The notes below the pieces were generated by a model, which saw nothing but the letters and a program-made list of their open reading frames with translations, had not been told where the DNA came from and ran no database searches. Shown piece by piece: positions 1 through 48,114 of a stretch of DNA of 48,114 nt. Position 1 is the stretch's first letter, and every line of letters starts with the position of its first letter. The stretch lies in IMG/VR virus record IMGVR_UViG_3300045988_031966; one strand, 5' to 3'. The translations under genes and the position numbers were made by a program. This DNA comes from a virus.

Positions 1-55
1 CACTGCGATAATTTTATGGCAGATGCGTATGGATGCAGCACAGAATACGAGGACG
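1..55. repeat. Terminal direct repeat copy 1 (assembly overlap of a circular genome)
   Basis: Bases 1-55 are identical to bases 48060-48114. The gene string continues sensibly across the junction. Confidence 0.9.
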
Positions 56-100
56 GAGAAGAATGCCAAGACTTTGAGAGTAAAAGGTAGGTGGATAAAG

Positions 101-517
101 ATGGAGAAGGTCACAGTATATAGATGCGATTATTGCGGAAAACTCATCGACACCCCGGAAGAATGTGCGAAACACGAACAGCGACACAGGAATGTCGATG
201 GAGCAAATGAAATGTTGAGAAGCGGGGCAACCTTGGAAGATATCAATCAGAGATATGGAATCTGGTACAGTGTCCCAGAACATTTGAAAAATGTAACAAA
301 AGACCATTGCTTTACAATTTCCTATTGGCAGTGTTGTGATAAACCAGCTTATACCATTGAGGGAATCGACATGGATGGACGATTGTATGTATTCGGAATC
401 GGATCATGGAGCGGCGGGTATGGGTGCGAAGTTCCAATAGACAGCACAAATCTGAAAGAGGTACATTCGCCAGACGAATTGTTCGTTGATTCGAGATACG
501 GAAAGGGCAGGTGGTAA
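101..517 (+). CDS. Hypothetical protein with N-terminal C2H2-like zinc-finger motif
   Basis: ORF 23..517. Internal ATG at 101 follows purine-rich aaaaggtaggtgg. Motif C-x2-C-x12-H-x3-H is present (CDYCGKLIDTPEECAKHEQRH). Confidence 0.55.
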   Translation: MEKVTVYRCDYCGKLIDTPEECAKHEQRHRNVDGANEMLRSGATLEDINQRYGIWYSVPEHLKNVTKDHCFTISYWQCCDKPAYTIEGIDMDGRLYVFGIGSWSGGYGCEVPIDSTNLKEVHSPDELFVDSRYGKGRW

Positions 518-519
518 GA

Positions 520-771
520 ATGAGAAATAACAAGAATCCCAAAAACAAAACTGATGGGAAACTTGGGATAAGCAATCTGATGAAACTCATATACGAGATG
601 CCGCTGCCATTAGTGCTTCGGAATATTGAGCAGAACATAGAATTGCTATCCCAAAGAGGTATTCAAATCCGGGATTGGGATAACAAAGACCGGGTGCTGA
701 CACAGGTACGCATTATCGGTGGAAAAGTATATTTCCTTGCGGCAACAGAACCGGAAGCCAAAAAGGATTAG
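520..771 (+). CDS. Hypothetical protein
   Basis: ORF 511..771. First ATG is at 520, just after the upstream stop (515..517). No motif recognised. Confidence 0.45.
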   Translation: MRNNKNPKNKTDGKLGISNLMKLIYEMPLPLVLRNIEQNIELLSQRGIQIRDWDNKDRVLTQVRIIGGKVYFLAATEPEAKKD

Positions 772-786
772 AAAAGAGGAAACAGC

Positions 787-1293
787 ATGGCAGAGAAGAA
801 AGAGGTCGTGGACGAAAAAGCATTGCAGAAGATATGGATCAAAAGCTACCTCGGACAATATTATTGGGCGAGAAATAAAAAAAGACAACTGGAACGAAGG
901 CTGCAGACATTCAGACAAGAGATGATCGGCACAAAGGGGATGCAATATTCCCCAGTGCCGCACAGCCAGACAAACAGTGTCGGCGATGGACCGGCAAGCA
1001 TGGTCATCCGGGCGATGGAGATAGAGGAACAGATCGAATCGCAGAAAGAACAGATGGCAAATGCCATGCTGAATGTGATGAAGATGATGGACTTTCTCCC
1101 AGCAGAATCGACAGAGCGGATTATACTGGAGTACCGACATATTGACTGTTTGAGTTGGAAGCAGATCGCAAGGGAGATGAACTACTCAAGGGCATCGTGT
1201 AACAATTATTACAATGCAGGAATTGAGAAACTGCTGACTTTCAAGAAGGTGCAGAAAATGTTAGAAGAATACTGTGAAATAAATGCCTCCTAA
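787..1293 (+). CDS. Putative late-gene transcriptional activator, sigma-70 region-4-like (ArpU/RinA/DUF1492-type)
   Basis: 168 aa. The C-terminal segment ERIILEYRHIDCLSWKQIAREMNYSRASCNNYYNAGIEKL looks like a sigma region-4 HTH. The location is typical of phage late activators. Confidence 0.5.
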   Translation: MAEKKEVVDEKALQKIWIKSYLGQYYWARNKKRQLERRLQTFRQEMIGTKGMQYSPVPHSQTNSVGDGPASMVIRAMEIEEQIESQKEQMANAMLNVMKMMDFLPAESTERIILEYRHIDCLSWKQIAREMNYSRASCNNYYNAGIEKLLTFKKVQKMLEEYCEINAS

Positions 1294-1316
1294 CCCCACT
1301 GAAGACTTGGAATTGC

Positions 1317-1344
1317 TTGACTTCGGATAGGGGGGGGGTAGAAT
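1317..1344 (+). promoter_or_regulatory. Sigma-70-like promoter with a G9 tract inside the spacer
   Basis: TTGACT (1317..1322), a 16-nt spacer ending in nine G (1330..1338), then TAGAAT (1339..1344). A second candidate TTGTAT-N17-TAGAAT lies at 1344..1372, with palindrome TAACAATtttATTGTTA (1350..1366) in its spacer. Confidence 0.45.
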
Positions 1345-1409
1345 TGTATTAACAATTTTATTGTTATAGAATACCCTCCCCACCGGGGAAACAAAGGAGG
1401 AATGCGGAA

Positions 1410-2171
1410 TTGTTATTTTCTATTTTAGGACGCTTATTTGGGAGAACGGATGAAAACAAAAAGCGAAAGACATTTAGACCTTTGGGAGCACCAATTCCAA
1501 ACGATATCATCTGCGACAGATACAGAGTTAAGGGGAAATATCCGGGAACTGGGCGAATGCGAACCACAGAGATCATTGCATGGGATCAGGCTTCGGATGA
1601 GGAAATCTTAAAGATGGCAGGATTTGTAGAGCCATACGAGATTGAGAGGATTGGACTGGACAGACCTACAGAAAGGCAAGTGGCATATGCGAGAGATTTG
1701 GGAATTCTTGTGCCAAGCGATGCAAGTAAGGACGATGTTAGTATTTTAATATCACGAGCACTGGAACATTACCCAATTCGACAGAATAAAGCACCAAAGA
1801 AAATACTGGAAATTTTAATCAAAAAAATGGGGGTTTACATTCCAACATACGCAGGCGAAAGGGAAATGAATTTCTGGTATCTGATTACATTGAAAACAGC
1901 CGAAGAACGGTATGCTTATTTTGCCATGAAAGTTTACGCCCAAAATACTGGGAAAAATTATCGCTTTATTCACGAAGCGACCGCTGCAGAGCAGGAAAAA
2001 TTTTATGCATTTGCAAGAAAATATAAGGATGATAAATCATTCGTACAATCTTACGAAAGATATAATCAGTTAAGCGAAAGATACAATTATTCGGAGATTA
2101 CGATAACCGGAGAAGTCCGGCGGCAATTAAAGGCGTATAAATTGGCAAGCGATTTTTTCAGCGAAAATTAG
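1410..2171 (+). CDS. Hypothetical protein (accessory/moron-like)
   Basis: 253-aa ORF. TTG start lies 9 nt after aaaggagg (1393..1400). No family recognised. Confidence 0.6.
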   Translation: MLFSILGRLFGRTDENKKRKTFRPLGAPIPNDIICDRYRVKGKYPGTGRMRTTEIIAWDQASDEEILKMAGFVEPYEIERIGLDRPTERQVAYARDLGILVPSDASKDDVSILISRALEHYPIRQNKAPKKILEILIKKMGVYIPTYAGEREMNFWYLITLKTAEERYAYFAMKVYAQNTGKNYRFIHEATAAEQEKFYAFARKYKDDKSFVQSYERYNQLSERYNYSEITITGEVRRQLKAYKLASDFFSEN

Positions 2172-2466
2172 AGAATAAAAACCAAGGGGAAAATACACAC
2201 CCCGACCAAAGGCATACACATACACAGGGCAGTATAATACCCCATATTGCAGAGGGGTAGTGCAAGCTACACGAACCAGAGAAGCAAGGGTACGGGGCAC
2301 ATACAGTGACCAAGACATAGGCAGACAGAGCACACAGAGAGCAGAGTGCAAGGCTCACTGACCACAGCCACAGCGCAGTCACTCACGCACAAGACATGAT
2401 CAGAACCAAGAGAGTGGAGAGATTAGATAAGTCTGTACACAATTAGACATTTATATGTGCTAAGAT

Positions 2467-2574
2467 GATAGCGTGGAGTAAAAGGGAGCGGAGCAGTAGG
2501 CTCGCCCCAACCACTTCGCTTGCTCCCCTCAGAGAGGACACACTAAGACATCAGTCAAGGAGGTGTCCTCTTTT
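2467..2574 (+). ncRNA. Candidate small RNA (tentative)
   Basis: Extended -10-like TGcTAAGAT at 2458..2466. Downstream hairpin GAGGACAC(2534..2541)/GTGTCCTC(2563..2570) is followed by TTTT. No ORF lies between them. Confidence 0.25.
2534..2574 (+). terminator. Intrinsic-terminator-like hairpin plus T-run
   Basis: Perfect 8-bp stem gaggacac/gtgtcctc (extendable with A-T and G-T pairs), a 21-nt loop, then tttt. The large loop lowers confidence. Confidence 0.4.
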
Positions 2575-2704
2575 AGTTTGATGAAGTGAAGAAAAGTCGT
2601 AGGTACTACTGAGAGGGATGGACAACTACGGCACGGGGAAGGTCCAGCTTTTACCCCGATAATATCAAAAAAATTTTTAGCATTTCGTTACGCAAGGAGG
2701 CAGT

Positions 2705-3076
2705 ATGATGGAAGAAATATTCGAAAATAGGGCAAAAGAAGCGAAGGATGGAGAAGAACTCAGCATCGTATCAGATGCCACGACAGAGAATTTCAATAAA
2801 ATCACAATGCACTTGCTGAAATGGATAGGACGAATAGCAGATTTCATCATGAAAGAAAAATGCTTTCGGCTCGTAGTAGAGTACGAACCGAAAGCTGAGA
2901 TTGTCCAGATTTCATTTTATGAGAAATCTGAAAAGATGGATAGCACCGAAGAATTCATTGCAAGGGTTAAAGAGCACTTTAGAAGTGAAGAAAATAAAAA
3001 ATTTATTGATCACTTTCGAGAGTGTTGTCGTGTAGCCAATCATGATACATCTGTAAAAGTTTCAGAGAAATCATAA
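2705..3076 (+). CDS. Hypothetical protein
   Basis: 123-aa ORF with strong RBS caaggaggcagtATG. The protein composition looks plausible. Confidence 0.65.
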   Translation: MMEEIFENRAKEAKDGEELSIVSDATTENFNKITMHLLKWIGRIADFIMKEKCFRLVVEYEPKAEIVQISFYEKSEKMDSTEEFIARVKEHFRSEENKKFIDHFRECCRVANHDTSVKVSEKS

Positions 3077-3182
3077 ATGGTTCACGCTCCTTTAACGATC
3101 CAGAAGCATTGGAAGCACTCGTGACAATAGTATCAACCGTTTCAGAATCAAGACGGTTGATGAAATCTTGGAAATCTTTCAT
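3003..3182 (-). CDS. Small hypothetical protein on the opposite strand (tentative)
   Basis: ORF 3003..3233 (-). Internal ATG at 3182 lies 10 nt after GGGAGG. Its 3' end overlaps the convergent gene 2705..3076 by 74 nt. Confidence 0.3.
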   Translation of the reverse strand: MKDFQDFINRLDSETVDTIVTSASNASGSLKEREPFMISLKLLQMYHDWLHDNTLESDQ

Positions 3183-3272
3183 ATCTTTGACACCTCCCTT
3201 CGTCAGATTTTCAACAGGTGGTACTGCTGACAAGGGAGATTATAACAGAAAGCACAGAAAGGGGGAATCTGA

Positions 3273-4637
3273 ATGGATCAGAAACTGAAAACAGAACGCA
3301 GAAAACTGGCTGACTTAAAGGCAGCCGAATACAATCCACGAAAGGCACTAACCCCGGACGATGCGGAATACCAGAAAATAAAACGTAGCATTGAGGAATT
3401 CGGGTACGTTGATCCTATCATCATAAACGAAGATGGAACAATCATCGGAGGACACCAGAGAACAACGGTACTCATGGACTTAGGGTATGAGGAAGTCGAT
3501 GTCGTTGTGGTGGATCTGGACAAGCAGAGGGAAAAGGCTCTGAACATCGCACTGAATAAAATCACTGGCGAATGGGATGAGTTGAAGTTGAAAGACTTGC
3601 TGCTTGACCTTGACCTCGGAGATTTTGACATATCGCTGACAGGTTTTGAGCAGGACGACCTCACGGAACTGGTGGACAAACTCGCAGTAGAGCCGGAAGC
3701 AGTGGACGATGACTTCGATGCAGAGGAAGCATTGGAGCAGGCAACAGAACCAACTACAAAGCCGGGCGACATTTGGATACTGGGCCGGCACAGACTCATG
3801 TGTGGCGACAGCACTTCGCAGGAAGATATGGCGGTTCTGATGAATGGGGAGATTGCAGACCTTGTTGTCACGGACCCACCATACAATGTCAATTATGGCG
3901 ATAAAGCAGAAATGCTCGACGAGTACCTGCCGGGGAAAGGACACCGGAATATCAATCACATTAAAAACGACAACATGGACAACCAGAGTTTCTATGCGTT
4001 TTTACTGGCAACCTATCAGAGTGCCTATGAATTTATGAGAGCCGGAGCGGCAATCTATGTATTCCATGCAGAGAGCACCGGGCATATTTTCAGACAAGCA
4101 TTCCTTGATGCCGGATTGAAACTCGCCCAGTGTCTGATATGGGAAAAGAACTCTTTTGTGCTCGGCAGACAGGACTACCAGTGGCGACACGAACCATGTC
4201 TGTACGGATGGAAAGAAGGAGCCGCCCATTACTTCATCAATGACCGAACGCAGGATACGGTCATTCTGGAGGATGATATAGATTTCAGTGCCATGAAGAA
4301 AAATGACCTTGTGGCATATCTGGAAGAACTCCGCAGAAAGTATCAGAACCAGACGTCCGTCATTTATGAGAACAAGCCGACAAGGAATGACATCCACCCG
4401 ACCATGAAGCCAGTGGCACTGATTGGAAAACTTGTAACCAATTCCAGTAAGTCCGGGTGGAATGTTCTGGATTTATTCGGAGGCAGCGGCAGCACCCTCA
4501 TGGCCGCAGAGCAACTGGGAAGGACAGCCTTCATCATGGAACTGGATGAACGGTTCTGTGATGTGATTGTAAAGCGGTGGGAAGAATACACCGGGCAGCA
4601 GGCTGTCAGAATCCCGGCATCCGAGGTAGGATTGTAG
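3273..4637 (+). CDS. ParB-like nuclease domain fused to an N6A/N4C DNA methyltransferase
   Basis: N-terminal ParB-type box (YNPR ... IIGGHQR). Catalytic TDPPYNV is followed near the C-terminus by the AdoMet motif LDLFGGSGSTLMAAEQLGR. Confidence 0.85.
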   Translation: MDQKLKTERRKLADLKAAEYNPRKALTPDDAEYQKIKRSIEEFGYVDPIIINEDGTIIGGHQRTTVLMDLGYEEVDVVVVDLDKQREKALNIALNKITGEWDELKLKDLLLDLDLGDFDISLTGFEQDDLTELVDKLAVEPEAVDDDFDAEEALEQATEPTTKPGDIWILGRHRLMCGDSTSQEDMAVLMNGEIADLVVTDPPYNVNYGDKAEMLDEYLPGKGHRNINHIKNDNMDNQSFYAFLLATYQSAYEFMRAGAAIYVFHAESTGHIFRQAFLDAGLKLAQCLIWEKNSFVLGRQDYQWRHEPCLYGWKEGAAHYFINDRTQDTVILEDDIDFSAMKKNDLVAYLEELRRKYQNQTSVIYENKPTRNDIHPTMKPVALIGKLVTNSSKSGWNVLDLFGGSGSTLMAAEQLGRTAFIMELDERFCDVIVKRWEEYTGQQAVRIPASEVGL

Positions 4638-4638
4638 A

Positions 4639-5196
4639 GTGGCAGAAGAACAGGGCGGCAGCTTTTACCGGGTAGAGGTTATCGCTTCTTTGTTCGGAGT
4701 CAGCGTGCGGAGGGTGCAGCAGTTGACGCAGGAAGGCATCATAGCAACCACACGGACAAAGGAGGGCAATCGTTATGAGTTAGTACCGACCATTCAGCGG
4801 TATGTGAAATACCTTTCGGACAAGGCATACGGAAAGAGCAAATCTGAAAAAGAAGCAGAACTCCGGGAACAGAAACTGCAGGCAGAAATCGCACTGAAGG
4901 AATCGCAGGGAGAGATGCACCGATTAAAGACGGAAATCGCATCGGGTAAGTACATCGACATTGAAGAAGTGAAGATGGACTATAGCCGATTTTTTGTTTC
5001 GTTCAAGAAGTTCGCTCTTTCCTTGCCGAGCAGGCTCTCTGGAAGAATCAGCGGATACTGTGATCCGATGGAAGTCCGCTCCATAGAAAAGGATTTGAAT
5101 GCAGAGATTATTCGGTTGATGGACAGCTTCGTGGTGGCAGGCTGCACACCGGAAGAAATGGAGAAGAAAAAGCGTGGCAAGAAATCCGTTTCGTAG
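4639..5196 (+). CDS. terS: Terminase small subunit (positional call)
   Basis: 185 aa. GTG start lies 1 nt after the upstream stop. HTH-like N-terminus (GVSVRRVQQLTQEGII), then a coiled-coil. The 3' end overlaps terL. Confidence 0.55.
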   Translation: MAEEQGGSFYRVEVIASLFGVSVRRVQQLTQEGIIATTRTKEGNRYELVPTIQRYVKYLSDKAYGKSKSEKEAELREQKLQAEIALKESQGEMHRLKTEIASGKYIDIEEVKMDYSRFFVSFKKFALSLPSRLSGRISGYCDPMEVRSIEKDLNAEIIRLMDSFVVAGCTPEEMEKKKRGKKSVS

Positions 5197-7006
5197 GTAC
5201 GAGGTAACCGAGTATCAGAAGGAAGCCTTAAAATTCCTCAAACCACCAGAGGACATCACGGTATCGGAATGGGCAGACAAGTACCGCATACTGGACGCAA
5301 AGACATCGGCAATGCCTGGACCGTGGAGAACAGAGCAGACTCCATACCTAAAAGGCATTATGGACGAATTCAACAACTACGAAACAGAGGAAATCGTCTA
5401 TATTAAGCCAACGCAGGTCGGTGGAACAGAGTGCCTCCAGAACATGGCAGGGTACATCATTCAGCAGGACCCCGCTCCTACCATGATTGTATATCCAACA
5501 GACAAACTTGCGGAATCCATATCAGAGAACCGTCTGCAGCCGATGATAAAGGCGGCACCGACACTGAAAAAGCGGTTTCTTGAAAACGAATCGTCAAAAC
5601 TGGAATTACAGTTTGATGGGATGTATCTGACACTGGCAGGTTCAAACTCCCCATCAAGCCTTGCGAGTAAGGCGATCCGTTTCTTATTTCTTGATGAGGT
5701 GGATAAGTATCCGGGGGCATCCAAAAAGGAAGCGGACCCGATCAGCCTTGCAAGAGAGAGAACCAAGACGTTCCATAACCGGAAGATATTTATAACAAGT
5801 ACCCCGACTTTAAAAACCGGGCACATCTGGAAAGCCAAAGAAGATGCGGACATCGAAAAACATTTTTTTGTACCATGTCCGCACTGTGGGGAGTATATCG
5901 AATTTAAGTGGAAGCAGGTACACTTCCCGAAAGAAGAAGGTATGAGTCTTGCAGACCGGGCAGAATTCGCATCGTATGTCTGCCAAGAATGCGGCTGCGT
6001 GATCACAGACCAAGACAAGCCGGATATGCTCCGGCTCGGGGAATGGAGAACGGTAAAACAGAATACCAAATTTGTCCGCAAGGTCGCATTTTGGATGAAC
6101 ACGCTGTATTCCCCATTTGTCCGATTTTCTGAGGTGGTCAAGGAATTCCTTAAAAGCAAGGATGATCCGGAGCAGCTTCAGAACTTCGTCAACTCATGGC
6201 TCGCAGAACCATGGGAGGATACAAAATTAAAGACCAATGCCGATCTTGTACTGGAAAGACAGACCGAATATGAAGAACTGGTAGTGCCGGATTGGGCAAA
6301 GATGCTCACAGGTGGTGTCGATGTACAGGAAAATTGTCTGTACTGGACAATTAGGGCATGGGGAAGCTACCTCACAAGCCAAAACATCGCGCATGGACAG
6401 GCATTCTCATTCCAAGAGGTTGAGAGAGTGATGAATCTCGAATATCAGATGCCGGATGGAACGCCAATGGTAGTCGCACTTGCACTGATAGACTCTGGAT
6501 ATAATGCGGATCTTGTATATGATTTCTGCGTAAGCAATTCCGACTGGGCATTGCCAAGCAAGGGGTCATCAAATCCAATGCTTTCGCACTATAAAATGAG
6601 TACTGTGAACAAGACAGACAGCCGGGCATTCGGAATGAACCTAGTGCTCGTAGATACAGGAAAGTACAAAGACATGATTGCAGGTCGTATGAAAAAAAAG
6701 AATGGCAGCGGATCATGGATGGTTTATGCAGGATGCGACCGGGAATACGCAGAGCAGGTTACTGCAGAACATAAGGTCAATGTAAAAATGGGAAATGGAA
6801 AAGTAAAGCAAGAATGGCAGCTTAAAACTTCACATGCGGACAACCACTACCTTGATTGTGAGGTATATGCACTGGCGGCGGCTGATGCACTTGGAGTCAG
6901 AAGCTTGTACTTGAATGATGTTAAGGAAGAACCACAGGTAAAACAGGAAAAACAATATGCACCAGAGGAATCGTGGATCAGCCAACACGAAGGAAACTGG
7001 GTATAA
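5174..7006 (+). CDS. terL: Terminase large subunit, lambda GpA-like
   Basis: 610 aa. Walker-A-like KPTQVGGTE and Walker-B-like FLFLDEVD are present. It is followed by gpW-like and lambda-type portal genes. Confidence 0.85.
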   Translation: MARNPFRRYEVTEYQKEALKFLKPPEDITVSEWADKYRILDAKTSAMPGPWRTEQTPYLKGIMDEFNNYETEEIVYIKPTQVGGTECLQNMAGYIIQQDPAPTMIVYPTDKLAESISENRLQPMIKAAPTLKKRFLENESSKLELQFDGMYLTLAGSNSPSSLASKAIRFLFLDEVDKYPGASKKEADPISLARERTKTFHNRKIFITSTPTLKTGHIWKAKEDADIEKHFFVPCPHCGEYIEFKWKQVHFPKEEGMSLADRAEFASYVCQECGCVITDQDKPDMLRLGEWRTVKQNTKFVRKVAFWMNTLYSPFVRFSEVVKEFLKSKDDPEQLQNFVNSWLAEPWEDTKLKTNADLVLERQTEYEELVVPDWAKMLTGGVDVQENCLYWTIRAWGSYLTSQNIAHGQAFSFQEVERVMNLEYQMPDGTPMVVALALIDSGYNADLVYDFCVSNSDWALPSKGSSNPMLSHYKMSTVNKTDSRAFGMNLVLVDTGKYKDMIAGRMKKKNGSGSWMVYAGCDREYAEQVTAEHKVNVKMGNGKVKQEWQLKTSHADNHYLDCEVYALAAADALGVRSLYLNDVKEEPQVKQEKQYAPEESWISQHEGNWV

Positions 7007-7018
7007 AGGAGGCAGAAC

Positions 7019-7249
7019 ATGGCAGCAGAGAATAACCTCACAACCGCAGGAATGCTTGATGAAGTCAATAAAGCAATTTATGCGGTGCTTGTGGGCGGCC
7101 AGTCCTACAAGATAGGCTCAAGGCAACTGAGCCGAGCAGATTTGAAACTGCTCTATGACATGAAGAATGACCTCACAGCACAGATCGCAGCACAAGGGGA
7201 GTCCAGTCTTCTGGACGACACATTCGTTGCGGTATTTGAAGGGAGGTAA
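7019..7249 (+). CDS. Head-tail joining protein, gpW-like
   Basis: 76 aa, located between terL and portal as in lambda. The size and helix-hairpin-like sequence fit gpW. Confidence 0.5.
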   Translation: MAAENNLTTAGMLDEVNKAIYAVLVGGQSYKIGSRQLSRADLKLLYDMKNDLTAQIAAQGESSLLDDTFVAVFEGR

Positions 7250-7254
7250 CAACC

Positions 7255-8847
7255 ATGAACTGGTTAGATGGAATCATCGGGTTCTTCTCCCCGGAGCGTG
7301 GGGCACGCAGGGAAGCATGGCGGCAGAGCCTGCAGGAGATGAGGAACTACGATGCCGGGAATTATGACCGGGGCAATGCAAACTGGCGGGTTATGAACCA
7401 GTCAGCAGAGTTCACAGATCGATACAGCCGGGATAATGTCCGGGCAAGGGCAAGGGATCTGGAACGGAATTCCGACATGATGAATTCAGTCATCGGGGCA
7501 TACACAAGGAATGTCATCGGAGGCGGGTATATCCTGCAGCCGAAAACCAAAAGCGATAAGCTGAACGACACTTTGCTGACAGCGTGGAAGAAATGGTGTA
7601 AAAAGCAGAATTGCGATGTAACAGGCACGCAGTCTTTCACGCAGATGATGCGGATGTGTATTCAGAGAAAAAAGATTGATGGAGGAATTCTCATCGTAAA
7701 AAGATACACAAAAGACGGATTTATTCCGTTCAAACTTCAGACATTCGAAGTGGATGAACTGGATGACTCTCAGATGCTGCCAAAGAAGAAAGGCAATAAA
7801 GTCGTAGGTGGCATTGAAATGAACGAATACAATAAACCGATGGGGTACTGGATCAGACAATACAGTATCGATGGAATGGCACTCTCGCAGCCGATATGGG
7901 TGGATGCGAAAGATGTCATTTTTTTATACACAAAACGCAGACCATCACAGGTGCGAGAAATGTCCGACATGAGTCCGACCATTACCAGAATCCGTGACGC
8001 AAACGAATTCATGGTAGCAGTATCGGTCAAAGAAAGGATTGCCGCCTGTCTTTCGGTGTTCATCAAGAAAGTGCTGCCCACAACCGGAATCGGAAGAACA
8101 GGAGCACCGCCAGTGCAGCATGAATCCTACCAAGGAAAGACCATCACACCCGGTATGATTAAGGAGCTGAATGCCGGAGATGAAATTCAAGTGGTCAATC
8201 CGACCGGGCAGGCGACTGACGCAGCAAGCTATATTAAACTGCAGCAAAGGCTTGTCGGAGCAGGGCAGGGTATCAGTTATGAAGCCACAAGCCGGGATAT
8301 GTCGGAGAGCAACTACTCATCCACCAGACAGGGCATTATCGAAGATGAGATGACCTACGCAGCGGAAAAAGAACTGCTGATGGAAGTCATGGATGAGGTG
8401 TATGAAACCTTTGTTATATCGATGTGGCTCGCCGGACTGATTGACGCAAAGGACTTCTGGGATAAAAAGGATGAGTACATGGATCACGCATGGGTGGCAG
8501 CACCGAAGAAATGGATTGATCCACAGAAGGAAGCCAATGCAAATAAGATTGCACTGAACACAGGGCAGAAAACATTCAAGCAGATCGCCGCTGAACAGGG
8601 TCGTGACTGGAAAGAACAGATTGACGAGATGGCAGAGGTTCTGGAGTACGCAAAGGACAAAGGTATTGACTTAGGAGGTGTGATTTTTGACCAGACAGCA
8701 GCAGAACTCTACGAGGATGAGGACGATAAGAAAGCCAACCTCGCTGACGAGGGTACAGGAAACCAAACCGGAGAAGAAAATGACGACTCCGGCACAGGGA
8801 AAACAGAGGGCGAAAGCCAAACAGATGACGAGGGAACTGACAGTTAA
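7255..8847 (+). CDS. Portal protein (lambda family-like)
   Basis: 530 aa, immediately after the gpW-like gene. It has an acidic low-complexity C-terminal tail. Position and size fit a portal. Confidence 0.8.
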   Translation: MNWLDGIIGFFSPERGARREAWRQSLQEMRNYDAGNYDRGNANWRVMNQSAEFTDRYSRDNVRARARDLERNSDMMNSVIGAYTRNVIGGGYILQPKTKSDKLNDTLLTAWKKWCKKQNCDVTGTQSFTQMMRMCIQRKKIDGGILIVKRYTKDGFIPFKLQTFEVDELDDSQMLPKKKGNKVVGGIEMNEYNKPMGYWIRQYSIDGMALSQPIWVDAKDVIFLYTKRRPSQVREMSDMSPTITRIRDANEFMVAVSVKERIAACLSVFIKKVLPTTGIGRTGAPPVQHESYQGKTITPGMIKELNAGDEIQVVNPTGQATDAASYIKLQQRLVGAGQGISYEATSRDMSESNYSSTRQGIIEDEMTYAAEKELLMEVMDEVYETFVISMWLAGLIDAKDFWDKKDEYMDHAWVAAPKKWIDPQKEANANKIALNTGQKTFKQIAAEQGRDWKEQIDEMAEVLEYAKDKGIDLGGVIFDQTAAELYEDEDDKKANLADEGTGNQTGEENDDSGTGKTEGESQTDDEGTDS

Positions 8848-9421
8848 TTCTATCAGAGCCATGGAAGGCGAGGGGAATGAAAGAAAATTTATTCTTTCCT
8901 TTTCTTCGGAAGAACCATACGAACGATGGTGGGGAATTGAAATCCTCGACCATTCAGATGGAGCGGTCGACCTTACACGATTAAATGAAATCGGGGTACT
9001 GCTCTATAACCACAATAGGGATAAAGTCATCGGAAAAATCAACCGTGCATGGATAGAGGAAATGCGAGGAATGGCAGAGGTGGAATTTGATACCGATGAC
9101 GAATCCGAACTTATCTATCAGAAAGTGGCGGGTGGAACGCTGAAAGGCGTATCCGTAGGCTACCAGATAGATTCATGGGAGGAAGTAATGCCAAACAAGC
9201 AGTCGGCTGATGGCAGGTTCACAGGACCGGCAGACATCGCAAGAAAGTGGACACCTTACGAAGTATCAATCGTGAGTGTGCCTGCGGACCCAACGGTCGG
9301 TGTCGGAAGGGAACTGGAAGAAGAAACCGGGCAGGGAACGCAGACCCGCACACTCGACTGGTACGAAAGGCAGCTTCAAATAAATAAAAACATTATTAAC
9401 CAAGGAGGTAACGAATCATGA
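8825..9421 (+). CDS. Prohead maturation protease (HK97 / S78-like)
   Basis: ORF 8687..9421. ATG at 8825 gives MTRELTVNSIRAMEGEGNERKFILSFSSEEP... The gene sits between portal and capsid. ...LLYNHNRDKVIGKI... and SVGY resemble the HK97 protease pattern. Confidence 0.65.
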   Translation: MTRELTVNSIRAMEGEGNERKFILSFSSEEPYERWWGIEILDHSDGAVDLTRLNEIGVLLYNHNRDKVIGKINRAWIEEMRGMAEVEFDTDDESELIYQKVAGGTLKGVSVGYQIDSWEEVMPNKQSADGRFTGPADIARKWTPYEVSIVSVPADPTVGVGRELEEETGQGTQTRTLDWYERQLQINKNIINQGGNES

Positions 9422-10971
9422 ACAAGAAGCAGAGAAGACAGCAGAAGATGCTTCGTCAGCAGGAAATCGTCGATGCGGCAAAGAACGCAGGTCGTGATCT
9501 GACTGCAGAGGAACAGACGGAATTCGACTCCCTGCAGAGGGAGATCGATACGCTGACCGCAGAAATTGAAGCAGAGGAAAGGCAGGCAGGACAGTCCGCA
9601 CAGACACCTGCAGCAGGACAGGAAGATCCGGTGGACACCCAGAGAGCCATTGCAGAGGAAAGGGAGAGAATCAGAAGCATTACTTCCATCTGCCGTGACT
9701 TCGGACTGGAGGCAGACACCTACATTCAGAACGGAAGTACTGTAGATGCGGTAAGAGATGCAGCGCTGGAACACATCAGACAGCACGGTGCACCAATTCC
9801 GGCACAGGGCAGGGCAACCGTAGTGGACAGTGCAGAGGATAAATTCAGAGCCGCCGCTGCAGACGCACTGGTAATGCGAAGCGGAATGCCGCTCCAGAAT
9901 CCGGCAGAGGGTGCAAGACAGATGATGGGAATGACACTCCGTGATCTTGCCATTGAATGTTTGTCAGGAGAGGGGCACAGTGGACTGAACAGAAGAACAT
10001 CTGACGAGTTGTATGGAATGTTACAGCGACAGTTCTACAACCCAACAGCAGCATTCCCTGCAATCCTTGATAATGCCATCAATAAGGCTTATGTGGAAGG
10101 ACATAAAACCGTAGCGGTTACATTCGACCAGTGGACAAAGAAGGGTAGTCTTAAGGATTTCAAAACCCATGATAACAACTACTTAGCCGGCCCGGTTGGA
10201 GAATTTCTTGAAGTGCCAGAAGGCGGCGAACTGAAGCATGATGTATTCGGAGATGAGAAACTTCCGACCAGAAAGCTGAAAACATATGGTCGCCAGTTTA
10301 CGCTGACCAGACAGGCATTCATCAACGATGACATCGACCTCGTGACAAGAATTCCTGCCAAGTATGCTGCCAGTGCAAGAAAGACCATCAACAAGCAGTG
10401 CTATCAGATTCTGGTAAATAACCCGGCAATTTATGATGGTACTGCATTATTCAGCAGCAATCACATGAATCTTCTTGCCAAAGGAACTGGAATCACAAAG
10501 GAAGCAGTGCAGGGCATGATCCTGGCACTTCAGAATCAGCATGACCAGTTTGGAGAAGCCATCATCATCCGTCCGGCGATCATCATCGTGCCAAGCGGAT
10601 ATATGTTTGATATGTACACGCTGTTCTACAGTCCGACAATTAATACCGAGGGCAACACGCAGGCAGTCAATCCGTTATACAGATACAAGGACAGTATCAC
10701 AGTTGTAGAGGACCCGACCATCAATGCACTTTGCGGCGGTTTTGGAAATGTGATGCCTTGGTGGTTACTTGGAGCAAAAGACGACACAGACTTTATTGAA
10801 GTAGATTATCTGAATGGACAGGAGATCCCGACTATCAGAAGAATGGAAACACCGGGAACTCTTGGATTTGTATGGGATATTTATCTCGACTGGGGTATCA
10901 GCGTTATGGACTACCGTGGAGCAATCAAGAACCCGGGTATCGAAGTAAAGAACCCTATTCAATTAGCATAA
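9418..10971 (+). CDS. Major capsid protein (HK97-fold) with N-terminal coiled-coil scaffold/delta-like domain
   Basis: 517 aa, with ATGA overlap onto the protease gene. The first ~100 aa are charged coiled-coil (QQEIVDAAKNAGRDLTAEEQTEFDSLQREIDTLTAEIEAEERQ). No separate scaffold gene is present. Confidence 0.75.
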   Translation: MNKKQRRQQKMLRQQEIVDAAKNAGRDLTAEEQTEFDSLQREIDTLTAEIEAEERQAGQSAQTPAAGQEDPVDTQRAIAEERERIRSITSICRDFGLEADTYIQNGSTVDAVRDAALEHIRQHGAPIPAQGRATVVDSAEDKFRAAAADALVMRSGMPLQNPAEGARQMMGMTLRDLAIECLSGEGHSGLNRRTSDELYGMLQRQFYNPTAAFPAILDNAINKAYVEGHKTVAVTFDQWTKKGSLKDFKTHDNNYLAGPVGEFLEVPEGGELKHDVFGDEKLPTRKLKTYGRQFTLTRQAFINDDIDLVTRIPAKYAASARKTINKQCYQILVNNPAIYDGTALFSSNHMNLLAKGTGITKEAVQGMILALQNQHDQFGEAIIIRPAIIIVPSGYMFDMYTLFYSPTINTEGNTQAVNPLYRYKDSITVVEDPTINALCGGFGNVMPWWLLGAKDDTDFIEVDYLNGQEIPTIRRMETPGTLGFVWDIYLDWGISVMDYRGAIKNPGIEVKNPIQLA

Positions 10972-10989
10972 CGAGAGGAGGAAATGCAG

Positions 10990-11316
10990 ATGAGCAAAGC
11001 AGCATACTGGCAGAGAGGGGAAACCCTTGACTATGTGAATACTACAGGGGCAATCATTGAAGCTAATACAGTCATTAAACTCGCAGAGAGAGTCGGAATC
11101 GCAGGTACGAATATCAATCCGGGAGAAAAGGGAGATATTCATGTAAGCGGTGTCTTTGAATTTGCAAAGACAAGTCAGAACAAAATTGAAATGGGAACAT
11201 CCGTGTATTTTGATGGAGAAGGCATCACAGAAACTGCAGGAGATGATACCCCGGCGGGATTTGCAGCAGCGACCGCAGAAGCGGCGGACAAGACTATTCT
11301 GGTAAAAATTGGATAA
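10990..11316 (+). CDS. Head decoration / DUF2190-like protein
   Basis: ORF 10984..11316. ATG 10990 lies 8 nt after AGGAGG. About 108 aa, directly after the capsid gene. Pattern GDIHVSGVFEF...GTSVYFD is present. Confidence 0.5.
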   Translation: MSKAAYWQRGETLDYVNTTGAIIEANTVIKLAERVGIAGTNINPGEKGDIHVSGVFEFAKTSQNKIEMGTSVYFDGEGITETAGDDTPAGFAAATAEAADKTILVKIG

Positions 11317-11327
11317 GGGGTGGGAGT

Positions 11328-11600
11328 ATGAAGCTGATAGCAATATACCCTATTCTTTACCGTTCCCACCAGTATGAAATCGGAGAAGAACTCCCTGCTG
11401 ATGATCCGGAAATGGTGCAGGCTTGGCTTGATGCCAAGACTGCAATATGGCAGGATGACACCTCCCAAGTAAAAGCAAAACCAGTTACTGCACAGGCGGG
11501 ATTGGCAGGGCAATCGCCGAATGGGGAAACCGATGAGAACTTAGTCGGTAGAGTACCCAAAACTCCGGCACGAAGCACAGGCAGGAGGAAGAAAGAATAA
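11328..11600 (+). CDS. Hypothetical head-module protein
   Basis: 90-aa ORF, tightly packed, with RBS ggggtgggagtATG. Confidence 0.5.
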   Translation: MKLIAIYPILYRSHQYEIGEELPADDPEMVQAWLDAKTAIWQDDTSQVKAKPVTAQAGLAGQSPNGETDENLVGRVPKTPARSTGRRKKE

Positions 11601-11923
11601 TGGGGTTTAAAGATGTCATAAGGGCAGATGTACACAAGGTTTTTCTGAACACCGAAGAATTCTCGGATATGCACATGATCAATGGAACTGAGATGGCAGT
11701 GCAGATTGATTCCAATGAGCAGATCGAGCGTGAGAAACGGTATAACCAAAACATGGATGGCATCTACAAGAATCAGAAATTGATTTTTGTGGCTGCATCT
11801 GACTTTGGACCATTGCCGAAGCAGGGTAGTCTGCTGATCATGGACAAGAGAACATACCGTGTCGCAGATGCCATTGACGAAGATGGCATCTACTCCATTA
11901 CACTGGAGGCGAACAGGGCATGA
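11600..11923 (+). CDS. Head-tail connector/adaptor protein (positional call)
   Basis: 107 aa. Start and stop overlap both neighbours in the neck block. Confidence 0.4.
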   Translation: MGFKDVIRADVHKVFLNTEEFSDMHMINGTEMAVQIDSNEQIEREKRYNQNMDGIYKNQKLIFVAASDFGPLPKQGSLLIMDKRTYRVADAIDEDGIYSITLEANRA

Positions 11924-12495
11924 ATGGTTTTTACATTGAAGTAAACAAGGCAGATGTTGCGTATGTTCAGAAGAAACTCATTGGTGCAGAGAAGAAAGTT
12001 CCCAGAGTTCTCAGAAGTGCCATCAATCAAACTGCAACACTCACGCTGAGAAAAATAAAAGCAGGACGCACAGCGGGATACACTATGTCCGCTTCAGAAT
12101 TCAATAAAGAAATTCAGACGCAGAGGGCAAATCTTGGGCATTTGGACGCAACGATCAAATCACAAGGACGTCCACGAACAGTAAAGGAATTCAAGCATAG
12201 CAAACCAAAGGCGGGAGTAAAGCTTGATATTACAAAAACAGGACTCAAGAGTTTAGTTAATTCTGCAGGTGCCCATGCTTTTATTGGACCCGGTAGAGGT
12301 AGAAAGATTTCTGGTTTGATTGCACAGAGAGAAGGAAAAGCAAGGCTTCCGGTAAAAGTTTTGCATTCCAACTCCGTTCCGATGATGGTTGGAAAAATTT
12401 ATGAAGGCGAGCGTGGCGGCCAAGGCAATATGCAGCCATTCATCGAGAAAACTCTGCATGAAAAAGTGATGGAGCAGGTGGAAAAAGTTTTATAG
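11920..12495 (+). CDS. Neck / tail-completion protein (lambda gpZ-like or HK97 gp10-like; family uncertain)
   Basis: 191 aa, basic, with ATGA overlap onto the upstream gene. The position fits a neck or tail-completion protein. Confidence 0.4.
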   Translation: MNGFYIEVNKADVAYVQKKLIGAEKKVPRVLRSAINQTATLTLRKIKAGRTAGYTMSASEFNKEIQTQRANLGHLDATIKSQGRPRTVKEFKHSKPKAGVKLDITKTGLKSLVNSAGAHAFIGPGRGRKISGLIAQREGKARLPVKVLHSNSVPMMVGKIYEGERGGQGNMQPFIEKTLHEKVMEQVEKVL

Positions 12496-12504
12496 GAGGC
12501 AGTC

Positions 12505-12984
12505 ATGACAGCATTAACACTACTCGGCGACTTAAAGGAGGAAATCGAAGTCCTCCTAAAAGATGTCATCACAAAAAATACTGCCGGAGAATCAGTCACG
12601 GGAGTAAAGGGATACGAGTACCGCCTGCCGATCATTGTATCGGATGAGGAGGACGAATCCCAATTCTTCCCCTATTTCATCGTCAAACCCTTGGAGGGCA
12701 AGACAGAAGATGATGACGATCCGTGGCTTGTGACGGTGGACATTCTTCTCGGAATCTGTGAAAACGACAAGGATGTCCTCGGGCAGAAGCACCTTCTCGT
12801 GATGATCCAGAGGATCGTGGACAGATTCGCAGCAGAGCCGCTTCTGAACAAAAAATACAGGACAGAGCAGAAGATGGAATGGGCAGTGCAGGACGAGGAC
12901 ACCTATCCGTTTTATTTCGGAGGGGTGGAAATCAAATTCAGAGTACCAAAGGTAGGAAGGAGGATACCGGACTATGACGACTAA
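12505..12984 (+). CDS. Tail terminator / neck protein (positional call)
   Basis: 159-aa ORF between the connector genes and the sheath. Confidence 0.35.
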   Translation: MTALTLLGDLKEEIEVLLKDVITKNTAGESVTGVKGYEYRLPIIVSDEEDESQFFPYFIVKPLEGKTEDDDDPWLVTVDILLGICENDKDVLGQKHLLVMIQRIVDRFAAEPLLNKKYRTEQKMEWAVQDEDTYPFYFGGVEIKFRVPKVGRRIPDYDD

Positions 12985-13282
12985 GAAAAGCGAACCGGTG
13001 CGTGAAACGAAACCGCCAAAAGCGGCAGAAGTAAAAAAACGCACGGAAAAAGAAACGCTGATGTATGTCGGACCGACAGTCAACGGACTGGGCATACAGA
13101 ACAGGGTATATACGGAGATACCAAAAGCAGCGGAAGCAGTACTGGAAAAGACACCGGAACTGCGGAATCTGTTCATCCCGGTCAGAGAGTATCCGGGAGC
13201 GTGCAGAATGCTCCGTGAAAAGAAAGGTTATATTCACAGTGCCTTCATGAAAGCACTGAATATCAAGAATGGAGGAAAATAA
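12974..13282 (+). CDS. Hypothetical structural-module protein
   Basis: 102-aa ORF with a basic N-terminus, immediately upstream of the sheath gene. Confidence 0.45.
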   Translation: MTTKKSEPVRETKPPKAAEVKKRTEKETLMYVGPTVNGLGIQNRVYTEIPKAAEAVLEKTPELRNLFIPVREYPGACRMLREKKGYIHSAFMKALNIKNGGK

Positions 13283-13284
13283 GG

Positions 13285-14730
13285 ATGAAACATGGAGTTT
13301 ATATTCAAGAGCAGGGCACTGCCCTGACTGCCCCGATTGCGGGCAAAGCATCCGTGCAGGTCGTCATCGGAACAGCACCTGTTCACATGGCAGAAGATCC
13401 AGATGCAGTGGTAAATGTCCCGGTGCTTGCCAATTCCGCAACAGAAGCGATGGCGGCACTCGGATACACAGATGACTTCCAGAACTTCACATTGTGCCAG
13501 ACGATGTATGCGACAAGCAACATCTTCCAAGTATCCCCAGTGGTTTACATCAATGTACTTGATCCGAAAAAGCACAATAAGGAAATGGAAACCAAAAGCG
13601 TCAATGCAGAACTCCTGCAGGCGAGAGTGCCGGAGAAGGGCATTATTCCGTCCATGCTTACCGTGACCAATAATGAAACCCCACTGGAGGCAGGAAAAGA
13701 TTACACAACGGAATTCGACACGGACGGAACGCTGATTATTAACTTAATCAAAGGTGGAAAGGGCGAAAATGCAAAGACGCTGACGCTTACCGGAAAGGTC
13801 GTAGATCCGAGCGTTATCACAAAGACCGACATCATCGGTTCTTACAATGTGGCGACCGGAGCAGAAACCGGAATGGAGCTAATCCGACAGGTGTACCCGA
13901 AACTGGGAATCGTTCCGGGATTACTTCTTGCACCGGGATGGTCACAGATGCCGGAAGTCGGAATTGCACTGGCGGCAAAGGCAGCCAACATCAATGGAGT
14001 GTTCAAAGCCATGGCACTTGTAGACCTCGATACAGCGGAGGCGACCAAGTACACCGACTGTAAAGAGGTAAAAGAGAACAGCGGATACACATCGGAATTC
14101 TGCTATCCGTCATGGCTCAGTTACAAGGTGGGCGATTACATTCTCGCAGGATCAGCAGTAAACGCCGCTCTGATTGCATACACAGACGCAAATAATGATG
14201 ATGTGCCAAGTATGTCCCCGTCCAACAAACTTCTGGGAGTGACCGGAACGTGTCTTGCAGACGGAACGGAAGTCAATCTGGATCAGGACCAGGCAAACAC
14301 CGTAAACAGTTATGGTGTGGCAACCGCCATGAATATGAACGGATGGAAACTCTGGGGCAATTACACCGGAGCATACCCAAGCAGCACGGACGCAAAGGAC
14401 ATCTGGCTGCCGGTCCGCAGAATGTTCAACTGGCAGGGAAACACATTTATCCAGTCCTACTTCGATAAGGTGGACGATCCGATGAATTCTATTCTGATTG
14501 AGTCCGTGGTTGATTCGGAGAATATCAGATGTGCAGCCTATGCACCGGATAAATGGGCAGGAGCGACTATTCAGTACTTAAAGAGCGATAATCCGGACAC
14601 GGACGTCCTCGCAGGAAAGATGACATTCCGCCAGAGCATTGCACCGTACACCCCGGCACAGGAAATCAATAATATCCTGTCCTATGACATCGCAATGCTT
14701 TCCAACGCATTAACAGGAGGTGAATCATAA
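13285..14730 (+). CDS. Contractile tail sheath protein
   Basis: 481 aa. It is followed by tube, chaperone and tape-measure genes (PBSX XkdK / P2 FI order). The N-terminus MKHGVYIQE... is typical of sheath proteins. Confidence 0.8.
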   Translation: MKHGVYIQEQGTALTAPIAGKASVQVVIGTAPVHMAEDPDAVVNVPVLANSATEAMAALGYTDDFQNFTLCQTMYATSNIFQVSPVVYINVLDPKKHNKEMETKSVNAELLQARVPEKGIIPSMLTVTNNETPLEAGKDYTTEFDTDGTLIINLIKGGKGENAKTLTLTGKVVDPSVITKTDIIGSYNVATGAETGMELIRQVYPKLGIVPGLLLAPGWSQMPEVGIALAAKAANINGVFKAMALVDLDTAEATKYTDCKEVKENSGYTSEFCYPSWLSYKVGDYILAGSAVNAALIAYTDANNDDVPSMSPSNKLLGVTGTCLADGTEVNLDQDQANTVNSYGVATAMNMNGWKLWGNYTGAYPSSTDAKDIWLPVRRMFNWQGNTFIQSYFDKVDDPMNSILIESVVDSENIRCAAYAPDKWAGATIQYLKSDNPDTDVLAGKMTFRQSIAPYTPAQEINNILSYDIAMLSNALTGGES

Positions 14731-15254
14731 TGAGTTTAGTAATTCCTGAGGTATTAAACCATTACAATGTCTACAATGACAGAGCAAAGAAACTGATCGG
14801 CATTTCCGGAGAAATCGAACTCCCGGAACTGGAGGCACTGACAGACACTATCGAGGGAGCGGGCGTGCTTGGAGAGATCGAAGATCCGGTAACAGGGCAG
14901 TTTTCATCCATGAAAATCAAGATCCCGTTCGCTGTTCTCTATGAAGATTTATTCAGTCTCATGGACACCACGACACCGCCGCAGCTTACCCTCCGTGCAT
15001 CCATGCAGTGCATGGACCCAACAACCGGAGAAACAGGATACTTCCCGGTTAAAATCGTGGTAAGAGGAAAAGCCTCCACCACATCCCTTGGAAAGATCGT
15101 CAAGGGCAAAAAGGGCGAGCCGGAAATTGAACTGGAAATCTTGTATATCAAGATTATGATCAACAACAAAACAACGCTCGAATTGGACAAGCTGAACTTC
15201 AAGTTTGTATTAAACGGAAAAGATATGCTTGCAAAAATTCGTTCACAGGTATAA
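14730..15254 (+). CDS. Tail tube protein
   Basis: 174 aa. ATG overlaps the sheath stop. Position matches XkdM / P2 FII. Confidence 0.7.
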   Translation: MSLVIPEVLNHYNVYNDRAKKLIGISGEIELPELEALTDTIEGAGVLGEIEDPVTGQFSSMKIKIPFAVLYEDLFSLMDTTTPPQLTLRASMQCMDPTTGETGYFPVKIVVRGKASTTSLGKIVKGKKGEPEIELEILYIKIMINNKTTLELDKLNFKFVLNGKDMLAKIRSQV

Positions 15255-15266
15255 GGAGGAATAATC

Positions 15267-15611
15267 ATGGCAGAGGTTAAAGAAATCAAAAGTACAGAAC
15301 AGGCACAGGCGGTCGAGGAGGCAGAGAACATCGTAAAACTGTCAAAGATCTATGACTTTGAAGGGGAAAAGGTATCACAGATCGATTTCTCCGGACTGGA
15401 GAATATCACTGCGGATGACATGATCCGTGCAAACAAAGTACTCTCCACATCGGGAACGGTGTCCATTCTTCCGGAGAACGACCTGCACTACACGCTGATC
15501 ATCGCAGCAAGTGCGACAGGTCTTCCGATTGAATTCTTCAAGGCATTAAAGCCAAAGGATGCAATCCGTGTAAAGAACACCGTGACAAGTTTTTTCTACG
15601 GAGAGGAATAA
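15267..15611 (+). CDS. Tail assembly chaperone (short, zero-frame product)
   Basis: 114-aa acidic ORF between tube and tape measure (XkdN / P2 gpE position). Confidence 0.6.
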   Translation: MAEVKEIKSTEQAQAVEEAENIVKLSKIYDFEGEKVSQIDFSGLENITADDMIRANKVLSTSGTVSILPENDLHYTLIIAASATGLPIEFFKALKPKDAIRVKNTVTSFFYGEE

Positions 15612-15781
15612 GGCTGAGCGACACCGCAGAACTGCGGAAAGCGTGCATCATACTGGCACAGAATCTGACGACAGGTCTTGATTATATTCGGGGCCTGTCT
15701 ATTTTTGAACTGATAGAACTGTGTGAAGATTTGAGAGAAATACAGAAGGAGGTGGACAAGCAGAACCATGGGCGATTATAA
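15267..15781 (+). CDS. Predicted -1 frameshift product of the tail assembly chaperone
   Basis: Slippery T_TTT_TTC lies at 15590..15596 in the zero frame. The -1 frame then stays open for 61 codons to TAA 15779..15781, overlapping the tape-measure start. Confidence 0.5.
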
Positions 15782-18700
15782 AGTAGCAATTAAGATAGCC
15801 GGACAACTGGAAGGCTCATTCAACCGGACACTGAAAATGGCACAGTCCGGGATTGGCGGTCTGGCAAAGATCGGAAAAATCGGAGCGACAGCAATGGCGG
15901 CCGGTGCTGCAGCCATGGGAACGCTTGCAGCCGCCGGAATCAAAGCAGGAGTCGAGTACGAACAGGCATTTGCGGGTGTCAGAAAGACCGTGGACGCAAC
16001 GGAAGCGGAACTGCAGGCACTAAGCCAAGGCATCCGTGATATGGCGAAGGAAATGCCAACCTCCGCATCGGAGATTGCGGGGGTAGCAGAAGCGGCCGGA
16101 CAGCTTGGTATCCAGACGGAGAATATCCTCGGATTTACCAAGACCATGGTCATGCTCGGCGATGCCACGAACATGAGTGCAGACGAAGCAGCCACATCAC
16201 TGGCAAGGCTGGCGAACATCACAGGAATGCCACAAAGCAGCTTTGACCGATTAGGTTCGACCATCGTAGCACTTGGAAATAACTTCGCTACCACAGAGAG
16301 TGAAATCACAGCAATGGGTCTTAGAATTGCCGGAGCAGGCTCGCAGGTAGGAATGACGGAAGCACAGATCATGTCGTTCTCGGCGGCATTGAGTTCTGTG
16401 GGAATCGAAGCGGAAGCCGGAGGCTCTGCCTTTTCCAAGGTTCTCGTTGATATGCAGCTTGCAACAGAAAAAGGCGGGGAATCCCTTCAGCAATTCGCAA
16501 ATGTGGCAGGCATGAGTGCTTCGCAGTTTAAGCAGGCATTCCAGACAGATGCAGCCGGAGCAATGGCAAGTTTCATCAAAGGACTTTCAGAGAGTGAAGC
16601 CAAAGGGAAAAGTGCCATCGCAGTACTGGACGAAATGGGAATCACGGAAGTCCGAATGCGAGATATGCTCTTAAGAGCAGCCGGAGCGTCAGACACATTC
16701 ACGGAGGCACTGGAACTGGGAAGTGCGGCATGGGAAGAAAATGTGGCTCTGACCAATGAAGCGAACCAGAGATACAAGACCATGGGGAGCAGGCTCGCCA
16801 TACTGAAAAATAAAGCAATAGACCTCGGAATCGCTTTCTATGAGAGTGTGAACACACCGATGGGCGATGTGGTCACTGCTGCCGGAGATATGCTTGAAAA
16901 TCTGAACGCAGCATTTGAGAGTGGTGGAATGTCCGGCTTAGTTAATCAGCTTGGAACAGAAATCGCAAACGCAGTAACTGGAATCGCAGACGCAGCCCCG
17001 GACATGATCGATGCGGCGGTGGATCTGATGGAGTCATTCCTCGCAGGAATCGAACAGAACCAAGACAAGATTACAAGCGGTCTGGAACGGACAGCCATAG
17101 CAGCGGCATCCGGACTAATTCGCATTACTCCGCAACTGGTGGTAGTCGGTGCAGAATTTATTGTGGCACTGGCACAAGGTCTGGTGGAAAACGCACCACA
17201 ACTGGCACAGGCGGGCAGGGAGGCAGTCTCTTACCTCATGAACGCAGCAAAAGATGCATTCAGAGAATATGTGGACTTCCTCGGCGATGACCAAGTGAAA
17301 CCATTTGAGAAAATTCTCGCCCTTATTCCTGCAGTGGCGGCAGGGTTCGGAGCGTTTAAGGTATTATCCACCATAGCAGGAGATGCACAGAATTTCATTA
17401 CCTCCATCAAAGGAATCGGGAAAACGACAGAAGCTGCAAAAAAAGGTGTCAAGGGCGTTAGCAGCGTTATGTCGGGAACTGCAAAAAACATCCTTGGTGC
17501 AGGTGTTGGATTGGGCATGGCGGCCGCAGGTTTCTGGCTTCTTGCCGATGCAGCAATCCGACTCGGGGAAGCAGGACCACTGGCATCTATCGGGATGGCA
17601 GTCATGGCAGCAGGTATCGCAGGAGCAATGGTACTGATCACAAAATTCGGACCGCAACTGGAAGCATCGCAGAAAGGACTTCTTGCATTCGGAGGAGCAA
17701 TCCTCATGGCAGCAGCCGGAATGTCACTGATGGCATTTTCCGCCACGCAACTGGCGGCAGCCGGCCCGATGGCACTGGTTGGTCTGGCACTTATGGAGGC
17801 AGGCATTATCGGTCTGCTTGCAGTCGCAGGGACAATGGGAACAACCCTTGCAACAGCGACACCGGGTCTGCTCGCATTTGGCGGGGCGATCCTTATGGCG
17901 GCAGTCGGCATGGGATTACTGACCATCGCAGCCATGCAACTGTCCTCCGCAGGAACAGGAGCAATCCTAACCCTTACCGGGATGGGTGTCGGCTTAATGG
18001 CATTCATGGCAGTGGCGGCACTCCTCGGACCCATGCTCACATCAGCGGCTATAGGACTGGTGGCATTCGGGGCAGGAGTGCTTCTGGCAGCGACAGGAAT
18101 GCTCCTCATGACACAGGCAGCCATACAACTGGCGGCGGCAGGCCCGACAGCACAGATTGCAATGGCATTACTGGCAGCGGGCATTCTTGCATTCGGAGCG
18201 GTCGCAGGACTTCTCGCACCGTTACTCCTTGCAGGAGCGGCGGCATTGGCAGCATTCGGAGCAGCCTTGGCAGTTGTCGGGGCAGCGATGATGGTGGTAA
18301 ATATGGCAGCGATTATGGGAGCCGCAGCACTGACACTTATTGCAGCGGTACTTCCGCAACTGGCAACACACGGAATGACCGGAGCGGCAGCCATCATGGC
18401 ACTGGGGGCATCTATGACATTGTTTGCAGCCGGGGCACTGCTCGCAGGAGCAGGAGCCGCAGCAGCAGCCATCGGGTTCGCAGCGTTGGCAGTGGCGGCA
18501 TTGGCGGCAAGCGTGGCATTTGCTCCCCTCGCAGTTGAAATGGCAGCAATCGGAGCAGCCATCGCTATCATGGCAACCATGGGGAAAACTGCCGCAGACA
18601 GCATGAAATCTTTGAAATCATCCTCCAAGGGAATGGTCACAAGCATGGCGAAACTGGCGGCTTCGCTCGTAGCACCTACCGCAGCACTTGTACCGTTCGC

Positions 18701-19928
18701 AGCGGCAGCGGTGGCAGCATCCGTTCCGGCAGCAGCACTGGCAGCGGCACTGACGCTCATCGTGGCAACCATTACGATGCTGACAGCCATGGTCATGGCG
18801 GCGACCATGTCGCTGACCATGCTGAATATGACCATGGTAATGTTCAGAACCAATGCGACATCCATGACATCATCGGCGACCATCATAGCGACAGCATTCA
18901 CAAAGATGAGTGCAGGGATCGCACCGACAGCGTCTGCGATGGCATCTCTTTCAGGACCAACCATGCAGACCGCACAGGGCATGATGGTACTGTCGCAGGC
19001 ACTCGCTATGTCCGTGCAGACATTCACAGTCATGCGGATGGCAATCATGACAACAGCGGCGGCCTTTACAGCACTGGTAACAGCGTTCGCAGGGGCACAG
19101 GCAATCTCCGCAGGCGTGACCATGATGAGTGTAGCGGTCAGCACAGGAATGACGACCGTGGCGGCAAGCATGGCAACCGGAATGGTGCAGGTTACCACCA
19201 ATGTCCGAATTGGAATGATGCAGTCGCAGGCAGCAACGACCGCAGGAATGGTTCAGATCGTGGCGGTAAGCAGGTCTGGAATGACGACCATGGTTGCAGT
19301 ATTCCGAAGTGGAAGCGTGCAGATCATAGCGATATGCAGGTCAACAGCAAGCGGAATCACTTCCGCATTTGCAAGCGTGAGCCTGTATTCTGCCGGGGTC
19401 AATATGATGGCAGGACTGCAGGCAGGTATCTCCGCAAGGGGAGCGTCTGTTATTGCAACAGCAAGAAGTATCGCACAGCAGGCAGCCGCAGCAGTAAACT
19501 CAGCATTGCAAATCCACTCCCCATCAAGGCTGATGGAAGATTCCGGAGAGAATGTGGATAACGGTCTTATCCGTGGTATGGAAAACAATGCAGACAAGGT
19601 AAAGAGTGTTGCAGTTGCATCCTTGGCCGCCCCAGTCATAGACACTAACCAGAACATTCGGAGCATAGAAGCACCGCAGACCACGACTGCCAGAAGTGCA
19701 GTCATCGGGGAAACTGTGAATAATCTCTCGGAAGGAAAACCGGGATATAAAAACCAGAGAAACGCAGACGATACACCGCCGACTTTTGTATTCAGTCCGA
19801 CTTACCAATTCTACGGAGAAGCACCGAGCAAAGATGACATTGTGGAAGCAAACCGTATGAGTCAGGCAGAATTTGAAAAGATGATGAAGGAATACTTAAG
19901 GAAACATAAGCGGGTAGCATTTGCATAG
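15768..19928 (+). CDS. Tail tape measure protein
   Basis: 1386 aa and the largest ORF, located after the chaperone. The central ~650 aa are Ala/Gly/Met/Leu-rich hydrophobic repeats. Conserved-looking C-terminal segment IHSPSRLMEDSGENVDNGLIRGM. Confidence 0.9.
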   Translation: MGDYKVAIKIAGQLEGSFNRTLKMAQSGIGGLAKIGKIGATAMAAGAAAMGTLAAAGIKAGVEYEQAFAGVRKTVDATEAELQALSQGIRDMAKEMPTSASEIAGVAEAAGQLGIQTENILGFTKTMVMLGDATNMSADEAATSLARLANITGMPQSSFDRLGSTIVALGNNFATTESEITAMGLRIAGAGSQVGMTEAQIMSFSAALSSVGIEAEAGGSAFSKVLVDMQLATEKGGESLQQFANVAGMSASQFKQAFQTDAAGAMASFIKGLSESEAKGKSAIAVLDEMGITEVRMRDMLLRAAGASDTFTEALELGSAAWEENVALTNEANQRYKTMGSRLAILKNKAIDLGIAFYESVNTPMGDVVTAAGDMLENLNAAFESGGMSGLVNQLGTEIANAVTGIADAAPDMIDAAVDLMESFLAGIEQNQDKITSGLERTAIAAASGLIRITPQLVVVGAEFIVALAQGLVENAPQLAQAGREAVSYLMNAAKDAFREYVDFLGDDQVKPFEKILALIPAVAAGFGAFKVLSTIAGDAQNFITSIKGIGKTTEAAKKGVKGVSSVMSGTAKNILGAGVGLGMAAAGFWLLADAAIRLGEAGPLASIGMAVMAAGIAGAMVLITKFGPQLEASQKGLLAFGGAILMAAAGMSLMAFSATQLAAAGPMALVGLALMEAGIIGLLAVAGTMGTTLATATPGLLAFGGAILMAAVGMGLLTIAAMQLSSAGTGAILTLTGMGVGLMAFMAVAALLGPMLTSAAIGLVAFGAGVLLAATGMLLMTQAAIQLAAAGPTAQIAMALLAAGILAFGAVAGLLAPLLLAGAAALAAFGAALAVVGAAMMVVNMAAIMGAAALTLIAAVLPQLATHGMTGAAAIMALGASMTLFAAGALLAGAGAAAAAIGFAALAVAALAASVAFAPLAVEMAAIGAAIAIMATMGKTAADSMKSLKSSSKGMVTSMAKLAASLVAPTAALVPFAAAAVAASVPAAALAAALTLIVATITMLTAMVMAATMSLTMLNMTMVMFRTNATSMTSSATIIATAFTKMSAGIAPTASAMASLSGPTMQTAQGMMVLSQALAMSVQTFTVMRMAIMTTAAAFTALVTAFAGAQAISAGVTMMSVAVSTGMTTVAASMATGMVQVTTNVRIGMMQSQAATTAGMVQIVAVSRSGMTTMVAVFRSGSVQIIAICRSTASGITSAFASVSLYSAGVNMMAGLQAGISARGASVIATARSIAQQAAAAVNSALQIHSPSRLMEDSGENVDNGLIRGMENNADKVKSVAVASLAAPVIDTNQNIRSIEAPQTTTARSAVIGETVNNLSEGKPGYKNQRNADDTPPTFVFSPTYQFYGEAPSKDDIVEANRMSQAEFEKMMKEYLRKHKRVAFA

Positions 19929-19942
19929 AGAGGAGGGGCAGG

Positions 19943-20197
19943 ATGAAAACATATACAACTGTGCAGGGGGATTGTTGGGATCTGGTCGCTTTCAAGGTTT
20001 ACGGAAGTGAAAAGTACATGGCACTCCTTGCCGATGCCAACCCATCCCTGCTTGATTTTTTAGTTTTCCCATCCGGCACAGTAATCAACACCCCGGACAT
20101 ACCGGAAGGCTACGACACCGAGGACACCGTGTTCTGGAGGCAGCCGGATAATGGGGAAACTTATTCTTCCGTAGAGGAGGGCGAGGACGATGAGTAA
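19943..20197 (+). CDS. LysM-like tail protein (P2 gpX / PBSX XkdP position)
   Basis: 84 aa. The segment YTTVQGDCWDLVAFKVYG...ANP resembles a LysM-type fold start. It lies directly after the tape measure. Confidence 0.6.
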   Translation: MKTYTTVQGDCWDLVAFKVYGSEKYMALLADANPSLLDFLVFPSGTVINTPDIPEGYDTEDTVFWRQPDNGETYSSVEEGEDDE

Positions 20198-21470
20198 TGC
20201 AAGGAAAGCAGTGCCGAGCCTTTCCTTTAACGGAAAGAATGTAAACACCAGTCTTGCGGATTATCTGAAAACTGTCAGCTATGAAGATGTGGCATCTGGG
20301 AACAGCGATTCCATAAGCATCACCCTTCAGAATATCGACCAGAAGTGGATGAACCAGTGGTATCCCACCAAGGGAGATAAGATCGCAGGAAGTATCACTT
20401 TCAAAGACTGGGATAAAACCGGGGAAGATAAGCGGGTAAACTGCGGAACATTTGTACTGGATGAAATCAAATTCTCCGGCGGTCCATTGGAAATCAGCAT
20501 CGGAGGACTGGCAATCCCGGCAAGCGAATCATTCAAGACAAGGGAACGCACAAAGACATGGAAGAATGTCACAATTCAGAAAATCGGGCAGGAGATCGCA
20601 GGAAGGTATCACCTTGGACTATCCTACAGCGGTCCTGGCATTATCATCGCAAGCATAGAGCAGACCGACAAGGCTGACTGTGCTTTTTTATATGAGGTTT
20701 GTCAGAAATACGGACTTTCCATGAAAGTTTATGGCGACAAAATCATCATATATGACCAGACAGCACAGGAGAAAAAAAGTGCAAAGGCAACGCTACGCAG
20801 AGAATCATTCGTAGATGATGACTGGCAGTATGTAGATGCACTGGAGGGAACATACACCGGGGCAAGGATCTCCTACAAATCCGGAAAGGATAATGAGGAG
20901 GTCAGCGTTTACCTTGGTCTGAAAGCAGAAAACGCAAGTGGCAGCCGGGTGCTGAATATCACGGAAACCGCAGAGGATCAGAATACTGCTTATTATATGG
21001 CTGCAGCAAAGGTAAATAAATCCAATGAACAGGCTACCACATTAACCGGGAAGATCTGGGCAAACCCGAAGATATGTGCAGGAATCTGCGTGACCATATC
21101 CGGCATGGGGAAAGCTGACGGAAAATACTTTGTGGATAAATCAACCACAGAGGTGTCCGATTCGGGAACAACTCAGAGTCTGGAACTGCACAAATGCCAG
21201 AAGCGTCTGACCTATACACCGAAACCTGCACCGCCGAAACAACCTGCAAAGAAGTCGTACAAGGTGGGCGACATCGTAAACTTCCATGGCGGCACACATT
21301 ATGTGTCCTCGTGGCCCGGCTCAAAAGGATATTCGGCAAGGGCAGGAAAAGCAAAAATTACACTGGGGCCAGACTGTGCCGGAAACGGAAAAGCACATCC
21401 ATGGCATCTTATCCATACGGACAGCCAGTCGAATGTTTACGGATGGGTGGATGAAGGTACATTTGATTAA
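20190..21470 (+). CDS. Baseplate hub / late-control-D-like protein (XkdQ position) with extra C-terminal domain
   Basis: 426 aa. A Pro-rich linker (PKPAPPKQPAKK) separates a ~70-aa C-terminal domain (KVGDIVNFHGGTHYVSSW...VYGWVDEG). Confidence 0.55.
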   Translation: MSNARKAVPSLSFNGKNVNTSLADYLKTVSYEDVASGNSDSISITLQNIDQKWMNQWYPTKGDKIAGSITFKDWDKTGEDKRVNCGTFVLDEIKFSGGPLEISIGGLAIPASESFKTRERTKTWKNVTIQKIGQEIAGRYHLGLSYSGPGIIIASIEQTDKADCAFLYEVCQKYGLSMKVYGDKIIIYDQTAQEKKSAKATLRRESFVDDDWQYVDALEGTYTGARISYKSGKDNEEVSVYLGLKAENASGSRVLNITETAEDQNTAYYMAAAKVNKSNEQATTLTGKIWANPKICAGICVTISGMGKADGKYFVDKSTTEVSDSGTTQSLELHKCQKRLTYTPKPAPPKQPAKKSYKVGDIVNFHGGTHYVSSWPGSKGYSARAGKAKITLGPDCAGNGKAHPWHLIHTDSQSNVYGWVDEGTFD

Positions 21471-21482
21471 AGGAGGCAGGGA

Positions 21483-21899
21483 ATGGCAGAAAGACTGATA
21501 AGAATCGGGAAAGTGTCCTCCATTGACTACGCAAACGGTATGATCAGCGTGACATACCCGGATATGGATGGAGCAACAACCGACAACTTCCCGGTATTCT
21601 CTCTGACAGATGAATATAAAATGCCGGGAATTGGGCAGGAAGTACTTGTGCTTCATCTATCCAACGGACAGTCCGCAGGCGTGGTCATGGGGCGATATTG
21701 GAACAAAGGAAACACGCCGCCAGTGAGTGGCAATGTATTCCGGAAAGAACTCGGACAGGCGTTCGGGGAGGCTTACATCCAGTACAACAACGGAAACATT
21801 ACGCTGCACGATCAGGCAGGCACAACAACGCTTGGAAATATACTGAATCAATTAGCAGGGTTAAATAAGAAGGTAAAAGAATTAGAAGCAAAGATATAG
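21483..21899 (+). CDS. Baseplate central spike protein (gpV-like; positional)
   Basis: 138 aa. N-terminus MAERLIRIGKVSSIDYANGMISVTYPD... It follows the hub gene. Confidence 0.5.
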   Translation: MAERLIRIGKVSSIDYANGMISVTYPDMDGATTDNFPVFSLTDEYKMPGIGQEVLVLHLSNGQSAGVVMGRYWNKGNTPPVSGNVFRKELGQAFGEAYIQYNNGNITLHDQAGTTTLGNILNQLAGLNKKVKELEAKI

Positions 21900-21911
21900 G
21901 AGGCGGTAGAG

Positions 21912-22307
21912 ATGGCAATCGGAAACTGGGGAAGCGTTATCAGATTCGAGGTTACATCCAGAAAAGTCCTCACATTCCACGATTTCAAACGCACAGTCGG
22001 AGGGAGATGGAAAAGCCACCCCATTGTCGGGAAAAAGCCGAAGGGAGAATTCGTAGGACCGGACGCATCCGGCATCAGCATGGAAGTCACCCTGTCAGCA
22101 GACCGGGGAATCAACCCAAGAGGAATGCTGAAACAAATGGAGGCAGCATCGGAGCGTGGGCAGGTAGAGTACCTCTATATCGGTGGCAAGAAAGTAGGCA
22201 GCGGAAAGTTGGCATTGGAAAGCATAAGCGAAACATGGGATGAGATATGGAACAACGGAGAACTTGTGAAAGCAAGTACATCGTTGACATTCTCGGAATA
22301 CAGCTAA
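21912..22307 (+). CDS. Baseplate/tail assembly protein, family uncertain
   Basis: 131-aa ORF in the baseplate block with RBS ataggaggcggtagagATG. Confidence 0.45.
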   Translation: MAIGNWGSVIRFEVTSRKVLTFHDFKRTVGGRWKSHPIVGKKPKGEFVGPDASGISMEVTLSADRGINPRGMLKQMEAASERGQVEYLYIGGKKVGSGKLALESISETWDEIWNNGELVKASTSLTFSEYS

Positions 22308-22319
22308 AGGAGGGAGGAC

Positions 22320-22631
22320 ATGAATCAGATTGACACAATCAGCTTCGCACACGTGGGCGAAGGTATCGACATAGAGCGTGTAGACGCAGAATTAAAAGCA
22401 CTCCTCCTTACAGCCGAGGGAACGATCCCCGGATGCAGGTCATTCGGTCTGACCGGGGAGTTTTCATCCAGACAGAGAGCGGAGGCAGTGAATCTCCTTG
22501 GCATGGAACTGGAAGAAAAGGTGGAAACCTTTATACCGGAAATCTCCATTGCAAATGTGGAAGATACTTCGGAGAGTCCCATCGGAGGACTTAGCGTCAC
22601 GATCCACGTGGAAAGGAGGAACGGAATATGA
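22320..22631 (+). CDS. Baseplate wedge protein, gp25 / GPW-like
   Basis: 103 aa, immediately upstream of the baseplate-J-like gene with overlap. The size is typical of gp25-like proteins. Confidence 0.55.
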   Translation: MNQIDTISFAHVGEGIDIERVDAELKALLLTAEGTIPGCRSFGLTGEFSSRQRAEAVNLLGMELEEKVETFIPEISIANVEDTSESPIGGLSVTIHVERRNGI

Positions 22632-23770
22632 TACCAGAACTGGAAAATTTGCCAGAAGTGAGTTTCATAGACAACATCACACTGGATGACATACAGAAAC
22701 AACTCGTATCGGATTATGAACAGCGGTATGAAACGCTGACCGGGAAACCATGCGTGTTACGAAAAGCGGACCCAATCGCACTGACCTTATATGCCTGCTC
22801 CGTGCTGTTGTTCCAGACACTGCTATACGTGGATAGAGCAGGGAAGCAAGACCTGCTGAAATACAGCTATGGCGGGTACATGGATAACCTTGCGGCAATC
22901 CGGGGAATCACCAGACTGGAAGCAAAAGCGGCGGTCACAACGGTACGCTTCACGCTTTCGCAGGAAATGACCGAGGTCATCGCAATTCCGAAGGGAACAC
23001 GGACGACAAATGGGGAGATTTACTTCCAGACAGATGAGTATGCAGAGATACCAAAAGGGCAGACATACGTGGACGTACATTCGACCTGCCAGACCAAGGG
23101 AATCATCGGAAACGATATTCCGCAAGGGGGAATCGGCATCTTGGTCGATATGCTGCCCTACGTAAAAAGTGTCAGCAACACCGAAATCACGTCTGGTGGG
23201 GCAGACATTGAGAGCGATGAGAACCTTGCAGAGCGGATCTACCTCGCACCAAGCGGATACAGCGTAGCCGGCCCGGACGATGCCTATGAGTACCACACCA
23301 TGGCATACAACCAAGACATTATCGATGTCAAGGTTTCAAGTCCCGCACCGACCGAAGTGGAAATCCGATTCCTAATCGGGGAAGGAGAGATACCGACAGG
23401 CACGGTAATCAAAGGACTGGAGGAATACCTGCAGGACAACAACATCCGGCCGCTCACCGATAAGGTCAAGGTTCTCGCACCGGAGCAGGAGCAGTTCAGC
23501 ATCTCCCTCAGTTATTACATCAACCGGAGCGATTCCGCAAAGGCAAACTCCATTCAGAGTGCGGTCAACGCTGCCATTGACGATTATGTACGGTGGCAGA
23601 CCTATTCCATCGGGCGTGACATCAACCCATCGGAATTAACCAAGAGAGTGGTGGAGGCAGGTGCAAAGAGGGTGGAAGTGACGTCCCCGGTATTTACTAC
23701 CGTGCCAGTTACAACGGTAGCAAGGCTGTCGAAAAAAACAGTGACATACGGAGGACTGGAAGATGATTAA
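22628..23770 (+). CDS. Baseplate J-like protein (XkdT position)
   Basis: 380 aa. ATGA overlap with the gp25-like gene and an 8-nt overlap with the next gene. Order matches P2 W-J-I and PBSX S-T-U. Confidence 0.65.
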   Translation: MIPELENLPEVSFIDNITLDDIQKQLVSDYEQRYETLTGKPCVLRKADPIALTLYACSVLLFQTLLYVDRAGKQDLLKYSYGGYMDNLAAIRGITRLEAKAAVTTVRFTLSQEMTEVIAIPKGTRTTNGEIYFQTDEYAEIPKGQTYVDVHSTCQTKGIIGNDIPQGGIGILVDMLPYVKSVSNTEITSGGADIESDENLAERIYLAPSGYSVAGPDDAYEYHTMAYNQDIIDVKVSSPAPTEVEIRFLIGEGEIPTGTVIKGLEEYLQDNNIRPLTDKVKVLAPEQEQFSISLSYYINRSDSAKANSIQSAVNAAIDDYVRWQTYSIGRDINPSELTKRVVEAGAKRVEVTSPVFTTVPVTTVARLSKKTVTYGGLEDD

Positions 23771-24665
23771 ATTCAAAGACGGACAGATCACAGACCTCCT
23801 CCCACCGAGCATGGCAAAAAATGTGGAAATGCAGTGCGTCAGCTATGCACTGCAGAAACAGGTACAGAAAATCATGGCACTGGCAGACCAGACAAGAACA
23901 GTCGCCATGATTGATCAGTTACCTGAGAGCATCCTAGACATACTGGCAACAGAACTGAGGACACCATACTACCAAGAAAGCATGGATCTAAAAACCAAAA
24001 GGAACATCATCAAGCGGACACTGCTATGGCATACCAAGGCAGGAACACCAAGTGCGGTATCTGAACTGATAGAGATTGTATTCGAAGAAGGCGGTGTTGT
24101 GGAGTGGTTTGATTACGATGAACCGCCATACACGCCCGGAACATTCGACATCGTGACCAATGCACAGATGACAGAAGAAATCGCTGAGTATTTTCTGACA
24201 ATCATCCGGCGGGTAAAAAATACGAGGTCACATATCCGAAGAATACTCATCAACAGAACCATGGAGATGGATGAGCGGGTGGCGACCGGGGTATATACCG
24301 CCCCAGAGGGCACTGTGACAAACCATCATACCGGAACAATGGAAATGACCATGGCAGAAACCGTGGGAGCAGCCCTTGTAGCCACTTCGGAAAGCTATGC
24401 GACAAATTCTCCGCAGGGGAGAAAACAAGTCGCAGAAATGGCAGGGAGGGCGGCTGTCGGGGCATACGGAAATACCACAGAGTACATCGGGAATACAGCA
24501 GATCCGGCGACAGCAAAAGCGGCACACTCCATTCACGCTGCAGCAATTATGCAGGCGGCGACAGAAACCACCATATACAATGGAAAATTTGTAGGAATGG
24601 TTGAAATTAGGGGAACGCAGAGAGCAGCGGCCGGAGCTGCAGGCAATTCTACAATCACAATCTAA
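23763..24665 (+). CDS. Baseplate / tail protein I-like (XkdU position) with Ala/Thr-rich C-terminal extension
   Basis: 300 aa. The N-terminal LLPPSMAKNVEMQCVSYALQKQ...ILATELRTPYY resembles the P2 gpI-type pattern. Confidence 0.55.
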   Translation: MIKFKDGQITDLLPPSMAKNVEMQCVSYALQKQVQKIMALADQTRTVAMIDQLPESILDILATELRTPYYQESMDLKTKRNIIKRTLLWHTKAGTPSAVSELIEIVFEEGGVVEWFDYDEPPYTPGTFDIVTNAQMTEEIAEYFLTIIRRVKNTRSHIRRILINRTMEMDERVATGVYTAPEGTVTNHHTGTMEMTMAETVGAALVATSESYATNSPQGRKQVAEMAGRAAVGAYGNTTEYIGNTADPATAKAAHSIHAAAIMQAATETTIYNGKFVGMVEIRGTQRAAAGAAGNSTITI

Positions 24666-24683
24666 AGAAGGAGGAACAAAACA

Positions 24684-25235
24684 ATGGCAGGAGTATTCAG
24701 AGAAGCGGTGCTGACCACCAAAGGAATTGCCCTGCTCGCCAAAGCACAGGCAGGGGAATGCACCATCGATCTCACAAAAGCCGCAGCGGGAAACGGATCG
24801 TATTCCGAAGGCGAAGCACTGATGGGAAGAACCGCACTGAAAGCACAGAAGCAGGAATTTAAACTCAGTGCAGTTACCAGACAGAACAACACTAATGTCT
24901 ATGTAAAAATTGTGATGAGCAATAAGCAGGACACAGGGAATCTGGAACATGGCTACTATGTGAAGGAGGTCGGCATTTTCGCTAACGATCCGGACGAAGG
25001 GGAAATTCTCTATGCAATCGCAGTAGCAATCACGGATCAGTGGGATTATATGCCCGCATACAACAACCTGCTCCCATCTACGATCACGGTCAACTTCCTT
25101 ACAGAGGTATCGAATGCAAGCGAGGTAACCATCGAAGCACCGAACCAGTATTTTTTGTATGACCAAGTGACCGGAGGAAAATACACACTGGGAGTGGAAA
25201 ACGGATTACTTTATTTCGAGGAGGTAGAAGGATAA
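24684..25235 (+). CDS. Tail fibre proximal (baseplate-attachment) protein, tail-collar N-terminal-domain-like
   Basis: 183 aa. N-terminus VLTTKGIALLAKAQAGECTIDLTKAAAGNGSY resembles the N-terminal domain of P2 gpH-type fibres. Its stop overlaps the next start (TAATG). Confidence 0.5.
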   Translation: MAGVFREAVLTTKGIALLAKAQAGECTIDLTKAAAGNGSYSEGEALMGRTALKAQKQEFKLSAVTRQNNTNVYVKIVMSNKQDTGNLEHGYYVKEVGIFANDPDEGEILYAIAVAITDQWDYMPAYNNLLPSTITVNFLTEVSNASEVTIEAPNQYFLYDQVTGGKYTLGVENGLLYFEEVEG

Positions 25236-26497
25236 TGGGAAAGACATTCATCGCAGACAAGGAAACATTGGACAAGGTTTATAACATTCTGGCAGTGGAT
25301 GAAGTGTATGGATTTATCGAACACATGAACATCTTAAGTCCGACAGAGAGGATTGAGTATATCGGAGCAAACAAAGCTTATACTCCATTGACAGTTGACA
25401 AGGTGACCGGAGTGCCAAACTATGGATCATGGGCAAACTTCCCGGTACTTGTTGGTAATAAACCATGGATGGTGCGTTCAGATGGAACACCGGATTACAG
25501 ACTGGATGAAAATGACTACACGAAGAAAGAAGATGGAACTGCCTCCGATGTGGCGAACACAAAATATAATGGCGGTGCATTCGCATGGATTCCGAAGATT
25601 TACAAGCAGGAATATATGCTCGGCGATGACCGTGTCGTTAAATTCTCCATGACAAAGAGAGATGGGTTCGAAGCGGTTGGTTTTATTGACCCGGATAACA
25701 AGGAATTGGAAGGCGTGTGGATTCCAATGTTCTACGGTTCGATTGTGGAAGAAAAAATGAAATCTATTTCCGGGGTGCAGCCTTGCTATAATACAGCAAC
25801 TGCAGCAGAGAAAACAGCTATTGACGCATTCGGAACAAGGGCGAAATTTTTCGGTGGAGCAATCGTCCAGACGCTTACCGACCTTTTAATCATGTTCGGA
25901 AAAAGCACGAACTCGCAGGCGGTATATGGAAGCGGAAATTCAAGTGGATATGATGAAAGTTTGAAGCCTACATACGGAGTAAAACAGAATGCTGTTGTTA
26001 AGGGCGGGCAGTTTTATGGCACAAGCGATGCAAAATCTCTCAATAAGATTTTACATTCCATTGTGCTTGGCAGTTATCAGCAGTGGATGCGTGATCCATA
26101 TACGCTGCTCGTAAATGGAAGATACAAGGTCAGTAAAAACTATGAGTACGACTTGACTGGAGCGAAGTACCAAGATACAGGTATCAGTTTGCCAAAGATT
26201 ATGAATGAAACTGGAGATGAACAAAAAACAGGCGTATTTTACCCACACAAGTACCAGACAGTACCGGGATTTGGAACAGTGCCAGTACATCCATGTAAGG
26301 GAAGTACCACAACTGGCGGCTGTGACGGATTATGGCAGAATGTTGAGATTACGGCTGTCGCCCTTCGGTTCGGCAGATGCGACGATGGTACGAATGATGG
26401 TCTGCGTGCCTTGCATGTGGGCGGTTCCGCTACGGGTGCCTACTGGAGCATCGGTGTCGCCATTCTTCTCCTCCCACCTGTCGGTGTTGCAGCGTAA
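25235..26497 (+). CDS. Distal tail fibre / receptor-binding protein; DGR target gene carrying the VR
   Basis: 420 aa. The last ~48 codons contain the 109-bp VR. All VR/TR differences change codon positions 1-2. Confidence 0.85.
   Translation: MGKTFIADKETLDKVYNILAVDEVYGFIEHMNILSPTERIEYIGANKAYTPLTVDKVTGVPNYGSWANFPVLVGNKPWMVRSDGTPDYRLDENDYTKKEDGTASDVANTKYNGGAFAWIPKIYKQEYMLGDDRVVKFSMTKRDGFEAVGFIDPDNKELEGVWIPMFYGSIVEEKMKSISGVQPCYNTATAAEKTAIDAFGTRAKFFGGAIVQTLTDLLIMFGKSTNSQAVYGSGNSSGYDESLKPTYGVKQNAVVKGGQFYGTSDAKSLNKILHSIVLGSYQQWMRDPYTLLVNGRYKVSKNYEYDLTGAKYQDTGISLPKIMNETGDEQKTGVFYPHKYQTVPGFGTVPVHPCKGSTTTGGCDGLWQNVEITAVALRFGRCDDGTNDGLRALHVGGSATGAYWSIGVAILLLPPVGVAA
26353..26461 (+). repeat. DGR variable repeat (VR)
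   Basis: 109 bp, 96/109 identical to 26597..26705. 12 of the 13 mismatches lie opposite TR adenines. Confidence 0.9.
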
Positions 26498-26517
26498 GCA
26501 AGACACCGTTTAGGGGG

Positions 26518-26547
26518 TCTGGGGGTTGCGAAGCAAATTCCCCCAGA
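26518..26547 (+). other. GC-rich hairpin/cruciform downstream of VR
   Basis: tctggggg (26518..26525) pairs with cccccaga (26540..26547). An inner ttgc/gcaa stem is also possible. No T-run follows. Confidence 0.4.
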
Positions 26548-26596
26548 GAGAACTTCGGACAATAAAATATTAGGGGAGAGGGTCGGCGTCATCTCG

Positions 26597-26705
26597 GGCT
26601 GTCGCCCTTCGGTTCGGCAGATGCAACAATGGTACGAATGATGGTCTGCGTTACTTGAATGTGAACAATTCCGCTACGAATGCCAACTGGAACATCGGTG
26701 TCGCC
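26597..26705 (+). repeat. DGR template repeat (TR)
   Basis: Non-coding copy 100 bp after the target stop. It has 25 adenines, many in AAC/AAT codons when read in the VR frame. The RT gene lies 196 bp downstream. Confidence 0.9.
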
Positions 26706-26901
26706 TTATTCTATCCTTTATGGAATATAAACCTAAAGCCGACTCTCTTCATTTACACCGCTGACGGTTGAAACACCGTGTACCCGCCATTACTGGTATG
26801 GGGAGTGGAAATGAATCTGACACAGGACGCATGGTAAAGCGGTCGCACCTGCCATGCGTAGGAGATAGAAGAAAAAATATCTTATAGGAGTACTCAGCAG
26901 A

Positions 26902-28125
26902 ATGAGAAAACAAAAGCAAGACATTCTTCTGCGTAAAGAACCGCAAGGGCATAAAGAGTACAAATATCTGTATCGTGAAATGCTGAAGGATGATGTGATC
27001 CGGAAAGCATATAAGAAGTTACGCAAAGGAAAAACCAAAAGAAAAGAGATACAGTACATCGATGCACATTTTGATGAGGAAGTGCAGAAGATGCACGACA
27101 TGATCTTAAACACCAAGCCAGAGGGCGTGGAAGTACCGCACCCGGAACTGGCATACAAACCCCGGAAAAGAACTCCGAAGATTATCGTGGAACATGGGAA
27201 AAGACGGAAAATCTATATGCCGGAAATTCATGAACAATGGCTACACCACATCATAGTGCTTATTTCAGAGCCGATTATAACAGCCACAGCCTATCCGTAT
27301 TCCTGTGGATCGTTCCCAAAGCGTGGAGCACACTACGGAAAACGACAGATAGAGAGGTGGCTCTTACATGATCCTAAAGGCACAAGGTGTTTTGCCAAAA
27401 TGGATATCCGGCATTTTTATGACAGCATCCGGCTAAAAATTCTTATGATGGAGCTGCGGATTAGAATCAAAGATGAATGGTTTTTATACATTATCGAATT
27501 GTGCCTGCATGGATTTGATAAAGGAATTCCTCTCGGGTTTTATATCAGTCAGTGGTTAGCAAATTATCTGTTAGAGCCATTGGACAGGCTGATCACAGAA
27601 GGACTGGGTCTACCGAAGTTACAGAGATACATGGATGACATCGTCATATTCGCAAGTAACAAGAAAGTCCTTCATGCAGCCATTATAAGAATAAAACAAC
27701 TTCTCGGTCAGCGTTTCAGATTGAAACTGAAGAATAATTACCAAGTGTGCAAATTTTATTTTGTAAAAGGTAAAAGAAGAATCGGCAGGGCGTTGGATTT
27801 TATGGGGTTTGTATTTTACAGAACCAGAACCGTCATCAGAAAGAGCATCATGTTGTCAGCCACCAGACTGGCGGCAAAGATGCATCGAGCAAAAGAAGAA
27901 AATCGTGGATACTTCCACAGACACATCGAAGCCATGCTCTCCTACATGGGATGGTTTACCTGCACAGACACCTATGGATGTTATGAGAGCAGGATAAAAC
28001 CATTCATCAAGGTGGGAAGGCTTAAGAAAATTATATCCAAATTAAAAAGGAGGCAGAACCATGAAGCAGTGGACAGAGGAACGATGTTCCGAAAAACCGC
28101 AGGAGTTACAGCTTATTGCCAGTGA
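26902..28125 (+). CDS. DGR-type reverse transcriptase
   Basis: 407 aa. RT motifs SCGSFPKRG, KMDIRHFYDSI, IPLGFYISQWLANYLL (LGxxxSQ signature), RYMDDIVIF (YxDD) and LDFMGFVF are present. Confidence 0.9.
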   Translation: MRKQKQDILLRKEPQGHKEYKYLYREMLKDDVIRKAYKKLRKGKTKRKEIQYIDAHFDEEVQKMHDMILNTKPEGVEVPHPELAYKPRKRTPKIIVEHGKRRKIYMPEIHEQWLHHIIVLISEPIITATAYPYSCGSFPKRGAHYGKRQIERWLLHDPKGTRCFAKMDIRHFYDSIRLKILMMELRIRIKDEWFLYIIELCLHGFDKGIPLGFYISQWLANYLLEPLDRLITEGLGLPKLQRYMDDIVIFASNKKVLHAAIIRIKQLLGQRFRLKLKNNYQVCKFYFVKGKRRIGRALDFMGFVFYRTRTVIRKSIMLSATRLAAKMHRAKEENRGYFHRHIEAMLSYMGWFTCTDTYGCYESRIKPFIKVGRLKKIISKLKRRQNHEAVDRGTMFRKTAGVTAYCQ

Positions 28126-28330
28126 CATCTATATGGAAAGGAAGAACATCAAAGAAGTGAAACATCCGGCAGACGAAGTCACCGGAACGGAGGCTTATAC
28201 GGAATGGGTATGCGAAAGCCGAGAAATCAGTGTCAGCGAGTATGAGATGTTGAAATCCATTGAAGCAATTGACACCACGAAGGCGATCGATGCGTACACA
28301 TTACAACTGATCGAGGAGGGATTATTATAA
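28061..28330 (+). CDS. Hypothetical protein (XkdW-like position)
   Basis: 89 aa with strong RBS aaaaggaggcagaaccATG. It overlaps the RT 3' end by 65 nt and precedes the XkdX-like gene. Confidence 0.55.
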   Translation: MKQWTEERCSEKPQELQLIASDIYMERKNIKEVKHPADEVTGTEAYTEWVCESREISVSEYEMLKSIEAIDTTKAIDAYTLQLIEEGLL

Positions 28331-28476
28331 TGAGAGCACTGGTAAATAGCATCAAAAGACTGTATGAATCGGGCCGGCTGACCAAAGAGCAGGTCGCAGA
28401 AAGAGTCGTGAAGGGAACGCTTGATGAAACAGAATACGAGGAAATCACAGGGGAAACCTACGCAGCAGAAGAATAA
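28330..28476 (+). CDS. XkdX-family small phage protein
   Basis: 48 aa, below the ORF-track cut-off. ATG overlaps the upstream stop. MRALVNSIKRLYESGRLTKEQVAERVVKGTLDETEYEEITGETY fits the remembered XkdX pattern. Confidence 0.6.
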   Translation: MRALVNSIKRLYESGRLTKEQVAERVVKGTLDETEYEEITGETYAAEE

Positions 28477-28646
28477 CTTCAAATGCAGTCATTCACATGG
28501 GAGCAGGTACTGTCATAAGCACATGAAGGAATGTGACTTCAAGTGTAGAGAAAGCGGCACCTGCTCCCATTGCGTACACTACTATATTCCGATAACGCAA
28601 TCCCCATGTAAGGTGTGCGTAAGTCGACAGAAGGAGAGCTAAATAA

Positions 28647-29156
28647 ATGAAAGAATTCTTAGACATTTTCGGAGGTGTATCGGTCCAAAGCGTAGCGTTA
28701 TTAATGTGTGCGATCATATTCCTTATTGGATGTTACAGGAAGGTGGAAAAGTATTTTTCAGACAAAGCAGTACAGGAAAAAGAGTACAATGAACGCATCA
28801 ATAAAATGTTAGAGCAGGCAGAGAATTATCCAATGTGGCACGAGCAAAGCATCAAGATCCGAAAAGAATTAAATGAATCCTTTAATGGATTGAACAGAAA
28901 AATGGATGCCATGCAAGACGCAAACGATGAAAGACTGGCACTGACATGGCGATACCGCATACTGAGATTTGATGATGAAATCAGACATGATAACAAACAT
29001 ACTAAGGAACACTTCGACCAGATTTTGGACGACATCACAGAGTATGAGAAGTATTGTCGGTTGCATAAAGAATTTCATAACAACAAAGCTGTGTTGGCGA
29101 TAGATAACATCAAAAGCGTTTACAGACAATGCACCAATGAAGGAAGTTTTTTATAA
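28647..29156 (+). CDS. Membrane-anchored coiled-coil protein of the lysis cassette (XhlA-like position)
   Basis: 169 aa. N-terminal hydrophobic helix (VSVQSVALLMCAIIFLIGCY), then a charged helical region. It lies directly upstream of the holin. Confidence 0.5.
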   Translation: MKEFLDIFGGVSVQSVALLMCAIIFLIGCYRKVEKYFSDKAVQEKEYNERINKMLEQAENYPMWHEQSIKIRKELNESFNGLNRKMDAMQDANDERLALTWRYRILRFDDEIRHDNKHTKEHFDQILDDITEYEKYCRLHKEFHNNKAVLAIDNIKSVYRQCTNEGSFL

Positions 29157-29170
29157 GGAGGAATAAGAAA

Positions 29171-29398
29171 ATGAAAAAAATTGATTGGGTAAGAAAGCTG
29201 ACAAGTAGAAAATTGTGGACAGCGGTGGCTTCGTTTGTCTCCATGATGATTGTAGCGACAGGCGGAGCAGAGAACACAGCAACGCAGGTAACTGCCTTGA
29301 TTATGGCAGGGGCATCTGTGATCGCATACATCATTGGAGAAGGACTGACGGATGCAACGAATACAGAAGGAATTCCGCAGGAGCAGATTGAGGAATAA
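29171..29398 (+). CDS. Holin
   Basis: 75 aa with two hydrophobic segments (LWTAVASFVSMMIVATGG and VTALIMAGASVIAYIIG) and an acidic C-terminus. It precedes the endolysin. RBS is taaggagg. Confidence 0.7.
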   Translation: MKKIDWVRKLTSRKLWTAVASFVSMMIVATGGAENTATQVTALIMAGASVIAYIIGEGLTDATNTEGIPQEQIEE

Positions 29399-29413
29399 TA
29401 AAAATTAAAGGAT

Positions 29414-29444
29414 GGGCGGCCGCAAGGCTGCCCTGTTTTATTTT
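29414..29444 (+). terminator. Intrinsic terminator-like hairpin between holin and endolysin
   Basis: gggcggcc / ggctgccc stem (8 bp, one G-U), gcaa tetraloop, then tgttttatttt. Confidence 0.55.
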
Positions 29445-29466
29445 CAGAAAATAGGAGGCAGGCAAT

Positions 29467-30891
29467 ATGGCACTCACAGAAAAACAAAAGAAATTTATAC
29501 AGGACATCGCAGGCTATGTTCAGAAATATGCCAAAGCATACGGAATCAAGGTTCATAGTCCAATCATCGCACAGGCAATCCTTGAAAGCGGATGGGGCGA
29601 AAGCCGACTGGCAGCACAGTACCATAATTACTTCGGACTTAAGTGCGGAACGAAGTGGACTGGCAAAAGTGTGAACATGACCACACGGGAAGAATATGAA
29701 CCGGGAACACTTACCACGATTAAAGATAATTTTCGGGTATATGACGACATGGAGGAAGGAGTAAAGGGGTACTTTGAGTTTATCCAGTTGGCAAGATACC
29801 ACAACCTCAGAGGAATCACGGACCCCAAAACTTATCTCCAAACCATCAAGAACGATGGCTACGCTACAAGCAGCACATATGTGGAGAACACGATGAAACT
29901 GGTAACCCAGTACAATCTTACAAAATACGACAGAAAACAGGAGGAAACTGCCATGGGAAGAACAGCACAGGATGTATTAAACATTATGAGGGGATGGCTT
30001 GGATTTAGTGAAGCCAACGGAAAATTTAAGCAGATTATAGATTTATACAACAGCGTGAAGCCATTACCGAGAGGTTATGAAGTAAAGTACAGTGACGAGT
30101 GGTGCGATACCTGTGTATCGGCGGCGGGAATCGCTGCAGGATGCAGTGATTTAATCGGGAGAGAATGTGGGTGTGAACAGCATGTAAAGATTTTTCAGTC
30201 CATGGGAATCTGGATTGAGGATGGAACAATCACTCCAATTCCGGGCGACATCATCCTCTACAACTGGGATGACGGAACACAGCCAAACGATGGATATAGT
30301 GATCACATCGGATATGTGGAGAATGTTTCCGGTGGAAAGATTACCTGCATGGAAGGAAACAAGGGAGAAGCTGTCGCAAGACGTGTTCTCTCTGTCGGCA
30401 GTGGAAATATCAGAGGATATGCCCGCCCGAAATATGCTTCTGGCGGTTCATCGAAGCCATCAAAATCCGTCACGGAAGTAGCCAAGGAAGTCCTTGCCGG
30501 GAAGTGGGACAATGGAGATGACCGCAGAAACCGACTGACTGCCGCAGGCTACAATTACAATGAGGTGCAGGCAGAAGTAAACAGACTGGCAAGCGGCGGA
30601 TCATCTGCTCCGAAAAAGAGCGTGGATGAAATTGCAAAAGAAGTCATCGCAGGCAAGTGGGGAAATGGAGATGACCGTAAAAACCGCCTTGTCGCCGCCG
30701 GATATGATTATAATGCAGTTCAGAGAGCTGTCAACGCAAAACTCAGCGGATCAGCAGGAAAGTCCGTGACGCAGGTGGCAAAAGAAGTCATCGCCGGAAA
30801 ATGGGGAAATGGAGAGGAACGCAGAAGAAAGCTGACTGCCGCAGGTTACGACTATAATGCGGTGCAGAGAAAGGTCAATGAACTTCTGTAA
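29467..30891 (+). CDS. Endolysin: glucosaminidase domain + CHAP/NlpC-like domain + 3 CW_7-type wall-binding repeats
   Basis: AQAILESGWGESRLAAQYHNYFGLK (glucosaminidase-type). DEWCDTCVS ... SDHIGYV (Cys/His peptidase-type). There are three ~45-aa repeats. Confidence 0.9.
   Translation: MALTEKQKKFIQDIAGYVQKYAKAYGIKVHSPIIAQAILESGWGESRLAAQYHNYFGLKCGTKWTGKSVNMTTREEYEPGTLTTIKDNFRVYDDMEEGVKGYFEFIQLARYHNLRGITDPKTYLQTIKNDGYATSSTYVENTMKLVTQYNLTKYDRKQEETAMGRTAQDVLNIMRGWLGFSEANGKFKQIIDLYNSVKPLPRGYEVKYSDEWCDTCVSAAGIAAGCSDLIGRECGCEQHVKIFQSMGIWIEDGTITPIPGDIILYNWDDGTQPNDGYSDHIGYVENVSGGKITCMEGNKGEAVARRVLSVGSGNIRGYARPKYASGGSSKPSKSVTEVAKEVLAGKWDNGDDRRNRLTAAGYNYNEVQAEVNRLASGGSSAPKKSVDEIAKEVIAGKWGNGDDRKNRLVAAGYDYNAVQRAVNAKLSGSAGKSVTQVAKEVIAGKWGNGEERRRKLTAAGYDYNAVQRKVNELL
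30463..30888 (+). repeat. Three tandem CW_7-like coding repeats within the endolysin
   Basis: Repeat unit KSVtEVAKEViAGKWGNGDDRrNRLtAAGYdYNaVQ occurs three times in tandem. Confidence 0.8.
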
Positions 30892-30941
30892 ATAACACCA
30901 ATCGTGGCACATCGTGTGCCCCAGATTTGGACGAAAAGCAA

Positions 30942-30975
30942 CCCGGTGGGAGAAATACCCACCGGGCATTTTTTA
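30942..30975. terminator. Bidirectional intrinsic terminator between convergent late and leftward operons
   Basis: cccggtggg (30942..30950) / cccaccggg (30958..30966), 9-bp perfect stem with a 7-nt loop, followed by cattttttat. A weaker T-rich stretch lies on the other strand. Confidence 0.75.
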
Positions 30976-31025
30976 TGAGCAAAATGGGGCAAATCCGAAA
31001 GCCAAAAAGAAAGCAGGGGCAACAC

Positions 31026-31235
31026 CTACCCCTGCGGAAAGATAAAGATTTTATAGACCTGCTCCGGGGTAAGAGAATACCGCCGGGCAATCAGACGGAT
31101 ATATTTTAGACCAAACTCACCACGACCATTCCAGATGGTGGAGAAGTTCGGAACGGACATACCAATGGCCGCAGCCAAGTCCTTGTTGCGGTCGCCATGG
31201 GCACGCATGATCGGCTCAAGCAATTCTTTATTCAC
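31026..31235 (-). CDS. XRE/Cro-CI-type helix-turn-helix regulator
   Basis: ORF 31026..31271 (-). GTG at 31235 lies 9 nt after GGGAGG and overlaps the upstream stop. HTH segment NKDLAAAIGMSVPNFSTIWNGR. Confidence 0.65.
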   Translation of the reverse strand: MNKELLEPIMRAHGDRNKDLAAAIGMSVPNFSTIWNGRGEFGLKYIRLIARRYSLTPEQVYKIFIFPQG

Positions 31236-31458
31236 GAGATAACACCTCCCTGCAGGAAAACCTGTTGACATTGTCGGAGCAGGAATCCGAAATCACAAGG
31301 CGAACCAGTACATCGCCGAATTTATCAGTTACATCAAGCACACGGACACCAGTCCCTATGCCAACCCTGCCAGAATCAGAAAACTGGCATCTATCGTCTA
31401 CCGCCCACTCATCCACGGAAATACCGAGATCAGTGCGGCACTTATCAATATAGATCAT
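31228..31458 (-). CDS. Hypothetical acidic protein co-transcribed with the HTH regulator
   Basis: ORF 31228..31536 (-). ATG at 31458 is preceded by ggaaagga. 76 aa. It overlaps the downstream HTH gene by 8 nt. Confidence 0.45.
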   Translation of the reverse strand: MIYIDKCRTDLGISVDEWAVDDRCQFSDSGRVGIGTGVRVLDVTDKFGDVLVRLVISDSCSDNVNRFSCREVLSRE

Positions 31459-31823
31459 TGTATCAAATCCTTTCCAAAAATAAAAGGAACAAAAGCCATG
31501 TCGCCCATCAATCACGAAGATGGGAAGGACGTCCACTGATACGGTCCAGAGGAAAGACCTCGTGCTTGGCTACACATCACCAAAACCTTTCTCTGCCAGA
31601 GCAGGAAACAAAGTAAACGGGTTACACCGGGCAATCGGCAGAGCCAATAACTCCTCCACGGTTTCAAGGCTTTCACATTAAAAACCAGTCAAACTTGTCA
31701 GACATCACTCAGACATGGCATTGTCCTTCGCTCCCCTCACGCTTCCGCCTCCCGGACTTGGGACCGGGCATCGGTGGGTTAGAGCAGGCAGGGACATCAA
31801 TGTCCCCACCAGCTCCGGAATGG

Positions 31824-31919
31824 CTATCTGAAAAGCAGAAGAATCAGACCAAATACCACGATGCCTAATTCTGCGATTCTGAAAGCCAGTTCCAGAAGTG
31901 AAACACTAATCCGTTTCAT
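31824..31919 (-). CDS. Small hydrophobic peptide 2 (31 aa)
   Basis: Not in the ORF track. AGGAGG lies 8 nt upstream of the ATG. Sequence MKRISVSLLELAFRIAELGIVVFGLILLLFR. Confidence 0.45.
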   Translation of the reverse strand: MKRISVSLLELAFRIAELGIVVFGLILLLFR

Positions 31920-31951
31920 TGACACAACCTCCTATCATGTGGTAGAATTGT

Positions 31952-31989
31952 GGCACTGGGAGAGGGGAATGAACCCTCCCCTCAGTGCC
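31952..31989 (-). other. Strong RNA hairpin between the two small peptide genes
   Basis: Minus-strand GGCACTG-a-GGGGAGGG-ttcattc-CCCTCTCC-CAGTGCC: about 15 bp, one bulge, one G-U. It pairs better on the minus strand. No U-run follows. Confidence 0.5.
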
Positions 31990-31995
31990 TGGAAA

Positions 31996-32109
31996 TTAGA
32001 ATACGATGAATCGCACAACCGCTATCAAAGTACCAATTTCCAATGCAAGCTGTGTAAGTGCTCGAACCACTTTACACAGCTTTTTAATTTTTACTTCCAA
32101 GTCGTCCAT
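31996..32109 (-). CDS. Small hydrophobic peptide 1 (37 aa)
   Basis: Not in the ORF track. AGGAGG lies 8 nt upstream of the ATG. Sequence MDDLEVKIKKLCKVVRALTQLALEIGTLIAVVRFIVF. Confidence 0.45.
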   Translation of the reverse strand: MDDLEVKIKKLCKVVRALTQLALEIGTLIAVVRFIVF

Positions 32110-32141
32110 TGGCTTGTCCTCCTTTCCTTTAGGTTGTTGGT

Positions 32142-32170
32142 ATATTACCTTGCATTCGCCTATTATTCAA
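32142..32170 (-). promoter_or_regulatory. Leftward sigma-70-like promoter
   Basis: Minus strand reads TTGAAT (32170..32165), a 17-nt spacer, then TAATAT (32147..32142). It lies about 30 nt upstream of the peptide-1 RBS. Confidence 0.5.
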
Positions 32171-32220
32171 GTCATTTATAACCCGTATATTTACCAAATT
32201 TATAACCCATTTGCAGGCTG

Positions 32221-33418
32221 ATTTTTGTTACATTGTTATCCCGTTTTATAAGAAAAAGTTATTGAAAAACATAACCCATTTACCGATAATAATATGGTAA
32301 CAAAAGCAAAAGGAGGCGGCGATAATGGCAAGAAGATTCAAGCAGTTAACCAAAGCCGACAGACTGAAAATAGAAGCACTGGACAAGGCAGGACGCAAGG
32401 TAAAAGAGATCGCAGAACAGATCGGAGTACACCAGAGCACCATCTACCGGGAACTTAAGAGGGGCAGATACATCCACACCAATTCCGATCTGACAGAGGA
32501 GGAACGATACTCCCCCGACATCGCACACGAAAAGTACCAAGAGAACCTACGGGCAAAAGGACCCGACCTCAAAATAGGGAACGACCAATCACTGGCAGAT
32601 TTTATCGAAGATAAAATGGTAAACGATGACTTCTCGGTCGGAGCGGTACTTGGATACATAGAGCAACAGGGATTAGAATTTTCAGTAACAATAACAAGGC
32701 AGACCTTATACAGATACATAGACCTCGGACTTTTTCTGAACCTTACGAACAAAGATCTGCCAATCAAGGGCAACCGAAAGAAGAAAAAGAAAACCGTGAG
32801 AAAAACGCAGGCAAGGGCAGCCGCAGGCGACAGCATAGAGAAACGACCGGAGGAGATCGACACCAGAGAAGAATTCGGACACTGGGAGATGGATACTGTG
32901 ATCGGCAAGAAGGGAGAATCAAAGCACAGCCTCCTGGTACTTACCGAAAGAAAGACAAGGGAAGAATTGATGTTTCTCCTTATGGAGCATACCACAGAGC
33001 AGGTGGTGTCCTGCATCAATAGACTGGAAGAACAGTGGGGCGAAAAATTCAACCGGATATTTAAAACAATCACCGTGGATAACGGAACGGAATTCAGCGA
33101 CTGCGATGGACTGCAAAAGAGCATCCTGCAGGACGGAGAAAACAGAACCAAGATATATTACTGCCACCCATACTCAAGCTACGAGCGGGGCAGCAACGAG
33201 AACCAGAACAAACTGGTACGCAGGAAAGTACCGAAGGGAACAAACTTCGATGATCGCACAGAGGACGACATCAAAGAGGTGGAAAACTGGATAAACAACT
33301 ACCCGAGATTATTATTCGGATGGGAAACAGCACAAATGCAGTTTGACAAAGAACTGGCACTGATTGCATAATAAAAAAGACCAAAAACAGGGACAGGGGG
33401 GATACTATGCACAAAAAT
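32221..33418 (+). mobile_element. IS30-family element (boundaries tentative)
   Basis: Candidate imperfect inverted repeats atttttgttacattgttatccc (32221..32242) and gggatactatgcacaaaaat (33399..33418), about 18 matched positions with 2 gaps. Total 1198 bp with a single DDE transposase ORF. Confidence 0.45.
32325..33371 (+). CDS. IS30-family DDE transposase
   Basis: 348 aa. N-terminal HTH LTKADRLKIEALDKAGRKVKEIAEQIGVHQSTIYRELKRG is typical of IS30 transposases. The C-terminal catalytic core includes HWEMDTV ... TVDNGTEF ... RGSNEN. Confidence 0.88.
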   Translation: MARRFKQLTKADRLKIEALDKAGRKVKEIAEQIGVHQSTIYRELKRGRYIHTNSDLTEEERYSPDIAHEKYQENLRAKGPDLKIGNDQSLADFIEDKMVNDDFSVGAVLGYIEQQGLEFSVTITRQTLYRYIDLGLFLNLTNKDLPIKGNRKKKKKTVRKTQARAAAGDSIEKRPEEIDTREEFGHWEMDTVIGKKGESKHSLLVLTERKTREELMFLLMEHTTEQVVSCINRLEEQWGEKFNRIFKTITVDNGTEFSDCDGLQKSILQDGENRTKIYYCHPYSSYERGSNENQNKLVRRKVPKGTNFDDRTEDDIKEVENWINNYPRLLFGWETAQMQFDKELALIA

Positions 33419-33501
33419 AGTAGAAATCAACAAAAACAGATAGAGGGCATTGTGCAAAATGATGAAATGATGTTTTGCAATAAAAGTTTTGCATTTATTG
33501 C

Positions 33502-33530
33502 TTGACATTTCAATCGAAGAATATTAAGAT
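33502..33530 (+). promoter_or_regulatory. Rightward early promoter
   Basis: TTGACA (33502..33507), a 17-nt spacer, then TAAGAT (33525..33530). It is flanked upstream by TTTTGCA repeats and downstream by a 9+4-bp palindrome (33531..33566). Confidence 0.6.
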
Positions 33531-33667
33531 AAATGCGAAATGAGTGATATAACTCGCTTCGCATTTTTCTTCTTTATAACTATATACCCAAAAAAGAAAG
33601 ATATGCGTTGGAGTTTAACCACTCTGACGCATTTTTTTATTGCCCAAAAGACAAGGAGGTGGAAACA

Positions 33668-33865
33668 ATGGCAACCAAGCGACCGAGGAAGGCATACAAG
33701 CGAATCGGCTTCGAGGACAGAAAGAAAATTGAAATGCTGAACGCACAGGGGAAAACAGTAGATGAGATGGCACTGGCAATCGGAGTACACTCGGCAACGA
33801 TGTACCGGGAACTCGCCAGAGGTGGAGAACCATACCGGGCAGAGGTCGCACAGCATTCCATCTAA
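33668..33865 (+). CDS. Stand-alone IS30-type (HTH_38-like) DNA-binding protein; putative early regulator
   Basis: 65 aa with RBS aaggaggtggaaacaATG. FEDRKKIEMLNAQGKTVDEMALAIGVHSATMYRELARG parallels the transposase N-terminus. Confidence 0.65.
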   Translation: MATKRPRKAYKRIGFEDRKKIEMLNAQGKTVDEMALAIGVHSATMYRELARGGEPYRAEVAQHSI

Positions 33866-33886
33866 GCATAAGGAGGAGCGGGCGAA

Positions 33887-34312
33887 GTGGAAGAACTGGA
33901 TATTAAAACAGCCATACAGATAGCGAAGATACTGGCAGCTGCACCAGATGAAAGAATCCCCATGATACTGGATGTGTTCAGCAAAGCGTCCGTGGATATT
34001 AACGGACTGGATGAACTGGCAGAGTGGAGGGCACTCAATAAACAGACCGCCCTCATCGACACAGACACATTTGTGAGGGAACTTACAAAGGGCAGGGAAC
34101 TGACAGACGGAGAGTACCGGATCAAAGTGCCGGAGTTTAATCAGTTCTGCAATGCCAAGGGAGTGAGTGCCAGATACGCAAGGAAGCACCTCTATGAGAG
34201 CGGAAGGCTTCGGAGCAGCACAGATGGCGGCAAAATCAATTACACCTGCCCGGTGCAGGACAGCGAAACTAAGAAAACAGAACGGTGCGTATGCATCACG
34301 ACAACTGAATAA
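33887..34312 (+). CDS. Hypothetical early protein
   Basis: 141 aa. GTG start lies after aaggagg. Confidence 0.5.
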   Translation: MEELDIKTAIQIAKILAAAPDERIPMILDVFSKASVDINGLDELAEWRALNKQTALIDTDTFVRELTKGRELTDGEYRIKVPEFNQFCNAKGVSARYARKHLYESGRLRSSTDGGKINYTCPVQDSETKKTERCVCITTTE

Positions 34313-34717
34313 TGAACCAACTGGCAGGCATCAACCAGTATAAAAACTGATAGGTAGGAGCGAGCCGATGCAATAAATCACTCCGGCAGCAGGACATGAG
34401 CCTGCATGAATGGCTGTCGTAATTGGGATAGGGAACGCAGGCCCAAGTAAAATAACAACGGTTCGGAGGCAGATGAGAACACACGATGAGAGAACATCGG
34501 GAGCATGGACGTGTGGGTGCGAAACAATACCGATGGCGGCAAGGAAGAAACCGCACTGCAGGCAACAAGTACAGCTACCCCAAAGAATACTCAAGGGAGC
34601 ATACGGAACAGTTACTCTTCAAAGCCTTGGAGAACCTGTTCCATGCCAGACCCAAGAAGCCTAAGAGAGCATACTGAGGTACTGGCAGAAGTCAAGTACA
34701 TATAAAGGAGATTAAGC

Positions 34718-34870
34718 ATGAAACAGCCAAGCAGACTGACATGGAAACAGAAGCAGATTGTAAGTAAAGCAGGGAAGAACCCGGAAGATTATATGCTGCA
34801 TTCAGAAGATGAGAAGGAATTGATCCTCTATAACAAAAAGGAAAAGCGTCTGGAAGCAGTAGAGAAGTAG
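34718..34870 (+). CDS. Small conserved protein (DUF6906-like, tentative)
   Basis: 50 aa, below the ORF-track cut-off. RBS aaaggag. Sequence MKQPSRLTWKQKQIVSKAGKNPEDYMLHSEDEKELILYNKKEKRLEAVEK. Confidence 0.45.
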   Translation: MKQPSRLTWKQKQIVSKAGKNPEDYMLHSEDEKELILYNKKEKRLEAVEK

Positions 34871-34885
34871 GAGGTACATGAGAAA

Positions 34886-35620
34886 TTGAGAAGGCTGACA
34901 CGCAGACAAAAGCGAAAACTGAAACGGATCATCGGGGAAACGGTAAGTGCCGCAGCGATAGGAGTCGCACTGGGAGGACTGCTGATCTTTGGATTTGCAA
35001 CAGACAGCTACACACCGCCAGAACCGCCGGAGCATTTCGGACAGGTTGAGTATGGTGGAATCTGGTGGGAGCAGGAGGACTATGAAGCAATGATGGCAGA
35101 GCGTGAAGAATACCTCGCCGCAGAGCAGAAGGAAACTGCTGAGTTTGCGGAATCCATAAAGCAGGCACAAAAGCGGTACGAAGAATCACAGCAGCAGGAA
35201 ATCCTCGGGTACCGGAATGCAGAGCGTCAGTCTTTGATAGGCAGCATGGACTGGGATGCGGAAGAATCCTATATGTTAGCCAAAATCGCCATGGCTGAAG
35301 CAGAGGGCGAAGATACCAAAGGAAAAGCCTTGGTCATTCTGACAGTGCTGAACCGGGTATGGAGTGATCAGTTTCCGGACACCATCGCAGAAGTCATCAC
35401 AGATGGAAACGCATTCACATCATACATCAATGGACGCTATGACAGGATAGAGCCAAACGAGGACTGCTACCGAGCACTGGAAATGGTGCAGGTGGAGCAC
35501 TGGGATGAGAGCCAAGGGGCAACATACTTCGAGAGAACAACCTCCGAGGAAACATGGCACAACAGCAATCTGAAGGAACTCTTCACGCACGGAAATCACA
35601 CATTCTATACAGAAAAGTAG
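34886..35620 (+). CDS. Membrane-anchored SleB/CwlJ-type cell-wall hydrolase
   Basis: 244 aa. TTG start lies after aggagg. N-terminal TM (AAAIGVALGGLLIFGFA). C-terminal domain AMAEAEGEDTKGKALVILTVLNRVWSDQFPDTIAEVI...GATYFE. Confidence 0.75.
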   Translation: MRRLTRRQKRKLKRIIGETVSAAAIGVALGGLLIFGFATDSYTPPEPPEHFGQVEYGGIWWEQEDYEAMMAEREEYLAAEQKETAEFAESIKQAQKRYEESQQQEILGYRNAERQSLIGSMDWDAEESYMLAKIAMAEAEGEDTKGKALVILTVLNRVWSDQFPDTIAEVITDGNAFTSYINGRYDRIEPNEDCYRALEMVQVEHWDESQGATYFERTTSEETWHNSNLKELFTHGNHTFYTEK

Positions 35621-35641
35621 GAAAGAACATGGGAATATTAT

Positions 35642-36055
35642 ATGACCTATATAAGCAGGTCATGGAAAGGAAGAATCGCAATGAAGATGGCAATGAAGGA
35701 CGGTCAGATCTTAATCAGAGAAGCCGACAATGTCCAATTCACGATCATAAAGAGTTGGGGAAAGATGAAATGGAACAGAGCCTCTCAGACACTCAGCGGA
35801 CCGGCAGACATTGAACTTCTGAACCGACTGGCAGGATTGGTAAACTTGCCACCGAGCATAGAAACGGAACGAAAGAAGTTGAATGAAGTCATGGCAGCGG
35901 TGGATCGGGAACGCATGAACCCAAACCCAAAACCATTCATAGAGCCGCCAGTCAAGGTGTCGCCTTTCACGCACCAAGTGAGAGGGTACAACATGGCACT
36001 TATGACATTCGGACTGGTCGAACCGCCGAAAGAGGAGGTGGAGCGGCATGGGTAA
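35642..36055 (+). CDS. Hypothetical protein (true start possibly ATG 35681)
   Basis: 137-aa ORF. An internal ATG at 35681 follows ggaaaggaag. Confidence 0.5.
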   Translation: MTYISRSWKGRIAMKMAMKDGQILIREADNVQFTIIKSWGKMKWNRASQTLSGPADIELLNRLAGLVNLPPSIETERKKLNEVMAAVDRERMNPNPKPFIEPPVKVSPFTHQVRGYNMALMTFGLVEPPKEEVERHG

Positions 36056-36416
36056 AACAAAGGATTATAAAAAAATTATCGCACAGTTGGATAACCTGCA
36101 GGAACACACCAGAAGCATGGAGCATGACGGAGAGGAAATCTGGAAGCAGGACAGCGAAGCCTTGCAGGAGGCAATGGACATCATCAGTGACTATGAAAAG
36201 GTCGTTGCAAGCCTTAATCGGATGATAGAGCAGTATGAGCGACCGGAGATAACACGGAAGATTGCTGCCGGGGTATATGTCTGCCCCAACTGCGGAAAGC
36301 GTGTGCAGGTCGGGCATAGTTACTGCCACTGGTGCGGAAAGAGAGTCTCATGGGATAGGGAAAGCTACGATACCAGAAAATGGCGGGGAGGAAAGAAACG
36401 ATGCAGCAGGAACTAA
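36048..36416 (+). CDS. Zinc-ribbon protein
   Basis: 122 aa with RBS gaggagg. CPNCGKRVQVGHSYCHWCGKRV gives two CxxC pairs. Confidence 0.6.
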   Translation: MGKTKDYKKIIAQLDNLQEHTRSMEHDGEEIWKQDSEALQEAMDIISDYEKVVASLNRMIEQYERPEITRKIAAGVYVCPNCGKRVQVGHSYCHWCGKRVSWDRESYDTRKWRGGKKRCSRN

Positions 36417-37354
36417 CAATGGGATCGCTTTTCTCCGGAAGCGGTGGCTTTGAACTGGCATCGGCAATCTTCGGAATAGAGCCGAGATGGGCAAGTGAAA
36501 TCGAGCCACTCCCGATGCTGATCACAAAGAAGAACTTCCCGGAAATGCCACATCATGGAGATATACGATACATGAACGGTGGAAAGGTAGAAGCGGTTAC
36601 TGTGATCGCAGGCGGTTCTCCATGCCAAGATATGAGTGTGGCAGGGCAGAGAGCCGGACTGGATGGCAGCCGGAGCAATCTATTCCATGAACAAATCAGA
36701 ATCATAAAGGAGATGAGAGAACATGACAGAAAAGCAGGAAGGACAGGCAAGTATATCAGACCAAGGTTCATGGTCTGGGAAAATGTCCCCGGAGCATTCT
36801 CAAGCAACAAAGGAAAGGACTTCCAAGCAGTCCTGCAGGCAATCGTCAGCGTCACGGACGATACAGCCGCAGTTCCTCTCCCTCCGAAAGGAAAATGGCA
36901 GAGTGCCGGATGTATCATGGGCGACACTTACTCAATCGCTTGGAGAACGCTTGATGCCCAATACTGGGGAGTCCCCCAAAGAAGAAAAAGGATCTACCTT
37001 GTCGCAGATTTTGGAGGCGACACCGCCCCCAAAATATTATTTGAGCGAGAAGGCTTGTCTCGGGATTTTGCGGAGAGCCGAGAAGCGTGGCAAAGAGCTG
37101 CCGGAGATATTAAAGAAGGCACTCATAAAGCAGGCACAGAGAATGTCGAATGTTACGACATCAGCGACAGACGCAGAGTAGCGGACAAGAGTGAGGTGTC
37201 GCCTACGCTGACCACGAAGATGGGGACCGGCGGGAACAATGTGCCGATTGTCATAGAAACCCACGCACAAGATGCACGGTGGGGAATATCAGAGGATAAT
37301 ATCGTGCAAACCCTCGCAAGCAATATGGGCACAGGGGGGGCAATGTACCGATGA
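36401..37354 (+). CDS. DNA (cytosine-5) methyltransferase, N-terminal fragment (motifs I-VIII)
   Basis: LFSGSGGFELA (motif I), GGSPCQDMSVAG (IV), FMVWENVPG (VI) and PQRRKRIYLVA (VIII). The frame ends 12 nt after the G7 run at 37334..37340. Confidence 0.85.
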   Translation: MQQELTMGSLFSGSGGFELASAIFGIEPRWASEIEPLPMLITKKNFPEMPHHGDIRYMNGGKVEAVTVIAGGSPCQDMSVAGQRAGLDGSRSNLFHEQIRIIKEMREHDRKAGRTGKYIRPRFMVWENVPGAFSSNKGKDFQAVLQAIVSVTDDTAAVPLPPKGKWQSAGCIMGDTYSIAWRTLDAQYWGVPQRRKRIYLVADFGGDTAPKILFEREGLSRDFAESREAWQRAAGDIKEGTHKAGTENVECYDISDRRRVADKSEVSPTLTTKMGTGGNNVPIVIETHAQDARWGISEDNIVQTLASNMGTGGAMYR

Positions 37355-38145
37355 TCATGAATGAAGCAAGGTCAGTAGACCTAAGAAATCAGCGATTGGG
37401 AGATGACAAAGCAGAAACCCTGCATGGGTGCGGACATGGCAGTTCCGTGGCGACTGTCATAGAACCGACAGCGTTCCACATTACGCAGGACCCGACAGCA
37501 TTCGAGGGGAAGTCCCCGTGTCTGACGCAGGGCAATCCAAAGACAGGGCAGGCAACTATCGGAGTGGCAATTCCAATCGCAGACAAAGCCACCAGATACA
37601 AGGGCGGCGGTAACACCAGAAACAATGACGGATCAGCCAATGGACTGGGAGTCGGAGAACCGGGAGCACCTGCCAACACTCTCACAGCAGCCGACCGTCA
37701 TGCAGTCGCATATGCAATGCAGGCATTCGGACAGTATAAAGAATCAGAAATAGCCAGTGCGATAAAGGCTCGTGATTTTAAGGACAGCACAGACCTTATA
37801 GTGGAATTGGAATATATCATACGCAGGCTGACTCCGTTGGAATGCTGCCGCCTGCAGGGTTTCCCGGATGATTGGACTGAGGACATCGCCATCACAGAAC
37901 CAAAGGCATCGGTCATCAGAGAATGGATGATTGCCTGGGCAGAATGGTGGCGGCTGATCGGGAAAGACAGTGGAATCCAACTGCCAAAGGATGCCAAGCA
38001 GGTAGAACGATGGCTCGCTGATCCGGCAAGCGACTCAGGTCTTTATAAAATGTGGGGAAATGGAATCGCACTTCCATGTGCCATGTTTGTGATGGAAGGC
38101 ATCGCAGAAGTACTGAAGGGGGAAAATTCCAATGAATCAGAATAA
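37351..38145 (+). CDS. DNA (cytosine-5) methyltransferase, C-terminal fragment (TRD part plus motifs IX-X)
   Basis: RRLTPLECCRLQGFPDDW (IX) and YKMWGNGIALPCAMFV (X). The frame becomes continuous with 36401..37354 if the G7 run gains one G. Confidence 0.85.
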   Translation: MIMNEARSVDLRNQRLGDDKAETLHGCGHGSSVATVIEPTAFHITQDPTAFEGKSPCLTQGNPKTGQATIGVAIPIADKATRYKGGGNTRNNDGSANGLGVGEPGAPANTLTAADRHAVAYAMQAFGQYKESEIASAIKARDFKDSTDLIVELEYIIRRLTPLECCRLQGFPDDWTEDIAITEPKASVIREWMIAWAEWWRLIGKDSGIQLPKDAKQVERWLADPASDSGLYKMWGNGIALPCAMFVMEGIAEVLKGENSNESE

Positions 38146-38249
38146 CAGAGGTTACACAGCCTGCCAGAACCCACTGGCGACTAAAGAACAGAAAGCCGAA
38201 TGGGATAGGATGGTGCGTGACCTTAAGACAAGAAAACAGGAGGAGCAAA

Positions 38250-39611
38250 ATGCAAAGCAGCAAAAACACAGTACATAAAGGCTTCGGACTGCTCTTCGAA
38301 ATGGGATGCGGAAAGACACTGACTGCAATCATGATAGCAGGAACAGCTTACCAGATGGGGAAAGTGGAAAAGGTACTGGTCGTAGCACCAACCTCCGTCT
38401 GCTCCGTATGGCCCAAAGATTTCGCAGAATTCGCAGACTTTAAAGCTAACATAAAAGTGCTGCTCGGAGATAAGAACCGCAGGATCAAGATGTTAAACGA
38501 CCTCGACAATTTTCCGTTCAAGGCACTAAAGGTGGCTGTGATCAACTACGAATCCACATGGCGGGAGGGTGTCTTTGAAGCACTCTACGATTGGGATGCG
38601 GATATGATCATCTGCGATGAAAGCCAGAGAATCAAGACGCACGATGCAGAGCAGTCCAAGGCAATGCACAAATTGGGAGATCGGGCAAGGTACAAGCTGA
38701 TACTTTCCGGGACCCCAGTACAGAACAATGCCATAGATTTATACAGTCAGTACCGCTTCCTTGACCCGACTATCTTCGGAACGAACTTCTATCAGTTCCG
38801 AAACAGGTATGCAATCATGGGCGGTTTTAACAGACACCAGATTGTGGGATACAAGGATATGGATCAGTTAATCCAAAAAGAACATTCCATCGCATACCGA
38901 GTAACCAAAGAGGAGGCACTCGATCTTCCGGAACAGACATTCCTGCAGCGATACATCACTATGTCGTCCAAGGAAAAAGGAATCTATGACCGCATCAAGC
39001 GCGAGAGTTTCGCAGAACTGGAGAATGGCGGTCAGATTACTGCCACAACCGTACTGACAAAACTCCTGCGGCTACAGCAATTCACTGGCGGTTTCTTGGT
39101 GGCAGACGGAGAGGAAAAGCCGGAACTGGTCAGCAAAGGAAAACTGAACGCACTGGAAGAAATCATAGACGATTATGTGATTGGGGCAGACAAGAAACTG
39201 GTAATCTTCGCCCGGTTCAGACCGGAGATAGGCATCATCGGGAAAATGCTCGCAAAGAAGAAATTGCGGTATGGTGCAATTTATGGAGATGTGAAACTGG
39301 AGGATCGTGGCGATATCGTCAAGGATTTTCAGACCAACCCGGAAACAAAGGTATTCCTCGCACAGATCGATACCGCAGGACTGGGAATCACGCTGACCGC
39401 AGCCGATACCTGCGTGTATTACTCGGTCAATTTCAACTATGCAGCATACAGCCAGAGCCTTGCACGAATACACAGAATCGGTCAGAAGAACACCTGCACC
39501 TATATCCATCTGATTACAGAGGGAACGATAGATGAGGTGGTGCTGAAAGCACTGGCGAAAAAAGAGGACTTGGCGAAAACGGTCGTGGATACATGGAGGG
39601 ATTATTTCTAA
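38250..39611 (+). CDS. SNF2-family helicase/ATPase
   Basis: ATG lies 6 nt after aggagg. EMGCGKT (motif I), ICDESQRIK (II), LSGTPVQN (III) and GLGITLTAADT...QSLARIHRIGQ (V/VI). Confidence 0.85.
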   Translation: MQSSKNTVHKGFGLLFEMGCGKTLTAIMIAGTAYQMGKVEKVLVVAPTSVCSVWPKDFAEFADFKANIKVLLGDKNRRIKMLNDLDNFPFKALKVAVINYESTWREGVFEALYDWDADMIICDESQRIKTHDAEQSKAMHKLGDRARYKLILSGTPVQNNAIDLYSQYRFLDPTIFGTNFYQFRNRYAIMGGFNRHQIVGYKDMDQLIQKEHSIAYRVTKEEALDLPEQTFLQRYITMSSKEKGIYDRIKRESFAELENGGQITATTVLTKLLRLQQFTGGFLVADGEEKPELVSKGKLNALEEIIDDYVIGADKKLVIFARFRPEIGIIGKMLAKKKLRYGAIYGDVKLEDRGDIVKDFQTNPETKVFLAQIDTAGLGITLTAADTCVYYSVNFNYAAYSQSLARIHRIGQKNTCTYIHLITEGTIDEVVLKALAKKEDLAKTVVDTWRDYF

Positions 39612-40177
39612 TGGCAAAGGTTGATATTTTTACCACGGAAGAAAAATACGACATCCTCTATACAGATCCACCGTGGAAGCAGGGCAGGGGCGGTAAGAAA
39701 GCAGCAAGACCAAACTCCACCGGAACGACCGTTCCATACGACACCATGGACATCCCCGGAATCATGGAGATACATAACTTTGTGACAGGAAATCTGATGA
39801 ACGAAAAGCACAATGTGTTCATGTGGACGATAGACAAGTACCTGCCGCAGACAGAGGAAATCATGAGCCTTTTGGGGTATCAGCTCCATGCAAGGCTGAT
39901 ATGGGATAAAGGCAACGGACCGGCACCCGCCTATACGGTGCGGTTCGCACACGAATACCTGCTGTGGTTTTTTAAGAAGGGAAATATCATCCTCCCGGAT
40001 AAGGACAAGCGTGGAGCGTTCTCTACGGTGCTTCGGGAGAACAGCCGTAGATGCCACAGTAAAAAGCCGGAATGTGCCTATCGGATGTTAGAAACATTCT
40101 TCCCACAGGCAAAGAAACTGGAACTCTTCGCAAGGACGGAGCGTGACGGTTGGGACCAGTGGGGGAACGAATTATAA
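39611..40177 (+). CDS. MT-A70-family N6-adenine DNA methyltransferase
   Basis: ATG overlaps the SNF2 stop. Catalytic motif ILYTDPPWK (DPPW). About 188 aa. Confidence 0.8.
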   Translation: MAKVDIFTTEEKYDILYTDPPWKQGRGGKKAARPNSTGTTVPYDTMDIPGIMEIHNFVTGNLMNEKHNVFMWTIDKYLPQTEEIMSLLGYQLHARLIWDKGNGPAPAYTVRFAHEYLLWFFKKGNIILPDKDKRGAFSTVLRENSRRCHSKKPECAYRMLETFFPQAKKLELFARTERDGWDQWGNEL

Positions 40178-40196
40178 AACCAAAGGAGGAGCAACA

Positions 40197-40667
40197 ATGG
40201 AAACAGTAATGACACTGGATGACAAAGTCAGAGCCTATAAGGAACTGCTTGATAAAAAGGATGAACTGGCAGAGCAGACCAAGGCAAACAATGAAGAACT
40301 GAAAAACATGGAGCAGGAGATCGCCAGACAGATGGTAGATGAGGAAAAACCGGATACCACGGTCGATGGCTTCAAATACAGCCTGCAGGAGAAAACAAGG
40401 TACTCCAAGATTTCAGAAGAAAAGCTGATGGAAAAAGGCTTGGTATTCTTCGATGTTTTGAGAGAGCAGGGATTCGGACACCTCATCACAGAGCGTGTTG
40501 ATCCACGCACCCTTGACTCTGCGATGAACAATCTGACTGCAGAGAATGATGGAGAGCTGCCGGAAGAACTGGCAGAGGTGCTGTCCGTTTATTCAGAACT
40601 GAAGGTATCTAAAAGAAAAGCAAATACAAAGGCACTGAACCGTGCCAAGGCAGCGAAGGAGGAATAA
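40197..40667 (+). CDS. Hypothetical coiled-coil protein
   Basis: ATG 40197 lies after aaaggagg. 156 aa with a charged helical N-terminus. Confidence 0.55.
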   Translation: METVMTLDDKVRAYKELLDKKDELAEQTKANNEELKNMEQEIARQMVDEEKPDTTVDGFKYSLQEKTRYSKISEEKLMEKGLVFFDVLREQGFGHLITERVDPRTLDSAMNNLTAENDGELPEELAEVLSVYSELKVSKRKANTKALNRAKAAKEE

Positions 40668-40671
40668 AACC

Positions 40672-41130
40672 ATGAAAGATTACACGCAGATGGAGATTGA
40701 TGTCACATTAGAGAGTGACCGTGACTTAAAAGAAAATATGCAGGCGGCTGCCAAGTTTGCCCTAGGGCAGATTATGGAGTACACGCACCCGACTGAGGTA
40801 AAGAACCGCCATGAGGGATACGGTATTGCAGCGGAAGGGTATTCCGCACTGCAGGGGAAAATGAAATCAGTTAAGACCGACATGGACGACCTGCTGAAAC
40901 TTCTCCCGAATGGAGATGGCGATGTCCTCAATGTGATCGGCAGCCTTTACAATTCAGCGGTAGAGGTAGCGGTGGAAGCCATTAAACTGGCAGCACAGAG
41001 CCAGAGGATCATGGATGACCTCTACTATGGAGAGAGCAGACCGACACCACTGGAAGAACTGATGGACGCAGAAGAAGATGAGCAGGAAGATGAGAATGAT
41101 GGCTTTGAAGAAGCAGAAAGCGAGGAATAA
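40672..41130 (+). CDS. Hypothetical protein with acidic C-terminus
   Basis: ATG 40672 lies after gaaggagg. 152 aa, ending EEDEQEDENDGFEEAESEE. Confidence 0.55.
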   Translation: MKDYTQMEIDVTLESDRDLKENMQAAAKFALGQIMEYTHPTEVKNRHEGYGIAAEGYSALQGKMKSVKTDMDDLLKLLPNGDGDVLNVIGSLYNSAVEVAVEAIKLAAQSQRIMDDLYYGESRPTPLEELMDAEEDEQEDENDGFEEAESEE

Positions 41131-41132
41131 TC

Positions 41133-41912
41133 ATGGCAAAGAATGAAGTAGCAGTAGCAGATCAGAAATTCAACCTGGTAACGCTGACCGAGGAGTTGAA
41201 GGAAGCAATCGCAGAGGAAATGGATGGACTGGGAACAATTCCGTTTGAAAGAGCCAAAATTCCAAGCGGCGGTGGTCTTGCCTTTGAACTGCCGGGAGAA
41301 ACAGAAGATGAGCCTGTCATGAGCACAGATCTCACCGGAGTCATTCTCCATCACCACCCGGTAAACGCATACTGGGATGAACAGTACAGCGGAGGCAACG
41401 AACAGCCGGACTGCTCCAGTTACGATGGAAAGCAGGGCGTGGAGAGAGAAACCGGAGAGATCCATGACTGCAGCAAGTGCCCGCATAACCAGTTCGGAAG
41501 CAAGGGAACAGGAAAAGCCTGCAAGAATATCCACAGATGTTACATCCTGCAGGAGGGAAATCCCGTGCCGATCATTCTCGCACTGCCTCCGACATCGCTG
41601 AAATATATCCGGGATTACATCGGGAAAAGAATCCTCTTGAAAGGTCTCCGGTGTTTCGATGCGGTAACCAAGATCACGCTGAAAAAGGAAAAGTCCGCAG
41701 ACGGAATCACATACTCCAGAGCAGCGTTCGCCTTTGTCAGCAAGCTGACCGATGAGCAGAGGGCAGAAGCAAAAGCCATGGCAGAAAACGTAAAGGCGAT
41801 GGCAGGCAATATCCCGGAAGTGGATGAAGCGGACTACAACACTGCGGCACCCGTGGACTCTGCTGATTTTGTAAGCGTAGAGGGAACACAGGAGAATCTG
41901 CCTTTCAACTAA
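41133..41912 (+). CDS. Conserved replication/recombination-module protein with Cys cluster (function unknown)
   Basis: 259 aa. PDCSSYDG...CSKCPHNQFGSKGTGKACKN suggests a zinc-binding site. Confidence 0.5.
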   Translation: MAKNEVAVADQKFNLVTLTEELKEAIAEEMDGLGTIPFERAKIPSGGGLAFELPGETEDEPVMSTDLTGVILHHHPVNAYWDEQYSGGNEQPDCSSYDGKQGVERETGEIHDCSKCPHNQFGSKGTGKACKNIHRCYILQEGNPVPIILALPPTSLKYIRDYIGKRILLKGLRCFDAVTKITLKKEKSADGITYSRAAFAFVSKLTDEQRAEAKAMAENVKAMAGNIPEVDEADYNTAAPVDSADFVSVEGTQENLPFN

Positions 41913-41963
41913 AGGTGGCAGGGGCGGGGAGCACCCCCCCCATTAGAAAAGGAGGCACACAGC

Positions 41964-42605
41964 ATGAAACCTTTATACGGAGATTGGAAAACGACACTGC
42001 CGAAAGACTGCCTGCAGCCGGGAGAACTGATAGACAAGGAAATGCTTTTCCATTTCAAAAACAACGCAAATTCCGAAGATAAATTCGCAGGAATTATCCA
42101 GATGGAAGAAGTTGCGGACATCATAGGGGGAAAGCCAATATACGACACGATTTATAAGGAAAACGAATGCACGCCATGGATCTATGCGGGGCAGTGCTAT
42201 GCAGGGGGAAGAATAAATAAGAATCCGGCATTGATGCCGATGGTATATATCTGCTCCAGATACAGGGCAGACACAAGGGAACAGTTGGAAATCAATATCA
42301 AAGTGGCAAAATGGGCAGCCTGCGAAGCGGTGGCGAATGGCATGATACCAATTGCACCGCATCTGTACTTCCCAAGGTTTATGGATGATTCCATACCGGA
42401 AGAACGGTACTTCGGAATGCAGGCAGGGCAAAGGCTCATGGAGCAGTGCAGCACTTTCCACATCGTTACTGTGGATAATGTGATCAGTGAGGGCATGGCA
42501 GCGGAAATTGATTATATGACGGACACACTGCTACTGACCGGACGAAAAACAAACTTTTCACAGCTTGGGTTGGAGAAATTGATACTGAATAGAATGGAGC
42601 GATGA
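41964..42605 (+). CDS. Hypothetical protein (possibly nucleoside 2-deoxyribosyltransferase-like / DUF4406-like fold)
   Basis: 213 aa with RBS aaaaggagg. The pattern VYICSRYRAD...IPIAPHLYFP...ISEGMAAEIDY recalls that family only loosely. Confidence 0.35.
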   Translation: MKPLYGDWKTTLPKDCLQPGELIDKEMLFHFKNNANSEDKFAGIIQMEEVADIIGGKPIYDTIYKENECTPWIYAGQCYAGGRINKNPALMPMVYICSRYRADTREQLEINIKVAKWAACEAVANGMIPIAPHLYFPRFMDDSIPEERYFGMQAGQRLMEQCSTFHIVTVDNVISEGMAAEIDYMTDTLLLTGRKTNFSQLGLEKLILNRMER

Positions 42606-42606
42606 T

Positions 42607-45339
42607 ATGCAGGCAGCGGAGGTCGATTTAGACCGTTTGGTAGATTATAAAACTGAATACTGGTCCGTTATCAAAAAGCATAAAATCACAGGCGACAACC
42701 TCACAGGGCTGTGTCCGTTTCACAATGACAACAACAATTCGTTCTCGGTGGATCTGCGTACTGGAATGTGGAAATGCCACGCAGAGGACAGGGGCGGCAA
42801 TTTTATCACATTCTATGCAGAACTGAATGGACTGGACAACCATGAAGCCTACAAGCAGATACTGGAGAAATACGGTGCATTGCATGAGCCGCAGGAAAAG
42901 CCGAAACCAAAGGCAAAAAGCGGTCTGTCACATTACACACTGGCACAGTATTCCTTTGAAAAGCGTCTGCCGGAAGAATGGCTGGAAGACCAGTGCTGCC
43001 TTCAGACAAAAAAAGACCGTGACGGAATCCAGTACATACGCATACCGTACTACCGGGAAGATGGCAGCGAAGCCACATTCCGAAAGAGATATGCAGACAA
43101 GCAGTTCCGGTGGAAGTATGGGGCAGGAAAAGACATCTGCTTATACGGTGCATGGAAAATGGAGTCCGTCCGGAAGATCGGCTACGCAGCACTGGTCGAG
43201 GGCGAAAGCGACAGCCAGTCCATGTGGTACATGGGAATCAGTACCCTCGGAGTACCGGGAGCGTCCATGATGCGGTCTGCGTGGGCAGGGCAACTGCAGG
43301 ATCTGAAAATCTACATCCATGTAGAACCGGACAAAGGCGGGGAAACATTCCTTGCCAAAGTCACAAGGGCACTCCGGGAGGGCGGCTTCATTGGGGAAGT
43401 TTACAAATGGAGCTGCCGGACGCTCGGGTGCAAGGACCCATCAGATGTTTATCTCAAATTCGGAAAAGAAGATGCTGCGGCGAAGATACTGAAAGCAATC
43501 AGTAACGCAGAACAGATTGATATAGATGATGATGCCATACCAGAAGCAGTCGAGGGAGCACCCGTGAACTTAAGACAGCCGGAAGGATGGATTTATTCCG
43601 ACAAAGGAATCAGTGTGATCGATGAAAAGAAATATGCACCTGTCATGGTATGCAGGACCCCGATTATTATCACGCAAAGGCTTCGAAGCATGGAAACCGG
43701 AGAGGAAAAGATCGAGGTCGCATTTAAAAGGGATGGGCAGTGGAGTAGGGCAATCTACCCCAGAAGCACCATCTTCACCGCAAGGGGAATCACCGCACTG
43801 GCAGACTTAGGATGCACCGTCACAAGCGAAAATGCAAAGCGCGTGGTCAAGTTCTTGGCCGCACTGGAGGCAGAGAACATCGACATCATAAAGAAAGCAG
43901 ATTCCACAAGCACATTCGGGTGGCAATCCGGGAAACGGTTCATACCTGGGCACGACAAGGACATCGTCCTTGATATTGATCCGTCCCAGAGGGGCATGGC
44001 GGCAGCGTACTGCCAGAACGGAACAATGAAAGACTGGATGGAAACCATGAAACCGCACCGGGAGCGTGACAAGTTCCGTTTCATACTGGCGGCTAGTTTC
44101 ACAGCACCGCTTCTGCGGATTATCAAGCAGCGAATCTTCTTCGTGTACAACTGGGGCGGTTCAAAAGGCGGTAAGACAGCGGCACTAAAGGCAGCACTCT
44201 CCGCATGGGGCGACCCGGAACGCTTGATGGTTAATTTCAATGCTACGCAGGTAGGGTTGGAGCGAACCGCATCGTTTTATTGTGATCTGCCACTTGGAAT
44301 TGATGAACGACAGCTTGCAGGGAATAACCAAAACTCTTTGGAAAAAATCGTCTACATGATTTCAAGCGGAACAGGAAAGATACGAGGTGCGAAAAGCGGA
44401 GGCATACAGGCACTGCAAACATGGAGAACCGTGGCATTGGCAACAGGAGAAGAACCTCTTTCCACGGAAACAAGCCAGACCGGAGTCAGCACCCGTGTGC
44501 TTGAGATATATGGCGGACCCTTTGACGATGAGAGGGATGCGTCCGTCATGCATCAGCAGTCGGGGATGAACTGCGGGTGGGCAGGACCGGCTTATATTGG
44601 AATGCTCCTGCACACCGATGAACGCAGCATCACGGAGAAATATGAGGAAATGATGCAGTATGTCTACAGTATCAGCAAAGGGAAAAGTGGGTCGCATATT
44701 GCAGGAATCGCAGCAGTAGCACTGGCAGATGCCATCATCGATACTTGGATATTTCATAACGGAGAATGGCTGAAACGATACGAAAATGGGGAATTTGATA
44801 ACGAATTCGCTAAAAACAATACGGAAAATCTGCAAATTGATACGGTTTCGTGGGAAAGAGCCAAAGAGATGGCAAGGAACATCATGCAGGAGCAGATGAA
44901 CGCAGACACCGGAGATGTCAATGAGAATGCTACCCAGTTTATTGTGGACTGGATACTCTCTAACAAGGACAGCTTCGGGGAAAAGGCATTCGGAACTTGT
45001 CTGGGGATGATCCAGAACAAAAACGCTTACATTTTCCCATCCATGCTAACACAGGCACTGACGAAAGCAGGTTACTCATCCAGAAAGACACTGAAATATC
45101 TTGCTGACAGAGGATTGATTGGAGTATCCATTCTGAAGGATGGCAGCACCAAGAATTCTGTGACAAAGTGGTTCAACAACAGAAACTGCAGATTTGTGGA
45201 ATTCCATCTGGGCGATCTCGCCGAGGAAAAGGACCCGCTACTGGAGGAGGAAGAAATCGCAGAGCAGATGAGCCTGCCGGGCACGGATGGCTTCATGCCA
45301 GTATCCGAAGAAATGGCGGATGAACTCCCATTCAATTAG
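42607..45339 (+). CDS. Primase-helicase (CHC2 zinc finger + Toprim + P-loop SF3/DUF927-like domain)
   Basis: 910 aa. CPFHNDNNNSFSV...WKCH (CHC2), LVEGESDSQSMWY (Toprim acidic motif) and NWGGSKGGKTAALKAA (P-loop). Confidence 0.85.
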   Translation: MQAAEVDLDRLVDYKTEYWSVIKKHKITGDNLTGLCPFHNDNNNSFSVDLRTGMWKCHAEDRGGNFITFYAELNGLDNHEAYKQILEKYGALHEPQEKPKPKAKSGLSHYTLAQYSFEKRLPEEWLEDQCCLQTKKDRDGIQYIRIPYYREDGSEATFRKRYADKQFRWKYGAGKDICLYGAWKMESVRKIGYAALVEGESDSQSMWYMGISTLGVPGASMMRSAWAGQLQDLKIYIHVEPDKGGETFLAKVTRALREGGFIGEVYKWSCRTLGCKDPSDVYLKFGKEDAAAKILKAISNAEQIDIDDDAIPEAVEGAPVNLRQPEGWIYSDKGISVIDEKKYAPVMVCRTPIIITQRLRSMETGEEKIEVAFKRDGQWSRAIYPRSTIFTARGITALADLGCTVTSENAKRVVKFLAALEAENIDIIKKADSTSTFGWQSGKRFIPGHDKDIVLDIDPSQRGMAAAYCQNGTMKDWMETMKPHRERDKFRFILAASFTAPLLRIIKQRIFFVYNWGGSKGGKTAALKAALSAWGDPERLMVNFNATQVGLERTASFYCDLPLGIDERQLAGNNQNSLEKIVYMISSGTGKIRGAKSGGIQALQTWRTVALATGEEPLSTETSQTGVSTRVLEIYGGPFDDERDASVMHQQSGMNCGWAGPAYIGMLLHTDERSITEKYEEMMQYVYSISKGKSGSHIAGIAAVALADAIIDTWIFHNGEWLKRYENGEFDNEFAKNNTENLQIDTVSWERAKEMARNIMQEQMNADTGDVNENATQFIVDWILSNKDSFGEKAFGTCLGMIQNKNAYIFPSMLTQALTKAGYSSRKTLKYLADRGLIGVSILKDGSTKNSVTKWFNNRNCRFVEFHLGDLAEEKDPLLEEEEIAEQMSLPGTDGFMPVSEEMADELPFN

Positions 45340-45760
45340 TCACAGGATTTGCAAAAAAAGTCACAAGATTGGGTGGGAGCAAAAAATCTTGTGGCCCGAA
45401 ATCTTGTGACCAAAATTGCGAAAAAGTTATAAAAAACCTTAAAAAACCGCACACCTAAAATTAGGTGTTTAGTTAGGTGTTCGGTTAGGTGTTTAGTAAA
45501 AAACCAAGTAAAATCAAGGCTTATATAGGTTACTAAACACCTAAAACACCTATTTTACAAAATATATTGTTATACGGGAAATCTTGTGACTTGTGACTAA
45601 GCTAGTCACAAGATTTGCTAAAAAAACATGGTGTATATCAAAATTTAGGTGTTAGGTGTTTAGTAGACCCCTCAAACCCCCATAAACACTGGGTTTCTTA
45701 CCGCACACCTAAGTGAACACCTAGGTGTGCGGTGGAAAAATCGGGAATTAGGTGTTCAGT
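45339..45760. repeat. Iteron-rich AT-rich non-coding region; putative replication origin
   Basis: About 7 copies of GTCACAAGATT / AATCTTGTGAC and at least 11 copies of the TAGGTGT / ACACCTA core, in both orientations. It includes the 11-bp inverted repeat ccgcacaccta/taggtgtgcgg (45701..45732). Confidence 0.6.
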
Positions 45761-45777
45761 CGGAAAGGAGTAGCAAA

Positions 45778-46410
45778 ATGGCAGATGAAAAAGTGAATGA
45801 GGACAGCCTGCCAGATGAGGAAAAATTAAAAATATGGGTGGACAGGCTGAGGATGAACGATGAGAAAGTGCCAAAGGAACTCTTAAAGACCAAATATCAG
45901 AAACCATACCGGGAACTAAAAGATAAGATCAAGGAAGTGGCGAACCGGATAATGAATAGCAGGATGACAGAGGGAATCGCCATTCGGAATGATGAAGCAG
46001 GGCAGGAACTCCTAAAGAAAATGCAGGCACTGATCAAAGAAAAAGAGGAAGCAGGCTACAACAAAGAACTCGGCAGAATACTCTGCAAGGAATACGACAC
46101 CGAGAAGTTTTTACAGGCAGTAAAGCAGATGCACACGGAAATGTGGAATTTGTGGATAACTTACTGGCAAGGATACTGCTGCCTATACGTTCTCCCGGAG
46201 AACTGGGAAGAACCCTACCCTCCGCCGAGAATTTATAACGAACTGACCGATGAATTCTTAGTGGATGAGGAAAAGAACATCTGGGAAAAGCACCCGGAAT
46301 GGAAATCGGAGCAACGGACAATCATAACCGCCGGAGCGTGCAGCTTACTGGCGGGAGCAAAGAAAGGAGAAACAACGCATGGACAGACAGGCGAACATAA
46401 ACAGATTTGA
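45778..46410 (+). CDS. Hypothetical protein
   Basis: ORF 45727..46410. ATG 45778 follows ggaaaggag. 210 aa. Confidence 0.55.
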   Translation: MADEKVNEDSLPDEEKLKIWVDRLRMNDEKVPKELLKTKYQKPYRELKDKIKEVANRIMNSRMTEGIAIRNDEAGQELLKKMQALIKEKEEAGYNKELGRILCKEYDTEKFLQAVKQMHTEMWNLWITYWQGYCCLYVLPENWEEPYPPPRIYNELTDEFLVDEEKNIWEKHPEWKSEQRTIITAGACSLLAGAKKGETTHGQTGEHKQI

Positions 46411-47080
46411 AGCTGAAATGAAAAAAGTAACAAGGGAGGGAGTAGATCGGCTCATGGCATTTATACGAAAGAGTGATATGTATGCGGCACCTGCAAGCAC
46501 ACGCTTTCACCTTTCGGTAACGGGAGGACTGCTGCAGCACTCGCTGAATGTACTGGATGCATTAAGAACCAACCTCACTAAAAATGACGATGGCACATAC
46601 TCCTACGAAGTGGCAGGCTGCCCGGTCGCAAGAGTGACTGAGGAAAATATGATCATCATGGCGCTTTTACATGACATCTGCAAGACCTACTTCTATACCA
46701 CGGAAATCAGAAACCGCAAGGTCAATGGGAAGTGGGAGCAGTATGAAGCATTCACGGTGGATGACAAAATCCCATACGGTCATGGAGAGAAATCCGTCAT
46801 GATGATTGAAGAATACATGAAGCTGCAGCCAGTAGAACGATATGCCATCAGATGGCACATGGGATATTCAGATCCAGACACGCTCTCCTTCGGCAACGCC
46901 ATCAACAAGTACCCGATGGTCTGGGCACTGCACTCAGCGGATACGCAGGCGAGCCACTTCATGGAAGATGACACAGATAACAAACTTGCGTACATAGATC
47001 GGAGTGCCGGAGCATACGCAGACCAACCGACCATGCAGGAAGCTGCGGAGGCGGTATTCGAGGAGGCGACACCAGTATGA
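46379..47080 (+). CDS. HD-domain phosphohydrolase
   Basis: 233 aa. FHLSVTGGLLQHSL, LLHDICK (HD), PYGHGEKS, IRWHMG and ALHSADTQASH are present. Confidence 0.75.
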   Translation: MDRQANINRFEAEMKKVTREGVDRLMAFIRKSDMYAAPASTRFHLSVTGGLLQHSLNVLDALRTNLTKNDDGTYSYEVAGCPVARVTEENMIIMALLHDICKTYFYTTEIRNRKVNGKWEQYEAFTVDDKIPYGHGEKSVMMIEEYMKLQPVERYAIRWHMGYSDPDTLSFGNAINKYPMVWALHSADTQASHFMEDDTDNKLAYIDRSAGAYADQPTMQEAAEAVFEEATPV

Positions 47081-47355
47081 TAGCGGAAATATTACAGTGG
47101 ATTGCAATTTTTGTCCTAACATTATTCCTCCTCGGATGCGTGCTTGCTGTTGTGGTAATACCGTGGGCAATATGGCAGGTCAAGAAGGAGCAGGAACAAG
47201 AAAAGTTGCCTTTCCAGTGCATGATTACTGAAAAAATGTGCATTATGCCGGAAGAACCATGCACCGAATGTACGATATACAAAGAGAGGATTAATGAAAT
47301 CATTGATGAAAGCGAAGATCGTAACATCCAAGACAATAAAACAGAGGGGCGATAG
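47077..47355 (+). CDS. Small membrane protein
   Basis: 92 aa. N-terminal hydrophobic helix ILQWIAIFVLTLFLLGCVLAVVVIPWAIW. ATGA overlap with the upstream gene. Confidence 0.5.
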   Translation: MIAEILQWIAIFVLTLFLLGCVLAVVVIPWAIWQVKKEQEQEKLPFQCMITEKMCIMPEEPCTECTIYKERINEIIDESEDRNIQDNKTEGR

Positions 47356-47359
47356 CAAT

Positions 47360-47542
47360 ATGAAAAATAAGAATGCGGAAGGATACCATGACCCGACAGC
47401 AGCCAAAGCGATAAAGAGAGCCGACAGGCCGCCGGAGAATGTCCGGAATGCAAGGAGGGCAATCAAGATAATCTGTGAAATATGTCATGTGCGGATACTG
47501 GGGAAAGTTACCATCATAGATGAGCGTGGAAGGCGGTGGTAG
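47360..47542 (+). CDS. Small hypothetical protein
   Basis: ORF 47294..47542. ATG 47360 lies just after the upstream stop. 60 aa, containing NAEGYHDPTAAKAI. Confidence 0.5.
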   Translation: MKNKNAEGYHDPTAAKAIKRADRPPENVRNARRAIKIICEICHVRILGKVTIIDERGRRW

Positions 47543-47964
47543 GTTTGATAAAGTATCAGGACTATTCCAGATTTAAGGATTTAAGGGAAGCCAAGGACTA
47601 TGTCATGAAAGAAAAAGGACTGACGGATCGACAGGCACACAAGTATCTGTTGGAAAAAGTTCCATTGGAATCCTACTATCAGAGAAAAATTATAGAGTGG
47701 CTCGATAAGAATGCCAAGGGCAGAGCGTTCTACTGGAAAGCAACGCAGGGGGCGTACAGCCGCAGTGGCATCCCGGACATCTGCGTAATCATCGGCGGCA
47801 GGTTTTATGGACTAGAAGTAAAGCGGCCATTCTTCGGAGTGGTGTCGTCAAACCAGAAGAAAGCAAAAAGGGAAATCGAAGCAATCGGCGGTAAGGTTTA
47901 CATCGTGACCTATGTGAAAGAGGTGGAGGAAATCCTGCTGCCGATACTGGAAGGGAGCAAATGA
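47536..47964 (+). CDS. VRR-NUC domain nuclease
   Basis: 142 aa, GTG start. GIPDICVIIGGRFYGLEVKRP gives the PD-(D/E)xK signature D...E-V-K. Confidence 0.7.
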   Translation: MVGLIKYQDYSRFKDLREAKDYVMKEKGLTDRQAHKYLLEKVPLESYYQRKIIEWLDKNAKGRAFYWKATQGAYSRSGIPDICVIIGGRFYGLEVKRPFFGVVSSNQKKAKREIEAIGGKVYIVTYVKEVEEILLPILEGSK

Positions 47965-48059
47965 CAACGGCAAAGAGAGAATACGATGAGAACGACCGGA
48001 TCTGCGGAAACTGCCTGCACCACAAACCATCATGGGAAACAGGACACCTTGCAGGGTGA
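47961..48059 (+). CDS. Small CxxC peptide (tentative)
   Basis: 32 aa. ATGA overlap with the VRR-NUC stop. Sequence MTTAKREYDENDRICGNCLHHKPSWETGHLAG. It ends 1 nt before the terminal repeat. Confidence 0.3.
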   Translation: MTTAKREYDENDRICGNCLHHKPSWETGHLAG

Positions 48060-48114
48060 CACTGCGATAATTTTATGGCAGATGCGTATGGATGCAGCAC
48101 AGAATACGAGGACG
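48060..48114. repeat. Terminal direct repeat copy 2 (assembly overlap)
   Basis: Identical to bases 1-55. Confidence 0.9.

Follow-up and report, generated by a model that had tools for sequence, protein, structure and literature searches.

The window analyzed here, a stretch of 48,114 nucleotides, is a complete tailed phage of about 48 kb with gut Clostridia of the Lachnospiraceae type as hosts, and it carries a diversity-generating retroelement (DGR) that, with a probability we place at roughly 0.93, is functional-looking and rewrites the tip of the tail fiber, being of the accessory-less Architecture A type found in the Faecalibacterium phage FP_Epona (Eponavirus, hereafter Epona). A DGR aimed at the tail-fiber tip had been proposed in the preliminary description of this DNA, and the proposal is borne out by an adenine-specific relationship between a variable repeat (VR) and a template repeat (TR), by a DGR-type reverse transcriptase (RT), and by relatives in which an invariant TR accompanies variable VRs. 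DGRs are known by the tens of thousands, and those targeting the tail fibers of gut phages are common. The element is a real, ordinary, and typical member of an Epona-type lineage that has already been described, the homologous Epona element having been published in 2018 (PMC5883640). Its interest, a modest one, concerns the accessory protein Avd: the mechanism of Avd-less DGRs is unsolved, since the Bordetella DGR RT (bRT) is inactive without Avd, and the RNA features described below, namely the RT-4 spacer, a helix bracketing the TR, and a short interval between the TR and that helix, together offer a concrete and mutable RNA model for Avd-independent reverse transcription, with Epona as a cultivable relative.

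Genetic Organization of the Tail Module

All genes and repeats of the cassette lie on the plus strand. The cassette is preceded by a gene for a proximal tail-fiber protein (24684..25235) with a tail-collar fiber N-terminal domain (Pfam PF12571 Phage_tail_fib, 1.8e-10; PHROG 7037 tail fiber, 1e-49), and in the sequence TAATG its stop codon runs into the start of the target gene (25235..26497). The target gene encodes a distal tail-fiber or receptor-binding protein of 420 aa with the VR at its 3' end (PHROG 5302 'tail protein', 7.5e-92), and the two products share this family between them, the upstream protein matching its N-terminal part (positions 2-134) and the target protein the rest. The target gene is followed by the non-coding TR, the RT gene (26902..28125), a gene for a small acidic protein (28061..28330; 65-89 aa, according to the start codon chosen; PHROG 20201) that overlaps with the RT gene at the end of the latter, and, as context outside the DGR, an XkdX-family gene (28330..28476). 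The last of these had been called XkdX-like from the start, and Pfam agrees (PF09693, 4.3e-13); the XkdW-like label given to 28061-28330, by comparison, finds no backing in any family search, as Pfam, NCBIfam, and PDB give no such identity even at E = 1 and with 37 family members. A promoter and terminator scan of the plus strand from the target gene to the RT found neither, so that no separate transcript start can be proposed for the TR.

The Variable and Template Repeats

The repeat finder returned a single 109-nt direct repeat, with copies at 26353-26461 (VR, encoding residues 374-409 of the target) and 26597-26705 (TR), a spacing of 244 nt, and 88% identity, which reproduces the positions and offset first reported. 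The base-by-base count likewise gives the same figures as before: the copies differ at 13 positions, and at 12 of these the RT-proximal copy has an A (9 A>G, 2 A>C, and 1 A>T), so that 12 of the 25 TR adenines are substituted in the VR. The thirteenth mismatch is a T>G at 26408/26652 that shares a TAC codon with an A>C. Read in the frame of CDS 25235-26497, all 13 mismatches fall at codon positions 1-2 of AAC, AAT, or TAC codons and alter nine residues, again as initially claimed. The hypergeometric probability of at least 12 of 13 mismatches falling on 25 A sites among 109 is 1.9e-8. The TR itself has 24 of its 25 adenines at codon positions 1-2, 18 of them in nine AAY codons, and a pattern in which its adenines are replaced by N occurs in just two copies in the whole window, against a chance expectation of 0. 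It also has an AGA codon, which could become a TGA stop through mutagenesis at its adenines.

Beyond the last mutable adenine the VR ends in an 11-nt GC-rich tail, TCGGTGTCGCC (26451..26461), which resembles an IMH segment. In the window this tail is identical to the TR copy (26695-26705), and the flanks diverge directly after it; identical IMH and IMH* have been reported in some DGRs (Wu et al. 2018, PMC5758913).

Variation among Related Loci

The earlier expectation that related contigs would vary in the VR at TR adenines, with an invariant TR, agrees with what the relatives hold. Pooled over 56 IMG/VR loci, the VR is substituted at 672 of 1363 TR-A sites (49%) versus 30 of 4796 non-A sites (0.6%). 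A sister lineage represented by seven contigs has a TR that is 100% identical throughout and intervening DNA between VR and TR that is 99-100% identical, together with six distinct VRs, the 27 variable columns of which lie at a TR adenine in 24 cases. Four relatives with RT identities of 91-94% (L163, L164, L001, and L018) have 14, 11, 15, and 8 substitutions at A, respectively, and one non-A substitution among them, in L018. Almost all RT relatives with enough upstream DNA, down to about 26% identity, adjoin an A-specific VR/TR pair, and the adenine-specific mismatch spectrum is found in over 100 independent loci.

A near-identical relative is a contig from another sample (L162), located through the RT protein search, the TR of which is 100% identical to that of the window, with an identical spacer and RT-4 RNA and RT DNA that is 99.3% identical. 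This contig breaks inside the VR and leaves 14 nt of it visible, and within these the VR tail TCGGGGCTGCC differs at three positions from the contig's own TR tail, which is the same TCGGTGTCGCC as in the window. A differing VR tail beside an identical TR implies recent turnover in the lineage, and the window's own copy is probably active. The exact TR of the window was absent from the viral, genome, and metagenome contig collections when searched as 62-mer and 30-mer patterns. The closest prophage relatives belong to Lachnospiraceae/Clostridium sp. (86-87%), not to Faecalibacterium.

The Target Protein

The target protein is homologous to the Epona 'BPP-1-like major tropism determinant', and the ten highest-entropy columns of its family all lie inside the VR, at positions where the TRs have AAY (Asn) codons. 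An AF2 model (whole-protein pLDDT 74) has as its only significant PDB matches structures of TaqVP, the variable protein of a Thermus aquaticus DGR (PDB 5VF4; E 1e-6), with Mtd (1YU0-4) ranking next. TaqVP and Mtd are variable proteins in which a C-terminal C-type-lectin fold displays the VR residues. The C-type-lectin fold suggested earlier for the target C-terminus is a candidate: the sole significant fold match has it, but the TM-scores are 0.41-0.45 at 13-14% identity and the VR loop is modeled with low confidence (pLDDT below 50 at residues 380-388 and 400-420). A sequence-level match of the target protein to TaqVP or Mtd was not found. The model also matches viral tail-collar fiber proteins with TM-scores up to 0.80, and its BFVD matches include FGE-like and TvpA-like proteins. 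The VR residues would sit on a receptor-binding tip, where they may contact the receptor.

The Reverse Transcriptase

The RT ORF begins 196 nt 3' of the TR and encodes 407 aa with a Pfam RVT_1 domain; its size, its position, and the motifs previously quoted for it, including LGFYISQ and YMDD, are all present in the sequence. The best match in a PDB sequence search is the Bordetella DGR RT 8ub7 (E 2e-17), with a group II intron RT at 3e-10, and the best fold match of the AF2 model (pLDDT 80) is again 8ub7_A (E 4.5e-17, TM 0.83), with retron RTs and DRT2/DRT9 ranking under bRT and the group II intron RTs. LGFYISQ aligns with IGSLTSQ of bRT, which is the [I/V/L]GxxxSQ motif, in a place where the group II RT has SP, and R102 and L211 align with R74 and I181 of bRT, which promote mutagenesis at adenines. 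Membership in the DGR clade is therefore supported by alignment and by the predicted fold, and the original placement of this enzyme with DGR RTs, and not with those of retrons or group II introns, stands.

RNA Structures around the Template Repeat

Several RNA features surround the TR. Farthest upstream, 20 nt 3' of the target stop codon, a GC-rich inverted repeat, TCTGGGGG ... CCCCCAGA (26518..26547), folds as DNA with -11.3 kcal/mol (z = -2.4), and among 57 distinct VR-TR spacers from relatives, 52 contain a perfect stem of 6 bp or more, mostly GGGGG/CCCCC. Such a GC-rich inverted repeat downstream of the VR occurs in about a third of DGRs. We rejected the repeat as a canonical terminator, there being no T-tract after it.

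The TR is enclosed by a helix detected with RNAalifold, the 5' strand of which (26573..26587; core 26578-26587, GAGGGTCGGC) ends 9 nt before the TR and the 3' strand of which (26738..26754; core 26738-26747, GCCGACTCTC) lies 3' of the invariant A26735 and A26736. It ranks first among the covarying helices here: 95% of its cells are paired, nine of ten pairs have compensatory changes, and its score was reached by none of 500 shuffles. The helix extends to 15 pairs and is fully paired in the window. The claim of a structured DGR RNA is drawn from covariation only; the single-sequence folding energy of the whole RNA is unexceptional (z = -0.76).

Between the 3' strand and the RT gene, at 26754..26870, lies a structured spacer RNA that is a full-length match to Rfam RF03025 'RT-4' (123.2 bits vs a gathering score of 73.5, E = 2e-22). 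Two hairpins make up its 5' domain, which is followed by an A-rich linker, a long stem-loop with interruptions, and a conserved tail, GATAGAA (26864-26870), that is unpaired. RT-4 occupies the same position in all 17 relatives scanned, and the 123 bits of the window are as high as their scores. Directly 3' of the TR, a U-rich stretch (26706..26715) contains the box TTCTATC (26709-26715), which is near-invariant across 61 sequences and complements the RT-4 tail: 93% of cells are paired versus 41-64% in slid registers, and 43 of 49 distinct sequences allow a contiguous duplex of at least 7 bp. In a priming duplex or a pseudoknot, this stretch would be the candidate for the template side; a search for covariation support for any specific priming duplex found none. 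In about 60% of sequences the TTCTATC box is predicted to form a local hairpin with GGAAnAUA downstream of it; in half of them this hairpin is no better than the within-RNA null, and we keep it as a secondary alternative only.

Two further pairings were considered and set aside. The TR 3' end AUCGG could pair with CCGAU of RT-4 (columns 206-210/376-380), but this conflicts with one of the stems in the curated RT-4 structure, which it overlaps, neither the window nor the L073 clade keeps it intact, and its covariation is slight. RNAalifold also proposed a pairing of GGG (columns 65-67) with CUU upstream of the RT ribosome-binding site, for which the changes are one-sided only; the same GGG is better accommodated by lengthening the bracketing helix.

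Proposed Mechanism and Alternative Explanations

From these parts we can sketch how the cassette might work. The TR and its flanks would be transcribed, probably within the late tail operon, and the long-range helix of 10-15 bp would close the TR into a loop, perhaps acting as a cDNA stop, with the downstream RT-4 domain as a putative RT-binding scaffold. The 407-aa RT would copy the TR to cDNA, misincorporating opposite adenines, and the cDNA would replace the VR at the 3' end of the distal tail-fiber gene, so that up to 15 residues (nine AAY codons and six others) might be re-randomized, with about 2e14 possible proteins. The biochemical mechanism of BPP-1 is not simply transferable to this scheme, because bRT requires Avd, as seen in vitro, and the cassette has none: the interval from the target gene to the RT is too small for an Avd gene, no Avd-type Pfam family was found among the 40 small ORFs of the window, and NCBIfam gave no Avd among the cassette proteins. 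A more speculative reading, which we regard as less likely than not, is that no Avd-like protein takes part, that the extra N- and C-terminal segments of the enlarged RT together with RT-4 replace the positioning role of Avd, and that the RNA primes itself through a pseudoknot, in which the RT-4 3' tail and the adjoining A-run (26864-26873) may pair with the U-rich/TTCTATC segment abutting the last TR nucleotide.

The absence of Avd could also be explained by a new accessory factor in a genuine DGR, with the small acidic protein at the RT end as the prime candidate, an explanation that we regard as unlikely. This protein, which may be either a tail-module gene product or an unrecognized DGR accessory, is encoded directly after the RT in all contexts examined (the window, Epona, and L162-L170), each time with an overlap at the 3' end of the RT gene, has no recognizable family, with no match found in Pfam or PDB and the XkdW label discarded, and would fit both the proposal that another small protein might stand in for Avd (Cornuault et al., PMC5883640) and the report that some DGRs without avd have an acidic accessory named 'CH1' (Wu et al., PMC5758913). 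Its acidity nevertheless sets it apart from Avd, which is basic and nucleic-acid-binding (PMC5758913), the slot before XkdX usually holds a small gene in such tail modules, and its 113 homologous matches come from this phage family only, which makes linkage to the RT inseparable from linkage to the tail module; the gene is known from the cassettes of this family and not from distant compact Avd-less DGRs.

Quite improbable, in our judgment, is that the element is of DGR descent but no longer active here, its VR/TR differences being relics of past homing. No copy of the exact TR turned up in the three contig collections, the TR codon that can become a stop is atypical of well-designed TRs, and one VR/TR mismatch lies at a non-adenine, all of which would suit a relic. 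On the other side are an intact RT ORF with catalytic YMDD and LGxxxSQ, an RT-4 score undiminished relative to that of the relatives, the complete pairing of the bracketing helix, a VR that is in frame, and, in L162, a VR tail already different beside the same TR and a nearly identical RT gene. An ordinary duplication or gene-conversion tract, with an RT of another class (group II intron, retron, or defense DRT) nearby by chance, is effectively refuted. NCBIfam and PADLOC do report weak similarity of the RT to group II intron, retron, Drt, and CRISPR-associated RTs, as they would for any RT domain, yet the scores are far under the curated cut-offs (91 of 300 bits for the group II intron model TIGR04416, 59 of 200 for Drt3a, and 42 of 235 for Retron St85), sequence and fold searches alike rank bRT first, and Rfam finds RT-4 alone, with no group II intron or retron RNA. 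Neither duplication nor conversion produces the adenine-specific spectrum that recurs across so many independent loci.

Comparison with Known Systems

The functional-looking DGR that we favor has its closest described counterpart in Epona, where the genes follow the same order as in the window, from baseplate J, P2-I, the collar-fiber gene, and the target with its 3' VR through TR, RT, small ORF, and XkdX to the lysis genes. The Epona target is annotated as Mtd-like, its VR/TR pair (locus L081; 106 nt) likewise has 13 mismatches, all of them at A, an RT-4 RNA lies upstream of its RT, and Avd was not found there either (Cornuault et al. 2018, PMC5883640). The cassettes are only about 66% identical in nucleotide sequence, and the RT of a relative in an F. 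prausnitzii prophage (L092) is about 69% identical to that of the window; the window phage is probably distinct from Epona at least at the species level. By gene arrangement the cassette is a match to Architecture A and a candidate for the avd-less Lineage 3 of the RT tree (Wu et al. 2018, PMC5758913): as in those elements, the target lies next to and upstream of a TR-RT core that lacks accessory genes, there being no avd, HRDC, MSL, or CH1 beside the core and a small ORF noted 3' of the RT. Architecture A makes up 29% of 372 DGRs, and Avd-independent homing was proposed for it by the same authors (Wu et al. 2018, PMC5758913).

The preliminary description had taken BPP-1 (mtd-avd-TR-brt) as the paradigm, and this remains apt for the adenine-specific TR-to-VR transfer into the C-terminus of a tail-fiber receptor-binding protein and for an RT of the same clade, but not for Avd, which is lacking in both cassette and window. 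The two systems further share a structured spacer RNA between TR and RT, a helix bracketing the TR (the 'cPRT Stop' of BPP-1), and a GC-rich inverted repeat downstream of the VR. The published survey of the 'cPRT Stop' reportedly covered DGRs with Avd only, and the covarying helix described here places such a structure in the Avd-less DGRs of this lineage as well. Unlike BPP-1, the window has an RT of 407 aa, longer at both ends than the 328-aa enzyme of BPP-1, a spacer RNA of the RT-4 and not the RT-10 family, and identical VR and TR 3' ends where BPP-1 has distinct IMH and IMH*. The distance from the TR to the 3' strand of the bracketing helix is 32 nt versus 58 nt in BPP-1, in which the interval holds a 31-nt Avd-binding stem-loop, for which the space in the window is much shorter. 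The primer strand of BPP-1 lies between the TR and the stop duplex, whereas the candidate primer of the window is the RT-4 tail.

RT-4 itself was described by Weinberg et al. (2017, PMC5737381), who linked only RT-10 with a DGR and gave the remaining RT motifs no assignment. With its place in the TR-RT spacer of the window and of all the related loci scanned, this orphan motif becomes the DGR spacer RNA of this lineage, and its conserved unpaired tail gains a complementary partner outside the motif. RT-17 and RT-18 have the same positional role in other clades.

Repeat pair and its adenine-specific mismatches

The cassette is a genuine diversity-generating retroelement (DGR) aimed at the tip of the tail fibre: the observation made in the preliminary description is confirmed, and its interpretation is supported. 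A repeat finder run over 24500–29000 returned a single long direct repeat, 109 nt in length, with a spacing of 244 and 88% identity, the copies of which lie at 26353–26461 (the variable repeat, VR, in the target CDS 25235–26497) and at 26597–26705 (the non-coding template repeat, TR). Compared base by base, they differ at 13 positions, at 12 of which the copy proximal to the reverse transcriptase (RT) gene carries adenine (9 A>G, 2 A>C, and 1 A>T), and the thirteenth is a T>G (26408/26652) that adjoins an A>C within one TAC codon. All 13 mismatches occupy codon positions 1–2 in the frame of the target CDS, altering nine residues, and with 25 adenines in TR, the probability that at least 12 of the 13 would fall on them is 1.9e-8. 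When N stands in for each adenine of TR, the resulting pattern hits the window at two places only, VR and TR themselves. The target CDS encodes 420 aa and ends at 26497, and the RT ORF (407 aa, 26902–28125) starts 196 nt past TR; every detail of the earlier observation is confirmed. TR can give rise to as many as 1.1e15 different DNA sequences and 2.0e14 different proteins.

The VR/TR differences at non-adenine positions are not random. The T>G at the T of the TAC codon recurs independently in the window and, at the equivalent codon, in two related loci, L005 and L082. Another T>G, seen in 13 loci, turns CTT into CGT close to the TR 5' end; this site may show how far conversion tracts usually reach on the 5' side, or it may mark a selected residue.

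Identity of the reverse transcriptase

The assignment of the RT to the DGR class, rather than to group II intron or retron RTs, rests on several comparisons. In Pfam, it matches RVT_1 only, and it scores far below the cut-offs of the group II, retron, and Drt NCBIfam models. Its best PDB sequence match is 8ub7, the RT of the Bordetella phage BPP-1 DGR (bRT), at E = 2.3e-17, followed by a group II intron RT (3.3e-10), with 8bgj (an unnamed RNA-directed DNA polymerase), group II intron maturase RT domains deposited as 'retron-type', and Drt3a also found behind it. In the fold comparison bRT also comes first: the AlphaFold model (pLDDT 80) best matches 8ub7_A, entered as 'Diversity-generating retroelement ribonucleoprotein reverse transcriptase' (E = 4.5e-17, target-normalised TM 0.83, rmsd 3.6 Å), against a TM of 0.61 for GsI-IIC and lower values still for DRT and retron RTs. 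The LGFYISQ of the window RT aligns with IGSLTSQ of bRT, which is the signature [I/V/L]GxxxSQ motif. Adenine mutagenesis has been shown to be promoted by two bRT residues, R74 and I181, and their aligned counterparts in the window RT are R102 and L211. Finally, among 161 RT-related loci fetched from IMG/VR and genomes, with identities from 94% down to about 26%, almost every locus with enough upstream DNA has an adjacent repeat pair with mismatches nearly all at adenines of the RT-proximal copy.

Variation among relatives

The variation seen among relatives matches the expectation that VR changes at TR adenines over a constant TR. Pooled over 56 IMG/VR loci, 672 of 1363 TR adenines (49%) are substituted in VR, and the figure for all other positions is 30 of 4796 (0.6%). 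A 100% identical TR unites seven contigs (within L002–L012) that were obtained from different metagenomes; they carry six distinct VRs, in which 24 of the 27 variable columns are TR adenines, out of 25 such adenines in all; the DNA between their VR and TR is 99–100% identical, and the 300 nt upstream of VR 89–100%. Closer to the window, four relatives at 91–94% have 14 (L163), 11 (L164), 15 (L001), and 8 (L018) substitutions at adenine, together with one non-adenine substitution, in L018 only. The exact TR of the window had no match in three contig collections, and a protein search with the RT led to L162, a contig from another sample, the RT of which is 98% identical in protein and 99.3% in DNA and the TR, spacer, and RT-4 RNA of which are 100% identical to their window counterparts. 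This contig breaks inside VR, leaving 14 VR nucleotides visible, 5 of which differ from the window, two of them at TR adenine sites. The DGR is probably active, or was recently active, in the window lineage.

The VR 3' tail of L162 (L162 1–20, equivalent to window 26448–26467) reads TCGGGGCTGCC, like the L001 lineage, and its own TR reads TCGGTGTCGCC; in the window, the VR and TR tails are the same. This suggests either that conversion tracts can reach the very last TR nucleotide or that fibre genes recombine, and the sequence at the contig end may itself be unreliable.

At the protein level, the ten columns of highest entropy (2.9–3.5 bits, 10–15 residue types) in an alignment of 90 target homologues, 69–89% identical, all lie at positions where the TRs have an AAY (Asn) codon. 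The window TR has Asn codons at nine of the ten, and the tenth, residue 381, is AAT in the TRs of most relatives. That residue is the most variable position of the family (3.5 bits); its codon in the window TR is AGA (26619–26621; VR 26375–26377), from which adenine mutagenesis could give a TGA stop, the Asn codon of the relatives being stop-proof, and AGA is still read in the window VR.

Further imperfect direct repeats with 132–144 nt spacing and mixed mismatches were noted downstream of the RT region in L004 and L006 (about 3480–3810), L086 (3816–4007), and L131 (3581–3748). The endolysin gene with its CW_7 repeats, and not a second VR, is their probable source.

Target protein and tail fibre

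Two neighbouring products divide PHROG 5302 ('tail protein') between them: the target aligns with the last three quarters of the family, towards its C-terminus (7.5e-92), and the preceding 183-aa collar-fibre protein with its N-terminus. The target is therefore the distal part of a two-gene tail fibre. The two genes (24684–25235 and 25235–26497) overlap stop to start in TAATG and together make up what is a single PHROG 5302 protein elsewhere; the split is kept in Faecalibacterium phage FP_Epona (Epona). A PDB sequence search with the target gave no match. Its AlphaFold model (pLDDT 73.8, pTM 0.81, VR loop of low confidence) has significant PDB fold matches only to the Thermus aquaticus DGR variable protein TaqVP (E 1e-6 to 2e-5, TM 0.41–0.45), the Bordetella Mtd variants ranking next without reaching significance. 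Among predicted viral structures, the matches are tail-collar fibre proteins, with TM up to 0.80, as well as FGE/sulfatase-modifying-factor-like and 'Treponema variable protein'-like entries. A C-type-lectin tip is likely, though the model falls short of proving it.

Phage context and the absence of Avd

The window is a complete tailed-phage genome, encoding a gpA-type terminase, lambda-type portal, capsid, and tape measure, the baseplate proteins J and P2-I, a protein with a tail-collar fibre domain, XkdX, a holin, a CW_7 endolysin, an HTH_38/rve protein, an SNF2 helicase, a DUF927 primase, and methylases. The closest annotated phage is Epona, at about 66% nucleotide identity over the cassette, which has the same gene order and in the record of which a 'BPP-1-like major tropism determinant' is followed by an RT. 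Related prophages are mostly from Lachnospiraceae and other gut Clostridia, the closest having 86–87% RT identity. The endolysin (29467–30891) combines glucosaminidase and CHAP domains with three near-identical C-terminal CW_7 repeats of about 40 aa each in translation. A 348-aa protein at 32325–33371, present at the same position in L162 and L164, has HTH_38 and rve (integrase core) domains, a pair typical of IS30-like transposases, and may be a phage integrase or an inserted IS element.

BPP-1 possesses the accessory protein Avd, whereas the window cassette lacks it: only 404 nt, TR included, separate the target stop codon from the RT start codon, and no Avd-type family was found with Pfam among 40 small ORFs across the window. 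In this respect the cassette departs from the BPP-1 paradigm invoked in the preliminary description, and since bRT is inactive without Avd, the BPP-1 mechanism cannot be transferred unchanged. The absence of Avd in the Epona-type lineage is already known: Cornuault et al. (PMC5883640) reported Avd homologues in the Mushu and Lagaffe genomes only, not in Epona, and Wu et al. (PMC5758913), who assigned 29% of DGRs to an 'Architecture A' without accessory genes, described a lineage of RTs lacking avd and suggested that homing there proceeds independently of Avd. The DGR of the window belongs to this Epona-type, accessory-less architecture.

Directly after the RT gene, overlapping its end and preceding XkdX in every context examined, lies a small ORF (28061–28330 or 28133–28330) for a small acidic protein of PHROG 20201 (unknown function). 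The XkdW-like label of the preliminary description finds no support in family searches, and the protein matched neither Avd nor any Pfam family nor the PDB. The first ATG lies 65 nt inside the RT ORF and the second, at 28133, just past the RT stop codon; gene callers give products of 57, 73, 74, 84, or 89 aa in relatives. The conserved overlap suggests translational coupling. The 113 detectable homologues seemingly all fall within this Epona-type phage family, for which reason linkage of the ORF to the RT is inseparable from linkage to the tail module.

RNA elements between the target gene and the RT

Our additions are modest and lie at the level of the family: the recognition of RT-4 as a spacer RNA of DGRs, a stop-like helix that covaries in a lineage lacking Avd, and a candidate pseudoknot between the RT-4 tail and a box after TR. 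These RNA features belong to a large lineage and not to the window alone, and they open Avd-independent reverse transcription to experiment.

A GC-rich inverted repeat (26518–26547) follows the target stop codon, and of 57 distinct spacers from relatives, 52 have a comparable stem, mostly GGGGG/CCCCC; inverted repeats downstream of IMH are found in about a third of DGRs (Wu et al., PMC5758913). No T-tract follows the repeat and no + strand promoter consensus was found between the target gene and the RT, which makes co-transcription of the cassette with the tail operon likely. Further downstream, Rfam places the RT-4 motif (RF03025) at 26754–26870, with 123 bits against a gathering score of 73.5, and the motif is present in 17 of 17 related loci scanned, always ending about 30 nt ahead of the RT start codon. 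In the work of Weinberg et al. (PMC5737381), RT-10 was the sole motif linked to a DGR, that of BPP-1, and the other RT motifs were the subject of speculation.

We aligned the region that begins 70 nt upstream of TR and reaches into the 5' end of the RT gene, using 61 distinct sequences. From this alignment, RNAalifold predicts a long-range helix between window 26578–26587 (GAGGGTCGGC) and 26738–26747 (GCCGACTCTC) that has the strongest covariation of the whole region, above the RT-4 stems. It is paired in 95% of cells, with compensatory changes in 9 of 10 pairs and 193 cells changed on both sides (58 ± 6 in shuffles), as against 32–51% pairing in slid registers, and its covariation score is 0.66 versus about 0.11; flanking, mostly invariant pairs extend it to 15 bp. 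The helix closes TR into a loop, its 5' strand ending 9 nt before TR and its 3' strand beginning 32 nt after it. By position it corresponds to the avd:Sp duplex ('cPRT Stop') that brings cDNA synthesis to an end in BPP-1; duplexes of this type occur in 207 of 278 DGRs, all of them DGRs with Avd (Handa et al.). TR and the stop strand lie 58 nt apart in BPP-1, a stretch that includes the 31-nt Avd-binding stem-loop, and 32 nt apart in the window, which would fit the absence of Avd.

Three arrangements bear on where cDNA synthesis might be primed. A near-invariant box 3 nt past TR, TTCTATC (26709–26715), is complementary at every base to GATAGAA (26864–26870), the 3' tail of RT-4, itself unpaired and near-invariant. 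This tail:box pairing is formed in 93% of cells (41–64% in slid registers), with a flanking pair that is C:G in 22 sequences and U:A in 16. Its uninterrupted duplex measures 8 bp at the median and 7 bp or more in 43 of 49 distinct sequences, and most of the sequences have no other 16-nt window that would pair equally well within the same RNA. With one A·G mismatch allowed, the window duplex runs from C26715:G26864 to U26706:A26873, abutting the last TR nucleotide, and therefore has the geometry needed for a template:primer duplex; on this model A26870–A26873, in the RT-4 tail and the A-run, would be the candidate priming nucleotides. In competition with this, the box could form a local hairpin with GGAAnAUA, which is predicted for about 60% of sequences and in half of them does no better than the null. 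As a second candidate for the priming site there are two invariant adenines, A26735 and A26736, directly ahead of the stop strand and thus placed like Sp A56. We hold the tail:box pairing as a hypothesis, because a targeted covariation scan gave specific support to none of the three; if real, it would make a pseudoknot with the bracketing helix.

The TR–RT spacers of more distant DGR clades (RT 26–41% identical) contain other orphan Rfam motifs: RT-18 in loci of Melainabacteria/Gastranaerophilales type and in the Lachnospiraceae MAG L120, RT-17 in one clade at 26–29% RT identity, and a borderline RT-4 in one Butyrivibrio locus (collectively at about 3917–4011 in L120, L124, L126, L128, and L130, about 3881–4012 in L139, L153, and L156, and 3887–3984 in L134). 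Several of the unassigned 'RT' motifs of Weinberg et al. thus appear to be DGR spacer RNAs.

Follow-up and report, generated by a model that had tools for sequence, protein, structure and literature searches.

Genomic setting of the locus

The window (the whole 48,114-nt stretch of viral DNA analysed here, IMG/VR record IMGVR_UViG_3300045988_031966) is a temperate phage genome of ~48 kb with genes almost wholly on the plus strand. The phage encodes a reverse transcriptase, an endolysin and an rve-type integrase, and its early block comprises DUF7575, a C5 methyltransferase, an SNF2 helicase, an MT-A70 methyltransferase and a primase. Its relatives are prophages in bacterial contigs, where they lie beside rpsB and tsf. 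The closest isolate match is a prophage of Dorea acetigenes (88% amino-acid identity), and other matches come from Lachnospiraceae and Oscillospiraceae. The phage is a temperate phage of gut Lachnospiraceae; a megablast search with the methyltransferase gene returned no close relative among GenBank phages.

Several features of the window lie outside the locus of interest. Three classes of DNA methyltransferase are present, since a ParB-N6/N4 enzyme (3273..4637) and an MT-A70 enzyme (39593..40177) accompany the C5 enzyme listed in Table 1. The phage also carries a diversity-generating retroelement, whose two 109-nt repeats are 88% identical, differing almost exclusively where the second copy has adenines; a tail protein gene (25235..26497, phrog_5302) ends in the variable copy. 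A run of nine guanines (1330..1338) fills the 16-nt spacer of a promoter-like element, TTGACT-N16-TAGAAT (1317..1344), located 5′ of an ORF at 1410..2171. One relative has G8 at this site, with other sequence upstream of it, and the run itself forms the start of another contig. The G9 may be a second variable tract acting via promoter spacing. An intergenic run of eight cytosines (41934..41941) precedes the ribosome-binding site of a DUF7768 gene and is C7 in three of five close relatives; it could pair with GGGGCGGGG immediately 5′ of it.

Table 1. Features of the window considered in the text, in window coordinates.
Feature	Position	Strand	Description
C5 DNA methyltransferase gene, interrupted	36401..38145	+	G8 version would encode 581 aa; PF00145 1.5e-39 on the restored protein
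N-terminal ORF (ORF1), G7 allele	36380/36401..37354	+	317 aa counted from 36401
C-terminal ORF (ORF2), G7 allele	37351..38145	+	264 aa, motifs IX and X
Overlapping ORF, +1 frame within the methyltransferase gene	36723..37181	+	152 aa; SD-like AAGGAG at 36707..36712
First module-motif copy, TLTTKMGTGGNNVP	37205..37246	+	Never homopolymeric: GGC GGG/GGT AAC
Second motif copy, TLASNMGTGG-tract-NVPMIMNE	37310..37365	+	Near-identical to first copy; contains the tract
Poly-G tract	37334..37340	+	G7 here, in frame at G8; codes for the Gly-Gly-Gly loop in the second TL..MGTGG(G/N)NVP module
Diversity-generating retroelement	VR 26353..26461; TR 26597..26705; reverse transcriptase 26902..28125		

An interrupted C5 methyltransferase gene

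The original prediction held that a run of seven guanines splits a C5 methyltransferase into two ORFs, and both the coordinates and the sequence are as it described them (Table 1). ORF1 carries motifs I (36428), IV (PCQ, 36614), VI (ENV, 36779) and VIII (QRRKR, 36977), followed by module 1 of the variable region and the beginning of module 2, and it matches the N-terminal part of PF00145 (E 1.8e-32). ORF2 contains motif IX (37822) and the GNG of motif X (38056) and matches the C-terminal part of the same family (E 2.2e-6), so that the motifs are distributed between the two ORFs as had been predicted. ORF1 terminates at a TGA (37352..37354) 12 nt beyond the tract, which shares the sequence ATGA with the start codon of ORF2, and the G-run sits 10 nt 5′ of this ATG. 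One additional G produces a single 581-aa protein (...LASNMGTGGGNVPMIMNEARSV...; ...TLASNMGTGGGNVPMIMNE...); this step of the prediction was also confirmed, and such proteins occur in many assemblies at 96-99% identity.

With G8, motifs I (FxGxG), IV (PCQ), VI (ENV), VIII (QxRxR), IX (RxLTxxExxRLQGFP) and X (GNG) follow one another in the order of a C5 DNA methyltransferase. Motifs I-IV, VIII and IX of the restored protein can be aligned to M.HhaI, and motifs I, IV, VIII and IX also to M.HaeIII. An AlphaFold2 model of the full-length enzyme, built from a shallow alignment of 23 sequences, has a pLDDT of 29.

The region between motifs VIII and IX spans ~270 aa, compared with ~100 aa in M.HhaI. 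It consists of repeated TL...G-rich modules, with modular insertions and deletions between relatives. In these respects the enzyme is similar to the multispecific C5 methyltransferases of Bacillus temperate phages (SPR, phi3T and rho11s), which are likewise phage-borne and combine a single catalytic core with an enlarged variable region. The likeness concerns the general layout, in which module repeats are gained or lost between relatives. The SPR, phi3T and rho11s enzymes are not known to be phase variable. Other arrangements occur among related genes: in L033 (3001..4700), P0245, P0255, L043 and L088, motifs I-II follow motif X or the frame runs on into a next copy, layouts that look like circularly permuted or tandem methyltransferases.

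The tract lies inside a duplicated motif, as anticipated from the near-copy upstream. In the second copy, ATGATCATGAATGA supplies stop codons in both alternative frames together with two in-frame ATG codons for the C-terminal part, and any out-of-frame tract state meets a stop within ~10 nt of an in-frame ATG. Translation of out-of-frame alleles ends 27-36 nt past the start of the motif, leaving an N-terminal part of 317-323 aa. The heptamer GGGGGGG occurs six times in the window, where 6.9 occurrences are expected from shuffled sequences. As the G7 run by itself is at chance level, the weight of the argument rests on its position at the frame break and on comparison with relatives. GGG makes up 16% of glycine codons in the phage, and the tract holds the only GGG-GGG among 72 Gly-Gly pairs.

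A conserved overlapping reading frame

An additional ORF in the +1 frame overlaps the methyltransferase gene. It reads ...LSQILEATPPPKYYLSEKACLGILRRAEKRGKELPEILKKALIKQ..., and its conserved part (36999..37125) corresponds to ...LSQILE..KYYLSEKACLGILRRAEKRGKELP... The peptide is found in 186 of 189 related loci, in 184 of which it occupies the +1 frame with respect to motif VIII. At the median it is 69% identical, against 50% for the annotated frame in the same DNA, which is found in only 118 loci. An analysis of 54-55 representatives below 90% identity indicates that the wobble shifts from frame-0 position 3, seen at motif VIII, to frame-0 position 1, equivalent to position 3 of the +1 frame, over ~35 codons. 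Seven codons, read as LVADFGG in frame 0 and LSQILE in the +1 frame, are conserved at all three positions. Restricting the set to the 30 representatives in which motifs VIII and IX share a frame, as they do in the window, gives the same shift in wobble phase.

The sense +1 frame is open in all 55 representatives, frame 0 in 42, the +2 frame in two and the same-phase antisense frame in six; an antisense ORF was rejected as the source of the +1 periodicity on these counts. In 43 of the 55, the +1 stop is followed at a distance of 1-4 codons by an ATG (36723 in the window), and this ATG is preceded by an AAGGAG that encodes the K-E of the frame-0 KEMR motif. AlphaFold2 predicts a confident helix-loop-helix for the +1 peptide (pLDDT 81-91 over the conserved part). 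Searches of Pfam, PHROGs and PDB sequences, and Foldseek against the PDB, returned no relatives. The peptide may resemble the start of a Dcm-type variable region.

In relatives from Angelakisella, Lawsonibacter and Owariibacterium, frame 0 ends just past motif VIII and the +1 frame goes on to encode the recognition modules together with motifs IX and X, an alpha/beta layout like that of M.AquI. The existence of these alpha/beta relatives, together with the conserved +1 ORF, raises the chance, still a low one, that out-of-frame alleles of the gene retain residual multi-chain activity.

Tract length among relatives

Full-length relatives of 581 aa belong to the lineage of the window and share 95-99% identity with the restored protein (~35 distinct sequences on ~49 contigs). 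Others are 628 aa long at 87-91% identity, or 578 aa long at 76%. The full-length relatives read MGTGGGNVP, equivalent to G8, with the exception of one MGTGGNVP (G5) and two MGTGGGGNVP (G11).

For a census independent of reading frame, a DNA pattern allowing G5 to G15 between conserved flanks was used. Hits came from 10 viral contigs and from 25 metagenome contigs, which amount to 34 distinct ones; species-representative genomes gave no match. Four contigs carry G6, ten G7, nine the in-frame G8, seven G9 and four G10. The check proposed with the original prediction, a tabulation of run lengths in related genomes, thus yields G6 to G10 with 9 of 34 in frame. Contigs grouped by a flank identity of at least 98.5% over 800 nt show tract lengths from 7 to 10, from 6 to 10 and, in the group of the window itself, from 7 to 8. 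An identical 264-aa C-terminal fragment occurs on ten contigs from ten samples, behind G6 in three (one at 39x coverage), G7 in three, G9 in two and G10 in one. One contig with this fragment, L210, has a transposase inserted at the tract; over ~1..1500 of this contig, the end of a DDE transposase abuts the poly-G tract and the N-terminal half of the methyltransferase is replaced.

Out-of-frame C-terminal fragments form protein clusters of 48, 82 and 337 members, single members being found on up to 122 contigs. The 48-member cluster, which is spread over many contigs, includes the 264-aa product of the window, itself called in identical form on further contigs. Taken with the census, the sizes of these clusters imply that out-of-frame alleles are at least as common as in-frame ones in public data. 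The in-frame share of alleles is ~26-35%, and a value near one third is expected without selection on frame; this share fits an intermittently selected contingency gene and a drifting hotspot equally. Three or four contigs terminate within 80-180 nt of the tract, a weak hint of mixed populations.

Condition of the gene and recurrence of tracts

With every tract set to G8, 22 of the 30 complete genes can be read without interruption. The other eight comprise L094, L099 and L114, which are broken only at additional poly-G tracts, the error-ridden assembly L096, L088 with its differing gene layout, and L101, L105 and L111, which carry other small indels. In the 628-aa lineage, a second tract (GPGG) lies 476 nt downstream and ranges from G6 to G10. 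Additional poly-G tracts occur elsewhere in related genes, and several differ in length between near-identical contigs; isolate and MAG relatives have up to three tracts, one of which is G13. For instance, the second tract is seen in L001 (4336..4343), L002, L003, L006 and L019, more tracts in L094 and L099/L114, and further ones in L120 (3934, 4080 and 4451) and L126 (3823, G13).

Runs of at least seven G are 11-fold denser in the methyltransferase genes than in their flanks, with 137 G-runs against one C-run on the coding strand. Part of this excess must stem from the Gly-rich motifs, which alone favour G-runs on the coding strand. The homopolymer is retained in lineages that differ at flanking synonymous sites, and more distant relatives encode the same glycines as GGA GGA GGA, GGT GGT GGT or GGC GGC GGC. 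The pattern of intact genes and recurrent tracts speaks for mutable tracts being retained and against simple decay.

A putative phase-variable switch

The locus is probably (at a probability of roughly 0.7) a slipped-strand contingency tract that toggles a full-length phage methyltransferase on and off, and the window would represent an off allele. As is characteristic of contingency loci, the tract lies within an ORF and sets its frame (G8 in; G6, G7, G9 and G10 out), and its length varies among near-identical genomes far faster than point substitutions accumulate. Phase variation of homopolymers by slipped-strand mispairing is an established process. By this route, mispairing at replication would add or remove guanines in a tract within the variable region with which this orphan cytosine-5 DNA methyltransferase appears to recognise its target. 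With G8, and also with G5 or G11, motifs I-VIII and IX-X would be joined in one 581-aa chain, the predicted ON state. With G6, G7, G9 or G10, the catalytic N-terminal part would be cut off from motifs IX and X, the predicted OFF state and that of the window with its G7. As motifs IX and X are parted from the catalytic portion, OFF alleles are expected not to methylate, though a split form may keep some residual activity.

Such a switch would hedge between two hazards, as methylated progeny would resist Type II restriction while unmethylated progeny would avoid methylation-dependent restriction and toxicity to the host. Orphan methyltransferases of phages are reported to act in anti-restriction by protecting the DNA that is exported, and in lysogens they can be silent or toxic (PMC12707154).

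A slipped-strand ON/OFF switch was the leading reading of the original prediction, and the comparative evidence supports it: G8 relatives are common, G6 to G10 coexist among near-identical relatives, neighbouring genes are free of frameshifts, and most out-of-frame alleles are otherwise intact. Neither of the two outcomes that the prediction had named as counting against it was observed. Its adaptive value we infer.

Alternative explanations

It is highly improbable that the G7 of the window is a sequencing or assembly error in a genome that truly has G8, a reading that the original prediction had also entertained. Homopolymers do attract errors, coverage is 2-3x or indel errors are plain in several related contigs, and some census contigs are of low coverage or error-ridden (L093, L096 and L099); these three were discounted because their neighbouring genes are frameshifted. 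Against an error, the split product is called on independent contigs, and a 100% identical stretch of 20.7 kb in another assembly likewise has G7. Out-of-frame alleles occur in hundreds of independent contigs, some of them at 12-39x coverage and some two bases away from G8, which does not fit an error of reading or assembly. Other homopolymers in coding sequence are stable: in relatives sharing 85% or more identity with the window, A7 and T7 runs are invariant and the tract is the only frameshifting indel within coding sequence. Contigs without any frameshift in 1100-2834 aa of neighbouring genes still range from G6 (L092) through G7 (L083, L086, L102, L108, L115), G8 and G9 (L107, L111) to G10 (L081, L090). 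Assembly error as a general explanation was rejected on this neighbour-gene control and the high-coverage out-of-frame alleles. The main rival to the switch is a drifting, non-adaptive mutational hotspot in a gene that is dispensable in lysogens, with G7 as early pseudogene decay. This is unlikely, yet it deserves more weight than the other alternatives: the in-frame fraction is near the neutral third, and some alleles have extra lesions (L105, L111, L101) or an IS insertion at the tract (L210). Decay of this kind is at odds with the intact and conserved remainder of the gene in most out-of-frame alleles, with the four different tract lengths that accompany an identical 264-aa C-terminal fragment, and with tracts that persist across diverged lineages and recur at no fewer than four positions despite the synonymous GGA, GGT and GGC versions in relatives.

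Two further alternatives grant the out-of-frame alleles a product. In the one with least in its favour, -1 ribosomal frameshifting or transcriptional slippage on the G-run would yield full-length protein from the G7 template. GGG GGG permits re-pairing in the P site, but no single length is kept among relatives, opposite directions of shift would have to be invoked for G6, G7, G9 and G10, and in-frame G8 is common. There is no X XXY YYZ heptamer, the 100 nt downstream fold no better than shuffled sequences (z -0.85), and an Rfam search gave no match. A programmed frameshift or transcriptional slippage site, also named in the original prediction, was rejected on the range of lengths from 6 to 10, the frequency of in-frame alleles and the lack of a stimulatory structure or Rfam match. 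It is rather doubtful, though less so, that out-of-frame alleles are non-null, in that the N-terminal fragment and a C-terminal fragment re-initiated at the ATGA, with the G-run serving as an SD-like element, could form an active enzyme of two chains, whose specificity might differ. A natural split in the variable region, with overlapping ORFs, is known from M.AquI, an arrangement to which the G7 split would correspond (PMC3404938, PMC2836561). Fragments of four monomeric C5 methyltransferases can complement each other, with ~4% activity in the case of M.SssI (PMC3404938). The G7 allele shows a layout of the M.AquI type in its ATGA overlap and nearby G-run, some relatives are naturally encoded as two overlapping ORFs with the split just after motif VIII, every out-of-frame stop lies close to an in-frame ATG, and the in-frame fraction looks unselected. 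On the other side, the break falls inside a recognition module and not between folded units. The Met codons belong to a motif that is present in tract-less relatives; since the first Met is found there, Met-Ile-Met after the tract was rejected as a selected re-initiation site. M.EcoHK31I offers a parallel for the +1 ORF, as its second polypeptide (beta) is encoded in another frame inside the alpha gene (PMC3404938, PMC2836561). The phage gene departs from both of these enzymes in that its split is produced by a tract of variable length and its +1 ORF codes for a helical module and not for motif IX. A speculative extension, about as doubtful as the two-chain enzyme, is that the tract toggles between the fused chain and an assembly of N-terminal fragment, re-initiated C-terminal fragment and +1 peptide, with reduced or altered specificity.

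Comparison with known contingency loci

The preferred reading, an ON/OFF switch by slipped-strand mispairing, has counterparts in bacterial phasevarions. In these systems (Type III mod and Type I hsd genes with simple-sequence repeats), the tract is likewise located within a methyltransferase ORF, and slipped-strand changes in its length set the frame ON or OFF. Phasevarions differ in being chromosomal Type I or III systems of pathogens, whereas the gene described here encodes a phage-borne orphan C5 enzyme from gut Firmicutes. A phasevarion also exerts a regulon effect on host genes; none is known or implied for this locus, which is described by comparison of genomes.

Contingency loci also occur in phages. 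In phage T2, a run of A in the DNA-modification gene agt switches sensitivity between two restriction systems, according to a preprint, and poly-G tracts have been noted, without study, in the methylase of phage BPP-1 and in Campylobacter phages (PMC12633550). Together with the poly-G of Fletchervirus receptor-binding genes, these are cases in which a homopolymer in a phage gene gives rise to mixed progeny (PMC12633550). Like the locus here, agt is a DNA-modification gene, and its loss trades one restriction system for another (PMC12633550). BPP-1 and the phage of the window both carry a diversity-generating retroelement. The present case differs from these loci in its temperate Lachnospiraceae phage, its C5 methyltransferase and the differing positions of tracts in different lineages. 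It would add a gut temperate phage, supported by rich population evidence, to the known simple-sequence contingency tracts in DNA-modification genes.

Biological significance

Phage-encoded methyltransferases decide whether phage DNA survives host restriction. If the switch is real, temperate phages of the gut would release mixtures of methylated and unmethylated progeny. We know of bet-hedging by mixed progeny demonstrated so far only for T-even phages in the laboratory. Genes of this kind are liable to be mis-annotated as pseudogenes or as two genes, and the signal is present in hundreds of public human-gut assemblies. Linking phages to hosts by their methylomes would then give answers that depend on the sample. 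Should the three-frame assembly also exist, the phage would diversify which sites are methylated, and not only whether they are.
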